Shown here in pieces: positions 1-64,000 of a stretch of 64,000 nucleotides of DNA. The notes under the pieces are model-generated. The model did no database searches. It had not been told where the DNA came from and worked only from the letters and a program-made list of their open reading frames with translations. The stretch's first letter is position 1. Each line of letters starts with the position of its first letter. This DNA comes from Chrysomallon squamiferum. Taxonomy: Eukaryota; Animalia; Mollusca. The translations under genes and the position numbers were made by a program. The stretch is taken from positions 36,146,001-36,210,000 of the forward strand of contig CM022670.1 in assembly GCA_012295275.1 (NCBI GenBank). Direction: 5' to 3'.

Positions 1-8
1 TGAAAAGC

Positions 9-31
9 TAGCACTAGCAAATGCAAGGCAT
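9..31 (+). ncRNA. 3' arm of another copy of the hairpin family, cut by the window edge
   Basis: TAGCACTAGCAAATGCAAGGCAT at 9-31 matches the array's 3' arm in the same orientation. Confidence 0.55.
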
Positions 32-1602
32 TATCACTTGTACAAACAACAAGAACAGAGCAATCAGTATTTTATGTCTGTATAGAGGAATAAAACAAAG
101 ACTGGAGTATACAATGTGTATGTGTGTGCATGTGCATGTGTGTGTTTGTGCACAAGTTATTTCCAAATGCATATGTATGTGTGAAATTGTGTAAATTTGC
201 TATTCGTATGTCTTTACAGTTCTCCTGTTAATGTTAAGAGGAAGCTATTGATAAAAAATAAAAAAATAAAAAATATCTGACATTGATCAACATTTGCAAT
301 TTTATATTTCAGTAAAGTCCATTTGTTGCCAGAGAACCATTGTAATTTGATAAATATGTTGAATATATTTGTTTCAGTTAAAATGTAATCAATAAATGAA
401 TGTAATTATGCTTTCATTGCAGACAACAAAAAGAAAAAGGAAACAGTTTACAGACTACAAAAACATATTGTTAAAAGGAAAACCTGTTGAGATATCAGTA
501 ATAAATTTCATGAAATAAATAAAAATCAGAATCAAATATATTTTGTTGTTATTCTTTTAAAATTCCAGTCAAAATTTCTAAATTTCCAGTCAAAGTAATA
601 CACATCATTAAGATAAATAGGAAAAAAAAAAAAAAAAATTCAGTTATTTATTCACTCATTCTTTCATTCATTCATTCTTTTCTACTGTATTTTGTTTTAT
701 TTCTATAATTTCTTTCTTTCTTTCTTTCTTTAATTTCTTTCTTTCTTTCTTTCTTTATTTGTTATCAAAATTATTAATTACTATTTCTTTTAAAATTAAA
801 AAAACATTTTCTTTATTTTAATTTCAAAAGTTATGAGGGTTCTCCAGCAGCAGCAGCAACAACTACAACTACAACTACAACTACTACTACTACTATTTCT
901 ATTATTATTGCTGTGCTTGCTGTTGTTGATTACCATGGTTTATCTATTTTCAAACCAGTTTTAAAAAAGAAAAAAAAATGTATAGTGGAGTATTTTATTT
1001 GATAAAAATAAACAAATAAATAATTTTATGGAGAAATCAGTTTTCCAACAATTATTCCTGCATTATATATCTTCATTACCAATTTCCTAAATGTAGTAAA
1101 TTAGTTGCAAAACATTCAGTTTTGAAATAAATATCTTTTTGGAAAATATATAAATTATGTATTTCTCTTGACTATAAAGTTGTTTTTAATGTGATATATT
1201 TAAAAAAAAAAAATAATTATTGCTTATATTAAATTTATTTTTTTATGAAATCATGCATCAATTAGAATCTGTAAGGTAATGAACAAATATATATTTTTGT
1301 TTATTTATTTTATTTTATTTTATTTTATTTTTTTTTTATTTTTTTTTTTTATTTTATTTTATTTTATTTTATTTTATTTTATTCAACTCCTGTCCAACTA
1401 TATGATCAAGAAGACAAAACACCATAAGAAGAAAAAAAAAAATATATATATCAGGTTATTATTTATAATATTTATCAAAACAAAAAGGAAAAAGAAAAAG
1501 AAAATCAAATAGTAAGAAAACACACTTGATATTTACTAATAGTAATCAGTTCATTTTGCAGACAATAATAAAAACACAAACAAAGAAGTTAACATTCCCA
1601 AC

Positions 1603-1646
<44 letters not shown>

Positions 1647-2497
1647 CTTATTTTTATTTTTTTATTTAATCAGATAAAGTATAATACATTTTTCAAATGT
1701 GAGTTTTTCTGTGAATATCAGGATCATATTCATGTACCAAAATAAATAATGTTTAGGACTGTAATAAGTATGAGTGTGTGTGTGTGTGTGTGCACAGAAA
1801 CATAATAGTAGTGAAATTCTTTTCACTTGTCTTGTTATGAACACAATAAATCCAAGGTAACAGCTTTTAAACTTTCTACAAATTTCACATTTCTTGTTCA
1901 AAATGAAAATGAAAGATTAATTAAAACCATCTTCCAAATAAAACAATGTAAAGAAAGTAAAAAAAAAATATCCAGCATTATCTGAATTCATTTTAAATTT
2001 ATAATTTTACACACACACACAAGTGCTATCCGAAAAAAAAAAAAAAAATGATTGACATACTCATAATGCAAAGTTTCATTTTCAAACATTGTTTTAACCA
2101 AATTTTATAGTTATTTATACCACCTACCTGTATAAACTAAAAAATAACAACCAAAACTGATTACACCTGAACAAATCAACATCAATTTTTAATTTTTTTA
2201 ATTTATTTAATTTAAATTTTTTTCATAGGTTTTGAAAAGGAGAATAAATAATTTCAGATGTTTAATATATTACACATGATAAAAATTAAAGAAACTATTT
2301 CAGAAAAAAAAAAAAAAAAGAACCATTCCATACTTTTCCAATTACCCCAACAGACATCAATGAAATGTTCAACAATAAAACAAGGTAAGTTTTCAGTCAA
2401 GCCTTCTTCTCCACCAAATATCATGTCAAAGCATAAAGAAAACAGACTAGAAGCTGGCTGTGCTCAATCTAAGTCACCAGCTGTCCAATTAATTGTA

Positions 2498-2680
2498 ACA
2501 ACATTTACAATAGCACAACAAAGTAACCAATTCAGACATGGCTACCTTCATTAATTAGGTCACAAGCTTACTGTTATTGTCTAATTACAACAGCATTTAC
2601 AATGGCACAACAAGGTATGCAAATCAGACATGGCTACCTTCATTAATTAGGCCACAAACTCACTGTTACTGTCTAATTAG
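2498..2680. repeat. Two-copy tandem duplication, unit about 91 bp
   Basis: ACA[A/G]CATTTACAAT[A/G]GCACAACAA...CAGACATGGCTACCTTCATTAATTAGG[T/C]CACAA...CTGTTA[T/C]TGTCTAATTA occurs twice. Confidence 0.85.
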
Positions 2681-2804
2681 TTCAATGCCAGTGTCTTAAT
2701 TAGAGCTGGAAAATTAAAGGATTAGTTTCTCTATAGAAGATGATGTTTTGTATCCTTTAATTATTGTCACTTGTTGGTGTAGCCTAGGATATGCTGAAGG
2801 CTGG

Positions 2805-2961
2805 CATATAAGGGTGACATTCGAAACAGATTTCAGTCAACAAGCTTTTGCAGCTGGTCACAGTCAGCATATACTTATTTAGCATTATATGAATATATAC
2901 TGTTTTAAATCACTGATATACTGGTAACAGAAAAAGAAAAACTCAGAATATTCAGGTAAGT
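2805..2961 (+). promoter_or_regulatory. Candidate TATA + Inr core promoter and non-coding first exon of the hairpin-cluster host transcript
   Basis: CATATAAG at 2805-2812, Inr-like TCAGTC with A at 2835 (about 30 nt spacing), and a consensus donor CAG|GTAAGT at 2953-2961, about 500 nt upstream of the first hairpin on the same strand. Confidence 0.5.
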
Positions 2962-3444
2962 GCAACATTTTCTGTTTTTTTGTTTCTTTTATTTTTTGAA
3001 CCCTCCATTATTTTTGGAAATTTAATTTATAGGGAAGATAAATATTACAGCTTCTGAACAAGTTATTTTAAATAAATATTTAAAATATTTAACAATAACA
3101 AGCAATTAAAAAAAAAAGTTGTAAATTCCTGACACACATTAGAAGTATCTGAAACTATGCAACAACTGCTATCAATTTTAAACATTAATTTCAGATTCAG
3201 TAACATTTAAAATTAAAAAAAAAACAAAAAAAAAAAAAACATATTTTCACTTGACACAATTATTATTTAAAATAAATTAGGATTCAGAAGATATGTAAAT
3301 TTGTTACAAGTGAGAATTTAAAAAATTATCTACTTGCTTTTTACTTGTTTTGTCTATTTACTAATATTGGCCAATAGAAGATACAGAAATAATATACTAA
3401 GTGTTGAGAATAATGCAAAATTCTTATCAATAATGTTAATTTTC

Positions 3445-6400
3445 AAATTTCTTATTCCTGGTATTAGCTTTGTGTTAATAATTACAAAAATATCAGCACT
3501 AGCAAATGCTAGGAATAATTATAGATTACTACCAACTGTAATAATTTTAGATGCATTGTCATTATAAAGTATCTCTTGATTATAAATGACCAGATTTTCA
3601 TTGCTCCTGGTATTAGCTATGTGCTGATTGGAAAACAGTATTAGCACTAGTAAATGCTAGGAATAGTGATAGATTATCATCAACTATTAATTTTTGATGA
3701 ATTGATATATATATATTGTATATTTAGATTATACCAGTAAATGACTGGAAAATATGTTAGCACTAATTAATACTGGGAATAATGTGAGATCATTAACAAC
3801 TATTAAAAAATAAAAATGTTAACTATTACAAATTTTTTCTAGAAAATAATTATGTAATTATTCCTGGTATTAGCTGTGTGCTGACTGGAAAACAGTGTTA
3901 GCACTAGCAAATGCTGGGAATAATCTCAAATTGTTAACAACTATCAAAATATTACAGATTTTGTCTATTATAACATTTTTTTGGAATTAATTCTATTATT
4001 ATTCTTGGCATTAGCTATGTGCTGACTGGAAAATAGTGTTAGCACTAGTAAATGCTGGGAATATTGTTAGATTGTTAGCAGCTATTAAAATATTAAATGT
4101 CATAACTATTACAATATTTTTCTACAAAATAATTCTGTTATTATTCCTGGTATTAGCTATGTGCTGACTGGAAAACAGTGTTAGCACTAGCAAATGCTGG
4201 GAATAATCTCAGATTTTTAGCAACTATTAAAATAAAAAATTTTAACCATTGTGATGTATCGCTAGATAGTATTTAAAAAAATCTTTATTGTTCCTGGTAT
4301 TTGTTATGTGATGACTGGAAAACAGTGTTAGCACTAGTAAATGCTGGGAATAATGTCAGATAGTTTGCAACAATTATATCTGAAACATTTTAGCCATCCT
4401 AGAAAATACTTCATCAGATCTTTGTTATTCCTGGTATTAGCAAACAATGTTAGATTATTAGCAACTACAAAAATTTTAAATATATTAACATTAAAATGTA
4501 TCCCTAAGCAGTAAATGTCCAGATCTTTATTGTTATTTATACTGGCTAGTGCTAGTTGGAAGATGCTGGGAATTATGTCTGTTTTTTTATGTATACTTTC
4601 AAATTTTAAGATGAATAAATCATTCATATTCTTGGTATTAACTAAGTGCTTACAGGAAAAGAATGTTAGCACTAGCAAATGCTGGGAATAATGTTAGATT
4701 ATTAACAAAACAAAGTCAGACTACTGTCAAACTTGATAAATGTGAAAATGTACAGTGAAATTACAATGATGATTTACAAAACTAATTTTAAATCTTTCTT
4801 GTTCCTGGTATTAGCTTTGTGCTTGTAACAGTTAAAAATACTAGCACTAGCACTAGCAAATGCTGGGAATAATGATAGATTAACACAAAGTTAGACTATT
4901 GTGTCAAACTTGATAATCGTGAAAATGTACAGTGAAATTATAATGATGATTTACATAATTAATTATTCAATCTTTCTTGTTCCTGATATTAGCTTTGTGC
5001 TTGTAACAATAAAAAATACTAGCACTAGCAAATGCTGGGAATAATGTTAGATTATTAACAACACAAAATAAGACTACTGGCAAACTTGATAAATGTGATA
5101 ATGTACAGTGAAATTATAAAGATATTTACAAAATTAATTCTAATCTTTCTTGTTCCTGGTATTAGCTTTGTGCTTGTAAGTAAAAAAAAAAAATACTAGC
5201 ACTAGCAAATGCTGGGAATAATGATAGATTATTAACACAAAGTTAGACTATTGTGTCAAACTTAATAATCGTGGTGATGTACAGTGAAATTATAATGATG
5301 ATTTACATAATTAATTATTCAATCTTTCTTGTTCCTGATATTAGCTTTGTGCTTGTAACAATAAAAAATACTAGCACTAGCAAATGCTGGGAATAATGTT
5401 AGATTATTAACAACACAAAGTCAAACTATTGTCAAACTTAGTAATTGTGAAAATATATAGTGAAATAATAAAAATGATTTACATAATTAATTATTCAATC
5501 TTTCTTGTTCCTGATATTAGCTTTGTGCTTGTAACATTTAAAAATACTAGCACTAGCAAATGCTGGGAATAATGTTAGATTATTAACAACACAAAGTCAA
5601 ACTATTGTCAAACTTAGTAATTGTGAAAATGTATAGTGAAATTATAAAGATGATTTACAAAACAATTTTAGTCTTTCTTGTTCCTAGTATTAGCTCTGTG
5701 CTTGTAACAACACAAATACTAGCACTAGCAAATGCTGGGAATAAGGTTAGATTATTAACAACACAAAGTTAGACGATTGTCAAACATGGTATTTGCGAAA
5801 ATGTACAGTGAAATTATAAAGATAACATTCATAATTAATTATTCAGTCTTTCTTGTTCCTGATATTAGCTTTGTGCTTGTAACAGTACAAAATACTAGCA
5901 CTAGCAAATGCTGGGAATAATGTTAGATTGTAACAACATGATTATTGCCACACTTGATAAATGTGAAAATGTACAGTGAAATTATAAATATGATTTACAA
6001 AACTAATTTTACAGTCTTTCTTGTTCCTGGTATTAGCTCTGTGCTTGTAATAATAAAAAAATACTAGCACTAGCAAATGCTGGGAATAATGTTAGATTAT
6101 TGAAAATACAATGTCAGATCGTTATCAAGCATGATAGTTATGAAAATATACACTTATTCACATAATTATTAAATCTTTCTGGTTCATGACATTAGGGGAC
6201 AAAAATTAAGCATTATCAAATATGGGGAATAAAGTAGATTATTATAAACACTGATATCAAAGTACATCAATTAACAAAACTGTATTGTTCCTCGAATTAG
6301 CTATGTGCTAGTAAGAAAACAAAATTAGCACTAGCAAATGCTAGGAATCATTTTTGATGATTAAAAAATATAGCAGTTTTAAAAATATATTAATATATTA

Positions 6401-9070
6401 ATATTTATATTAGCTACGTGCTGACTAGAAACTTATTAATATTATTGGATCTGGTAATAAATGTAGCTTTTTTTTTTTCAAAACATCTTTACCAATTGTA
6501 ATATATGTATATAATTAGTTTTTTTGATAATCAGATCTTTCTTGTTACTGGTATTTCAGAGTGCTTACTGGCAAAAAAAATGTTAGCACTAACAAATGCT
6601 GGGAATAATGTTAGATTTCAACAACAGTGTTTATTCTCCTGATTTTCATTTTCATTTTCATTTTTTTATTTTAAATATCGGCCAAAATTCTTTAGATATT
6701 ATAACAAAACATAAATCTTTTTTGTTCCTAGTAATTCTGAGTGATGACTAGAAAACAATGTTAGCACTAGCAAATGCTAGGAACATTGCTAGATTATTCA
6801 ACTGAGTCAATTTTTAAAATGTTTCCTAATTCTAATTATCCATATGTAAAATATACAATCTTTCTTGTTCCTTGTATTTCAATGTGCTTGTAGGAAAACA
6901 AATGTTATAAATCAATAATCTGAATGATCAGATCTTTATTATTCCTGGTATTAGCTATGTGCTCATAGGAAAAAACAAATTAGCACTAGCAAATGCTAGG
7001 AATAATATTTGATTATAACTACATTTAACATGCACTGACAAATACTATAAATTTATATTATCAGTGATTATATATTTAGTTATTCCTGGTATTATCTTTG
7101 TGCTGACATAGATGGGAAATGTTAGCATTCATAAATGCTAGGAATAATTATTGATTATTAATCATTTTTATAATTTTAAAATATAATTACTGATCATTTT
7201 TAATGCAAAATGATTATCAAATCTGTGTTGTTCCTTGTATTAGTTATGTGCTAAAAGGAAAATAATGTTAGCACTAACAAATGCTGGGAGCAAGGCTAGA
7301 TTATTAACTAAGATAAAGGTATTGCTTGTCAGTTTCTTCATAATACCTAAATAACAGTTAATTTTCATTCCTGATATTAACTAAGTGATGGTTTACAACT
7401 GTCATCAAATCATTATTGTTCCTAATATTAGCTATGTGCTTACAAGAAAAAAATGTTAGCACTAGCAAATGCTGGGAGTAATAGTAGATTATCAACAATT
7501 GATACAAGACTGTTGTCAAGCATGTTGAGTGAAATTACAAACATGATATAAATAATTATTAAACAAATAATTCTTGTTCCTAACAGTAGCTATCTGCTTA
7601 CAAGAAGAAAATGTTAGCACTAACAAATGCTGGAAATAATGCTTGATTATTGACAACCATAATGTTGGATAATACCAAGAATGATAATTATAAAAATATA
7701 CACTCTGTTATTAGCACAATCATAATAATTATTAAATGGGTCTTATTCCTGATATTTCTAAGAACCATTAAAAATTAAATGCTTGGAATAATGACTTAAG
7801 AGCATAGAAACTGTATTTGAATTTACTATCAGATCTTTATTGTTCCTTGTATTAGCTTTGTACTCACAAGAAGACAATTAGCACTAACAAATGCAGGGGA
7901 ATAATACTAGATTATGAAACTACCATTATTTAAAAATTAAAATTTTACAGAAGTACAATCTTTTGATTAATAGTAATGAATCACGATTGCTTATAATGAT
8001 CATTCTTATTCCTGGTTATTAGCAATGTGCTGATAGGAAAAAACAAATTAGCACTAGCAAATGCTAGGAATAATATTAGATTATGACCACATCCTGCAAT
8101 TTAACATGCACTGACAAATACTATAAATCTTTATTATGAATGATGAGATCTATATTTATTCCTGCTACTAGCTTTGGGTGACATGGGTGGGAAATATTAG
8201 TACTCATAAATGTTGGGAATGATTATTGAATATTAATCATCTTCATAATTTTTAAATATGTGATCATTTTTGATGTAACAGAAATGTGTTGTTCCTTGTT
8301 TTAGTTATGTGCTAATGGGAAAATAATGTTAGCACTAGCAAATGCTAGGAATAATATTAGATTATTATCAAACAAGTATTTAGAGTATATCTAAATAATT
8401 TATTATGTTTTTCTGCCTAGTTCCAGAGTACTATGTTAACAACAACAACAACAAAAATATCAGTAGTAAACACAGAGAAAAAGACCTTGTTGTTATTAAA
8501 GAATTACTTGAAAGTCTTCAGCTTCTAAAAGTATGTTGTTGTACTAAAATTAACACAGTTTTATTATTATTGGGGAAAAAAGAAAGCTCACTGGTCAGTA
8601 TCAAGAAATCTTTCTTGTTCCTGGTTATAAATAATATAAGCATGAACAAGTCCCAGGAATAATGCATGATCACTATTTACAATGAGAAAATGAATTCTGG
8701 TGTATTTGTATATTAATAACTGAATTTTTAAACCATTATTTTATTCTTTGTAGTTACCAATTTAAACATCCTACCACCATTTAATTTAAAGTGCTTGTTA
8801 TCATATCTAGGCATTTCGAATATTATGATAGTAATCTATATATATATATATATTATATAATTATATAAAATAAAAAAAAAGCAACTAAATTATGTATGGT
8901 TTTGTGAAAACCTGAGTTAAAATAATTAAAGATGGAATCAGTCATGGGAGATTATCTTCATCACATACTTACTTACATTCATATATATATTTAGATCTTT
9001 CTGGCATTTGATATGTGCTTGTTTCAGAAAAATGAAAGCAACTAGCAAATACTTGCAGTAATATAAGATT
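3445..9070 (+). ncRNA. Tandem cluster of about 28 complete (plus about 10 degenerate) pre-miRNA-like hairpins; predicted mature 3p UAGCACUAGCAAAUGCUGGGAA
   Basis: Repeated unit TTCCTGGTATTAGCT[A/T]TGTGCT-loop-TAGCACTAGCAAATGCT[G/A]GGAATAAT, e.g. 4144-4203. The arms pair with G-U wobbles only on the + strand. The lower stem extends about 11-13 bp (AATCT/AGATT) and CAAC (CNNC) lies about 17-18 nt downstream of the 3' arm. The 3' arm is more conserved than the 5' arm, which is more conserved than loops and spacers. Confidence 0.8.
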
Positions 9071-9669
9071 CTTTATCCATTTCTGGAATTATTGTAACAA
9101 AATAAATTTTAATTAAAATAAAATTTCAATGTATAACATAAAAATATTTTTTCTATTAATATTATTGATTATATCCATGATGAAATGAAACACCATTACC
9201 AGCTAGGAACTACATTTTCTTATACAATAAAACAGAAATTAGATGGGCAAACATTATTTGTAAAAATAGTAAAATAACATTTGTTTCTTCAAATGTTCAG
9301 AATTACTCTCAGAAAAACTAATAAAATAAACTGTTTTAAAAAGATGATTTTATTAATTTTTTTTTTGTTTTATTATTTTGAAATAACAATAACAAACCAT
9401 TTTATCATTATAATATTAAGCATTACTTTCTGTTCTTGCTGATTTTTAACTCTCTATTTGTATTATATTTATGATCTTAAAGTTTATAATAAATTTAAAG
9501 ATAAAATATTCTTTTGTATTTCACAACAGTTTTATTGTTATAGGACATAACTGCTTTAACCTTTTCAATATGTTAAACAAGTGCTACAATGGTCATAATA
9601 TTGATCTAAACTGACCACTTTAGCAGTCACACTGATGCCAATGCATCAGACCTACTACCTTAAATCTAA

Positions 9670-9860
9670 TTAACTCAGCTCCACAACGAAGACAAGACAT
9701 TAATACTATAACTATATACAAGTATGATTTATCAGATGAAATGTTAGTTTTGGGGGTTTTGTGGATGGTTTTAAATTGCAGTTAATTCAGCTCCACAATG
9801 AAGACATTAATACTATTAGTAATTTTGATTTACTCAGATGAAATGTTAGTTCTTAGATTT
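9670..9860. repeat. Short two-copy tandem duplication
   Basis: TCAGCTCCACAA.GAAGACA...TCAGATGAAATGTTAGTT occurs at about 9675 and about 9787. Confidence 0.7.
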
Positions 9861-10012
9861 TCATGGCTGTTAGTTAATATAGTACATCATAAAAAATTTA
9901 ACTCCCTTTTTAGTCAGTGACACCTCAGTTTGCTTTCATTCATTTGTTTGGTTGCTGTTGTGCCATACATAAAACAGACAAGTAAATACATACACCTATA
10001 TATATATCCTAC

Positions 10013-13000
10013 CTCATGTACATGTAACTTTTCCAATTCTATGGCTTCTTCTTCAGAATGTGGTATAGCTGAACTGAAATGAAAAATTAGATTTGATTTT
10101 TTAGCCTTTCTTGAAATATTAACAAGCAAAGAAGAAGGAAAAAGGAAAATGTATTAGATTTAATGGTATTTCTGAAAATTAAATAATTATGCTAAACTTG
10201 ATTTAAACCGTAATTTATTTGCCTAAAACAAATGCTGAGAAAGAACAGAAATTATAATTTTAAATATTAACAATTTAACAAAGGATAACAAAGGTTTAAT
10301 ATGGTTTGAACACATAGACATGTTATTATTACAGAACTAATGCATTGACTATATCTTAAACAAATCAATATGAATATATAATGCTTGATGATTATACACA
10401 GGACAAACAATAAAGACAGATTATCTTACCTTGAATGATTATGTGATTTCTCATTTGTCATTTCATCATCTGATAAAAAGGATGATAATAAATTCAAAAA
10501 TTAAACAATTGAAACAATTCATAGAAAAAAAGCTGTCAAAATTAAACAATTAAACAGCAGACTTTTTTAACATGCCTAACCAAAACTAAGATATTGTTTT
10601 TATTTATCTTCTCTATGAGAAATGTAGCTTTCTTTAATTAAAGCCAAATTGGACCATGATTCTTACAAAAAATTAAAACAATAGTACCTCATGAAAACTA
10701 TAAAGAAAAAAGCTTTATTTGTTATTTTCTTTTTTTTTTTTAAATATTCCCTAATATAATTCTCAACCAAAAAAAACCAACAAAAAACATCTTTCTTGGA
10801 ATTGAACATTTATTTCCCAAGTGTACAAAAATGTAGAGAAACAAAATAATTGAAAACCACTCCTGTACTCGCAAGAATGTATTTGTGAAGGAATGACAAC
10901 TGAAATAACTAGCAAGAAAAAAGAAAGAAATAATAATAATAATAATAATAACATATTTAAAAAGAAAAACCTGTTTGTATTTTTAATTTCCTGAAAGTGA
11001 AAGATGTTCTTGTTCCACGTTTGAGCAGAGTGAGATTGCCATCAGCTGTTGGAACAATGTCAGACTTTCTGGGTGTGATGCCATGTGACCAGACATATCG
11101 AGAGTCACCGGTCATGATAATTAAGCTGCGAGCTGGTAACAATACTGACAGATGTTGTCCATCGGGATGACGAAAATCCATCACAGTCTAAATAAAAAAA
11201 TGTATTGTTGTAAGAAACTCAGTGGAATGGTACAAAAATCAAGATGAAAAATTAAGTTAAATATTTGGAGGAAGAAGAGCTAAAGATTTAATACCAGATA
11301 TTATCATAACTGATTAAAAGATTCTCTTTATTTCTGCCCAGAAATATGTAAGCTTAAATACTCTGTGAAGTGACACAGCAACCAATATGAAATCTATTAA
11401 CTTAAAGAGAATGAGATATATGTTTCATGATAAAAGAAAAACAACCTGACTACAGGCTATATTAGATACATGGTGAAATAATTTTAGTAAATAATTTAAT
11501 GTATTTTAGTGTTACCAAAAAAATGTAAAGAACAAAGAATCTGATTATTTTAAAATACATTTCAGAATTGTTTTACTGCAGAAAATAAAATAAAAACAGA
11601 AAACAGGTGCTTTATCTATACATTTTTAATAATAATAATAATAATAATTTTAAAAATTAAAACCAAAACCTGAGATCCTAGGCTTAAAGACATTATCCCA
11701 TCTTCAAAAGCTGACACAGTATCAACATGAGGTGGAATTCCTTTATTTACAAAAACACAAAGAAAACTATATGTTTTCACAATAATAAATATAATATATA
11801 CTGTTTATTCTCATAGAAATGATTAAAGGAATTATCTAAAATGTTAAACTAATGTTTTTAAGCAAAATATTCATTTATTCAAATGAATGGAAACAAAATG
11901 TAGAATTTTTTATTCATAAATTGGATAAAATGGTTATATTATATATGACACCTGAAAGATAAATAAAGTACTGAAGATGATAATTAAAGCCCCCCAAAAA
12001 TAAACCCAAAATCTGAATAATTTACAATGTAAAATACTGCTATTTTTTTTTAATGACAAAATGAAATATAGATAGAAATAAAAAACTGTATCAACCTTGG
12101 CCTGGTTTATACTGATTGACAGTCAACTGATCAGGAAAATGATGCACAACTTTCATTTCCAAAGCTCGATTCAGCATTTCGTAACATTCCTTTGGAATAC
12201 CCTGAGGTAGTGGTTCATTAGGATCCACATTGTTTATTCCATACTTAAACTCAAAGCCAAAGTGTTGCACATTCCTATGTTTAAGACATTTCTGAACTGG
12301 AAATAAGTAAAAAATGTTGGTAATTTACAGGTTAATTTATAGATAAAATGGTATTTGTTACTAATATTTATCTTTTTTTGTTTTCCTTTTGCTTTTGCAA
12401 CCAAACACAATTTAAATAATATATTTGTTAATCTTACATTAAATACGTAAAACACGAAATAATTATAAAAAGTATGAAAACTAATTAAACTGGATTTGTT
12501 ATGAAACAGAAGATTATCTTAAGATTATTTTTTTAAATTCAATGGAGAAAAGTTATGTCAAGTACTGAATTAAAACCTTTTCAAAAATAAACTTAAACAA
12601 ATTTTACAGAGTATTCAGTTTGACTGTGTTTGTGGAAGCTACTTAAAGTAATAACCACATTTACTATTAATGTTCTTAATATAAAATTAATTTTATATTA
12701 CAACACATCCAAAAAAATGACCTGTATTATCATCTTCATCCTCCCATTGAAGACACTGAAGTAATTTTTCTTCATATTCTGGAGTCAAAAATTTTCCAAC
12801 AATATTAAACCAGGAGGTAATGAAGACGAGGGGCCAAGAGAAGAAGGCACTGAAAACATCAGTATACTTTTAAATTTACTTTGGCTAAAATATTTTACTA
12901 AAACTGTTTTTCAAGGGACAAAATAAGTAAATTGTGCATCTTCCTATCATATGTGGATTTACTTTAATGCAGGTATTTCTAAAATCACACACATAATAAT

Positions 13001-15440
13001 ACAGATTGTTCTAAAATAAGATTGCACAAGTTTTATTTGATGTTAATAAAGAGAGACAGGTGTAGGTGTGTGTGTGTGTGTGTGTGTGTTTTGTATATAC
13101 ATATATATGATGTCTTAAATTAACAATACTAAATGATCTAAAAATTATATTTTTTTTCCCAGCAATATTTATCATGGTCTGAATAGCAAATAGTTAAATT
13201 TTAACAGCTTCAATTTACAAAATTGAGATATTGGAAATGTAAAAAAACAACAACAAAGGCTCTTCTTCAATAGTCATCATTTTGTTAAGAGAGAAATTAA
13301 GAAGCTTACTGTAATGGAAAGCATTCTGAAGACAAACTTATTAATTTAATAAACCTGATAAAAAATAAAAGAAGTAAAAGAGTACTCTAAGTTTTATCAA
13401 GTTTTATACATTTAATTGTATAGACTGGTATTATACACTGAAAATATATATGATACCTTGGTTAACAAATGTAATATAAAATCGAATCTGCTGTGAATAA
13501 AGACTTCCTGTGACATTATGCCCATTCAGGGCATTGTAAGCTGCATCTGCCTCTGATACATTTTCAAAACAAACAAAGCAGTATGGTTTTTTGGACAGCA
13601 TAATAACATCTTCTACTGTCCCATATGGATTAAAGAGTTCCATAATTTTTTCATAAGTCATATCAGCATCCAGACCTCCATTATTAATGCACAAAATCTG
13701 GAAAAAAGTACATATAAATATCTTTAAAACTCTGTGCATAACAAAACAAAAAAAAAATGACAAAATAATGTACAAAAAATAAGAATCTAAATTAATAGAT
13801 AATTCAAAACACAATATTCAGTTTTGGTATAGATCATATTATGGTAGATTGTACCTTTTAACATTCACAATGATAAACTATCTAAGTCACTTATAAACCT
13901 TTTTGGTGCACCGATATAAAGTGCAAGGTTTTATTGCTTCTATGTGGTTAAAATAAAACTGGTGGGGTGGGTAATCTGGATGTAGGAAAAAATGGCACTG
14001 CAAAAAAGATACATGGAAAAAATGGCACCTGGAAGAAATGGCACAATGAAAATTTAAAAAAAATGGCACTTTATTTTATTTGTTTTGTATAGTTGCTTAA
14101 AAAAAAACCCACCTTAAAAGTACTTTTGAAAATACAATTTATTTGTGCAATATTGCTACATATATATATATATATTAATATATAGCATCACTCAACCACT
14201 TGGTTTTGCTCAACAAAGTACAATATTATAACTCAGTTTAATACTACAATTATCACATTATTATCACATTTAAAAATACAGTATGCATAGCATCACTCAA
14301 CACATAGCATTACTCAGCCACTTGGTTTTGGTTATCATGAGGTTTCCAGCACATGCTGTGACTAGCAATTATGAATTGTTTTTGTAAGGAGGACTTAATG
14401 GATTATATGATCATGATCAAACACTAATGGAATTATGTGTGTGTGTGTGTGTGTGTATATATAGATCCATGAGTACATTCAAACATACAGAAATGTTCAA
14501 ATATCCTCCAAAATGTAATTTCAAACATATATGTATGTATGTATGTATGTATTTATATATGTATGTATATGTATTTGGCGGATTGTTTTTGGTTTACATT
14601 TGTTTTGACTGTTTAATTATGAATGTCAACAATTGTTAAATATGACATTAGCTGCGGATTATATTATTTCTGACATTAATTCATTATCTCAAATATTATT
14701 CATGCACTGGTTTTTTATGTGCAATAATTAATTGTTTTTGTAAACAGGACTTCACCTACTACCAATAACTAAATGTCAGTAAGCAGTAAAAAAAAAAAAA
14801 ATTTCGAGTGCCCTTTTTTCCAGTGTCAATTTTTTTTCTTTTTTTTCTGAACCACGGGAAATCTGATACCATTTTCTGTGCCACTTGTAGATGTTGGTAC
14901 CAATTACTGTGACAACTGCTCAGCGTTTAGCATCAACCTTATAAGTTGTGTAATGTCTTATTATCTAACACAGTAACACTGTAACTGTTTAAGTATAACA
15001 CACTAAGTGACTAACGCTGTTACAGCATTAACCTTATTTCAAGCTGGGACAAAATGTGCACAATACTTTATGAATATACGATAAATTATTACGAATATAA
15101 TAAAATTACCACAAAATTTTGTGCTCTTCATAAACATTATACTGGTAATATTTGAGACAAAATCAAATTATCTGTATAAGTATTGTCTATTGAATATCAT
15201 CAGTATCAGTATGATAGTGGTAATGGTGATTATCATGGGGTTTTCGTGATCATTGCTCTTTAAGTGAAATTAACCATTTATATTTCCTTTATAATATTTC
15301 TTTAATTTCACCTTCGTTGGAACCTCGCATGTTCCAATACCGTCATGTTTCATCAAAATATATTTCGCCTTATTTTGTTTCTTAATCAATTTTCTTTCAC
15401 GCTTGTTTATTTTCAGATTGCCATCTGTGGAGGCTGCCAT
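10013..15440 (-). CDS. ALKBH8: tRNA (carboxymethyluridine(34)-5-O)-methyltransferase / AlkB homolog 8, 5' part (RRM and 2OG-Fe(II) dioxygenase domains; methyltransferase exons not seen, presumably left of the window)
   Basis: GT-AG exons 15440-15312 ([34 protein letters not shown]), 13697-13457 (ILCINNGGL...RRM), 12849-12722 (LPPGL...; carries a 1-nt frameshift), 12296-12096 ([15 protein letters not shown]...[14 protein letters not shown]), 11740-11670 (IPPHVD, HxD motif), 11187-10971 ([15 protein letters not shown]...RTSFTFRK), 10469-10430, 10073-10013 (ELEKLHVHE). Motifs match ALKBH8, and exon phases are consistent apart from the frameshift. Confidence 0.93.
13978..14853. mobile_element. 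Degenerate non-autonomous TIR (MITE/foldback-like) element in ALKBH8 intron 1
   Basis: The left end has tandem GGAAAAAATGGCAC-like motifs (13985-14070). The right end has the inverted motif GTGCCCTTTTTTCCAGTGTCAATTTTTT (about 14808-14853). Confidence 0.45.
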
Positions 15441-16267
15441 TTTAATAATCTCGAATTGAAAATATATTTATTAAAATTATAATAATTGCATATGCCATCT
15501 ATAATAATATGTTTTATGCATGGAAATGAATATTAAATATGAAATTTTGAAGTAAATTTTACTGTTTGTAAAAGCAGACAAGTTAAAGGATATATGTATT
15601 TATTGTATAATTCTGAGCTAAATTGCAATAGACTGGTACGTTTAATTCCCGCCTTGTCTAAAAGGATGAAACATCTCAAAGATTCGATAGTCCTCAATGT
15701 GTGTCATAGATTTATGTAATAAAGTTGGGTTTTGGGGGGGGGGTCTAAACAAAATGTATACGCATGTAATTTTCCTCAGATCGATTGTTTAGATCACAGT
15801 CAACTACATCCAACATATTAATCTGCCAGTGATCTTATAATTAAAGATGAAATAATTTTTAAAATAGCAGTTCTCTATGTCGTTTGTTTGTTTTGAAAAT
15901 GTGATAAAAATAAATATTAAAATTTCGAAAATTAAAACTACAACACCTTTAAAGTTTATAGACTATTTAAAACTGAGTTTCTTTCATGTTTTGTTTGTTG
16001 GTGTAAACTGGAGAGCTGTTTGGATTTTTCTGTTTATTAATAATGATTATTGTATCCTGTAATTTAAACACAAGTCAGATTTATATAAAAGAAAAAATAT
16101 GTGGAAATAAAATAATTTTGAAGCTATGTCAAATAGTTTAATGTACTTTTATTTTATTTATTATTAATTTGTTTTTCCAGCACTTTACGGTTTTTAATGA
16201 ACTGAATTTGAGCGCAACTAAATTGATGGTAGTGGTGTACAAAGTACAAAATTGTAACCAGAAAAAA
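15441..16267. promoter_or_regulatory. Bidirectional promoter region shared by ALKBH8 and THOC2
   Basis: The divergent start codons are separated by 827 bp, and both ATGs lie in an AAAATGGC (YY1-like) context. Confidence 0.65.
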
Positions 16268-16917
16268 ATGGCGTCCTCGTGCCTTACTCCGGATGCTTGC
16301 AAATCTTGGGAAAAATCAGGAAAATCAGATTTGTATGTTGTACTTTTTGTTTCATCTTTCTGCAGAATGTACGCTTGTATAAATACATTATTTTTCAAGT
16401 TTATTTTAATCTTATTTCAAGTTCTTATCTTTATTTAACAGTTACTGGTTTCTCGCAATAAATTAAAATATCTATCATTTATGACCACTGAAGTCTTCAA
16501 AAGTACAGTTACTAACACAATATTTTAAATAACAATAAAAATATATTTAAATGGAAGAATAAATCTGAAAGATACTTTCTTTACGTGATATGCAGTGGTT
16601 TTTTAGAGTAATAGTCCACACGTTTATGTTAAATAATGAATTAAGATGTTCGGAACCAGATTAGTACACTGTATTGTAGTAGTACTAGTAATTAGTACTA
16701 TTAACACTCCTTTTTTTTTTTTTTTTTTCTTCAGTAAACTTAATTATGAATCTTTTCGTCTTTTAAAGAAGTTTCAAATCTTCTTTGTTTGCATTTATAT
16801 AATTTTTAAATATATTAGTGCAGTGAACAAGTTGTTTTAATATTAAATTATTAAAACGTCTTTAGATATTACATATTCATGATAATGATGTTTGTGTATG
16901 TGTGTGTGTGTGTGTGT

Positions 16918-16950
<33 letters not shown>

Positions 16951-18613
16951 TATTAATGCATTTTTTATGTGAAACCTCAGACAATTACACTTCAATTAAT
17001 CATCCAAAATATCATGTTTCAGTGTTAAACAGTGCAAAAAGCTTGCAGATGGAAATGGTTTGTGGGATCCTGGCTCACAGACAGTGAAGCATGCTGTTTA
17101 TGATTTATGCTGGTGTGTGCTCAGAGGGCAGCTGAAACAAGAATTGGCACTCAGTGCACTAGCAGACATCAGTGTAAGAATATATTAATGGACAAAATAT
17201 CTTTTAAGTTCTCTTTTTGCCCCTTTTATTTGATCTTTTATTTACGTGTGTGTGTGTGTAGACATGTAATAATATATTATGTGAGGGAAATATTTTATTT
17301 TTTATCATGGGTTTCTAGAACCTCAAGATCTTTTTGTATTCAATAAAGATAATTCTAATTATGTTTGCAATCAGCTTTGATTTTCTTTTGCTTGTTTTTC
17401 AGGACCATCTGAAAGATTTGCACTCACTGCTGGCTGATATCCTTGGAATAATTGGTAATACTTGATGCTATTTTGGGACTATATTTCAAATCGGGGCTAG
17501 CCTTGAGCCATTTAAGTACCTTTTGGGGGTTCTATCTTGTTATAACAGAAAATGTTAATGTTGTTATTAGCAATCAGTTGTATTGGTGAAGAAACTTGTG
17601 ATACTTTCCTTTGGATTTGACTGGATATCAAGAAGATTTCTTTTAAGCTTAACTGGAGAAATTCTATTTAACTGACAGTGTTATCTCTTCAAGATTATCA
17701 TCATATTCGTGGAATCATCTGTATTTTTGCTTAGGAAATAATGTTAATTAAAAATGTTCATGGATGAATTCTTTAATTGCCTCTATTGTGAACTGTGAAT
17801 ATAAGACAGTGTTGACTAATGATTTTGACAATAAAAAATAAGAAAATGTGTATGTTTCACATACTAAATAGGTTAATATTTATTATAATTTCCATTTTCT
17901 GCAGAAAGTTTTGTTTTTGTTTTTATAATGTTAAATTAATGCTTTTATTTTTTTATTTTTTTTTTTTTTATTAATGATTGTAAAGGAGAAATCCTGCCGA
18001 AAGTTTTATTTTATTTATTTTTTTAACTGTTTTATGTGTGGTTAATTTTAACTGTTATTTAGATATTTGACAATGTTTGCTGTATTGCAAAATGCAAATG
18101 TGCTGTTAACACCATTTCTGCAAGCTAATCTTACAATGAACAATGTTTCTTATGGTATTCATCTTAGATTGAAAGTTTTCCTTTAATTTTGAGGCTGTAG
18201 ATGTTTTAAAAAAGACATGTGGGTTGGGGTGGGTAATTACAGTGATATGTTCCTAATCTATTCCGGGAATCCCAAACTATTACAGATGTGGAGACGAGTA
18301 CCTCTGATGACAAGATACAGCGGGAAAAATTTATTACACTTGTTGGTGCTAGTACTGTGAGTAACAATTATTTATTTATTTACTTTAAATTGTTTGGTTT
18401 TGTTTTTAGCACTTGTTTGATTCATCTCATTAGTATATTTGATAATTTGTCTGTTCATTGTATGTATGCCATCAATTTATGATCGACAAATCAGCACAAA
18501 CTGTTAAATGGTCCAATATTTAATAAAAACTAGATCTACTATTTATCTTAATTTGGTTTTAAATATATTTGTTGTTTTAAGGAAAAACATTCAGAGTAAA
18601 TTTTTATTTATAT

Positions 18614-18662
<49 letters not shown>

Positions 18663-21600
18663 CTTTTGTATTAAATGTATTATTAATATTAAATTTTTTT
18701 AGGGCATAATATCGGAAGCCATTCTAAAAGAACGTCTTGATCAGGAAACATTAGAAGCTGCAGGCTTAATACCATCCAAACTTCAGTTCCAGGCTAAATT
18801 TGTCAAGACAAAAACAAGATTATAGTATGTATTTTACAATGTATCGACATTTTGTTGTTAAAGTGCATTAAAGGCTCAAATATCAAATTATTTGATGTGT
18901 TCTGAAGGTACAGTCTGCTGCTGCATCTAAAGAAAAATCAGTGGTTATTGCAGTTTGATTGTTTGGAAAACTATTTTGCCACTAATTAATTTGATTTTCA
19001 GTTTTTCTAAATATTGTGAGCTTTTATAATTTTAAATCTTTACAGTATTAAACAGTTTAATAGTCAATTGTGAAAAATCTTATTTGATTTATATTTTTTT
19101 CCAGCTACAAGCAACAAAAGTTTAATTTGCTTCGTGAAGAAAGTGAGGGCTATTCCAAACTTGCTACAGAATTGAATCAGGAAATAGCTTACAATAAGCT
19201 GACTTACACACAAGTCTTAGAAAATATCAAATCATTGATTGGTAAGTAACATATTTTATCCTCTTTTTTTTCTATTTTTTGTTTTTGTGGTAAACAAGTT
19301 TGTTACTGCAGATCCCTCTCCACAATAGTTTTTTTTTTGTTTGTTTTAATTTGTTTTGTTTCTAATATCACTTAATATTTCTGTTTAAAAAGAAGTTTAT
19401 AGAAAATTTTTTTATCTTGAATAATAGATAAATGTAATGTTTTCTTTTTTAGGTTGTTTTGATCTTGATCCAAATCGTGTTCTTGACATCATACTGGAAT
19501 CATTTGAATGTCATCTGGAACATGAATCTTTCTACATTCCTCTGTTACATGCCTATGTTCTTGACAGGCAGACCCTGTGCCATGTACTTGGATTCCGGTT
19601 CCACTTCTATGAGGTAGATACCATTCCTTCATTCTTCTGTGCATTTATATATCAGTAAGAGAGAGAGAGAGATTAAAAAGCATTTTAGTAGCTGTTGCTT
19701 TGTTATTTTCTTAAATGTACATCCGAATTAGCTCTTTATGATTGTAATTTTTATGTAGAAATTATTATGTATATATATATAAATACTTTTTTTCTTTTAA
19801 GCCATCTCAAGGATCAGATATTCCATCATCATTATATAAAATTGCAGCACTGCTTCTGAAACACAAGCTAGTCAGCCTTGATGATCTTTATCCTCATGTA
19901 AGTTATAAATAATAAAAGCTATATCAGAAATACTAAACAGTTTTAAAACTTTTATGTTTGAAAATTGTACACACACATTAATTAAATATTTGTATGAAGA
20001 ACATTTTTTTCTTCTTGACCATTACATTTTCTTTATACTCATATCTGTGTTGTTAGACCCTTTGTTTGGTAGATCCAAGTATATAAAGAATATTTTTGAC
20101 AACATGCTTTTCTGATTTTATGTCTCATGTAAATTTGTCAATCTTTCAGCTACTGCCTAGTGATGCAGACATTGTTTCCTATCACAACAAAGAGGTTTCA
20201 GATGCTAAAGTCTACGCTAGAAAATTAAATGTTCTTGTCTTGTCTGACAAAAAGGATGATGATAAGGACAAAGAAGATACAATGAAGATTGATTTGGTAA
20301 CTTATTGAAACAATTAATTTGTGTGAAATGATAATTTGAAATAATTAAATTCATATATCATTCATCTGATTATTTTTATTTAATTAAATGGTTTTTACTT
20401 CCCTTTTATATTTTAATAATAATAAAATGTTGATAACTTTTGTTAATGGTTTCAACTTTTCATGTTGGTGTTACTTAATGTGCAAATTTTTAAGTTGTTT
20501 TTTTCATCTTTTTGTTTATTTTGTTATTAGTAATAAATTACATTATACAGTTCTGTAATAAAGTTACTTTTTAATTAGAGATTTGACATTTTTTAGCGTG
20601 CCAATAATCAGAAAATTGGACTGTGTGAAGCTTTGTTGGAGATTGGTTCTTGGGAGAATGCTAAGGCAATTCTGGATCGGATGCCTGAATATTTTGCTGT
20701 TTCTTACAGTCCCATAGCAAAAGCACTGTGTACCTTCATCCATGCTGCCATTGAGCCATTATATCATCAGTGAGTTTTTGTTACTTGTCAATGTCTGTAA
20801 AGCATTCACATCTGAGCTGCAATACAAAGATAAGTCTGTTACAAAGAGTTTGTAGAAATGAAGTGAATACTGCAGAGCAATTAATGGTTATATTGATTTA
20901 AGTTTTTATTTTCTTTAAACAAAAAAAAGTTAGCTTATCCATTGGACTAAATGATTTTTTATTTGAAAACTGTTATCATAACCATGTTGTTTTTATTTTT
21001 TTTTTTTACTTTTTTTCAGAAACTGTGGATTATCTGGTTATCTGAGAAGGAGAAGATCAAAATATCCAAAAGACAAATCAGGCATAGAGACTGTAAAGAC
21101 TTTCCAGCAACTTCACCACAAAGTGTTTCCAATGTTGTCATATCTAGGACCACATGCCTCAATAGACCCTGTCCTGTTGGTTAAATTCATGAGAATGGGA
21201 AAAGCATTCATGATCAAAGTATGTTTTCAGTGCAAAATGCTAAGTCATTTACATTTGAAAAACCAAAGGGTCCTAAAATAAAATGTCAAAAACTGTGCAC
21301 ATCTGTAAAGAAAACACTTAACATTTACATGAAGTAATTAACTTCATCTTTTTAAGAAATAAATGCAAGCTTTATATTACCAAAATGATAAATCTATTAA
21401 AATGATTAATTTTAAGCATATTTGATTTCAGCGAAATGATGGAGGTATTGCACCTGAGGATGATGTAGCCTACTATGGCTTCTTGAATGTGCTTGATGAT
21501 GTTCTGCTTCCATGCCAGTCACTTTTGAGGTGCAACTGCTGCATAGCTGAAGAATTGTGGAACTTCCTAAAACACTTCCCTTACGAACTAAGGTACTTAA

Positions 21601-24600
21601 CTACATAGTATATTTCACTTGCAAATTGGCTTTCTTATTTTTAAATACTTCATCATTTAAAAAAAAAATTTTAAATACTTCATCTTTTTGAAAAAAAAAA
21701 AATTAAGTTTTATTGCATAAAATCTTTTATTTTTACATTGGTTAAATCATATTTTATTTAGGTATCGACTATATGGCCACTGGAAGAATGATGCTTATGC
21801 CCAGCATCCAGTTCTCATCAGAAGAAGAGCTGACTGTCTTGACAGGGCAAAATACATAATGAAGTAAGTTTTATTTCATTATCCAAGATAGCTTTTTTAT
21901 TATTATGTTTTATACAGATAGTTACAAAAATCATTTTATTGGTTAATTGATTTATAAGCCTTCTAAATATATATTCCCTTGATTAAACTGCTTTATAAAA
22001 AATCTAATTAGTGATTCTCTTATGTGTTTTTGAATAATATTTTACTTGGCCTGTTCTTTAAATATTTGTTTTGTATCTTGAGGTTTTAAATCTTATTTTT
22101 TCAATCTGGTATCTGTAACAATACTGATTTTGTTCTATAGGCGTTTGTCAACAGAAACCATAAAGCCGTCTGGTAGGCAGATTGGAAAATTGACTCACAG
22201 CAATCCAGGAGTTGTTTTTGAATATGTAAGTAGAAAGTTTATTATATCAGCTGAAACAGATACAGAATTAAAAAAGCTTCAACATTTTACTTTCCAATTT
22301 TTTTTTATTTTATCAACCACACAAAGACACAATTAATTTGTTTTTTTGTCTTTTGAAGTAGTAACTGTATAATAGTAATTAACACACAATTTTTTTTTAA
22401 TAATTTACCTTTGAGGTTAAAAAAATATGTATTTTAACTGTTTCCATTATTTTATAGATACTGACGCAGATTCAGCGCTATGACAACTTCATTGGACCAG
22501 TTGTGGATTCTCTCAAGTTCCTCAGTTCAATGACTTACGACATGTTGACATGTAATTTTCTCTTTTTTTAAGATAGAAATAATTTATTAATTGTTTATAC
22601 AAATAGTAATGAGAAATTTAAAAACATTTTGGAAATTATTTTTGATTATTTTTCAAAGTGGAAAAGACATTTTTGTTATCATTAACAGAAATTTTGGATG
22701 CTACTGATAAATCTTTTACTTATAAATACCATCACATTAGTACTGTAGTCATTTATACAGGATTTCTGAATGTTTGTTAACTCTGTTTTTTGTGCATAAA
22801 ATAGTTTTCTGAATTGTTCAGATTGCATCATAGAAGCTGTGGCCAGCCCAGAACGTGAAAGGTTAAAGCACGATGACACAAACATATCCCTTTGGTTGCA
22901 GAGTAAGTGCAAAATTTTCAATTACTTCACAGATATAAATGTGAAGTATTTTAGTTTGTTTTTAATTAGTAAAACTATTTCTGCAGTAGAAAAGCAGATT
23001 ACCTGTATGTAAATAGAAATGAATGGAGGAAATTATTTTGGACACTCTTTAAACTCTTTTCGGTTTAATATTTATTTATATGTATTTTTATTTATGAAAA
23101 CAATTGATCAGTATATGTTAAAACAATATCTGATGTTTTATTTCAGGTTTGGCTAACTTTGCTGGATCAGTGTGTAAGAAATACCAGGTGGAACTGGGAG
23201 GGCTTCTGCAGTATATCACAAACCAACTCAAGGCAGGAAAAAGGTAGAATATTGTAATTGATTGTTTATACTGCTAATGTTTTTGACAACAAAATGTTTT
23301 AAGAATGTCCACTTTAAAATTTATAAAACATTTTAAAAATGCTGTGGCATTTATTTACAATATATTTGTTATTCTTGATAAATTTATTTTCAGTTATGAT
23401 CTGTTACTGCTCAGAGAAATAGTACAGAAAATGGCAGGCATTGAGATCTCTGAGGAAATAACTAGTGACCAGCTTGATGCCATGAATGGTGGAGAGTTAC
23501 TGAGACAAGAGGTATGTTTATGTTTGTCTGGAATATACCTCATCTTTAAACAAAACATTTACTGAAAATATTACTGTTTTCTATTGCTAGATTTCTATAC
23601 AAGCAGAATTCGATCATATTGCATAATTAATATTTTTAAAAAGTCCATCTTTAGATATTGTATCAGAATTTCTCATCCTTTAAAATTGGTTTACAGGAAA
23701 TCATTGAATAGATTTAAATGTTGTTTAAATTGTAGAAATAATTTTTGGCTCACACAAAAATTATTTGAATATCTGCTAAAAGAAATGAGTTCATTTTGCA
23801 GGGTGGATATTTTGCTCAAGTTCGAAACACAAAGAAATCCTCAACACGACTTAAGGACTCTGTACTGGAACATGACCTGGCAGTGTCGCTTTGTCTGTTA
23901 ATGGCACAGCAACGAGATTCAGTGATATTCCAGGAAGATTCTGAAAGACATCTGAAACTTGTGGGGAAGCTTTATGATCAGGTCAGTTTTGGAATAATTT
24001 GAAGGACAAACAAAATTTTTGACTTGTAAATTAAGGAATGAATAACTTGTTAATGGAAACTTGTTAATTAATAAAGATCTTGAACATGGAAGATTTTCAT
24101 ATCATTACAGTTACAACATATTTTTAAACTTCTCAGCAGTGTTAAGCTGTGTGATCTGTTCATTAACAATATTAGCTATAAATAAAATAATTTTTTTGTA
24201 AACAAAAATGTTCAAAATTCATTTTGTTTCATTGATACATGATAATAATATTAACTTTTTATTAATATCAATGAGGGGGTGTTCTGTTTTGTTTCAGTGT
24301 CAGGATACACTGGTTCAGTTTGGAACGTTCCTTTCTATGCAGCTGAGTACAGAGGAGTTTGTCAAGAGACTGCCGTCCATTGATGTTTTAATTTCTGAAT
24401 ACCATGTACCAGCAGATGCAGCTTTCTTTCTGGCCAGACCCTTTTATGTCAATGCAATCAATGTAAATATTGTTTGGTTGATTAATCAGAAATGAATGTT
24501 GTTGATTTTTTAAAAATATTGATCAGTTTCTGCAGAAAAATAAAATCATATTTAAGAACTATACCTTAAAAAATCATTATTTGTAATTGTATTTATTCTT

Positions 24601-27600
24601 AATTTTTTTATTTTTTTTTTTTTTCATTTGTAGTATTTATAATATTTTATTAATTTCTCTTGAAATATAATTCAGGAATTTTTATATCTTTAGAAAATAA
24701 TTACCTCTTTATATTTTGAAAGATTGTGACATTTTTGTTTTTAATCATGTATTTCCTTCTGATTTCAGACACGCTTTGAAGAACTTAGAAAGATTGACAA
24801 AAGCAATAAACAAACATCTAGTGCTATGAAGGTATATTTTTGTTAATTTAACTGAAGCTTTCATTTCCCTGTATGAATTCAGAAATTGTTGAATGCTTTT
24901 ATATTGGGTGTATCGGTGATGTGACTACAGTTAACAAATTTGATTACTAATAATTTGTGCATGGTAGACCTGAGATATATCATAACTAAAAGGAGCAGTT
25001 TTACTTTGTGTTTTTGTCTACATATAGTGGCATATATGCACGTGAAAATAGTGAAGGCATATTCATTTTTGAAATAATGGCATCTAAAATAAATGAATAT
25101 AGAGTGTTTGTGTCATGTTTTACAGACCCAGAGATACATTGAAGCTGCAGAAGAAGCAATGTCACCTGCTTTACATCTAGTGCGACCACTTTTCCCAGAC
25201 AAGATATGGGATGATATCAGGTGTGTGATACAGTTTTTATTTTTATTGGGTTGGCAAATAAGATCCCGTCGTTTTTTTAATTAAAATTTTTTAATGAAAA
25301 CAGCGGGAACTTAGTTGCCAACCCAATATATTTATTTTAAATGCAATACCTGTTATGTACAGGTAACTTATTTATTACCCAGAAACGTACAGCCTGATGG
25401 AAATGGTTTTTATTTAACAAAAATAAATAAAAAAATAAATATATTTTAAAAAAATCAAACTATTTCATCTTTTATAAACAGACTAACCAAACATAAAGAA
25501 AATCTTTCATTAGGCAGTATTTTATATATATCTTTTTTCTGTTATTGGATTTTTTGTTTCATTTTTGTTTTGTTTTGTTTTGTTTTATTTTGGAATATTT
25601 TATAATATAAATTTATGTAGTATCATTTAAAAAGTGACTCTCATTGTTTATTTTATACTTATATTTTGCAGCCCATTGTTCTATATGACATTTTGGACTC
25701 TGTCGATGTATGATTTATATGTCCCTACTGCTGCCTATGAAAAGCAGATCGTGATACTACAGCAACAGATCACTCACATTGAAGACAATAAAGACATGGT
25801 AGGTAAACATAGTCCAGAAAACCCAGAATAAAGACTGTACAGTTACTATTCCTGGTATTTACCTTAAAATTTGTTTGATATGCAAAATATCAGCAAAATG
25901 CTAAGTGTTCTTTGACCAACCTTTAAGTGGTTAAAATAGATGTCTTGAGTGAAGAGTTTGTGGGGTGGGGTGGGGGGTATTTTTTTTTTTTTTTCCTTAC
26001 TGTTATTGCTTTAATTACATTTGGTAGCTTTCCTAGAGTTTATTTCTTGTTACTTTCAGCAACAAAGCAAGAAGAAGAAAGAAAAAGAAAGATGTACAAA
26101 CTTGATAGAAAAGTTGAAGGATGAAGAAAAGAAACAGACTGACCATGTGAACAGAGTGTTGGGAAGACTGAAACATGACCAGGACAAGTGGATTTTATCA
26201 GGTGACTTTTAAAAAATATTTAAAAATTTCATAGATAGATAGATATATATATACACATACATACATAAATATAGACACCCACACGCAATCATATATATAA
26301 GTAATATTTTATAAATCTACACATTTTACATCTAATGTAGTGGTGTCTTTTTTAATATTATCAATAGATTTATGGGATGGATTTATTCTGGTGGTCAATA
26401 AAAATAGAAACTTATTGGGGAAATAAGAGTAAAAAGCTAACTGATGTTTTCTATTCAGGATCAACAAAGAATGAGACTGTCACACAGTTACTTCAGCTGT
26501 GTATATTTCCAAGGTGCTGCTTCACTGCCAGTGATGCTATTTTCTGTGCCAAGTTCATTCACATTCTTCATGACCTCAAGACTCCAAACTTCTCTACACT
26601 CATCTGTTTTGACAGGGTATTGTATTTACACCAGTGATCTTTTTATTTTGAATTTTTATTATTTTATGTCATCATCATCATCATTGTTAATATTAAAAAT
26701 ATGATTTTATTAAATTTATAGAACGTTTGATACCAGTATTTTTCTCAAAAAGTTCATATTCCAGTATAATCTTCTAACATAACGTTACTGTTTTTCAGTT
26801 GAACTTTATTTTTCTTCTGTTGTAGACTAATTAATGTTTACTGAAATATTATTTATAAAGTTTGTAAGTGATTTTGTTTGTTTTTAGATCTTCTGTGATA
26901 TTACCTACTCTGTGACTAGCTGTACAGAGAATGAAGCTCATCGATATGGCCGTTTCCTGTGTGCAGCTTTGGGAACTGTGATGAAATGGCACAGTGATAT
27001 TGAAATTTATGAAAAGGTGAGATAATTACACTGTCAGAAACTTCATACACTGATTTAGTATTTTAATTATGATATCTTTTAAACAACACACCAGTGATGA
27101 GAAAACTGCCAAAGGTGACTGTCAGTGATACCTAAATGATAGGCCTGAGGTGTGTGGTTAATGGATATTTATAAGTATTTTTGATATTTACAATGCAAGG
27201 GTAATTTTTGTGTCTTCTGCTGCTGCAAAGTGTGGGTTAAACATACTGCAAACAAAGCTTTGATTATTTAGAATTCTTAGATGATTATCAGTCATGAAAT
27301 AGGTCTCAAAATCTCTTTCCTTATATGTTTAAATGTTACAAGTAATTGGTAAGATTTTAAAAAATAATAATAATAAAATTTATTTCGATATTTTTTAGAA
27401 ATTGAAAAGTTTTGTAAAATTAAGATCTTGTTAATTTCAGTATAATAAATTTTGGTCTGCCTTTTTTCTTCTTTTTTTTAAAAATATTTAATAATCATCA
27501 ATTTAATCTCAATTAAATATTGTTTCATTAAAGACAATATTTTGAGAATAAATTGCTTAAATCATTTAGAAAAAAATGCTAATCACACTTCAATAAATAA

Positions 27601-29357
27601 AACAGAAAAGTTACATTTTTGTATCTCAGGTAACTATTCCTCTAACAATGTTACCACAGTCAAATATCTTTTTAAAAGTGCTGCTGATATAATTTTATAA
27701 GATGTTTGTTTATGTGGACACACCAGTGAAGAGAAATGCCAGACTTGATTGTCAGTGATTTTTCAATCGATAGGCCTGAGGTGTGATCACATACTGAATT
27801 TTAAACTTACATATTGTATGATGATTGGGATTTTTTGAGGGTTTTTTTAATTATTTATTTATTATTTTTTTTTTTTTTTTTTTTTTTTTTAAACGACAAA
27901 GAGCATGCTTAAATAATTTATAGTTTTTATCATGCTTGTCCAGACTAATGTAGTATGAAACACCCTTAAAGCCATGATCACATTTCTTGCATTTAAAAGG
28001 CATGAGAATATTTTATTTTACCTGATTTTGGATTAAAATGCTAAATGTTAACAATTTTCATTGAAATGTCTAAAGTTGGTACATACCAGTGATGAAAAAA
28101 CTGCCATTTGTGATTTTCTGTGATTTGCAAATGATAGGGCTGAGGTTTTGTTTGTTTAACCATGAAAGATTTTTCAGTTTTCAATTGAATTTAATGTAAT
28201 TACATGATAATTTTACTTTTTATTACTTGTGTGAAAGCTGTTATTCAGCAATTGAATTATAGTTAAATTAGTAGGCTATCTAACATCAGCAAATTCTCCA
28301 TTACATAATTAAAGATTAATTGCATAAACATTTTTTCAGGAGGTGTACCAAAAGCATAGATATTTTTTGGTTAAGGAACAATCATTAAGATTTTAGGCAA
28401 ATATTTAGCATAATTTTGATCATGCTCATATAATTTGTTATGACAAATGTATTTTATATACATAATATATATTATTACTATGTGACGTTTTATTTAATTT
28501 TATTTGTGTGTTTGCATATATATTTTTTCTGAATAATTTGTATTAGACAAGCCAGTGATGACAATCAGCCATACTTGATAAATAATGAATAGTAAATGAT
28601 AGGCCTGAGGCTTGTCACCTTAAGTTTAGTGTGATTTATTTATTTATTTTTATTGATTAACGTCAGCTGTTCAACCAGGGTTCATCTCGGTTCTTTCCTC
28701 CTGCTTTTATTATAACTTTTTATTCTAGTAAAATCAAAACCTGTTTATTTTTTTAAAATCTAGTAAATAAAGGTATTAACTTGGTTCAGTTACCTACTGT
28801 TTTTAGTTTAGTTTTACAAAAAAATAAGTGAATTTTGAATGTTATAGTAAGGTGTGCATAATCAATCTAGAAAGTTAACCATCCTGACAGTCATGGATAA
28901 TTTTGATTGTTCTTTGCAATTCTGTGTCTTCTGGTAAACATTGACACTTGTGCGGGAAAAGGCACTGGACATATTTTTTTTTACCATTTATCCCGTTTTA
29001 GAGGACTTTTTTAAATACGAAATAATGATAATTTCTGAATGTGGTTAATAAAACTTGTAAGTCAAAAACATCATTGATTTAAATGACCTGATTTAGTATA
29101 TAATATAAAAAGAGGAAACAATGATGAATGTTGGTTAAACATTTGAATACTGGTAGAAATGTTGCATCTGGGATAAGCCAGTGATGAAAAAAAGCCATAC
29201 TTGAAACACTGAGAATAGTAAATGATAGGCCAGAGGCATGTCATCAGAAAAAAAATGCTTTTTAGCAATCTGTTAACCTCATCAGAGATTCATTCTTTAT
29301 TAAAATAAACTGTAGAAAAGAGAGAGTATATGAGAGATAAGAGAAATATGTATGTAT

Positions 29358-29416
<59 letters not shown>

Positions 29417-31386
29417 GTGAGAGTGTTTATTCAGCTATAATTATACTTTATTTTAATTTACAGGATTGTGCCAACTTCCCAGGGTTTGTGACCATTTTCA
29501 GGAAAAAAATGGACCACACTGCAAAAGCACCTGTAGAAAACTTAGACTATGAAAATTACAGACATGTTTGTCATAAGTGGCATTTCAGAATCACAAAGGT
29601 AATCAGAAACAAAATGTTACTTTTTAGTTTGATTGAACAATGTCATAAAATAATAAATTAAAAATATATATATTCTAAATACTAATATTATTTTGCTGAT
29701 GAAGAAAGAACAAAGTTATGGCTTAGTTGCAGGATTACTAGAAACATTTTAATGCAGTATGTGTTGACATTCTTTGGGATAAAGTTGATGGATTATCTTC
29801 ACATACATTATTGAAAAAATATATATTCAGAATGAAAATTTTATTTTACTGTTTTATTTTTATTTTTTCAGGCAATGGTTGCATGTTTGGAGTCAGGGAA
29901 CTACATTCAGATCCGAAATGCACTGATTGTTTTGACAAAGGTATGCTTTCATTAGTTTATATTGAGGAAAAAATTACACTTTTTCATAAATTTGATTTTG
30001 AAATACATGTTTATGCAATGTTGTTTTTTGTTTTGTTTTTGTTTTTGCTTGCTTACTTTGTTTTCAGTCGAAATGTACTCAAAATGTAAGCATTTTTTTG
30101 GCATATCAATGATGAAACAATGCTTACCAAATATGAACTGTAATGATTCATAAAATATATTAATCTGAGATGTGTCAAAAGTTTAGCAAATGACTGTAAT
30201 GTTGTTGGTTTGTAATGAGTGTACACAAGTAATTGTAAGTAAATTTAAATCATAAAGTTATATTTTGATTCTAGAGAAGCCTTTTTTTTTTAAATTTTAA
30301 TTTTTTTGTTTTGTTTTTTTTATTAAGGGAAAAGTAGATCATTGTTATGTTTTGGGTTTTTTTTTTTAAGAAGGGGTTGGATTGCTATTGTATTAACTTT
30401 TTTTAATTTCCCTATTTTTTTTTATTTTTTTTTTTATATATATATCTTAGATGAGTTGGGAAAGTTTTTTGTAGAGTTGATGGGTTGTGTTTATTTGATA
30501 AAACAAAGTATTAGTAAATTTAAACTGTATGAACTACATTAACTGTCATCCTTTGTATCAATTTTTTTAGTTATTTATTTTTTGTTTGTTTCCCTTATCA
30601 ATGATGTAACTGTTTACCAAATATGATTAATAATGATTCATGCATGGTAGACCTGAGATGTGTAAAATATTAATAGGCTTATGTTACTGTAAAAGTAATA
30701 GTAAAAAAAAAAAAAAATATATATATTTACAATTTTTAATATTCATTTGTTACTGATTGGATACATTCATTTTGGCTTAGGTCATTAGAAAAATACAGCA
30801 AGCAGAAAAATATGTTTATCTGTCCATACTTGACACCTGTAATGCTGTTTATTTACAGGAATCATCTTTTGTTTCATAAATTAGGAATAGCCTCACAGAT
30901 TTTAAACCATCTTCTTTGACCTGTTGATAAAGTTTACCTTTACCTACTTGGTATTTATGCAGTCCTACCTTTTATTTTATTTTGGGTACAGAGTTACAGT
31001 TATCATTTTATGTTTGATTTGGTTTTAATTAACTAATTGCTAATGGATGTGTAATGTGTCCATATGGTTATTTTAAATTAAAAATCATTTTTAGATATGT
31101 AAGTTATCTTTGGCATATCAGTGATGTAATAAAGCTTACCAAATATGATCCTCAGTGATTCACAAATATTAATCTGAGATGTGTCAATTTTAAAAGAAAA
31201 TGATTCTGTTAGTAATGCTTTTATGCGTAAACAAATGTACTCATTCAAAATTGATGTTACTTACAGTTAATATTTTAAATATTTTTAATTATCTGTAAAA
31301 CTTAATATTTAATTGATGTTTTGATACATTAATTTTGTTCTGAAATCATTACAAAATCTATCCAATCCTTCCAGTTATACAAAGGA

Positions 31387-31417
<31 letters not shown>

Positions 31418-34400
31418 TTTGTAATTTTTTTTTTTTTTTATTATTATTTTTTTAAGTAAGGAATTAGTACATTATTGATTAAATTTTTAACAACAAATTG
31501 ATTAAAATCAAATGACTGAAATACATTCGGTCACACAATAACTGATAATATCCCAGTTTTAACATTGAACTGTAACAATGACATATCAGTGAATGATTCA
31601 TAAGAAATGGATCTGAGATGACAAGTATGTTTTATAAAATATGATCAGGAATGATTCATAAGAACAACAGTTATCATTATATTTAAGTGTATGTGTATAT
31701 GTATTTGTGTTTCTGAAATATAATAAACGTTAGATAAATGGAGTACATACGGTGATATTTTGAGGGGTATGGATAATCACACTTTATATATATATATATC
31801 TATATATATATAATTCTGACTTCGTTAGTACATTTAATTAAATTATTTGAATCTGACAAAATCAAGATAGACACTATTGTATATTGTATTTTAAATACCA
31901 ATGATGTTAAAATGCTTACCAAATATGAATCACATGATTCACTATTAATAAAATCTGAGGTATGATGAAGTTAATGAAATGATTTTAGTGAAGTCTCTAT
32001 CTGGACTTTGAAAATAAATTAATTTGATAACACATCTTTTATGCTTTATTAGATTATCAGACAATTTCCAATTTTTGTGATTTTTTTTTTTTTAAATTTA
32101 TTTATTTAATTTTATTTTTTTCATTTCTGTTGCATATATATATTAGGATATTTTCTGAAACTTTCAGATAGTCTGTTTATCCAAACTTTTAAAATGTAAA
32201 AGTCAGTTATTTTGCTATTTTATGTAAAACTTTACATACCAGTGATGTTCAAATGCTTACCAAATATGAATTGTATGATTCAGTATTAACATAATCTGAG
32301 GTGTGTTTAAGTTATAATATCATTTTATTGAATAAAATGTATGTTAGGATTTCTGTTGATACTAAGAGGTTTGTGCTTTTGAAAGAGTAAATTAATCTTG
32401 AGAGCTAAAATAATGGTTAAAATCAAAGACTTTGTTGTCTAACAATATACTTATACATTTTTACAATTTTATTAACTTTTAAAAATTGATTATATGTTTC
32501 AGATTTTGTCTCATTATCCCAGAATAACTCAGTTTGGACAGGCTCTTGAGAGAAGGGTTGACCGTCTAAGTAAAGAAGAAAAAGACAAAAGACCTGATAT
32601 CTATGCTATAGCCATGGGGTAAGAATAAACTGAAAATAAAAATAAAAAAAAACCAAAACAGAAAGATAAATAGCTAACTGTATTTGGATAAAAGAACATC
32701 TGTGCTTTGAAATTAATAAAACACTTAACACCAGTTGCAGAACAGAAAAGCAATTGTTTATAAAATATTTTGTTAACTTTTTTTTTCCAGATATGCAGGA
32801 CAGCTGAAAAGTAAAAGGATGACCTGGGTTCCAGAGCATTCATTTCACATCAAAGAAGAGGTAAGTGAGATGGTGGAAAATAGGTGTTTCATTTAAAGCA
32901 GCTTTCTCACTGTGCTGTCAAGTATTCCAAATTATATTTTTTATTTATCATTGTAGGCTCTGACTCAATCACTTCATCCTAAATTTGTTCCAATGTATCT
33001 CTGAGACCTTACCTTTTTTTTATTAGCCTGATCAAAACTCTGAATTATTCTGATTCTTTTAGAGACAGACAGTATTTCATGGCATAGTTCATCATAAAAT
33101 TAAATGTAGAAGTTTAGACAGTAAAATTATAAAGTTTTAATATGCATTAATTTTAATTTAATTTTTTGTAGAAAAAGGGAGAGGCCAAAGTTTCAAATGG
33201 ACCGGTTCAGAAGACAGAGGTGAAGCAATCTGGATCAAAAGAAAACATGGCAAAGAAACTTGATAATGACTGTGAGCATATAAATCACATTTAAAAACAT
33301 GCATAATTTTATAAAGTGATAAAGTTTTGTTTTATTATTATTAGTATGAGGATTTTCTGTTTTAGCAGAACTGATTATTGTTATCAAAAATTACTTCTTT
33401 GCTCTTTATAATTTGAAGATCATATAGAACATGTTATTACCTGAATCCTTTTTATGCACATATTTTGTGGTTAATCCAGATATTTTGTTCCTGTTTCTAT
33501 TTTAAAGTATCTGACTTTTTTCTTCTAAATTTATTTTAGCTAAAGGGAAAGATGGCAAAGAGAACAAGGAAAAGAAAGAAAAAAATGTGGAGAAACGAGA
33601 GAAGACAGCAGAAAAGAAAGAAAAAAAGGAAGCTAAGGAGAAAAAAGAGAAGAAATCGAGTGACCATGGTGCAAAGGAAAGTTCTGGCAGGTTAGAGACT
33701 GTTTTAAAATTCAGTAATAAATTAGTTTATAATGAAATAATGATGACAAGAGAAGCCTCCATGGGCACCTTTATTAAAACAAAATAATTAAAAAATGTTT
33801 TATTACTATCAACAAGAAAACATTTTCATTGATGTAACACACTAATTTTAATATTATTGTTTTGATCAGTTGTTTTTTTCTACCATTGTTCGTTTTTGAT
33901 GTTGGACCTATAACAAAAGATACATCTCTGGAACTAGAAAAGATATATTTAACATATTTCCAATTTACTGAATTATCACAGTGACGATATTTACAATACG
34001 GTTCAGTAGTTGTTGCTTTTTATATCTTCCAGCAAAACACCACGAGAAAAAAGTAATGAGACTGACAGAAGTAGCAAAGACAAAAATGGTTCAGACGATA
34101 CCAAAGAAAAAACTGGGAAGGATGTTCACCAAGGTGATGGAGACAAGCCTGATGCAGTTGGAGTGAAGGAAAACGGAAAGAGTGAGGGAAAGAGCAAAAA
34201 AAGTGACAAGAAAACGAAAGAGGAGAAAGTTGCAAAGCTGAAAGTTAAGAGAGAGAAACAGGAGATGTTGGATGAGAGACGCGCTGAGAAAGAGAAAGGA
34301 AAGCACAGCCTGGGCAAGGAGTATGAGAAGACTGATGAGAGGGCAAACACATCAAGAGAAGAGAGATCATCATCATCAGCCATGACGTCCAGCAGCAATC

Positions 34401-37400
34401 TCAGTTCACAAAGACAGAGCGAAGACTCTTTCACAAAATATGTTGATGAAAGAGGTAAGGACGGTATGAATTAAAAACATTTTTGGAAAATTATTTATAT
34501 ATGTGTGTATATATTATTTTTTATTTTTTATTTTTTATTTTTTCAGTTTACATATAGTGAAAAGTTATTATATATGTGTGTGTGTGTATGTGTGTATGTT
34601 TTCTATATTTTGAACCAGAAAAATCTTGGACATTTTAATGCAAGTTTTTTGTAAATTTCTGAAGAACAGAAAACCTGTAATTTGAATCTGTTAAATGAAC
34701 CATGTTTGAAAAAATGGATTCACTGAGGTATATTCTCCAGTCTTTTTTTTTTTTTTATATAAATTGTCATATTGCAAATAGATGTAAAGAATATTAATAT
34801 TTAAACTTAAAAGAGAAACAGATTGTTATTTTCAAGTGTAGATTTTTTGTTTAAAGTCCATTTTCAGCTTTAGTTTTCATTAATAATGTTTTTTTCTTTT
34901 TCAAGATCCCAAAAGAAGGAAGATAGACGTAACGCCATCAAGTGGTAAGGTTAGTAATGTAGAATTAATGGAAGTATGTTCATAGCAGAGCAGCAGCTGG
35001 ATCACACACACGCAGCAGTGTCTTGCAGTTCAAGAGGTTCCTAGAGAAATCATGGGTAGAAGCCAGATGGAGCATTGATTGTTGTTTTCAGCATTTTCTG
35101 CACAGGGAGTTGACGCATGGAAGAGTCCTGCTTCAAAAGTTTAAAGTCTTGTTCTAGTTGCATTGAAATTCTCAAATACGGAAGTAAAAGTTTTCAGAAT
35201 CGGGCCGATAGGATCAGGATGTTCGACAGATGAAAATATCAAGTTTATGCAGTTATTAAAAAAAATCCCTACCAAAGTTTTTGAGTATAGTCCACAGATC
35301 AGTGTGGACATTTGCATAATAGGTATATAAAGTAATTTTTGCATGTAGCAACCTGGTGGAGGGTTATAGAAGGTCCACATGCCATTAGTTCAGCGAATAG
35401 CCGGTCAGGCAAGAGAAGCATAGAATATCTACATGAGGTCTTGCAAATAGCCAGTCAGTCGGTCATTAATTAAAAAAAAAAAAAGTTTCGAAGTTTAAAA
35501 TTGCTTAGAATCAGTCTTCTCTGAAATGAAGAATTAGAAGGTTCAAATTTCACCCTCTGAAGGTCATGATGCTGTCGAGAGCAAAAGAATCCTATTTGAA
35601 ATAAAAGCAAAAGTAAAGTTCATTTGAAGAGCAGATGAATGCTGTCAGATCTGTTTATCAAAAGACATTGCCTTTAAAAGAGAAAGAATAGAGGGGGTCA
35701 TCTTACAAAGAATACGAAGCCAGTCTGATCATCGAAGCTGCCTTTTGGTATACAGTCCCATAATTAAGTGCTGGGAGAAAGTTTCTTGCAAATGAAAATG
35801 ATATATATTTCTTATAAGAAGCAGGCCACGCCGTCTCTCAAATTCAGTATGCAGTCATCTTTATGGAGAGAAGTCTTTGTATTTCCTTGCAGGCTTAATC
35901 TTTCTCCGAATTTGTCCTGTTCCCGCACTAATTTTTACGAGCATCAAAAAAAAAAAACATTTTTAAATTTCATGAACAATTTGTATTTTGAGAAGAGTAA
36001 AGAAACGAAAGTATTTGCCATTTTGTTCATCCAGTCATCGCCGTATCCTGTTAATGGAAGAAGAAACCTCCATGGACTTTATTCCTACTTGTTTTCTGAA
36101 GCCTACACAAAAAAACTGATAAAACATCAACTACCTGAATGAAGATCACAGTGGACTGAATTATTTTCTGAATAGAACAGACATCACAAGTGGTTCTTTC
36201 CTACTTTTTTTTTTTTTTTCTTTGTCCCCCACCCAAAAGGAAGACTGTTGTTTACTTATAAAGTACAAACTTTTAGTTTAAAAAATGGAAAAGAATTGTG
36301 CATTTTTCTATAATTTTCATCTATTTTTATTATCCTGATTGATAGTCATTTTATTATTGTCCAAAAGAATTTTTAAAAATCATTCCAAAAATTACCAAAA
36401 TTTATAAATTAATTACTGTAAACAAAACTAAAATATGCCTGCATCAGTCTTCCTTTACAACTTTATTCTTTTTTTTTTTCTTTTTTTTTCCCCGATCTTT
36501 AGCTTTAAAAAAAAAAAAAAGGAAAAAAAAGTGGAATTTTTCAACTGCAGAAAATTCATTATCATTGTGAAATAGTTAATTAAGAATACATAGTATGATT
36601 TTTAATCATACAAAAACACTTTGGATCTTGTGTGCAAATTCAGAGAAATTCCAATATGTTGTGTTGCGTGATTTAAAAAAAAAGAAATGAGCAAGAATTT
36701 AAAAAAGCATTCCTGGAGTGCTCTTTGGTTTTGTTTTTTGTTCATTCATTTATTTATTTATTTATTTATCATTATTTTAAATCAAATTATTCAAAAGAGC
36801 CAGTTTGTTCAGTAATCCTATTCATCTGAAGACCAGATTCAAGATAGCAGCATGAACCTGAGAGGCAGCAGAGAGAAGATTTTCCCTGCCAGTATAATGA
36901 TAAAAGCTGTAGGGATATCACCAGCTGGCTAGTGTAATTGTCATCAAACAACACCTTTTGATAGATTCTGTGAAATCCAGTTAACTAATTACATTATTTT
37001 TGTAATGTTGTAGTGAGAATATCTGTTACTAATTACAGAAAAATAAAATGCAATAAAACTAAATTTGTTTTTATTAGTTTTCTTAGAATTGTTTCTAAGT
37101 AACTTGTTATCTGTGTGAGTTTAAACTTGTTCCTATGTAAAATTTTAAAAATTAGGTAAAATTAATTAAATTGGTCTGTTAATTCCTTTTCAGTGCTACT
37201 TTATTGTTAAATAATTTTTATAATGAGAAAAATACAAACAAAAAACATAATTTTTATATTCTTAAATTTTGCATTTCCATAGTTTATGTATTTATTTTAT
37301 TTTTTTTATTTTGAAACGCATTTTGAAATCATGAAACATTTCATCAGTTTACTCAAAAAATATTTGTAAAATATATTGGCTTCTAAGTGACATTCTTTCC

Positions 37401-37561
37401 TAGTAACCATGATCAAAGTTGTTTGTCACAGTTTATTATGTGTTTTGTGGTCACTGTTTTTCTTGGTCATGGAAAAAAAAAAAAAAAAAAAAAAATGTGT
37501 GTGTATTTATTTATTTTTTATTTTTGTTTATAATCATAATAACCATTAGTAATATATTTAT

Positions 37562-37605
<44 letters not shown>

Positions 37606-40600
37606 ATGTAGACTTCTGTTTATTATTCAGATGCTTTGAAAATAATAAAAGTATATGAAAACAAGCTAATAGAAAATTAGCACACATAACACATAACAGA
37701 AAATTATTTCACATGAATGATACATTAAATATTCCATAAATACTTAAAATTTCATATCTGTTGCAGACAATATTGTTTTACCTTATTTATTAAAAATAAA
37801 TTTGCAGATATTTCAAATTAGATGATTTTAAGTAGTTGCAGTTTGTCAAGTTTTCTTTCTATATAATGTGTATACAGTCCATATGTTTGTTTTTAATAAG
37901 TCATTCTGCAATCTGGATTCATTATAATATTTAAAAAATATATATTTAAAATAATTTATATAGAATCTGATACACTTGTCAAACAGAATACTCACCACAA
38001 ATGAAATTGTTTTTACTAAATTCCTTATGGCAACTGAATGTTAAAACATACAACATTTGACTTTTGGGGTTTTATTTATTATTTTCTTTCAATATTGCTA
38101 TCTAGGGAAAAAGAAAATTGTTCATTTTTAAATGTTAAAAGGAAATAAATGAAAATATATGTATATTTCAAATGACATGGTTTTAAAGTTCCCTGAAGAA
38201 ATGGAAAATAAGTCTGAAAAACTAGCAATGGTTGCTCAGAACTGTTGGAGTATCAGGATTGCAAATAATATTAGAACACAACATTCTAAAGTATGTCCTG
38301 TTATTTTTTTTATTTTAAAATTTGTTTTTTTTAATAAATTATTTATAATTTTTAAACAGTAATTGAGAAAATGTTATGGTGTGTTCAGTATGTATGGGCA
38401 GGCAACTTTCTTGTTTAATAATTTTGTTGTCAGAAATGTAATGAACATCGTATTTTAGCTGTTCAACACTTTTTATTATTTTACACATAAACCAAAAAAT
38501 TGATCCAGAATTTTAAATAGGAAAGAGTAAATCAATTTTCAGCTGAGCCAATAAATGGTATGGATTAAGATTTTAGTTTTCACAAAATATTTTTAAATAA
38601 TTATTAATTTTCTACAAAAAAAAAAAAAAAAAAAAAAAGCCAAAGTTAAGTGTCCATAATTGATAATTTTGAATATTTTCTGCAAAACTGAAATATAGAT
38701 CATTCATGCTTGAAAATAGGTAAAAAAATAACTACAATCATCCAGCATATGTGTACATGTTTGCATATTGTTGAATAGTTTTAAATCTGTCACACAGGTG
38801 TTAAATGTGAATAAAGAGAAAATTACCATACAAATATATTTTATAAAATTAGAGACATTTTATACATATATGTATACAGAACAAAGTTATAATTTTTTTT
38901 TTTTTTTTTTTTAGAAATGTTTTTGTGAAAAAAGTGATTCTTCCTAAGTTGTGCTTTGTTTTATGAATGCATGTATGCAGTATAACAACAGATTCTGAAA
39001 ATTTATTTGCTGAATCTGCCACTATGTTATTTCACCAGTCTCGGAATATTGTTTGACCATTTCATTGTAACATTGTCTTTCAGGAAAGTTACATTCCCGA
39101 AGTCTTGCCCAAACATCATCACATTAGAAGGGTAAGAGACTGTTCGATATGGGAAAATGTTCATGATCCTTAATTTTTAATTGAATATACGGGCCAAATA
39201 TGAACCTTCTGTGCTGAACACCTTTTTAACACATTTTTGTAAAATAATAAAGAATAATCCCATTTAGTACAATTTTTTAAGAATGATATATATTCTTTGG
39301 TGGAGACACATTTGTCTTTTGGACTGTTTGGCCACTGTCCAATATTTCAACATTGCAATATTGGTAATTATTATTATTATTATTATTATATTATTATTAT
39401 TATTATTATTATTAAATAAAATAAAATAATAGTAGTATCAACAAGTAGTTATTAACAACAATGTATAAATATTAAAATATGTTTAACACTAATACTTCCA
39501 CCACCACTATTCATTAGGCTGTTGGTATTCTGTACTATATTTCTGTTTTTGTTAATTAAATGTACCTATGTGGCTGTTGTGTAATAATAATACAAAACTG
39601 AATCTTCTCTGAAGAATGTGTCACATTTTAGTGTCAGGTTCTCTCAACACAATTCAGTAGAACAAAAATAAAAATTGCTTTAAATAAACACACACACACA
39701 TGAAAACAATAATTTATTCCCCATTTAGTGAATAAATAAGACATTTGTCATTTTCTGTATAATAACTAAAATATTGATTCTATTGATGGGATTATACTAC
39801 AGTAATGTAATTCGTTGCAATAAAAAGAACCAAACTGAGACACAGTTATAAAGTATCTAACCCCTGGTAATCAACAATAGTTGTGTTAAAACAAACAAGA
39901 CAGATGTTTTTAATATTCCTCTTACAGTGAAGTGATTTGCTAACAAAAACTGCTCTGTTCATCTTTATCAAAAAGCATAAAAATAATTTTTATCAAACAG
40001 TACAAGATAAATTTCATTATTAAAGGCCTAAACAAATTTTTAAAAAAGTCCTACATGATTTCATAGGTTGAATTTTATTTTTCCTTCCCTCCTAAACATG
40101 AATTTTTGGCTACTGTTCATTTCAATATTCTGAACAGATTTGATTTAGATGTTTTTAATTTTGAAGTACCTAAATAAAATTGTATTTTGTCTCACTGCCT
40201 GTACCCATATTTTCAGCAATACTGAACCAAAATGTGATTATAAGATCTTTTATATTTTATTATTTATTAATATTATTATTAATATTGTTTTGTTTAATTA
40301 ATAATTGGCTTGTTCTGCCTTCTAATATTGTCAGTAATATAGAATTTTTTTTTTGTTGTTGTTTTTTTCTTCTACTTCATTTTTTTTCTTGCATTCCATC
40401 TTTAAAACAATTGATCCAGATAAGTAACAAGATAATGTACACAAGTTAAATGACTATATTGTTAAAAATATCAGTTAACTTTGTCTTGATTTACATGTGA
40501 TAATAAAGGAAACTATCTCATTTAGATATATTTTCCAGTAATACAGATTTTAGTATTGATCTATAAGTTACGGATGCTGATAAAGAAATCGTTGCACATA

Positions 40601-42222
40601 CACTATTGCTATTGATTTTTTGACAGCTTGTATTGATTCTGATACTGTGCAGACTGAAACAGATATTTGTTCAAAAGGAATAGAAATGTTAATATCCTGA
40701 ATTTTATGAGTTTTTTTTGTTTTTTTTCTTGCATTAACTTCCAAACTGGTGCAGATCATTTTGGAAATTTTTTTTTTTTTTTTTTTAAAATGAATTACTC
40801 AATAATTTTAAGAGACATGTTTTTGTTGTTGTTTTTTTTAAAAAAGGATTCATATGTTTTTTCATTAGCTTAGTCAGATATGCATTTTTTTTTTCAGATA
40901 CACAATTGTTCTTTGCTTTCAGGCAAGATCATAAAAACCGTTTTATTCTTCACAAATGTATATGCCATTAGAAACAGAAATGATGAGTTTCACAAATTTT
41001 GATATTGTACAAAACTCACAAAAAATCTCAGTAAATATTTCTAACTTTAAAGCAAAACGTTCTGCATTATTTTATTTACTAAATAAAAATGTAGAAAAGA
41101 AATGGTTTAAACCTTTAAATATACCTCTTCTACAGATTCAGTTAAAATGCAAAATAAAATTTTACAATTACAAGAACTGTACTGTTTCCATTTATCATCA
41201 AAAAAATTTCAGTGTATTATTTACACACAAGGGAAGTAAGCTCTTTGAATTGAGGAGATAGTTTCTGATGACAAAACGTGTTCAAGGCCTACATTTTCTT
41301 CCAGAGTCCTTCCACTGAACGAGAACGAGAACGTGAAAGGGATTGGGACAGAGATCGAGATTGGGATAGGAAAGAAAGGAAAAGGGTAAACAACATGTTT
41401 TTTTTTTTTTTTCTGATTTAAATGTTACCTGGTATGCAGGCTCATCTGTCTTCCACAGGGAAAAGATGCTTCGTTATGTTCCATTTAAGTTAATGAGACA
41501 ATGTAAATACCTCGTAATGTAATGGTTCACCAAGAAGTGATAAAACGTGTTTATTTCATCCAAATAATGAGTACATGCAAATATATCTTAATGTAGTGGT
41601 TCACCAACAGGTGATAAAACTTATTTACATCCAGTTAATGTAAAGTTGTAAATATTTCTTCGTGTAAGGGCTCACCAAGAAGTGACAAAACATGTTAATT
41701 TACATGCAGTTAATGTGAAGTTAAAAATATCTCTTAGTGTAATGTTTCCCCAAAGGTGATAAAACTTGTTAATTTACATCCAGTTAATTTGAAGTTATAA
41801 ATATCTATTACTGTAATGGTTTATTAAGGGGTGATGAACCTAGTTAATTTGAACATATATATCTGTTGCAAATCAAAAATCAAAAATTGCCAGAAATATA
41901 AGGTTTAAACATACACTAATTGATAATAAAGAAGTTGCTACGGTCAGCAGTAATTTCATATATTTAAAACTTCATAAACTTGCGATCTGGCATTTATAAT
42001 TTTATCAGACATTGTTTCAATGCTTTGCCCAATTGAAATAATTTAGAAAGTTTTAACATTGTTGTGAATACTGTTTGTTTATTTCTTAATCCACTGAATA
42101 TTCTTTTTTAACTTTTAATCAAGTTTAAACTGACTTGTTTTGTTATGTGTAGGATCATTCCCTTGAAAAGGTTGAGGCTGACCTGAAAAGAAGACGAAGT
42201 GAGGAAATGTTTTCATCTCGTA

Positions 42223-42254
<32 letters not shown>

Positions 42255-43648
42255 CCATCTTTTTTACTTCTAAAGGAATTATTTTTTTCCTTTACAAATT
42301 TTTTTTTTTTTATTTATTTATTTATTTTTAATAAAACATTATTAACTAATGTATTATTGTGGAATTATGAAATACATTCATAGATATTATTTTTATTAGA
42401 GATCAAAATTTATGACACATTGACCAAGAGGAAAGAATTATATGTGAGGATACAAGAGATAGTTTCTGTTTACAAAGTAACATCTTTTTTTTTTTTTTTT
42501 TTTTAGGTTCAAAACAGAATGGAGATTCAGAAACATCATCCAAACCAAGGAGTCGTAGCAAGGAGAGGGACTGGCAGAGTAACAAACACCAGAGTCCATC
42601 ATCACGACCAGCTAAGTACGAAACAAGTCCAGTGTCTAGAAACAGAAATGAAAGTCCTACAAGAGCTGAAAGTCCTCTACTGAGGACAAACAGGCACAGT
42701 CCTCCAGTGAGAAGCAGGCATTTCAGTCCTCCAGCAAGACTTGGCAAACATAGCAGTCCTCCTCCGCCAAGATCTGTCAAATATGCGAGTCCACCACCTC
42801 GAGTTGGCAGCAGCAAGAAGGTGAACAGAATAATCAATATATTAGTAGTAATAGAGCAGGATGAAATATGTTAATTTTTTATTTTATTTTATTTATTTAT
42901 TTTTTTTTTTTGGGGGTCACAGTGCCTTTGATGTTAATTTATACATTTTAGCAAATATTTTCAAAGGAATTTTCTGAAGAAAAAAATAAATAAATAAATA
43001 AAGAGGAGAAAGAGTTTAATGAGTGAAGCATTATTTTTATAAAGCAATAATAAAAAGAATAATTTGATTTCAATCCAGGAAATGTATCCTCTAAAATGTA
43101 CCCACAATAAGACAATTGCATAAAACGGGTAAACTTTTTCTTCTTTTTTAAAAAAAAAAAATATATTTTCATTGCTTTTTAATTAATTGTAAATACCTTA
43201 CTTACTATATAGTTTTTAATTTTTCAGGATCTAGGTTCCTCAGATGAATCTCCAGTTAAGAAAACAAAAGTGAAGAAAGAAAAAACGTATCCTTTGTTAA
43301 ATTTATAAATAACAAAATGTTATCATCAAAATAGTACTTATTAGGTTTCATATAAATGAAGTTGTACTATCCAAAGAAAATACAGAATACTGAATTTCAA
43401 AAACATAAATAAAAATTAATTATTTTTCGTTAGGAGCGTGATGAAATGTCAAACTTGAAAATGGTGTATTGTTTTATTTACACGCAAAACTATATTGAAC
43501 TGATTTGTTTTTAATGTAGGGTTTATGTGTGTATGTGGATATTTGCTTGTCTACACTGCAGATTATACATACTGTGCAAGTTAAAATCACCTGTTTTGTT
43601 TTTCCTTAACATAGTTCTAGCTCTTCCTCCAAAAAGTCAAAGAAATGA
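16268..43648 (+). CDS. THOC2: THO complex subunit 2 (TREX mRNA export), about 39 coding exons
   Basis: Phase-consistent exons: 16268-16332, 17023-17173, 17403-17454, 18286-18356, 18703-18824, 19105-19241 ([19 protein letters not shown]), 19453-19613 ([15 protein letters not shown]), 19802-19897, 20150-20296, 20597-20769, 21020-21218, 21432-21592, 21762-21863 (YRLYGHWK), 22141-22225, 22458-22551, 22822-22902, 23147-23243, 23394-23511, 23802-23981, 24298-24462, 24769-24831, 25126-25220, 25672-25798, 26060-26201, 26459-26616 (LQLCIFPRC), 26888-27016, 29464-29598, 29872-29940, 32503-32618, 32791-32860, 33172-33271, 33540-33690, 34033-34454, 34906-34949, 41305-41385, 42153-42219, 42507-42820, 43228-43286, 43621-43648 (TGA). 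The low-complexity C-terminal exons are less certain. Confidence 0.95.
24910..24977 (+). ncRNA. C/D box snoRNA family B, divergent single intronic copy
   Basis: Box C GTGATGT, box D CTGA, terminal stem TATC/GATA. It shares TGCATGGTAGACCTGAGAT with the copy at 30596. Confidence 0.5.
27087..27154 (+). ncRNA. C/D box snoRNA family A, copy 1
   Basis: Box C GTGATGA, guide AAATGATAGGC, box D CTGA, terminal stem ACACC/GGTGT. Confidence 0.75.
27719..27785 (+). ncRNA. C/D box snoRNA family A, copy 2 (variant box C)
   Basis: CACACC-AGTGAAGA...GATAGGC-CTGA-GGTGTG. Confidence 0.6.
28085..28146 (+). ncRNA. C/D box snoRNA family A, copy 3
   Basis: ACC-AGTGATGA...CAAATGATAGGG-CTGA-GGT. Confidence 0.7.
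28546..28616 (+). ncRNA. C/D box snoRNA family A, copy 4
   Basis: Perfect 8-bp terminal stem GACAAGCC/GGCTTGTC, box C GTGATGA, AAATGATAGGC-CTGA. Confidence 0.8.
29172..29242 (+). ncRNA. C/D box snoRNA family A, copy 5 (variant box D CAGA)
   Basis: GATAAGCC-AGTGATGA...AAATGATAGGC-CAGA-GGCATGTC. Confidence 0.6.
29357..29417. repeat. (GA)n(GACA)n microsatellite
   Basis: Directly visible run. Other simple repeats include (CA)n at 1603-1640 and 61807-61852 and (ATT)n at 62551-62593. Confidence 0.9.
30101..30175 (+). ncRNA. C/D box snoRNA family B, copy 1
   Basis: GCATATC-AATGATGA, D' guide TGCTTACCAAA, D' ATGA, C' ATGATT, D CTGA-GATGTGT. Confidence 0.78.
30596..30662 (+). ncRNA. C/D box snoRNA family B, copy 2
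   Basis: TATC-AATGATGT...TTTACCAAATATGA...ATGATT...CTGA-GATG. Confidence 0.65.
31111..31186 (+). ncRNA. C/D box snoRNA family B, copy 3
   Basis: Stem TGGCATATC/GATGTGTCA, box C GTGATGT, GCTTACCAAATATGA, box D CTGA. Confidence 0.75.
31579..31623 (+). pseudogene. Internally deleted copy of C/D snoRNA family B
   Basis: TGACATATCAGTGA is joined directly to ATGATTCA...CTGAGATG; the guide and D' segment are missing. Confidence 0.5.
31895..31963 (+). ncRNA. C/D box snoRNA family B, copy 4
   Basis: Stem ATACC/GGTAT, AATGATGT, TGCTTACCAAATATGA, CTGA. Confidence 0.75.
32234..32306 (+). ncRNA. C/D box snoRNA family B, copy 5
   Basis: Stem ACATACC/GGTGTGT, AGTGATGT, TGCTTACCAAATATGA, CTGA. Confidence 0.75.
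39084..39131 (+). CDS. Candidate frame-preserving cassette exon of THOC2 ([16 protein letters not shown])
   Basis: Acceptor TCTTTTCAG, donor AGG|GTAAG, 48 nt, phase 0-0, compatible with the flanking exons. Confidence 0.4.
41485..41850. repeat. Minisatellite, about 5 copies of a ~73-bp unit, in a THOC2 intron
   Basis: TGTAATGGTTCACCAAGAAGTGATAAAAC...TTTACATCCAGTTAAT recurs at about 41527, 41601, 41672, 41746 and 41820. Confidence 0.85.
43287..43620 (+). other. U12-type (minor spliceosome) GT-AG intron, last coding intron of THOC2
   Basis: Donor GTATCCTTTG, branch site TTTCCTTAAC at 43601-43610, AG at 43619-43620, frame preserved to SSSKKSKK*. Confidence 0.85.
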
Positions 43649-44618
43649 TTGTATAGAAGAATCAACTTTGTCCCAAGCCGTCTGTGAATTACATACTGTA
43701 CAGAACATTGTGAATCCACTTTCTGTACAAACCTGTCGACTGTGATTTATAGTTGTGTGTGTTTCAGAGCAGTGCCTATCAAATCGAAATAGAGAAAATT
43801 CCTATTGTTTCCAGTTGTTAATAAAGAATATTATCTTTTACAATAACTATTTTTTTTTTTTTTTTTTTAATGATTGTAAAAATAATGTACCCAGGTAAAG
43901 CTTACTTAATGTCACTGTAGAATCAGTTCCTTCTGTGACGTGTTTTTAAATAAGTTGTTCATATCACATTCATATTTTGAAAGTAGTGTAATTCATTTTT
44001 ATCTGTATACAAATGTTTTTATCGATGAAATATATCACATAATTGTATATACAGTATTACGTTTTTAAGTGCTGATTGTGTACAGATTCTTAAAAGAAAA
44101 AATTAAACAGTATTTGTACAAATTCACGACATGTTTGTTTTTGTCTTAGTGGTTCCAGATCCATGCAACTCTTGTATGTATTTATCTGACATAATACTGG
44201 TGCTGGCTGTTATTTACTCAACAGAAACTTGATGTTATGAATGTAGGCTATCCATCAGAGATACTGAAATATTGCAGAGGATATATGTTATATGTAAAAA
44301 TGTTTTTCAGATTTGGAAACATTGACTAAAGAAGCAGAAATACAATGGTTTTCTGAATCAGTCTTCTGTTCACTTTTGGGATGTGACCTGCTAAGATAAT
44401 GTCTCTAAACAGTTTAATCTAAGTGCATATGGCAATCTTCATATAAAAGATTCATTTATACTAATTAATAAAAATAGTCATAATGGACAGTATTAGGTTT
44501 CCAATAATCACTGTTACACTGGCTGTACAAATGGATTGTGTAAAAAAAAAAAAAAAAGAATTTGATAGTTTTTTTTTTTTTTTTTTTTCAAAATACAGTT
44601 ATAAAACAGTGTAATGCC

Positions 44619-46252
44619 ACTGTAAAAGAATATTTGTTCCCCCAGGAAGAAGTATTCCAGAAATACTTGTAACATGGAGGAAACAAAAGTTTGTTCCTAC
44701 CCTTGAACATTGTTTTCCATCCCTAAGCATGGAGGAACTATTGGTTCCCAATGCTTTAAGTTACAGAATCAGAGTGAAATTTTCAGACTTGAATAACAGT
44801 ACATTTTTTAAAATTCATTTTCCTCAATATTTTCACACCAGTGTACTAACTATCCTTGTTGCCTAGCTGTTACCTCATAATAAGCAAGCCAGAATTTTAC
44901 ATTTACACAGAAAAACTGTTTAAGATGCTCTAAGGTAAAAGACCTAACAGTTTTCAGTGATACTTGCCTTTTTAAAACTACTTTGCTTCTTTCAAGTTCC
45001 ATAATTATTAAACATGTCAGATGAATGTTTTTCACCACCCACTGGAGCTATGACTATCAGGTAACAAAATGCAGATTTAAACAATATGGATTGCATTTCC
45101 TTCAAATTTAAAATTACCATGATCTGATTTTGTGTTTTATAAACTTAATGACTGGACAACATTGAAGTGATACCCTTTTGTGTGGTGTACACTCAATGGT
45201 TCTGAAAGGTCATGTCCAACTGAAGTAGACACTCTTAACATGAAGAAGCCCAAGGAGTTTTGTATTAGTTTTGGTGCTGTTGGAGACAGAAATTTAGCTT
45301 GGCTTGTCTTGTCTTCCCTTCCTCTGGAATAGTCCACTGCTTTGGAAGACGTGTTCAGATGACGCTATGGATTCTTTCCATATGTGATGGTGGCATAGGT
45401 TTCTGTTCCTTTTTTGATGGGGTACTGCCATCATTACTTGGTCTTTTTTTGTCATCCATCTGGGAGCTTTGGGTAGAGCAATACTGAAGTATCAGTAGAG
45501 TGAAATTTATAACAAAATTTCAAAGAAACTGAAGAATACCACTGGCATGCTTTTAAATGTGCACAGAATGAAAGACTGGGTAATTTGTAGCAAATACGTG
45601 AGGCAGTGCTCTATGTATTGAGTAAGCCTTTCCAACTGCTAATATATGCTGTTACCATATACTCTTTACAACATACTAAGACATGTTTATTGTATTGTTT
45701 GAGATGAGAATACTTAACAATATTAAAAGCTTGACTATTTCACCAGTTATCATCATAATAATTGGTGTATATCAAGTTGAAGAGTCTGATCAATGGACTT
45801 ACATCAGGTTCAAACAAGTGTCTTGATAAAATGATAAAAATGACAGAGGCTGTGTCAATGTAATACTTTATTTAAAAGGCACAGTGCAACATATTTCAAT
45901 GTTGGGGTACAGATAATAAAAGAGTTATCAATAATAAATGGATTTAGGGTTGAATATTTTCACCTTCATTTAAAAAAAAGAAGAAAAAAAGGAATATCCC
46001 TGATTTTAAGATGGGAGTAGTGATTATGTATCCCTCAGTTACTTTTCCATCTATCTACAATTTTGCAGTGGTGTTTAGTCGTTTTCATTAGATACACTAT
46101 GCAGCAATTACTACAGATAGAATACTGAACTATATCAGAAAATAATCACAGAATGGGGGGAACAAATATTCACGAATCGTTTTTCCTAGAGGGAAACAAA
46201 GATTTGTTTAGGAAGGAATGAAAATTCGGGGGAAAAAATATTCTCTAACACC
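44619..46252. mobile_element. Degenerate DNA transposon with TIRs, possibly hAT-like
   Basis: Left CACTGTAAAAGAATATTTGTTCCCCC versus right GGGGGAAAAAATATTCTCTAACACCG (inverted), with an internal inverted subterminal copy at about 46155. A stop-riddled minus-strand segment reads LPKAPRWMTKKRPSNDGS. Confidence 0.4.
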
Positions 46253-47033
46253 GCCATTTTACCCAGTTAAAGGGTCATCACATTACGTATATGGCTGACT
46301 CAGCTGTATTTTGGTAACGCTAAACAAATTTTATAGCTGTGTACGAGATGACGTCACGACTCTTGGGTGTTATACACTATTATTAATTAAAGATTGGACA
46401 GCAAGAAAAAAAATAGAAATAAAAGAACTTGAGAAAAATGTGTAGACTATTCCTTTTTTATAACCAAAGAGTGTAATTTAAAAATATATATATATATTTT
46501 TTTTATTTCCTTTTCTAGAATAATATTCCCACTTCTATCATAACAAACAGCTGAGACAACTTATAAAATTTATTTTATTTTTATACATTTGTAATAGTGA
46601 TAACATAAACATAAATTCTATGCTTCCTCGCAGTTCGTGAATTAATACAGATTCTGAAATTCGTTTATTTCAAGTCCTTCAATCACTGAACGAAAGAAAG
46701 AAAGAAAAACAACATACAGTTGTTTTGTTTCTTAAAAACTGCTAAAAACAGATTCCAGGGCTTTTTCGTGTCATTGAAAATATGTAACGCAAATAAAATT
46801 TTATCGTTCCAATATTAGTCATCTTCTTTTCCTAATTATAAGTCCCTCCATTTTGAAATGAATCTGTGACTTCATGTCTAACAGAAACATTAAAAAAAAA
46901 AAAAAAAAAAAAAAGAAGAAGAAAAAACAAAAATGGCATTTAAACTTGTATGAAAATATATAGATAAATACTTATTTAAAGTCTTTTATCTTTGCACTAG
47001 CTGATACGTTTTTCTTTCAGTCATGGTCCACTT

Positions 47034-49444
47034 TTATGTGGACTTAGTTGTGTCAATGAAAAGCACCAGAATCCTAGAAATATAAAGAAAAAGAATATAA
47101 AGACACTTGAATTAAAAGATTCCATATATATATATATAAGAAGAAGAAAACAAACACAAAACAAACAAAACACAAAACAAACAAAACACAAAACAAATGA
47201 ACACCACAAACATATATGCTAGTACTGACCTTGCAGTTGTAAAAAATGTATAAAACAGGTTAATTTAATTTAATTTATTCACGATTTCATTAGCATTCAT
47301 TAACTACGTTTCAATTTTAAAAAAAATAATAATAAATATATCAGATTAGAAGGCGTTTTATGTTTTGAAATCTAATTATTTCAAAATACTTTCAGTTTAA
47401 TTTAAATAATTGAATCTTAAATACTTCACCTTTCTTCTGGTACTTTTAATTCTGTGGCGACGAACTGGGCTATTTTAGACGCATAGTTATGCTTGGAATC
47501 CTGGGTAATACTTTTAGAGTTGTGGTACAAGTTTATGTTGAGCATTGAGGCCGAGCTTCCTTCCCGCATCATTAGCACATCCGTATGCAGCTCGAGAATG
47601 ACATTCTGTATGTATTGAATAAATAAACACAAAAAGCTAAACTCTAAGAAACGTAACGATTAGGTCACACAAGCATTTATCTTTATTAAGAGGTATAAGA
47701 GGTTTACCTTTTTAAATTTAAATTTTTAAATTTTTATTTTTTAAATTATATTCTTTAACTATTATTACAATAAAGCATTCTATTTATTTATTTATTTACT
47801 GAAGGGCCAGTTGTGTAGGACACAAGTAGAAGTTTTAATGGCGGTCATATTAAATGAATTTCTGTTTCAAATGACTAAATGCTTTTTGTGTTCTTATAGC
47901 AATATTTTCAACTCGTCAAAATACTCAGAAATTGATTTTTATTTTATTTAATATATACATATATATAACTTCACGAATGCTCCTAGCATTAATTCCCAAC
48001 AGTACAAACACAGTTCGTTGAAACTAGCGGAAATATGTACTTCATTAAATGTATACTACAGCTGTTAACAACCCTGGATGATGTCTGAAAGCGAAATTGC
48101 CAGTGGTCTTCTATCATTTTATTACAAAATCAGATTTAATCTGTCTAATTAAGATACTGAACATTTATGTCCGTAGACCAAATAAGCTAATATATATTAT
48201 ACTGAAAGCTCAGTTTTTAACAGTTCCTGTTATTACTGTTTCTGACTGCTGGAAGTGCAACAGAGACATTAGTTCCAGTAATGCGTGGTTTTGGTAAGAA
48301 AAATGAATGTAATGGATCAAAAAAATAACAAACATAAATCATAGTATTCTTCAGATAATGGGTATTTCATCGCGGGAAAGCTTAAACAATTTCTGTTCCA
48401 CGTTGGCGTGTGAAAAGTCATTAATTGAAACATGAACTCTTCATATAGTATTAAACTGATCAAAAGTCAGTAACTTCTGATATTAATTGTGGAGTATTGC
48501 CAATCCCATTTTTCATGGGATACAATCAAAACTGCCATAATCAAAACACTGCCAAACATGTTTGCGTGAGGATTAGTCCATACTAATTAAAGATTTAATA
48601 TGAATTAATAAACGCAGTGGATTAAAAAGGGCATTTTGAAAGTATTTCATGAATCGTTAGTATCTAAAAAATACAAATTTTAAGTTCGTGTTATTTTCTA
48701 AAACATACTGACTGTACGGGGAATTACGTTGTCCGGACAAACCAGTATATTATCTCTCTATCAAATTATTTCCTTCATTTGTTCGTCAAAATAAACTTCG
48801 ACAATAGTGAGCATTCAGTAGTGACACTGCGGATAATACAACATGCTAATAATATAATTTATTCAATCGTAGGTACTTCTGATGTCGCGCTCATCGGACA
48901 TTTTCTAGGACATGTTAAAAAAAAAATTCTGTATTGTTCACATTCCAGCGTTATCTAATATAAAATATATTAAATCTGTTTATGGCGATTGAAATTTATT
49001 TATGCTACAAGAAATAAATCATACATTTTAATTCTTACGGGTGTCTGAATACAACATTTTTATTTATTTATTTTATTATATTTATTAATTGTAGTTATTT
49101 ACGTAGGGCCTATATTTTATTATTATTATTATTATTTTGTTGTTATTTATTTATTATTTTATTTTACTTTACTTTATTATTATTTCGTTTGTTGTGTCTT
49201 GTCTTCAGAATCAATTACACAGCTTGTAATATAAAGTATCATGAAATCTGCGCCTGTAACAATAAAACTGTCAAGGCTGTAGAGATATTTATTTGATTAA
49301 CTCACAAAATAATATTAAATCACTACATACCTTAGATTCCGTTTCAACTAGCTGAGCTAGGTAATCTGTTAATTTTCCTAAAAATTCTTTTTTCAAAGAT
49401 TTCGACGGCAGATTAGTTCTGAGAATAGCTGCCACGTTAATCAT
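47034..49444 (-). CDS. Divergent macrophage migration inhibitory factor / D-dopachrome tautomerase-like protein (about 109 aa, no Pro-1)
   Basis: Exons 49444-49331 (MINVAAILRTNLPSKSLKKEFLGKLTDYLAQLVETESK), 47605-47430 (NVILELHTDVLMMREGSSASMLNINLYHNSKSITQDSKHNYASKIAQFVATELKVPEE-R) and 47073-47034 (ILVLFIDTTKST*). Splice sites are GT-AG with phases 0 and 2. This matches the 3-exon MIF layout (xTN[VL]P start, exon 2 ending ..L.[IV]..[DE]R). Confidence 0.75.
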
Positions 49445-49886
49445 TATGACTTTAATAACGGTTTAGAGTTAATATTGTTGACAAAGTGCTCAGATCTGCT
49501 CGCTGGTGAGATCACTGAACCAATTCGCCAGGGTCGAGCTCAAGAGGGGTACTCACTGATCCACCCGTTCATAACTTATCTTATCAGAACATTTAGTAAC
49601 TAATGTTAAAAATGACAATGATAAATATTACCTTTAATATGTCGATAAGTATTCATAAGTATCACAAACTGTCCAGACGTGAAAGATTTTTGTTCATTGA
49701 AACGAGTGTTATATATTTCACGTGGTATTTTTGTTTTGTTTTCTCCAGACGACACTGCCCTATAAATACATGCATCGACAAGAAACTTGGCAACATTCCA
49801 TGTTCTAGACTAACGCTCAAAAGTGTTAATTAATTTAATATTGTTTGCACCTTTATTTGATTCCAGGATTTATTAAAAATAATAAA

Positions 49887-49922
<36 letters not shown>

Positions 49923-52900
49923 AAAAAAAAATAAAAAGATCAATGAACGCAGTAACACAGGGATCTCAGTGAACTTTTTACCTTTGATTTTTAATATAAA
50001 TCTTCTACTGTTCCATTCTGAAAATCGTCTAAGCAAGGTGTTATTATTGTTAAGAAATAATAGGCACCATGTTCGTAACTGACAACATACTTCAAAACAA
50101 AATGATAATTAATCACAATTTGACCAGTTTAATGTTTAATTTTCTCAGTTAATTTCTTTTTAGAGTAAGAGGTTTATAAAAGATGAATATGTGTATTAAG
50201 AGGACTAAGATCAACTGACATCATAATAATACATATGCACTTGTATATTACATATGACACATACACACTCAATTAAATATTTAAGGATATCTAACAGTAT
50301 AACTTAACAATAAATAAATAAAATAAATAAATTAATTAATTTAAAAATATATTAATAATACTCCCCTCTACAAATAATTTTGCATGAAAATTAGCAACAT
50401 CTCCAAGAGTCGATTTTGATTTTTTTATACAATGTATAATATATCTGTTAAATATTAATTCAACCATGCTGTTAGTTCATAACATATACTCTAAATATTA
50501 ATTTTATAAAGAGAAAATTTATAAATGATTATAAAAATTACTGCTGTTTTGGAATATTATGTACACATGTAAGCATGCCTAATATACTACATATTATAAT
50601 TACTAACTAGCACAAGTTTACACAAAGCATAACAAACATTTTCTTTAAAAATATTATTTATTTTGGTTCCTTTTCCATATATTACACTATTATGTGAATA
50701 ACATCATTTACTCTCAAGGTCCATTAACATGTTGCTATTAACAAATCTGCAGCATTTTATATAAAATAAACAAATCAAGCTAAAGTAAAATTTAGATAAG
50801 AAATGATTAACAGCAATATATTGTAAAAAGCAAAAATAACCCTGCTTCATTGTACTGGAATGTGTAGTCGTTTGATATAAGACAAAACAGTACCTTTAAT
50901 GGGATGCTTTACTACAGAAACATTTCAGTGTTCAAAAATGGCGAATATGTAAATAAATATTTTATAAATTTTAATAGATTCATTTATTTATTTATTACCA
51001 TTACAATATGGATACAAAATTACTTTAAAATTCAGAAAAGGTGAAAATCAGAAATGACATTTTATATTTGCATAAACCAATGATTTTACAAAGTATTATT
51101 TAAAAAAATTTCATTTCAATTCTGAATTTGATATTTAATAATTATGAACAAAATCCAGTTTGAAGCATTATTATCTTTTTATATCTTACTGATAACAAAG
51201 TTCAGTTTTTAATTAATTTTTTTTATTTTATTCTTGTTATACATATATTTTTAATGTTTTAGTTTTACAGTTAGTGCTTCTAGCTAGTATTTAACTAAGA
51301 ACCAAATATTTAATGACACAAAAGTTTAGAAGAGGTTATGTATTAAGGTGTTGTTATTTGTTAGAAGCAGCATCAATTGTCAAGCTTTGCATTAAAAATA
51401 ATGATTGTCTTCTGAGGTTCTTTAATTTACTGGGTTTTTTTTATTTAGTAACTAATTATTAAAAGGACAGGTTTAACAATCAGCAACTGATTATCATAAA
51501 GATAAGTATGTAACATTTTGTTATACAGAATACAGTGTTAGGAAACTAATGCTATGCATTCAAAATAAATTTACATCATTATAAATATTTCTAACTATAA
51601 CAAAATGTAAATAATTATATAAATAAAAACATAAGAAAGATAATCATTGTTCAGTTTAACATAAGATTAAAGGCACTTTGTAACTGAATATTTTTGTTAC
51701 ATTTGTGTTAAAATCATGAAATTAACTTTAAGAAAATGTCAACATAAAATTATTAATCATTTTATTAACCGTATGAATTAATCAAGAGAAAGATAAAAAT
51801 GTTCAAATCATAATTATACATATATTGTATAAGGAGACAGAATTTTGTTTTAATAAATTTGACACACTGTAAGTAAGTTATCAGGATAAAAAAAAAAAAA
51901 AAAAAAAAAATGCATTCAACAAGTACACATTTTAAACAATGGTCATACCTGTATGACATGTAGCCTTTCTAAAAATTATAAACAATACATTTTTTACAAA
52001 TTGATGACAATGTTCCCATATTTAAAATGTTATAAACAAAAAATATTAAAAAAAAAATAGAAAGCTTATGTACATCAATGTTTACAGAAATGACAGTTGT
52101 AATTCTGATAATAACAAAAGTGAAACTTTTGTAAAGAATTATGCCAATGCAAAAATATAATAACCTTTAACAGATTCCCATAAAAATATGCAAAAACAAA
52201 ATATTCCTCACAATATGCCACATAAAATACTGCCAATTTTTTCATTTCTTTTTTTCCCTGACATTTAAGCAGAAAAACAAGCAAAAACAGATATGAATAT
52301 GTTATCACATCTTATATTTACATTTCAAATGGTTATAAAAGAAAATATGCATATATAATAGAACTGAATCAAAAAATAAGAAATATATTTAAAATATAAC
52401 TAGAAACTTTTATTAATTTTTTTGTCTCCAGTATTTTAGTTGCATACAAAACCATGCAGGAAAATAAAAATTAATTCATGTCAAATCTCAGCAGTTTTGT
52501 GCTATTTAAGGACTAACCAGATTTGAAGGCGATTATCAGTTAATGCATGCAAAATATTTTTTAAAAATGATAATTATAATAATAAATTAAACAAAACAAA
52601 AATATATAAATTTTTATAATTGAGCAGCATGTCATTCACAAACAAATATATTTTTATGTTTTTAATTGCAGATTGCTTAAAGCTGTAAAAATTTAAATAT
52701 ACACATTGATACATGTGTAAGCTTAAATCATTTGACTAGAGACTGAAACAATTTTATTTTGGTGTAATAAATATTTTCATCAATATCAAAAAAAAAATAT
52801 AGTTTATGCTGAAGGTATTTGATTTATATATATTTAGTTTCTTACATTTTACTTACAGTGAAAATGATAATATTTAAATAAAAATTGTTATACATTTTTT

Positions 52901-54920
52901 TTTTTTTTTTTTTTTTTAAATTATTTATAGTGATTATCTGCAGTTAAGAAATAATTTTTCTATACATTTGCTTTATTCCCTGTAGCTCCCTGTAAAGGTG
53001 TATGTTAGTAAGTTAAAGTGAAACATAAACAGTAGGAAGCTGAACTGCATTCATTTCATAATGATTTTGAGTTACTCAGTAAAAACACAAAGTTACATTT
53101 ATTTCATTACATTTGACGGTGATGTAAAATTATATCATTGTTAGCTGACTCTAACATATGTACACTGTCACAGGACAGTTCTTCTTTCCATTCTTTATGT
53201 AGTCTGTGTAAATAACACTTCAGCACAAATGATATTTACATAAAGATAACCGTATTAATGTTTGTATTACATACACAATGTTTTAAGTACATACACACAC
53301 ATATATATATATTAGATGTTGACAACATGACTTACGATATTCATAATATATTTTTCTATTTTATTTTTTTAATTTTTTTTTTTAAATTATTCATGGAAAA
53401 TAAGAAAATGAAAAAAAAAAAAAAAAAATGCAAATAAACAACACGTTTCAATGGTAATTAAAATATAAAGCACAATGATAGCCACTGAAAACAACAATAT
53501 ATATAATTAGATATATAGTTTTCATTTAATAAAGAATTTAACAATTTACTTTAAAAAAAGAAGAAAAAAGTGAGATGCAAAAGAAATAAACATGTTTCTG
53601 GAAGTGTTCAGAAACAAAATATAAGTCTAGCAATATTAACTGTGACTGTTTTTCTATTTTCAATCTTTCATTTTGGACATACTGTGGCAGTTAAGTTATT
53701 TGGGTCCAGTTAGCTGCCATACAATAGTTAATTCTTGAATATTATTCAACAGCAATCATTCAACAATAAAAATAACACTTTGTACAGGTTAGTTTTAACG
53801 AATATAAAATTTACCAATAATTCTTTTTTACACAAAAAAAAAGGTCTGTGAGCACACCTATAAATATATGAAAATAGTTTTGATTTCTTTTTGAATATCT
53901 GAAACTTTTCACACAAAAAATCAATGTTCAGTGCATTAATTTTTGCAAAATAAAAGGTTTGTGAACTCTTGGCTTTTATAATCAGTTACTGTCATGTTTA
54001 CAAAACCAAACTTTACAAAAGGCATTTCACATTTCAAAGCACCTATTACACAAATAAATAAGCAATCAGAAACAACTGGTGACAATGCTGTTACTGGTAA
54101 AATAAGTATGCTGAACCAAATTTAAAATGATATTTTTAAAAAAGATAATTTACAATAAAAAATAAACTTGCATTTATGTGACCATGTATTGAAAATAAAA
54201 CAGAATTATTTTTTCTCGTTAAAATCATAAATGAAATTCTTGTAGTACCTAGGCAAAAGTACTAACTAGATTAAATTTCTAATTAGTGTGATTCAATTAT
54301 TATTTTTTAAAAGAAAAAAGACAAACACCCCTCCTACATACCTTCAAAAAAAACTCCAAACAAACAAAAAGCAAAGAAAGACTGAAACAAAAACTGTCAG
54401 AATAGCAGAAAAAGTACAACAATAAACACTGTCATGTAACAATGTTGTCATTACCTAAAGTACAAACAGATAACTTTTAAATTGCCTTTAAAAGCCTTTC
54501 ACCGTATTCCATTTGTTATATATAACTAACAGACAAACAGTGACAAAATAAATCATGTTTTTACAATGCTATTTCCAGAACAATTTTGCATAGATCCATT
54601 GATTTGCAATTTAACGAGTAAGACACATGTAATAGAAATGTGCTTGTTAACACCTGCTCCAATTATAACCTTTATTGCTTATAGCACTTTAACAAAAACA
54701 GCAATAACTAGGCCACTTTAAAAAATAGTAACAGGCATATTATTTTATTCATGAACATTTTTTCAAAAATTAAATATTACATTTCCAAAATTATCACTTA
54801 AGGTTTCATTAAATACAAATTTCATATACCAAATAAATAATTTTTCCCCTGCATTACAAAAAATACCAAAAAAAGAATTAAAAGTCTCTATCTGTACAAG
54901 AAAATTATACATGCTACTAG

Positions 54921-57900
54921 TTAATCTAATGGTACATCCCAGTCTTTTAAAACCTCAGTGGTATTCATGTTAGACCATTTCCACTTCTGAGTGTTTGAGC
55001 TTTCATCACATGGATTCATAAACAGTTCATGACTGCCTATATCACAATCCAAACACTGACCACTAACAGGGTGAAATATTTGAGAGGTTGCCTGAAACAA
55101 ATATTTTATTTCTATACATAACACTATTTTTTTTTTACATTTTGATAAAATATTGTTTTGGCAAAATTTATGTTAATATTAAATATAAAAGTAGTAGTAG
55201 ATATTTCTGTGATATAAAAATAAAAAAGAGAAATAAAAAGGTAGCTGCTATATTTAAAATTTTTTATTTTACTTGTATATTGTTATTGTTATTGAAAACA
55301 TAATCAGCTCTATATTCATAATTAAAATGATTTAATAAATTTAATAAAAATGCTTAATGAAATATGTGATAAATTCCTTGCTAAAATGATTTATGAATCT
55401 TATTTCTATTATATAAAAATCAATGTTAAAATATTTTTTATTTCTTAAAGATTCTTTTACCAAGTTATACCAATACCTACAAAATATGAAAGAAACAAAA
55501 AATTATAATCACCACTTTATATTTGAATCTTTGATTTCCTTGCATGTTATGACATGCAAAGAGAATAATAGGAGCTTTTTTAATGGACTGTGAAACATCA
55601 AAGCAAACATTCCGTTTTTTTGGTCGAATATCCTTGTGCCAAGAAAACTCAAATGTCTGAAAATAAGACCAATAATTAAAGTAATAAGTAACTGCAAGAA
55701 TTTTCATTAAGTATTAGCTATGAATATATATATATATTTATATATACACACATATACAGTTGTATCGTGAGTTTAATTTGTTCCATGACCAAGGTTGTAA
55801 TTCAATTTGCTTGTATATCAAATCAATTTTCCCCAACTGAAATTAATTGAAATAACATTAATCCATTCCAGCCCCCCAAAAACAACCCCAATATTTTGTA
55901 ACTTGTTTTTAAATAAGAAAAATGTATTTATAAATGACAAATATTGTATAAAACCAAAATAAAAGAGAAGTAAAGAAATAAACTGGTTTTGTAAAGTGTA
56001 TTTATCTTGGAGATCAGACAAATTATTTTAATGTCATTGGCTGGAGCTACAGCCTTTATAGACTCCTTCTGCTTCAGTATGGTACACATCATAGAAGTAC
56101 TATGCTCATACTGCCCAGCCAAGTTGACTACATGCACACCTCGCTCATGTTTTTCTATGATTTCATGCTTTAATTTAATGGACATCATCTGCTTCTTCTT
56201 CTCAACATTATGTTTCCATTCACTTTCTTAGGATGCTGGGCAGTAAAATGTTTCTTGCACCAACTAGGGATGCTAGGCAGATGTTTCTTGCACTAGTGGC
56301 GACTCATAACTCGGATTTTGGTTCGGAACTTAAAACAAATAATGACCGGGCGACTGCTCATAACTCAGAAAAATTGTAAGTTGGAGCATTTTTAAGTCAA
56401 GGTACCAATGTATATATACATATTTATATATGTTACTGTTTTTAAATCAATATTCTTATGGGATATATAGTTAATAATAAACTTTTGATTTTACACTAAG
56501 AAACTGGTGGTTTTCTTGTAAAATTGGCATTTGTGCTTTTGTCTTTATCTAAACATTTGTATTATAATTCTGATTTGGAACATTTTTTTTTTAGCTTATT
56601 TTATAAAACAAATGTTATGGATAAAAGTAAATATTCTTACTGACATGTTAATCCCTTTTATGAAGCTTATAAAATAAAGTATGTACCTGCTCCCCATTAG
56701 CACCCTGTCCATCTTTAATGCATGGCTCTAACTGAAATCTCTCATTGGCTCCCTTGAAGCGGGTATCAATACAGAGTTGTCCAGCCATGCTTCTTATCTG
56801 ATAAAAAAGAGAAAAACATATTCATTTTTTTTTATATAATTAGGAGATTCAAAAATCAAAAGGTATTAAAATCATTCGTTGTCACATTTAGTTTTATTTT
56901 ATTCCAAATAATCAAACAATTTTACACGTGTATAAGGAAAAATAATTTGTTCATCTGGGGATGTAGTCTCAGCTTACAAGTTTGTTTCTATAGAGCTCTA
57001 TTAATTTTAACAATAAGAAAAAAAATCTTCAGAAACTCACCTCTCCTTCAGCCATTGGTTTTGGTTCAACTGGAGGATATACCTTCACAAGGTCAAATGC
57101 TATCTCCGTCATGAACCACTTAAAAGGTTTGCAGTTTAATTTTTTCCTGATAGCCAGCTGCGCTGATATATCTCCTGGATCTACATTTCTGTAGTGAGGT
57201 CTTCGTTTGTATATGTATTCAGCATACTCATCCATCCACACATCAGCAACCCGTCTGTAGTTCTACAGTTTAAAAAACACCCATATTTAATGTACGCTAT
57301 GCAAATATTGATGCAGCTGTTTATCACTGTTCAAATCTAATAAATTCAAACACACACAAATGAAAAAAATAATAATAATAAACAAAAAAATATTTTAATT
57401 TAATTAAAATCTATATTAAATATCATTGCTGTTGTTTTTGTAAGTATTTATTAGTGAAATGACTTACACGTCCAATGAAATCTCCAACTCCAGGATTTGG
57501 GAAAGGTGCAAATTTTCTGTAAATGTGACCTATTCTTGAACAAGGTGCATCAAGCATTTGCCCACCACACTGCCAGATCTGAAATGAATAAATCAGACTA
57601 ATGATAATATTTATAAAAATCACTGACATAAATATTACAAAAAATTATAAATGAATCAAATAACAAAAAAATATGTTAATATACATCACATTATTTAGTG
57701 TTAAAAATATATTAGTGTTTCATGTTCCTATAAAAATGTAAATAATGCAGGTGAAAAAAGATAATTTTATGACTTTGTATTGATTAAAAAGTTATGAACT
57801 TGCAGTACAACTACCTCTGTGTGCCTTTTTTGGTACAATGTCTATAAGAATTTAATATAATGTTGGTTAAATTATTTTAGAAATTGAAAAAATGTATAAA

Positions 57901-60900
57901 AAGTAAGATGCATGTGTGATCTTCAGACAAAAATATTTATATAAATTTAGATACTACATATATGAACTGGTTTAATTCTGACTGTTATTCCTAATTTTTT
58001 TAATTAAATTTAATAAAAAAAAGCATGCTTCCATCTTTGTTAACATATTTTGTATCTATCATTTAATAAAATAAATATATTTTGCCCCTAGGATGTAATT
58101 AGTGTATCTTACTTTCATACAACTACTGAAATGATTTTTTAATAGTTTGTTTTAATTTCACCTACCTTGAAAGACAACTCATATTGTTCACCCCCCAAAT
58201 ATCAAGACCTGGATCATAGCCTCCCAGTGTCCAGAACCATTCACGATCAATTGCAAACAATCCTCCAGCCATAACCGGACTCCTGAAACAAATCAAGATG
58301 TGTCACTGTAACTATGTGTTTAAAAACATTACTTACAAACAGCAAGCCAGAGATCAATATGAATGAATCAAGTTACACATCACTAATATTTAATCAATTA
58401 TCACAAGAACCATTTAAAAAATAATTATTGATAAAACATTTTTGCTTTTGATGTAAATTTTATGTAAAATTGAATTGAAATTTTCATACTTTCATTAAAA
58501 CTGTGTTAGTTAAAATACAAACTATTAAACAAGAAACTTTATGTCCATAACTGTTTTGTATTTACTGAATTTATTTTGAAGTTTGATTATTTTATTAAAG
58601 AAAGAAACATAATTTCAGAAAAACAAATTCACAGTTATAAAATTACATTATATTATTATTTCCCTTAAGAAACAGCTAATAATATCCACTTTAAAATATT
58701 ATATCAATGTTTCTAATGTAACAGAGATATGTGATAAATGTTAGTGAAATACAGACTTGAAAGGTTCTGAGGGATGCTGTAGGTCAGACTTAAGGAGAGG
58801 CAGTCTCTTGTAGAAAAGTTCCCAGTCAAAAGCACCTCTTGCTCCTTCATCTTGAGGTCTGTATGCAAATGTCTCATAATCAATAATGTCAATAAAAGGA
58901 CAAACCACTGTCCTTTTGTCCTGGGCTATTGGTTCTGTTCAAATAAAATATTCCAATTAATTAAATAAAAAAGCTTTTTTTAAAATCTGAATGAAGTTAA
59001 AATAATTAAAATAATAATAATAATAATAATAAAATAAACAAATAAGCATGTTGTTAATTTGATCATATGCTTCAAAATTAATATTTCAAAAAGTTAAATT
59101 TGGAATCTAAATCTAAGCTACTTTAGTCAATATTAATTAGGATTTTCTAAATCTAACGGAGCTGACATTTAGAAAACTTAACAATGTATAAATTTTATAA
59201 ATAAAGACGTTTTAATCTTTTTAAAAAAAAAATAAGAAAAAAGATCAAAAAAAAAAAAAAAACTAAATAAAGGGTAGTAAACAAACAAACAAAAAATAAA
59301 AAAAAAAATTGTCATACTCACCAAGCAATGGTGGTAGCCAGTTTGTATTAGCCTCACAATGAGAATCTAAGAAAATAAGAACTTCTCCGGTTGCATGTTT
59401 TGCTCCTAACAGTCGAGCCCTTATCAGCCCTTCACGTTTTTGAGCTCTGATTACTTTTACATTTTTGAAATGCTCTTTTACAAAATTGTCAAGTTTTTCT
59501 TTGAGAAATTCTTTAGTACTGAAATCATCAACAAGGAGAACCTCATGTATAAGATGTTTAGGTGCTCTGTTGATCACACTGTAGGCTGTTCTTAACAAGG
59601 TTGACCAGTGTTCATTGTGAAATGGAACTATAACACTGGCATTAGGCAGTTTGTTCAAATACTTTTTCTTTACGCAACTGAAAGATAATTATAAATAAAA
59701 CAGGTGTTATTAGTGTGCGTTAACATTCACTCACTCTGTACAAATTGTAATAGAAAAGCTGTTTTAAAAACAACAACTTAAGAGTGGAAATGAATATTTA
59801 TAATTAATAATTTGTTAACTACATTACATTTTGTTTTATATAATAAAAGAAAATCAGTAGTAGGTCATTTAAAAAACATAAATAAATCTATTATAATAAT
59901 TGTCCAATAATGATAAAATAAATTGAAATTACTTAGTTAAATAATCAGTAATAATTAACAGAAAATATAAATGAAGCCAGTTAAACTAACTGATTATGTA
60001 ATATCTAATGAGTTAAAAAGAAAAAACACAAAAAACCTTACTCTTTATGTCTAATATCTTTCACAGATCTTTCCAATGATATTTTATCACTTGCAAATGC
60101 ATTGAACCCATTGACTTTGTAAAGTTCCTCTTTTTTCTTTTCATCTTCTGAACTGAGAATTAATGCAGAACCTTGCTCACCAGGACCTAGAAAAAATAGA
60201 TCACTATCTCATCAACATAAACAAGCTGTCAGTCTAATGTCAAAGAAACCCCATCAGATGTACATGTATATATGCATATGCATACATATATATGTATGTG
60301 TATGTGTGCATGTGCATATACGTATATTTAACTGCTAAACTACCAACAGTATTATAAAAAGTGAAGTATGTGGGCAAAACTTTTGTCATTTTCGGCTATT
60401 TCTTTCTGTATATTTCTTTTTCTAAAATAAAAATTCTAAATATACCCAGTATTTATATATGGTCATATGTGGCTTGATGTGTTACTGTGTGTATTTATAA
60501 AGTAAATATATCAAAGTGGCTAAAAGTGAGTGTGAATGAACTTTGCATTTTTGTTACAGCTGTTTTCATTCCAAACTTTTAGAAATGTAGTCCTTTGGAT
60601 TATTCCTTTTTAAATTCATACTGTAAGGAATCCTTAAACAGAAAAGCATACCAGTTCTTGTCCGTTCCTGTTCAATAAATTTGTAATCATGCCAGTCTAT
60701 CTTCTTTAGTTCATTATCATTCATTTCCTACAAAAACAAAAGTATACTTTGATTACTTAATCTGCTTTCAAAAATAACATATCAAACTTATACAAACATA
60801 AATTATTTGAAGACATATTTAATCCTTTATTTTCATTCATCATTTATTCTCAGGTGCTTTTTTCATTTCACGTGAAAATATACTAATCCTAGTCAATATG

Positions 60901-60906
60901 TGTGTA

Positions 60907-60942
<36 letters not shown>

Positions 60943-61805
60943 ATTATTATTACTGTAAGCTTGATTACAGAACATTTTTTATAGCAAAGATTTACATATT
61001 TCATAAGCAAGTATTTTATTGTGTGCGAATAATTCAATACAGCAATAAATATGGAAATGAATATGCCTTTTTTACTGTGTTGTATATATTACTACTTTTT
61101 ATTTCAAAAATCTAAATAAATAAACATTATAAAGCTACATATTCCATTACTATTATAATTCCTAATCATATACTTATTTATATTATCAGTCTGAAAGATG
61201 TTTAAATTAAAATATCAATAATATAATTAGAATATTTTATAGTTTAACAAGTATTAACATCTAACATACATAACAGTAATAAAAAAATATATGATTTTAT
61301 CTGACCAAATGGTTTTTAGATTTGACAGTTTGTTAACTGTCACAGATGCATTTTATGACCTTTGTATTTGTTAAATGACAATAACATCAGTGACTTTATT
61401 TTTTATTCAGAATATTGGGTATTTGTTATCGATGAAAAAATACATACTGATTTTAGTTTAACTTACAAAGCAGTGGAAAATACTAAAAAATAATTTTTCT
61501 GTTCAGGATAATTTATTTTTTATTTATTTATTTATTTTTGTTGTTGTTATTGAAAGTATAATTTAGTTTCCTTTTATAACTGTGAGCACAAATTGTGTCA
61601 ACATCTCTGTAAAATGTGTGACAAGCTGTTTATTTAATAAATCCCAGTATGTGACTCAGAGAAAAAATTCGTCTTTTTTTTTATAACTGAATTACTATGT
61701 AAACAAAATCTGTTTTCACATGAACCACTGAATGGAATGTTACAGTATACACTACACAGTAATATTTTCTTAATAATAATATTTTTCAGTATTGCAATCT
61801 TTCTA

Positions 61806-61854
<49 letters not shown>

Positions 61855-62548
61855 TAATAAGAACAGTTAAATATGAAACAAATTACAGAAATAGATTTCA
61901 GGCCAACAACAATATACTAGTTTATACTGACTGCCTCGGGGATCAGTTGAACGTAGGTTTGTACCAATTATACTAGGTCCAAATGGCTGCTTATTAAATA
62001 GAATGTTTGCCTTAGGTGATTTAGCATCAAAATGTTGAAACTAATGATATGAGAATATGTAACAACTTGTAGTCTGCAGTTCCAAACCCTGTCTTTCTGG
62101 TTTCTTTATTTTCTGATAGTAACAATACAATTTAGATAAGAGTATTTTCACAAGACTCTTATTTTAGTAATTATAATAAGAATAAAAATGTTTCATGTTA
62201 GATGGCATTTAACAATTATTTCATACTGATTTATGAATATTTAACAATAGTTCAGACTACATTTGAACCATTTAATTTACATTATAAAAAGGACAGTAAA
62301 AAAATAAGCTGGGATCAAGAAATCATGTAAATGAGTACAAATACTGATATACATTAAAGTATAAATATTATATATATCAATATCCATCTGAATTAAATAT
62401 AACTGCTAATAATTTTAACTATTTAAAAATCACTGAAACTGTCCTTATAACAAGCTAGCAATATTTAGGCCTATTTATTATTAACCATAGTCTGTTTAAG
62501 TGTTACTTGATGTTTTAAAAATAACTGAATTCAGTTTTTGTAATCTCT

Positions 62549-62595
<47 letters not shown>

Positions 62596-63337
62596 GCCGT
62601 AACAATAAATTCAGTAAATCCAGATTAAAAAAACATTATAAAAAAAATGTAGTTTTCCAGCATTCTTGCCAAAACTGAAAAATATCCATATAGTTTTTAA
62701 TTATTTTTCATTTTTTAAATGAAAAACCTTCAAATAAAGTGTTAAAGCTTTCCAAAAAAATTGTTCTGCCTTTAATAATCACTACTTTGTCACATCTGAA
62801 TTTGTATGATGAATTGTGATAAATTTGTGCTGCTGGGCTTCATGGAACAAAGTTTCATCCATTGTTTAAACCTTTTTAATACACTGTCACATTAAACATT
62901 AAATACAGATACCTGAGCTTTCTACAAACACTATTAAATACACAACATACAAAATATAAAATAAAAATAAAAATCTTCCTTCTTACTTGGAAACATTTAA
63001 ATAAATGGACAATAAACAAGATTTTTAAAATGTATTTTTTTATTATTAATTTATTATGTGGCCTTATTTCATCATTATTAAATTATTTAAATAAAATAAT
63101 TAAAAAACTAAAATAATAATAATATAATAAAATAAATAAAATAAATAAATAAAATCTTACCTGAGATTCATGGTATTTTTCTCTTGGAAGTTTTGGTTCA
63201 ACTGGGAGTCCTCCTGTATCTATAAATGTTTCCTTTACTTTATTTTCAAACAAAAGTTTGAACGTCACTGGTCCTACTGCCACAAAAAATGCAGCAAAAA
63301 GTAAGTACTTTATAATAGTGACCGTATTTCGTCTCAT
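54921..63337 (-). CDS. GALNT10: Polypeptide N-acetylgalactosaminyltransferase, GALNT10/GALNTL6-like (type II membrane protein; GT2 catalytic domain plus ricin-B lectin)
   Basis: Exons 63337-63161 (TM helix), 60727-60652 (IDWHDY), 60186-60042 (GPGEQG...[16 protein letters not shown]), 59677-59322 ([16 protein letters not shown]...FLDSHCE), 58934-58757 (VCPFID...RGAFDW), 58282-58166 ([10 protein letters not shown]...[11 protein letters not shown]; 1-nt frameshift in a G run), 57578-57468, 57262-57041, 56797-56687, 55656-55513, 55091-54921. The family is certain; the subfamily assignment is from recalled motifs. Confidence 0.88.
55757..56410 (-). mobile_element. Tigger/pogo-family (Tc1-mariner superfamily) internal-deletion derivative in a GALNT intron
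   Basis: ORF 55928-56188 encodes a CENP-B/psq-type HTH ([36 protein letters not shown]). Imperfect TIRs CAGTTGTATCGTGA / TCAAGGTACCAATG are flanked by TA on both sides. Confidence 0.8.
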
Positions 63338-64000
63338 ATCTCTATATCTAGTAAAAATTGCAGATACTGAAAAGTATAAATAAATAAATAAATAAATAAA
63401 TAAATCAAATTATATAAAAATCAAATCTCGAAGCAGACGATCAAACATTCAAAGTCAATAAAAAGTTGAAGAAGTGTCAACTGTATGTCTGAATAAACAG
63501 TTAAATTTCCGAACGTGTTGCAAAAACCATTTCCAACAAATGGATTTACAGATAATACATCATACAAATGTATATATGTATATTAAAACATAAATAAATG
63601 CAGTCGACGTATTGGTCTGAACAGGTACTGTTTTCATTCAATCAGAACTCGTCCACTCACGATTCCATGGCCGTTTCGTTATTGTTAGTTTCCTTCAAAA
63701 ATATTGTGAGCACTTGCCAACATTTAACAAGTCAACCGTAGTACAGTTTTGATAAATTTATGAAATAAAACTTTTTTTTTTTTTCTCTAAACTTTCTATA
63801 AATTATATCGTTACTCATTTATTATTTTACAGTATTTCTTCAAATTCATGTCTAGAATCAATAAAATAATATGTTCAATCTGTTTTAAACATTTCTCATG
63901 ACAGAACAGATAGATATACTATCATATACTGTATGATATAGTTACATTTTAAAAGAAGTACTTTATAGGATGATCACTAAATAAAAAAATAATTTGAGGA

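Follow-up and report, generated by a model that had tools for sequence, protein, structure and literature searches.

What is the long run of related hairpins that lies antisense within ALKBH8 in Chrysomallon squamiferum? The run was analyzed in 64,000 nucleotides of forward-strand DNA (GCA_012295275.1, CM022670.1, positions 36,146,001-36,210,000; hereafter the window). We favor, with a probability of roughly 0.57, a polycistronic embryonic microRNA (miRNA) cluster that would repress mRNAs, most likely maternal ones. The array is read as a likely miRNA cluster of an old mollusc family because it keeps a near-identical arm and because its oyster matches were sequenced almost only in embryos and early larvae.

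Organization of the hairpin array

A hidden Markov model was built from 18 hairpin copies and run with nhmmer on the 64-kb window at E<0.05. Of the 38 + strand matches, 37 lie in 3448-9074 (28 full-length and nine partial) and the last is an isolated arm piece at 5-35, a count close to the ~28 complete and ~10 decayed copies counted in an earlier note on this DNA. The features of the locus are as follows.

10011..15440, - strand: ALKBH8 coding exons, RRM and AlkB domains
3448..9074, + strand: tandem array of 28 full and nine partial miRNA-type hairpins, predicted pri-miRNA (nhmmer, folding)
5..35, + strand: solitary 3' arm at the very beginning of the window; its 5' arm would fall outside (nhmmer)
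3742..4376, + strand: block of ~141-bp units, 4.5 copies, 79% matches (Tandem Repeats Finder)
4667..6152, + strand: youngest block, ~176-bp units, 8.5 copies (Tandem Repeats Finder, divergence)
6169..9074, + strand: older copies that have diverged further, several units being decayed; pieces of this segment are present in RNA contigs

Every copy in the array has the same orientation, and about one unit in three is partial or degenerate. The spacing of 140-180 bp proposed earlier holds for 18 of the 27 intervals between full copies and fails for the others, which measure 133, 188 bp or longer. Segments 6931-7306 and 7998-8367 represent a duplication (81% identical). No further convincing hairpin family was seen in 1-3440 and 9075-10010 of the window.

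At 10011 a GT donor closes the last ALKBH8 exon in the window, the methyltransferase exons being located past the window's first position. Because a spliced RNA contig joins 10011 to the next, out-of-window ALKBH8 exon, the array is placed inside an ALKBH8 intron that exceeds 10 kb and extends past the window start. Together with the - strand exons at 15440-10011, this contig bears out the antisense intronic position suggested before. Both RNA runs yielded contigs that contain pieces of the array; these contigs carry no strand, stage or level and could derive from ALKBH8 pre-mRNA or from DNA. They cover parts of the array and none of the other ALKBH8 introns or 8450-9594, missing cover not being counted as evidence.

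Folding, strand preference and processing marks

The hairpin is represented by the copy at 4144-4203, for which folding reproduced the four G-U pairs, one A-A mismatch and one bulge described in the earlier note.

4146..4203, + strand: representative predicted pre-miRNA of 58 nt, with the 5p arm at 4146-4168, a loop, and the 3p arm at 4182-4203 (fold)
4182..4203, + strand: predicted mature 3p miRNA with the seed AGCACUA; the exact 22-mer occurs in 11 of 28 copies

These ends, derived from the basal stem and the CNNC motif, agree with the read-defined ends of homologs in oyster and Platynereis, in line with the earlier designation of the 3' arm as the conserved product with the predicted seed AGCACUA.

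When both strands were folded, the + strand did better for 26 of the 28, all but the copies at 7560 and 8981, as expected from the earlier claim that the RNA is transcribed from this strand. Across 33 distinct duplexes in a fixed register, 105 cells are G-U, compared to 18 A-C cells. These data bear on the reading that the hairpins act on the ALKBH8 strand, either as intronic structures or as miRNAs from the host pre-mRNA, or that an antisense transcript mainly regulates ALKBH8. The array does sit inside the ALKBH8 transcription unit, and its - strand also folds, but more weakly in those 26 copies. Moreover, two metagenome contigs with arrays of the same design, L001 (10 hairpins) and L002 (four distinct hairpins scored), show no link to ALKBH8 over the contig DNA available, and one oyster cluster is tabulated without a host gene; we consider this reading highly improbable.

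Beyond the strand-favored hairpin of ~60 nt, the copies possess a basal stem that spans roughly one turn of the helix and a CNNC motif ~17 nt downstream. In 18 of 28 window copies the motif begins 16-19 nt beyond the 22-nt arm, compared to ~1.3 expected (background 0.0116 per position), although the array copies are related and their counts are therefore not independent; it is lost in the other 10. At the same positions it is found in 8/10 L001 and 3/4 L002 hairpins. When basal flanks were exchanged with those of hairpins from another source, the own flanks paired better than the swapped ones in 35 of 37 distinct flank pairs (21/23 in the window, 10/10 in L001 and 4/4 in L002). In a covariation set of 22 hairpins (13/28 from the window, 5/10 from L001 and 4/4 from L002), 87% of cells pair and double-sided changes occur in 10 of 28 pairs; of the five measures, four outperformed all 500 shuffles and the remaining one was attained in six of the 500. 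Folding, flank swap and CNNC register agree with the miRNA-type hairpins with CNNC proposed at the outset.

Conservation of the 3' arm

Mean pairwise identity among the 28 copies is 0.90 for the 3' arm (0.95 for the seed), 0.75 for the 5' arm, 0.53 for the loop, and 0.43 and 0.35 for the flanks, the same order (3' arm > 5' arm > loop > spacer) that had been read from the letters. Divergence among the eight copies of the youngest block is 0.000 in the 3p arm, 0.054 in the 5p arm, 0.201 in the loop and 0.217 in the spacer. As these copies arose in place, zero 3p divergence compared to 0.217 in the spacers requires selection after the local duplications. Mature positions 2-8 are unchanged in 39 of 39 hairpins chosen by an arm-likeness filter, and across species the mature arm is conserved above star, loop and flanks.

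This selection weighs on the proposal that the family is real but the intronic locus is a displaced copy, now silent or decaying, with the working array elsewhere in the genome. Decay is visible in the nine partial units, in several full-length copies with broken arms and in the 10 copies without CNNC, and no promoter signal was seen: a TATA consensus scan, which is weak in AT-rich DNA, counted 10 TATA-like sites in 6.4 kb at the locus, as many as the background rate (1.58 per kb) predicts, and revealed no repeated promoters of the miR-430 kind. The same scan found no such site on the hairpin strand of L002 and two within the L001 hairpin run. Against displacement stand the frozen 3p arm and the locus pieces in RNA contigs of both RNA runs, strandless and possibly pre-mRNA or DNA as they are. 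Overall, we regard a displaced copy as improbable.

Still less probable is that the inverted arms are a feature of the DNA, belonging to a tandem repeat of MITE-like or satellite type or to an siRNA- or piRNA-producing locus. Tandem Repeats Finder calls two blocks, every unit is an imperfect inverted repeat, and members of the family are present at multiple loci and in several genomes. However, the 3' arm stays frozen as the 5' arm drifts, the copies share a single orientation, and homologs yield discrete arm reads in published tables. The MITE origin that the earlier note had set against its own call gained no support from the flanks, which share words of 3-5 nt, like the control. With no target-site duplications above control, and with a G-U/A-C asymmetry that speaks against strand-symmetric terminal inverted repeats, this reading is largely refuted.

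Homologous hairpins in oyster

The supplements of PMC4138081 contain 11 homologous unnamed miRNA hairpins of Crassostrea gigas (m0214, m0215, m0314, m0316, m0317, m0338, m0341, m0342, m0345, m0347 and m0348), arranged in three clusters, two of which are antisense in host genes. By eye, m0316-3p, m0345-3p and m0342-5p match the window arms at 19/22, 18/22 and 18/20 positions, respectively. The seed is AGCACUA in eight and AGCACUU in three, with the cut register as in the window. Both arms were sequenced, some copies failed the overhang rule, and 5p reads exceed 3p reads in four of the eight AGCACUA hairpins. The rows were reported as oyster-specific, seven of 11 stand in the table of rejected candidates, fewer copies are listed per cluster than in the window, and the main text mentions neither m0214 nor m0316. 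A further row, m0324, was excluded as unrelated.

For the family, reads from both arms, 5' end positions and embryonic or early larval expression come from published tables of these and other homologs. In the oyster tables, reads are concentrated in the stages from blastula to D-larva: eggs have 0-3, later larval libraries no more than three per arm, and eight adult organ libraries zero (PMC4138081). From blastula to D-larva, m0316-3p has 290, 1802, 789 and 1236 reads; normalized m0214 and m0314 peak at blastula (907 and 741 RPM) and fall afterwards. Oyster levels are no higher than hundreds of reads per million and carry on into trochophore and D-larva, which weighs against the favored role; we would guess that the filters of that study against repeats and multi-locus precursors may account for the low counts.

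Related arrays in metagenome contigs and annelids

The 17-nt arm core is exact in 10/10 L001 and 2/4 L002 hairpins, and the masked spacers of both contigs gave no blastn match to the window array at E<0.1. L001 consists of a repeated unit of three hairpin types. A homologous cluster is also present in the run of a second organism. The six loose ends listed for the DNA run X1 (one not shown) read as copies of the window array. In organism B, contig depth was 7500 for a 31-nt arm contig and 18.8 for one with the hairpin; the X1 values were 3548 (summed) and ~82. These depths are a hint and not a copy number.

Arrays of comparable design occur in two annelids, Platynereis (PMC12257675) and Capitella (PMC8915122), whose published tables describe tandem, near-identical, 3p-dominant hairpins of ~60 nt from embryo or larval libraries, with the 5p arm beginning and ending as in the window. 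In supplement 2 of PMC12257675 (miRDeep2), 28 of the first 30 of 48 rows with the miR-29 seed fall in two arrays on scaffold_13 and scaffold_24. They share the cut positions of the window hairpins, and their star arm matches window copy 3642 at 18/23 positions; however, the seed is AGCACCA, identical to that of miR-29, and the 3p arm matches at only 13/22. The terms searched did not find these arrays in the curated tables of that source. The libraries were pooled from 24-144 hpf and are therefore silent on cleavage stages. Among 15 rows covered for the embryo cluster on Capitella scaffold_488, four have AGCACUA together with an identical 7-nt start of the 5p arm, but the 5' end is one base off and the seeds vary; its authors likened the cluster to miR-430 and proposed a role in metamorphosis (PMC8915122).

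By-eye comparison indicates that the annelid arrays are probably homologous to the mollusc ones, and seeds vary among lineages (AGCACUA, AGCACUU and AGCACCA, with Capitella offset by one base). The label of a lineage-specific family had to be abandoned, given homologous clusters in oyster, two metagenome contigs, the run of a second organism and probably two annelids. The family is likely old in molluscs and probably shared with annelids.

Relation to named miRNA families

Rfam returned nothing at gathering level for the array, L001 and L002, the best being weak matches to unrelated hairpins, and no mir-29 match at E up to 10 over 3400-9100, L001 and L002. Like MIR-29, the window hairpins have a 3p product starting with UAGCAC; they differ at seed position 7 (AGCACUA compared to AGCACCA) and in the 3' half. 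True Mir-29 loci are separate and low-copy and, in the oyster tables, expressed in adults. The seed one base away from miR-29, pointed out before, gains weight because the Platynereis arrays have the exact miR-29 seed; nevertheless, from by-eye comparison, descent from miR-29 is a lead only. The loose likeness to miR-96 was dropped. It has no Rfam match, and miR-96 is a 5p product.

As a tandem high-copy array of a single seed, the locus resembles the fish miR-430 and Xenopus miR-427 clusters (PMC10417697), a likeness which the earlier note had drawn and which is supported here. The three-type unit of L001 is reminiscent of the a-b-c triplets of zebrafish miR-430, and the blastula onset of the oyster homologs of the onset of these clusters. 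Despite this similar architecture, the miR-430 seed AAGUGCU is unrelated to AGCACUA and nearly constant, whereas seeds vary by lineage in mollusc and annelid arrays. Clearance of maternal mRNA is a demonstrated function of miR-430 (PMC10417697) and a proposal for the window array.

The mature sequence was absent from the paper main texts searched, where only shorter terms matched, in unrelated papers. Among literature listings on a mollusc or spiralian miR-430-like cluster, the Capitella paper alone was relevant. The supplement of PMC11067994 (somatic and gonadal libraries) does not contain AGCACUAG, its miR-29 control appearing in one row only; those of PMC7488030 gave no match but missed the miR-29 control too and are uninformative. 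The available parts of PMC11701709 and PMC12750733 name no such family. A viral scan with the 17-nt arm gave 18 matches, which were rejected as chance because none has the family hairpin and the three that scored with the HMM are, by eye, a Walker A coding stretch.

A proposed role in the early embryo

We propose that the array would be transcribed on the + strand, antisense to ALKBH8, from a predicted promoter of its own, although no promoter signal was found. Drosha and Dicer would cut the transcript into one 22-nt 3p miRNA with the seed AGCACUA. By analogy with the embryonic and early larval reads of the oyster homologs, the array would switch on in the early embryo of C. squamiferum, and the product would repress and destabilize mRNAs with seed-match sites in the 3' UTR, most likely maternal ones. 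Judged from timing, maternal clearance is slightly favored: reads of the oyster homologs set in at the blastula (PMC4138081), which is also when maternal mRNA decays most strongly in the clam Mulinia (PMC12780502). No clearance mechanism is settled on in the clam paper, and the word miRNA is absent from the available text of both this paper and that on two annelids (PMC12550047).

Alternatively, the same embryonic family might do its main job later, tuning zygotic genes of the gastrula, trochophore and early veliger for larval patterning or the timing of differentiation. Maternal transcripts of two annelids decay by the ~8- to 16-cell stage (PMC12550047), which speaks against clearance, as do the still high reads of oyster m0316-3p in trochophore and D-larva (PMC4138081); the metamorphosis role suggested for Capitella (PMC8915122) and the 24-144 hpf origin of the Platynereis reads (PMC12257675) point the same way. 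On the other hand, normalized m0214 and m0314 are highest at blastula, and many copies of one seed suit a brief high-dose need (PMC10417697). A mainly later role is rather unlikely, yet the most serious alternative; the two roles are not mutually exclusive.

Tentatively, and with less confidence than for clearance itself, molluscs and annelids might share one ancient uncurated family derived from miR-29, repeatedly amplified in tandem, mobile between loci and retuned in its seed per lineage. Such a family would be to spiralians what miR-430 is to fish, the earliest zygotic means of removing maternal mRNA, and would have been overlooked because filters against repeats and multi-mapping discard it. 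If so, high-copy embryonic miRNA arrays would have had a further independent origin; the locus also shows that arrays of this kind are taken for satellites when genomes are annotated. The window array links scattered unnamed rows of oyster, Platynereis and Capitella into one family with a defined seed per lineage, so that clearance can now be tested on existing staged transcriptomes by the seed match in maternal transcripts that fall at the blastula.

The hairpin array in the window

The earlier note had reported a repeat and its position, and both are borne out by an HMM search of the window. An HMM built from 18 copies found 37 + strand units at 3448-9074 (E<0.05), 28 full length and 9 partial, with full copies spaced 140-180 bp apart in 18 of the 27 intervals. 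Tandem Repeats Finder resolved two blocks on this stretch:

3742-4376, 141-bp block
4667-6152, 176-bp block

The remainder of the array is too divergent for this program. Besides the 37 units, the HMM detected a single isolated 3' arm at 5-35, which suggests further copies along the same ALKBH8 intron beyond the window. No Rfam family matches the array repeat, no target-site duplications were seen at the array units, and TATA-like sites in the locus occur at the background rate without excess. A 92-bp duplication (2490-2679, 87% matches) precedes the first hairpin by ~770 bp and could be part of the array promoter region. Elsewhere, a 74-bp tandem repeat of 4.7 copies (41504-41850, 77% matches) has stops in all six frames.

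RNA structure and selection

The + strand folds better than the - strand in 26 of 28 copies. Among 33 distinct duplexes aligned in one register, 105 cells are G-U and 18 are A-C, an excess not to be expected of an inverted repeat acting as DNA. Identity falls from the seed (0.95) through the 3' arm (0.90), 5' arm (0.75) and loop (0.53) to the flanks (0.35-0.43). In the eight copies of the youngest block (4667-6152), the 3' arm is invariant against a spacer divergence of 0.217, which places selection later than the local duplications. In the type copy (4144-4203), cuts at 4146 and 4203 are predicted from the basal stem and CNNC motif, with a predicted 3p start at 4182; CNNC at +16..19 occurs in 18 of 28 copies, compared to ~1.3 expected. 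We conclude that the array is real, selected and of microRNA type, and assign a probability of about 0.95 to its membership in a miRNA family.

The same design in metagenome contigs and a second organism

Scanning JGI metagenomes with the 21-nt arm yielded two contigs, L001 with 10 hairpins, mainly in a 393-bp repeated unit of three types, and L002 with four distinct hairpins. An exact 17-nt arm core occurs in 10/10 hairpins of L001 and 2/4 of L002; the masked spacers of both contigs have no match to the window spacers. Basal flanks pair better with their own partners than with flanks from another source in 21/23 window, 10/10 L001 and 4/4 L002 hairpins, and CNNC is in register in 8/10 and 3/4 hairpins of the two contigs, respectively. 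As the hairpins were chosen by arm likeness, the arm invariance is inflated, and the flank results are unaffected. When 22 hairpins (13 from the window, 5 from L001 and 4 from L002) were aligned, 87% of cells were paired, with double-sided changes at 10 of 28 pairs. Four measures on this alignment exceeded all 500 shuffles and a fifth was equalled by 6, values that are not p-values because one of the window copies supplied the structure and the hairpins are related to one another. A run from a second organism contains a homolog of these hairpins, with 9 differences over 59 nt.

In each of the two contigs the starting sequence recurs at the end (L001 1-155 and 1615-1767; L002 at its ends), as would be expected of collapsed higher-order units of ~1.6 kb and ~1.0 kb. 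Each unit includes a hairpin-free stretch that might be a promoter site.

Homologs in oyster and probable homologs in annelids

In the supplements on Crassostrea gigas, three clusters together comprise 11 homologous hairpins, of which four were accepted as oyster-specific novel miRNAs and seven stand in the rejected table (PMC4138081). Compared by eye, oyster miRNAs m0316-3p and m0345-3p are identical to the window mature arm at 19/22 and 18/22 positions, and m0342-5p to the type copy at 18/20; the annotated ends of the oyster hairpins coincide with the cuts predicted for the window hairpins (PMC4138081). We regard the homology with the oyster hairpins as firm. Reads come from blastula, trochophore and D-larva, with 0-3 in eggs, at most 3 per arm in later larvae and none in eight adult organs (PMC4138081). 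The egg library is miRNA-poor (0.9%); at the blastula rate, arithmetic on the published counts gives ~60 expected egg reads for m0214-5p, with 0 observed (PMC4138081). Two observations complicate this pattern: levels reach hundreds of reads per million, no more, and 5p reads outnumber 3p reads in four of the eight copies with seed AGCACUA (PMC4138081). Such a family would be under-counted there, since repeat-mapping reads and multi-locus precursors were dropped (PMC4138081).

For Platynereis, miRDeep2 lists 48 rows with the miR-29 seed; among the first 30, two are true Mir-29 genes and 28 belong to two arrays (PMC12257675). These arrays resemble the window hairpins in their equal cut positions and 3p dominance, and their star arm is identical to a window copy at up to 18/23 positions, compared to only 13/22 for the 3p arm (PMC12257675). 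A term search of that study's curated tables did not find the arrays, and its section 14 does not mention them (PMC12257675). Capitella has an embryo-expressed tandem cluster that its authors compare with miR-430 (PMC8915122). Of the 15 rows compared, four share with the window the first seven 5p-arm bases and AGCACUA, the 3p start being displaced by one base (PMC8915122). By eye, homology between the window and annelid arrays is probable.

Relation to known families

Membership in MIR-29 (seed AGCACCA) was rejected on the window seed, AGCACUA, and the lack of a match to the Rfam mir-29 model. Descent from miR-29 is plausible, because the Platynereis arrays carry the exact miR-29 seed (PMC12257675). 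The array would work like miR-430, yet its different seed excludes it from that family. The literature searched, with miRBase, MirGeneDB and most subscription papers outside its scope, gave no paper naming the family or joining the mollusc and annelid clusters; a published name may exist.

Proposed mechanism and role

Microprocessor, Dicer and Argonaute act successively in the established miRNA pathway. Most likely, one + strand primary transcript would cover the whole array, each hairpin would be cropped by Microprocessor, and Dicer would release a single 22-nt 3p product that, with seed AGCACUA in Argonaute, would direct target repression and deadenylation. The window locus is very likely active, and its expression is likely confined to embryo or larva.

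We lean slightly towards maternal mRNA clearance as a main role, which fits the high copy number and the start of oyster homolog expression at blastula. Zebrafish clears maternal mRNA through triplet arrays of miR-430 (PMC10417697), and maternal decay in the clam Mulinia peaks at blastula, by a mechanism its authors leave open (PMC12780502). Against this role, homolog expression persists into larvae, seeds vary among lineages, and annelid maternal decay is mostly finished by the 8- to 16-cell stage (PMC12550047). With this array, maternal clearance in spiral-cleaving animals becomes directly testable on existing data.

The ALKBH8 host gene and RNA contigs

Within the window, the host gene occupies:

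15440-10011, - strand, ALKBH8, with a GT donor at 10011

Among the protein matches of one exon, Gigantopelta aegis (87%) and Haliotis (82-87%), both gastropods, rank above other molluscs, which makes a gastropod the likely host. A spliced contig in two RNA runs links the in-window exons and extends past 10011 into sequence that is absent from the window and translates as the next ALKBH8 exon; assembly permitting, the array therefore lies antisense within an intron of >10 kb. Unspliced array pieces are present in RNA contigs of both runs, which carry no strand, stage or level and whose libraries possibly contain DNA.

A 40-nt ALKBH8 exon (10430-10469), overlooked by tblastn, is supported by spliced contigs in both runs. 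The intron adjoining the last in-window donor is covered at 9598-10040 by contigs of both runs (depth 5.5-10.5), which may mark an early 3' end, and with it an ALKBH8 variant that would lack its methyltransferase domain, or may simply be pre-mRNA. From 15440 to ~16300, ALKBH8 stands head to head with a + strand THOC2-like gene (Pfam THOC2_N on exon 19437-19610), and the two may have a common promoter. Contigs in both runs, at window 6316-6342 and 7457-7478 (depths 5 and 22.8), have an identical 3' arm, a different yet complementary 5' arm and CpG-rich flanks; they perhaps derive from another locus of the family or from another organism in the sample.
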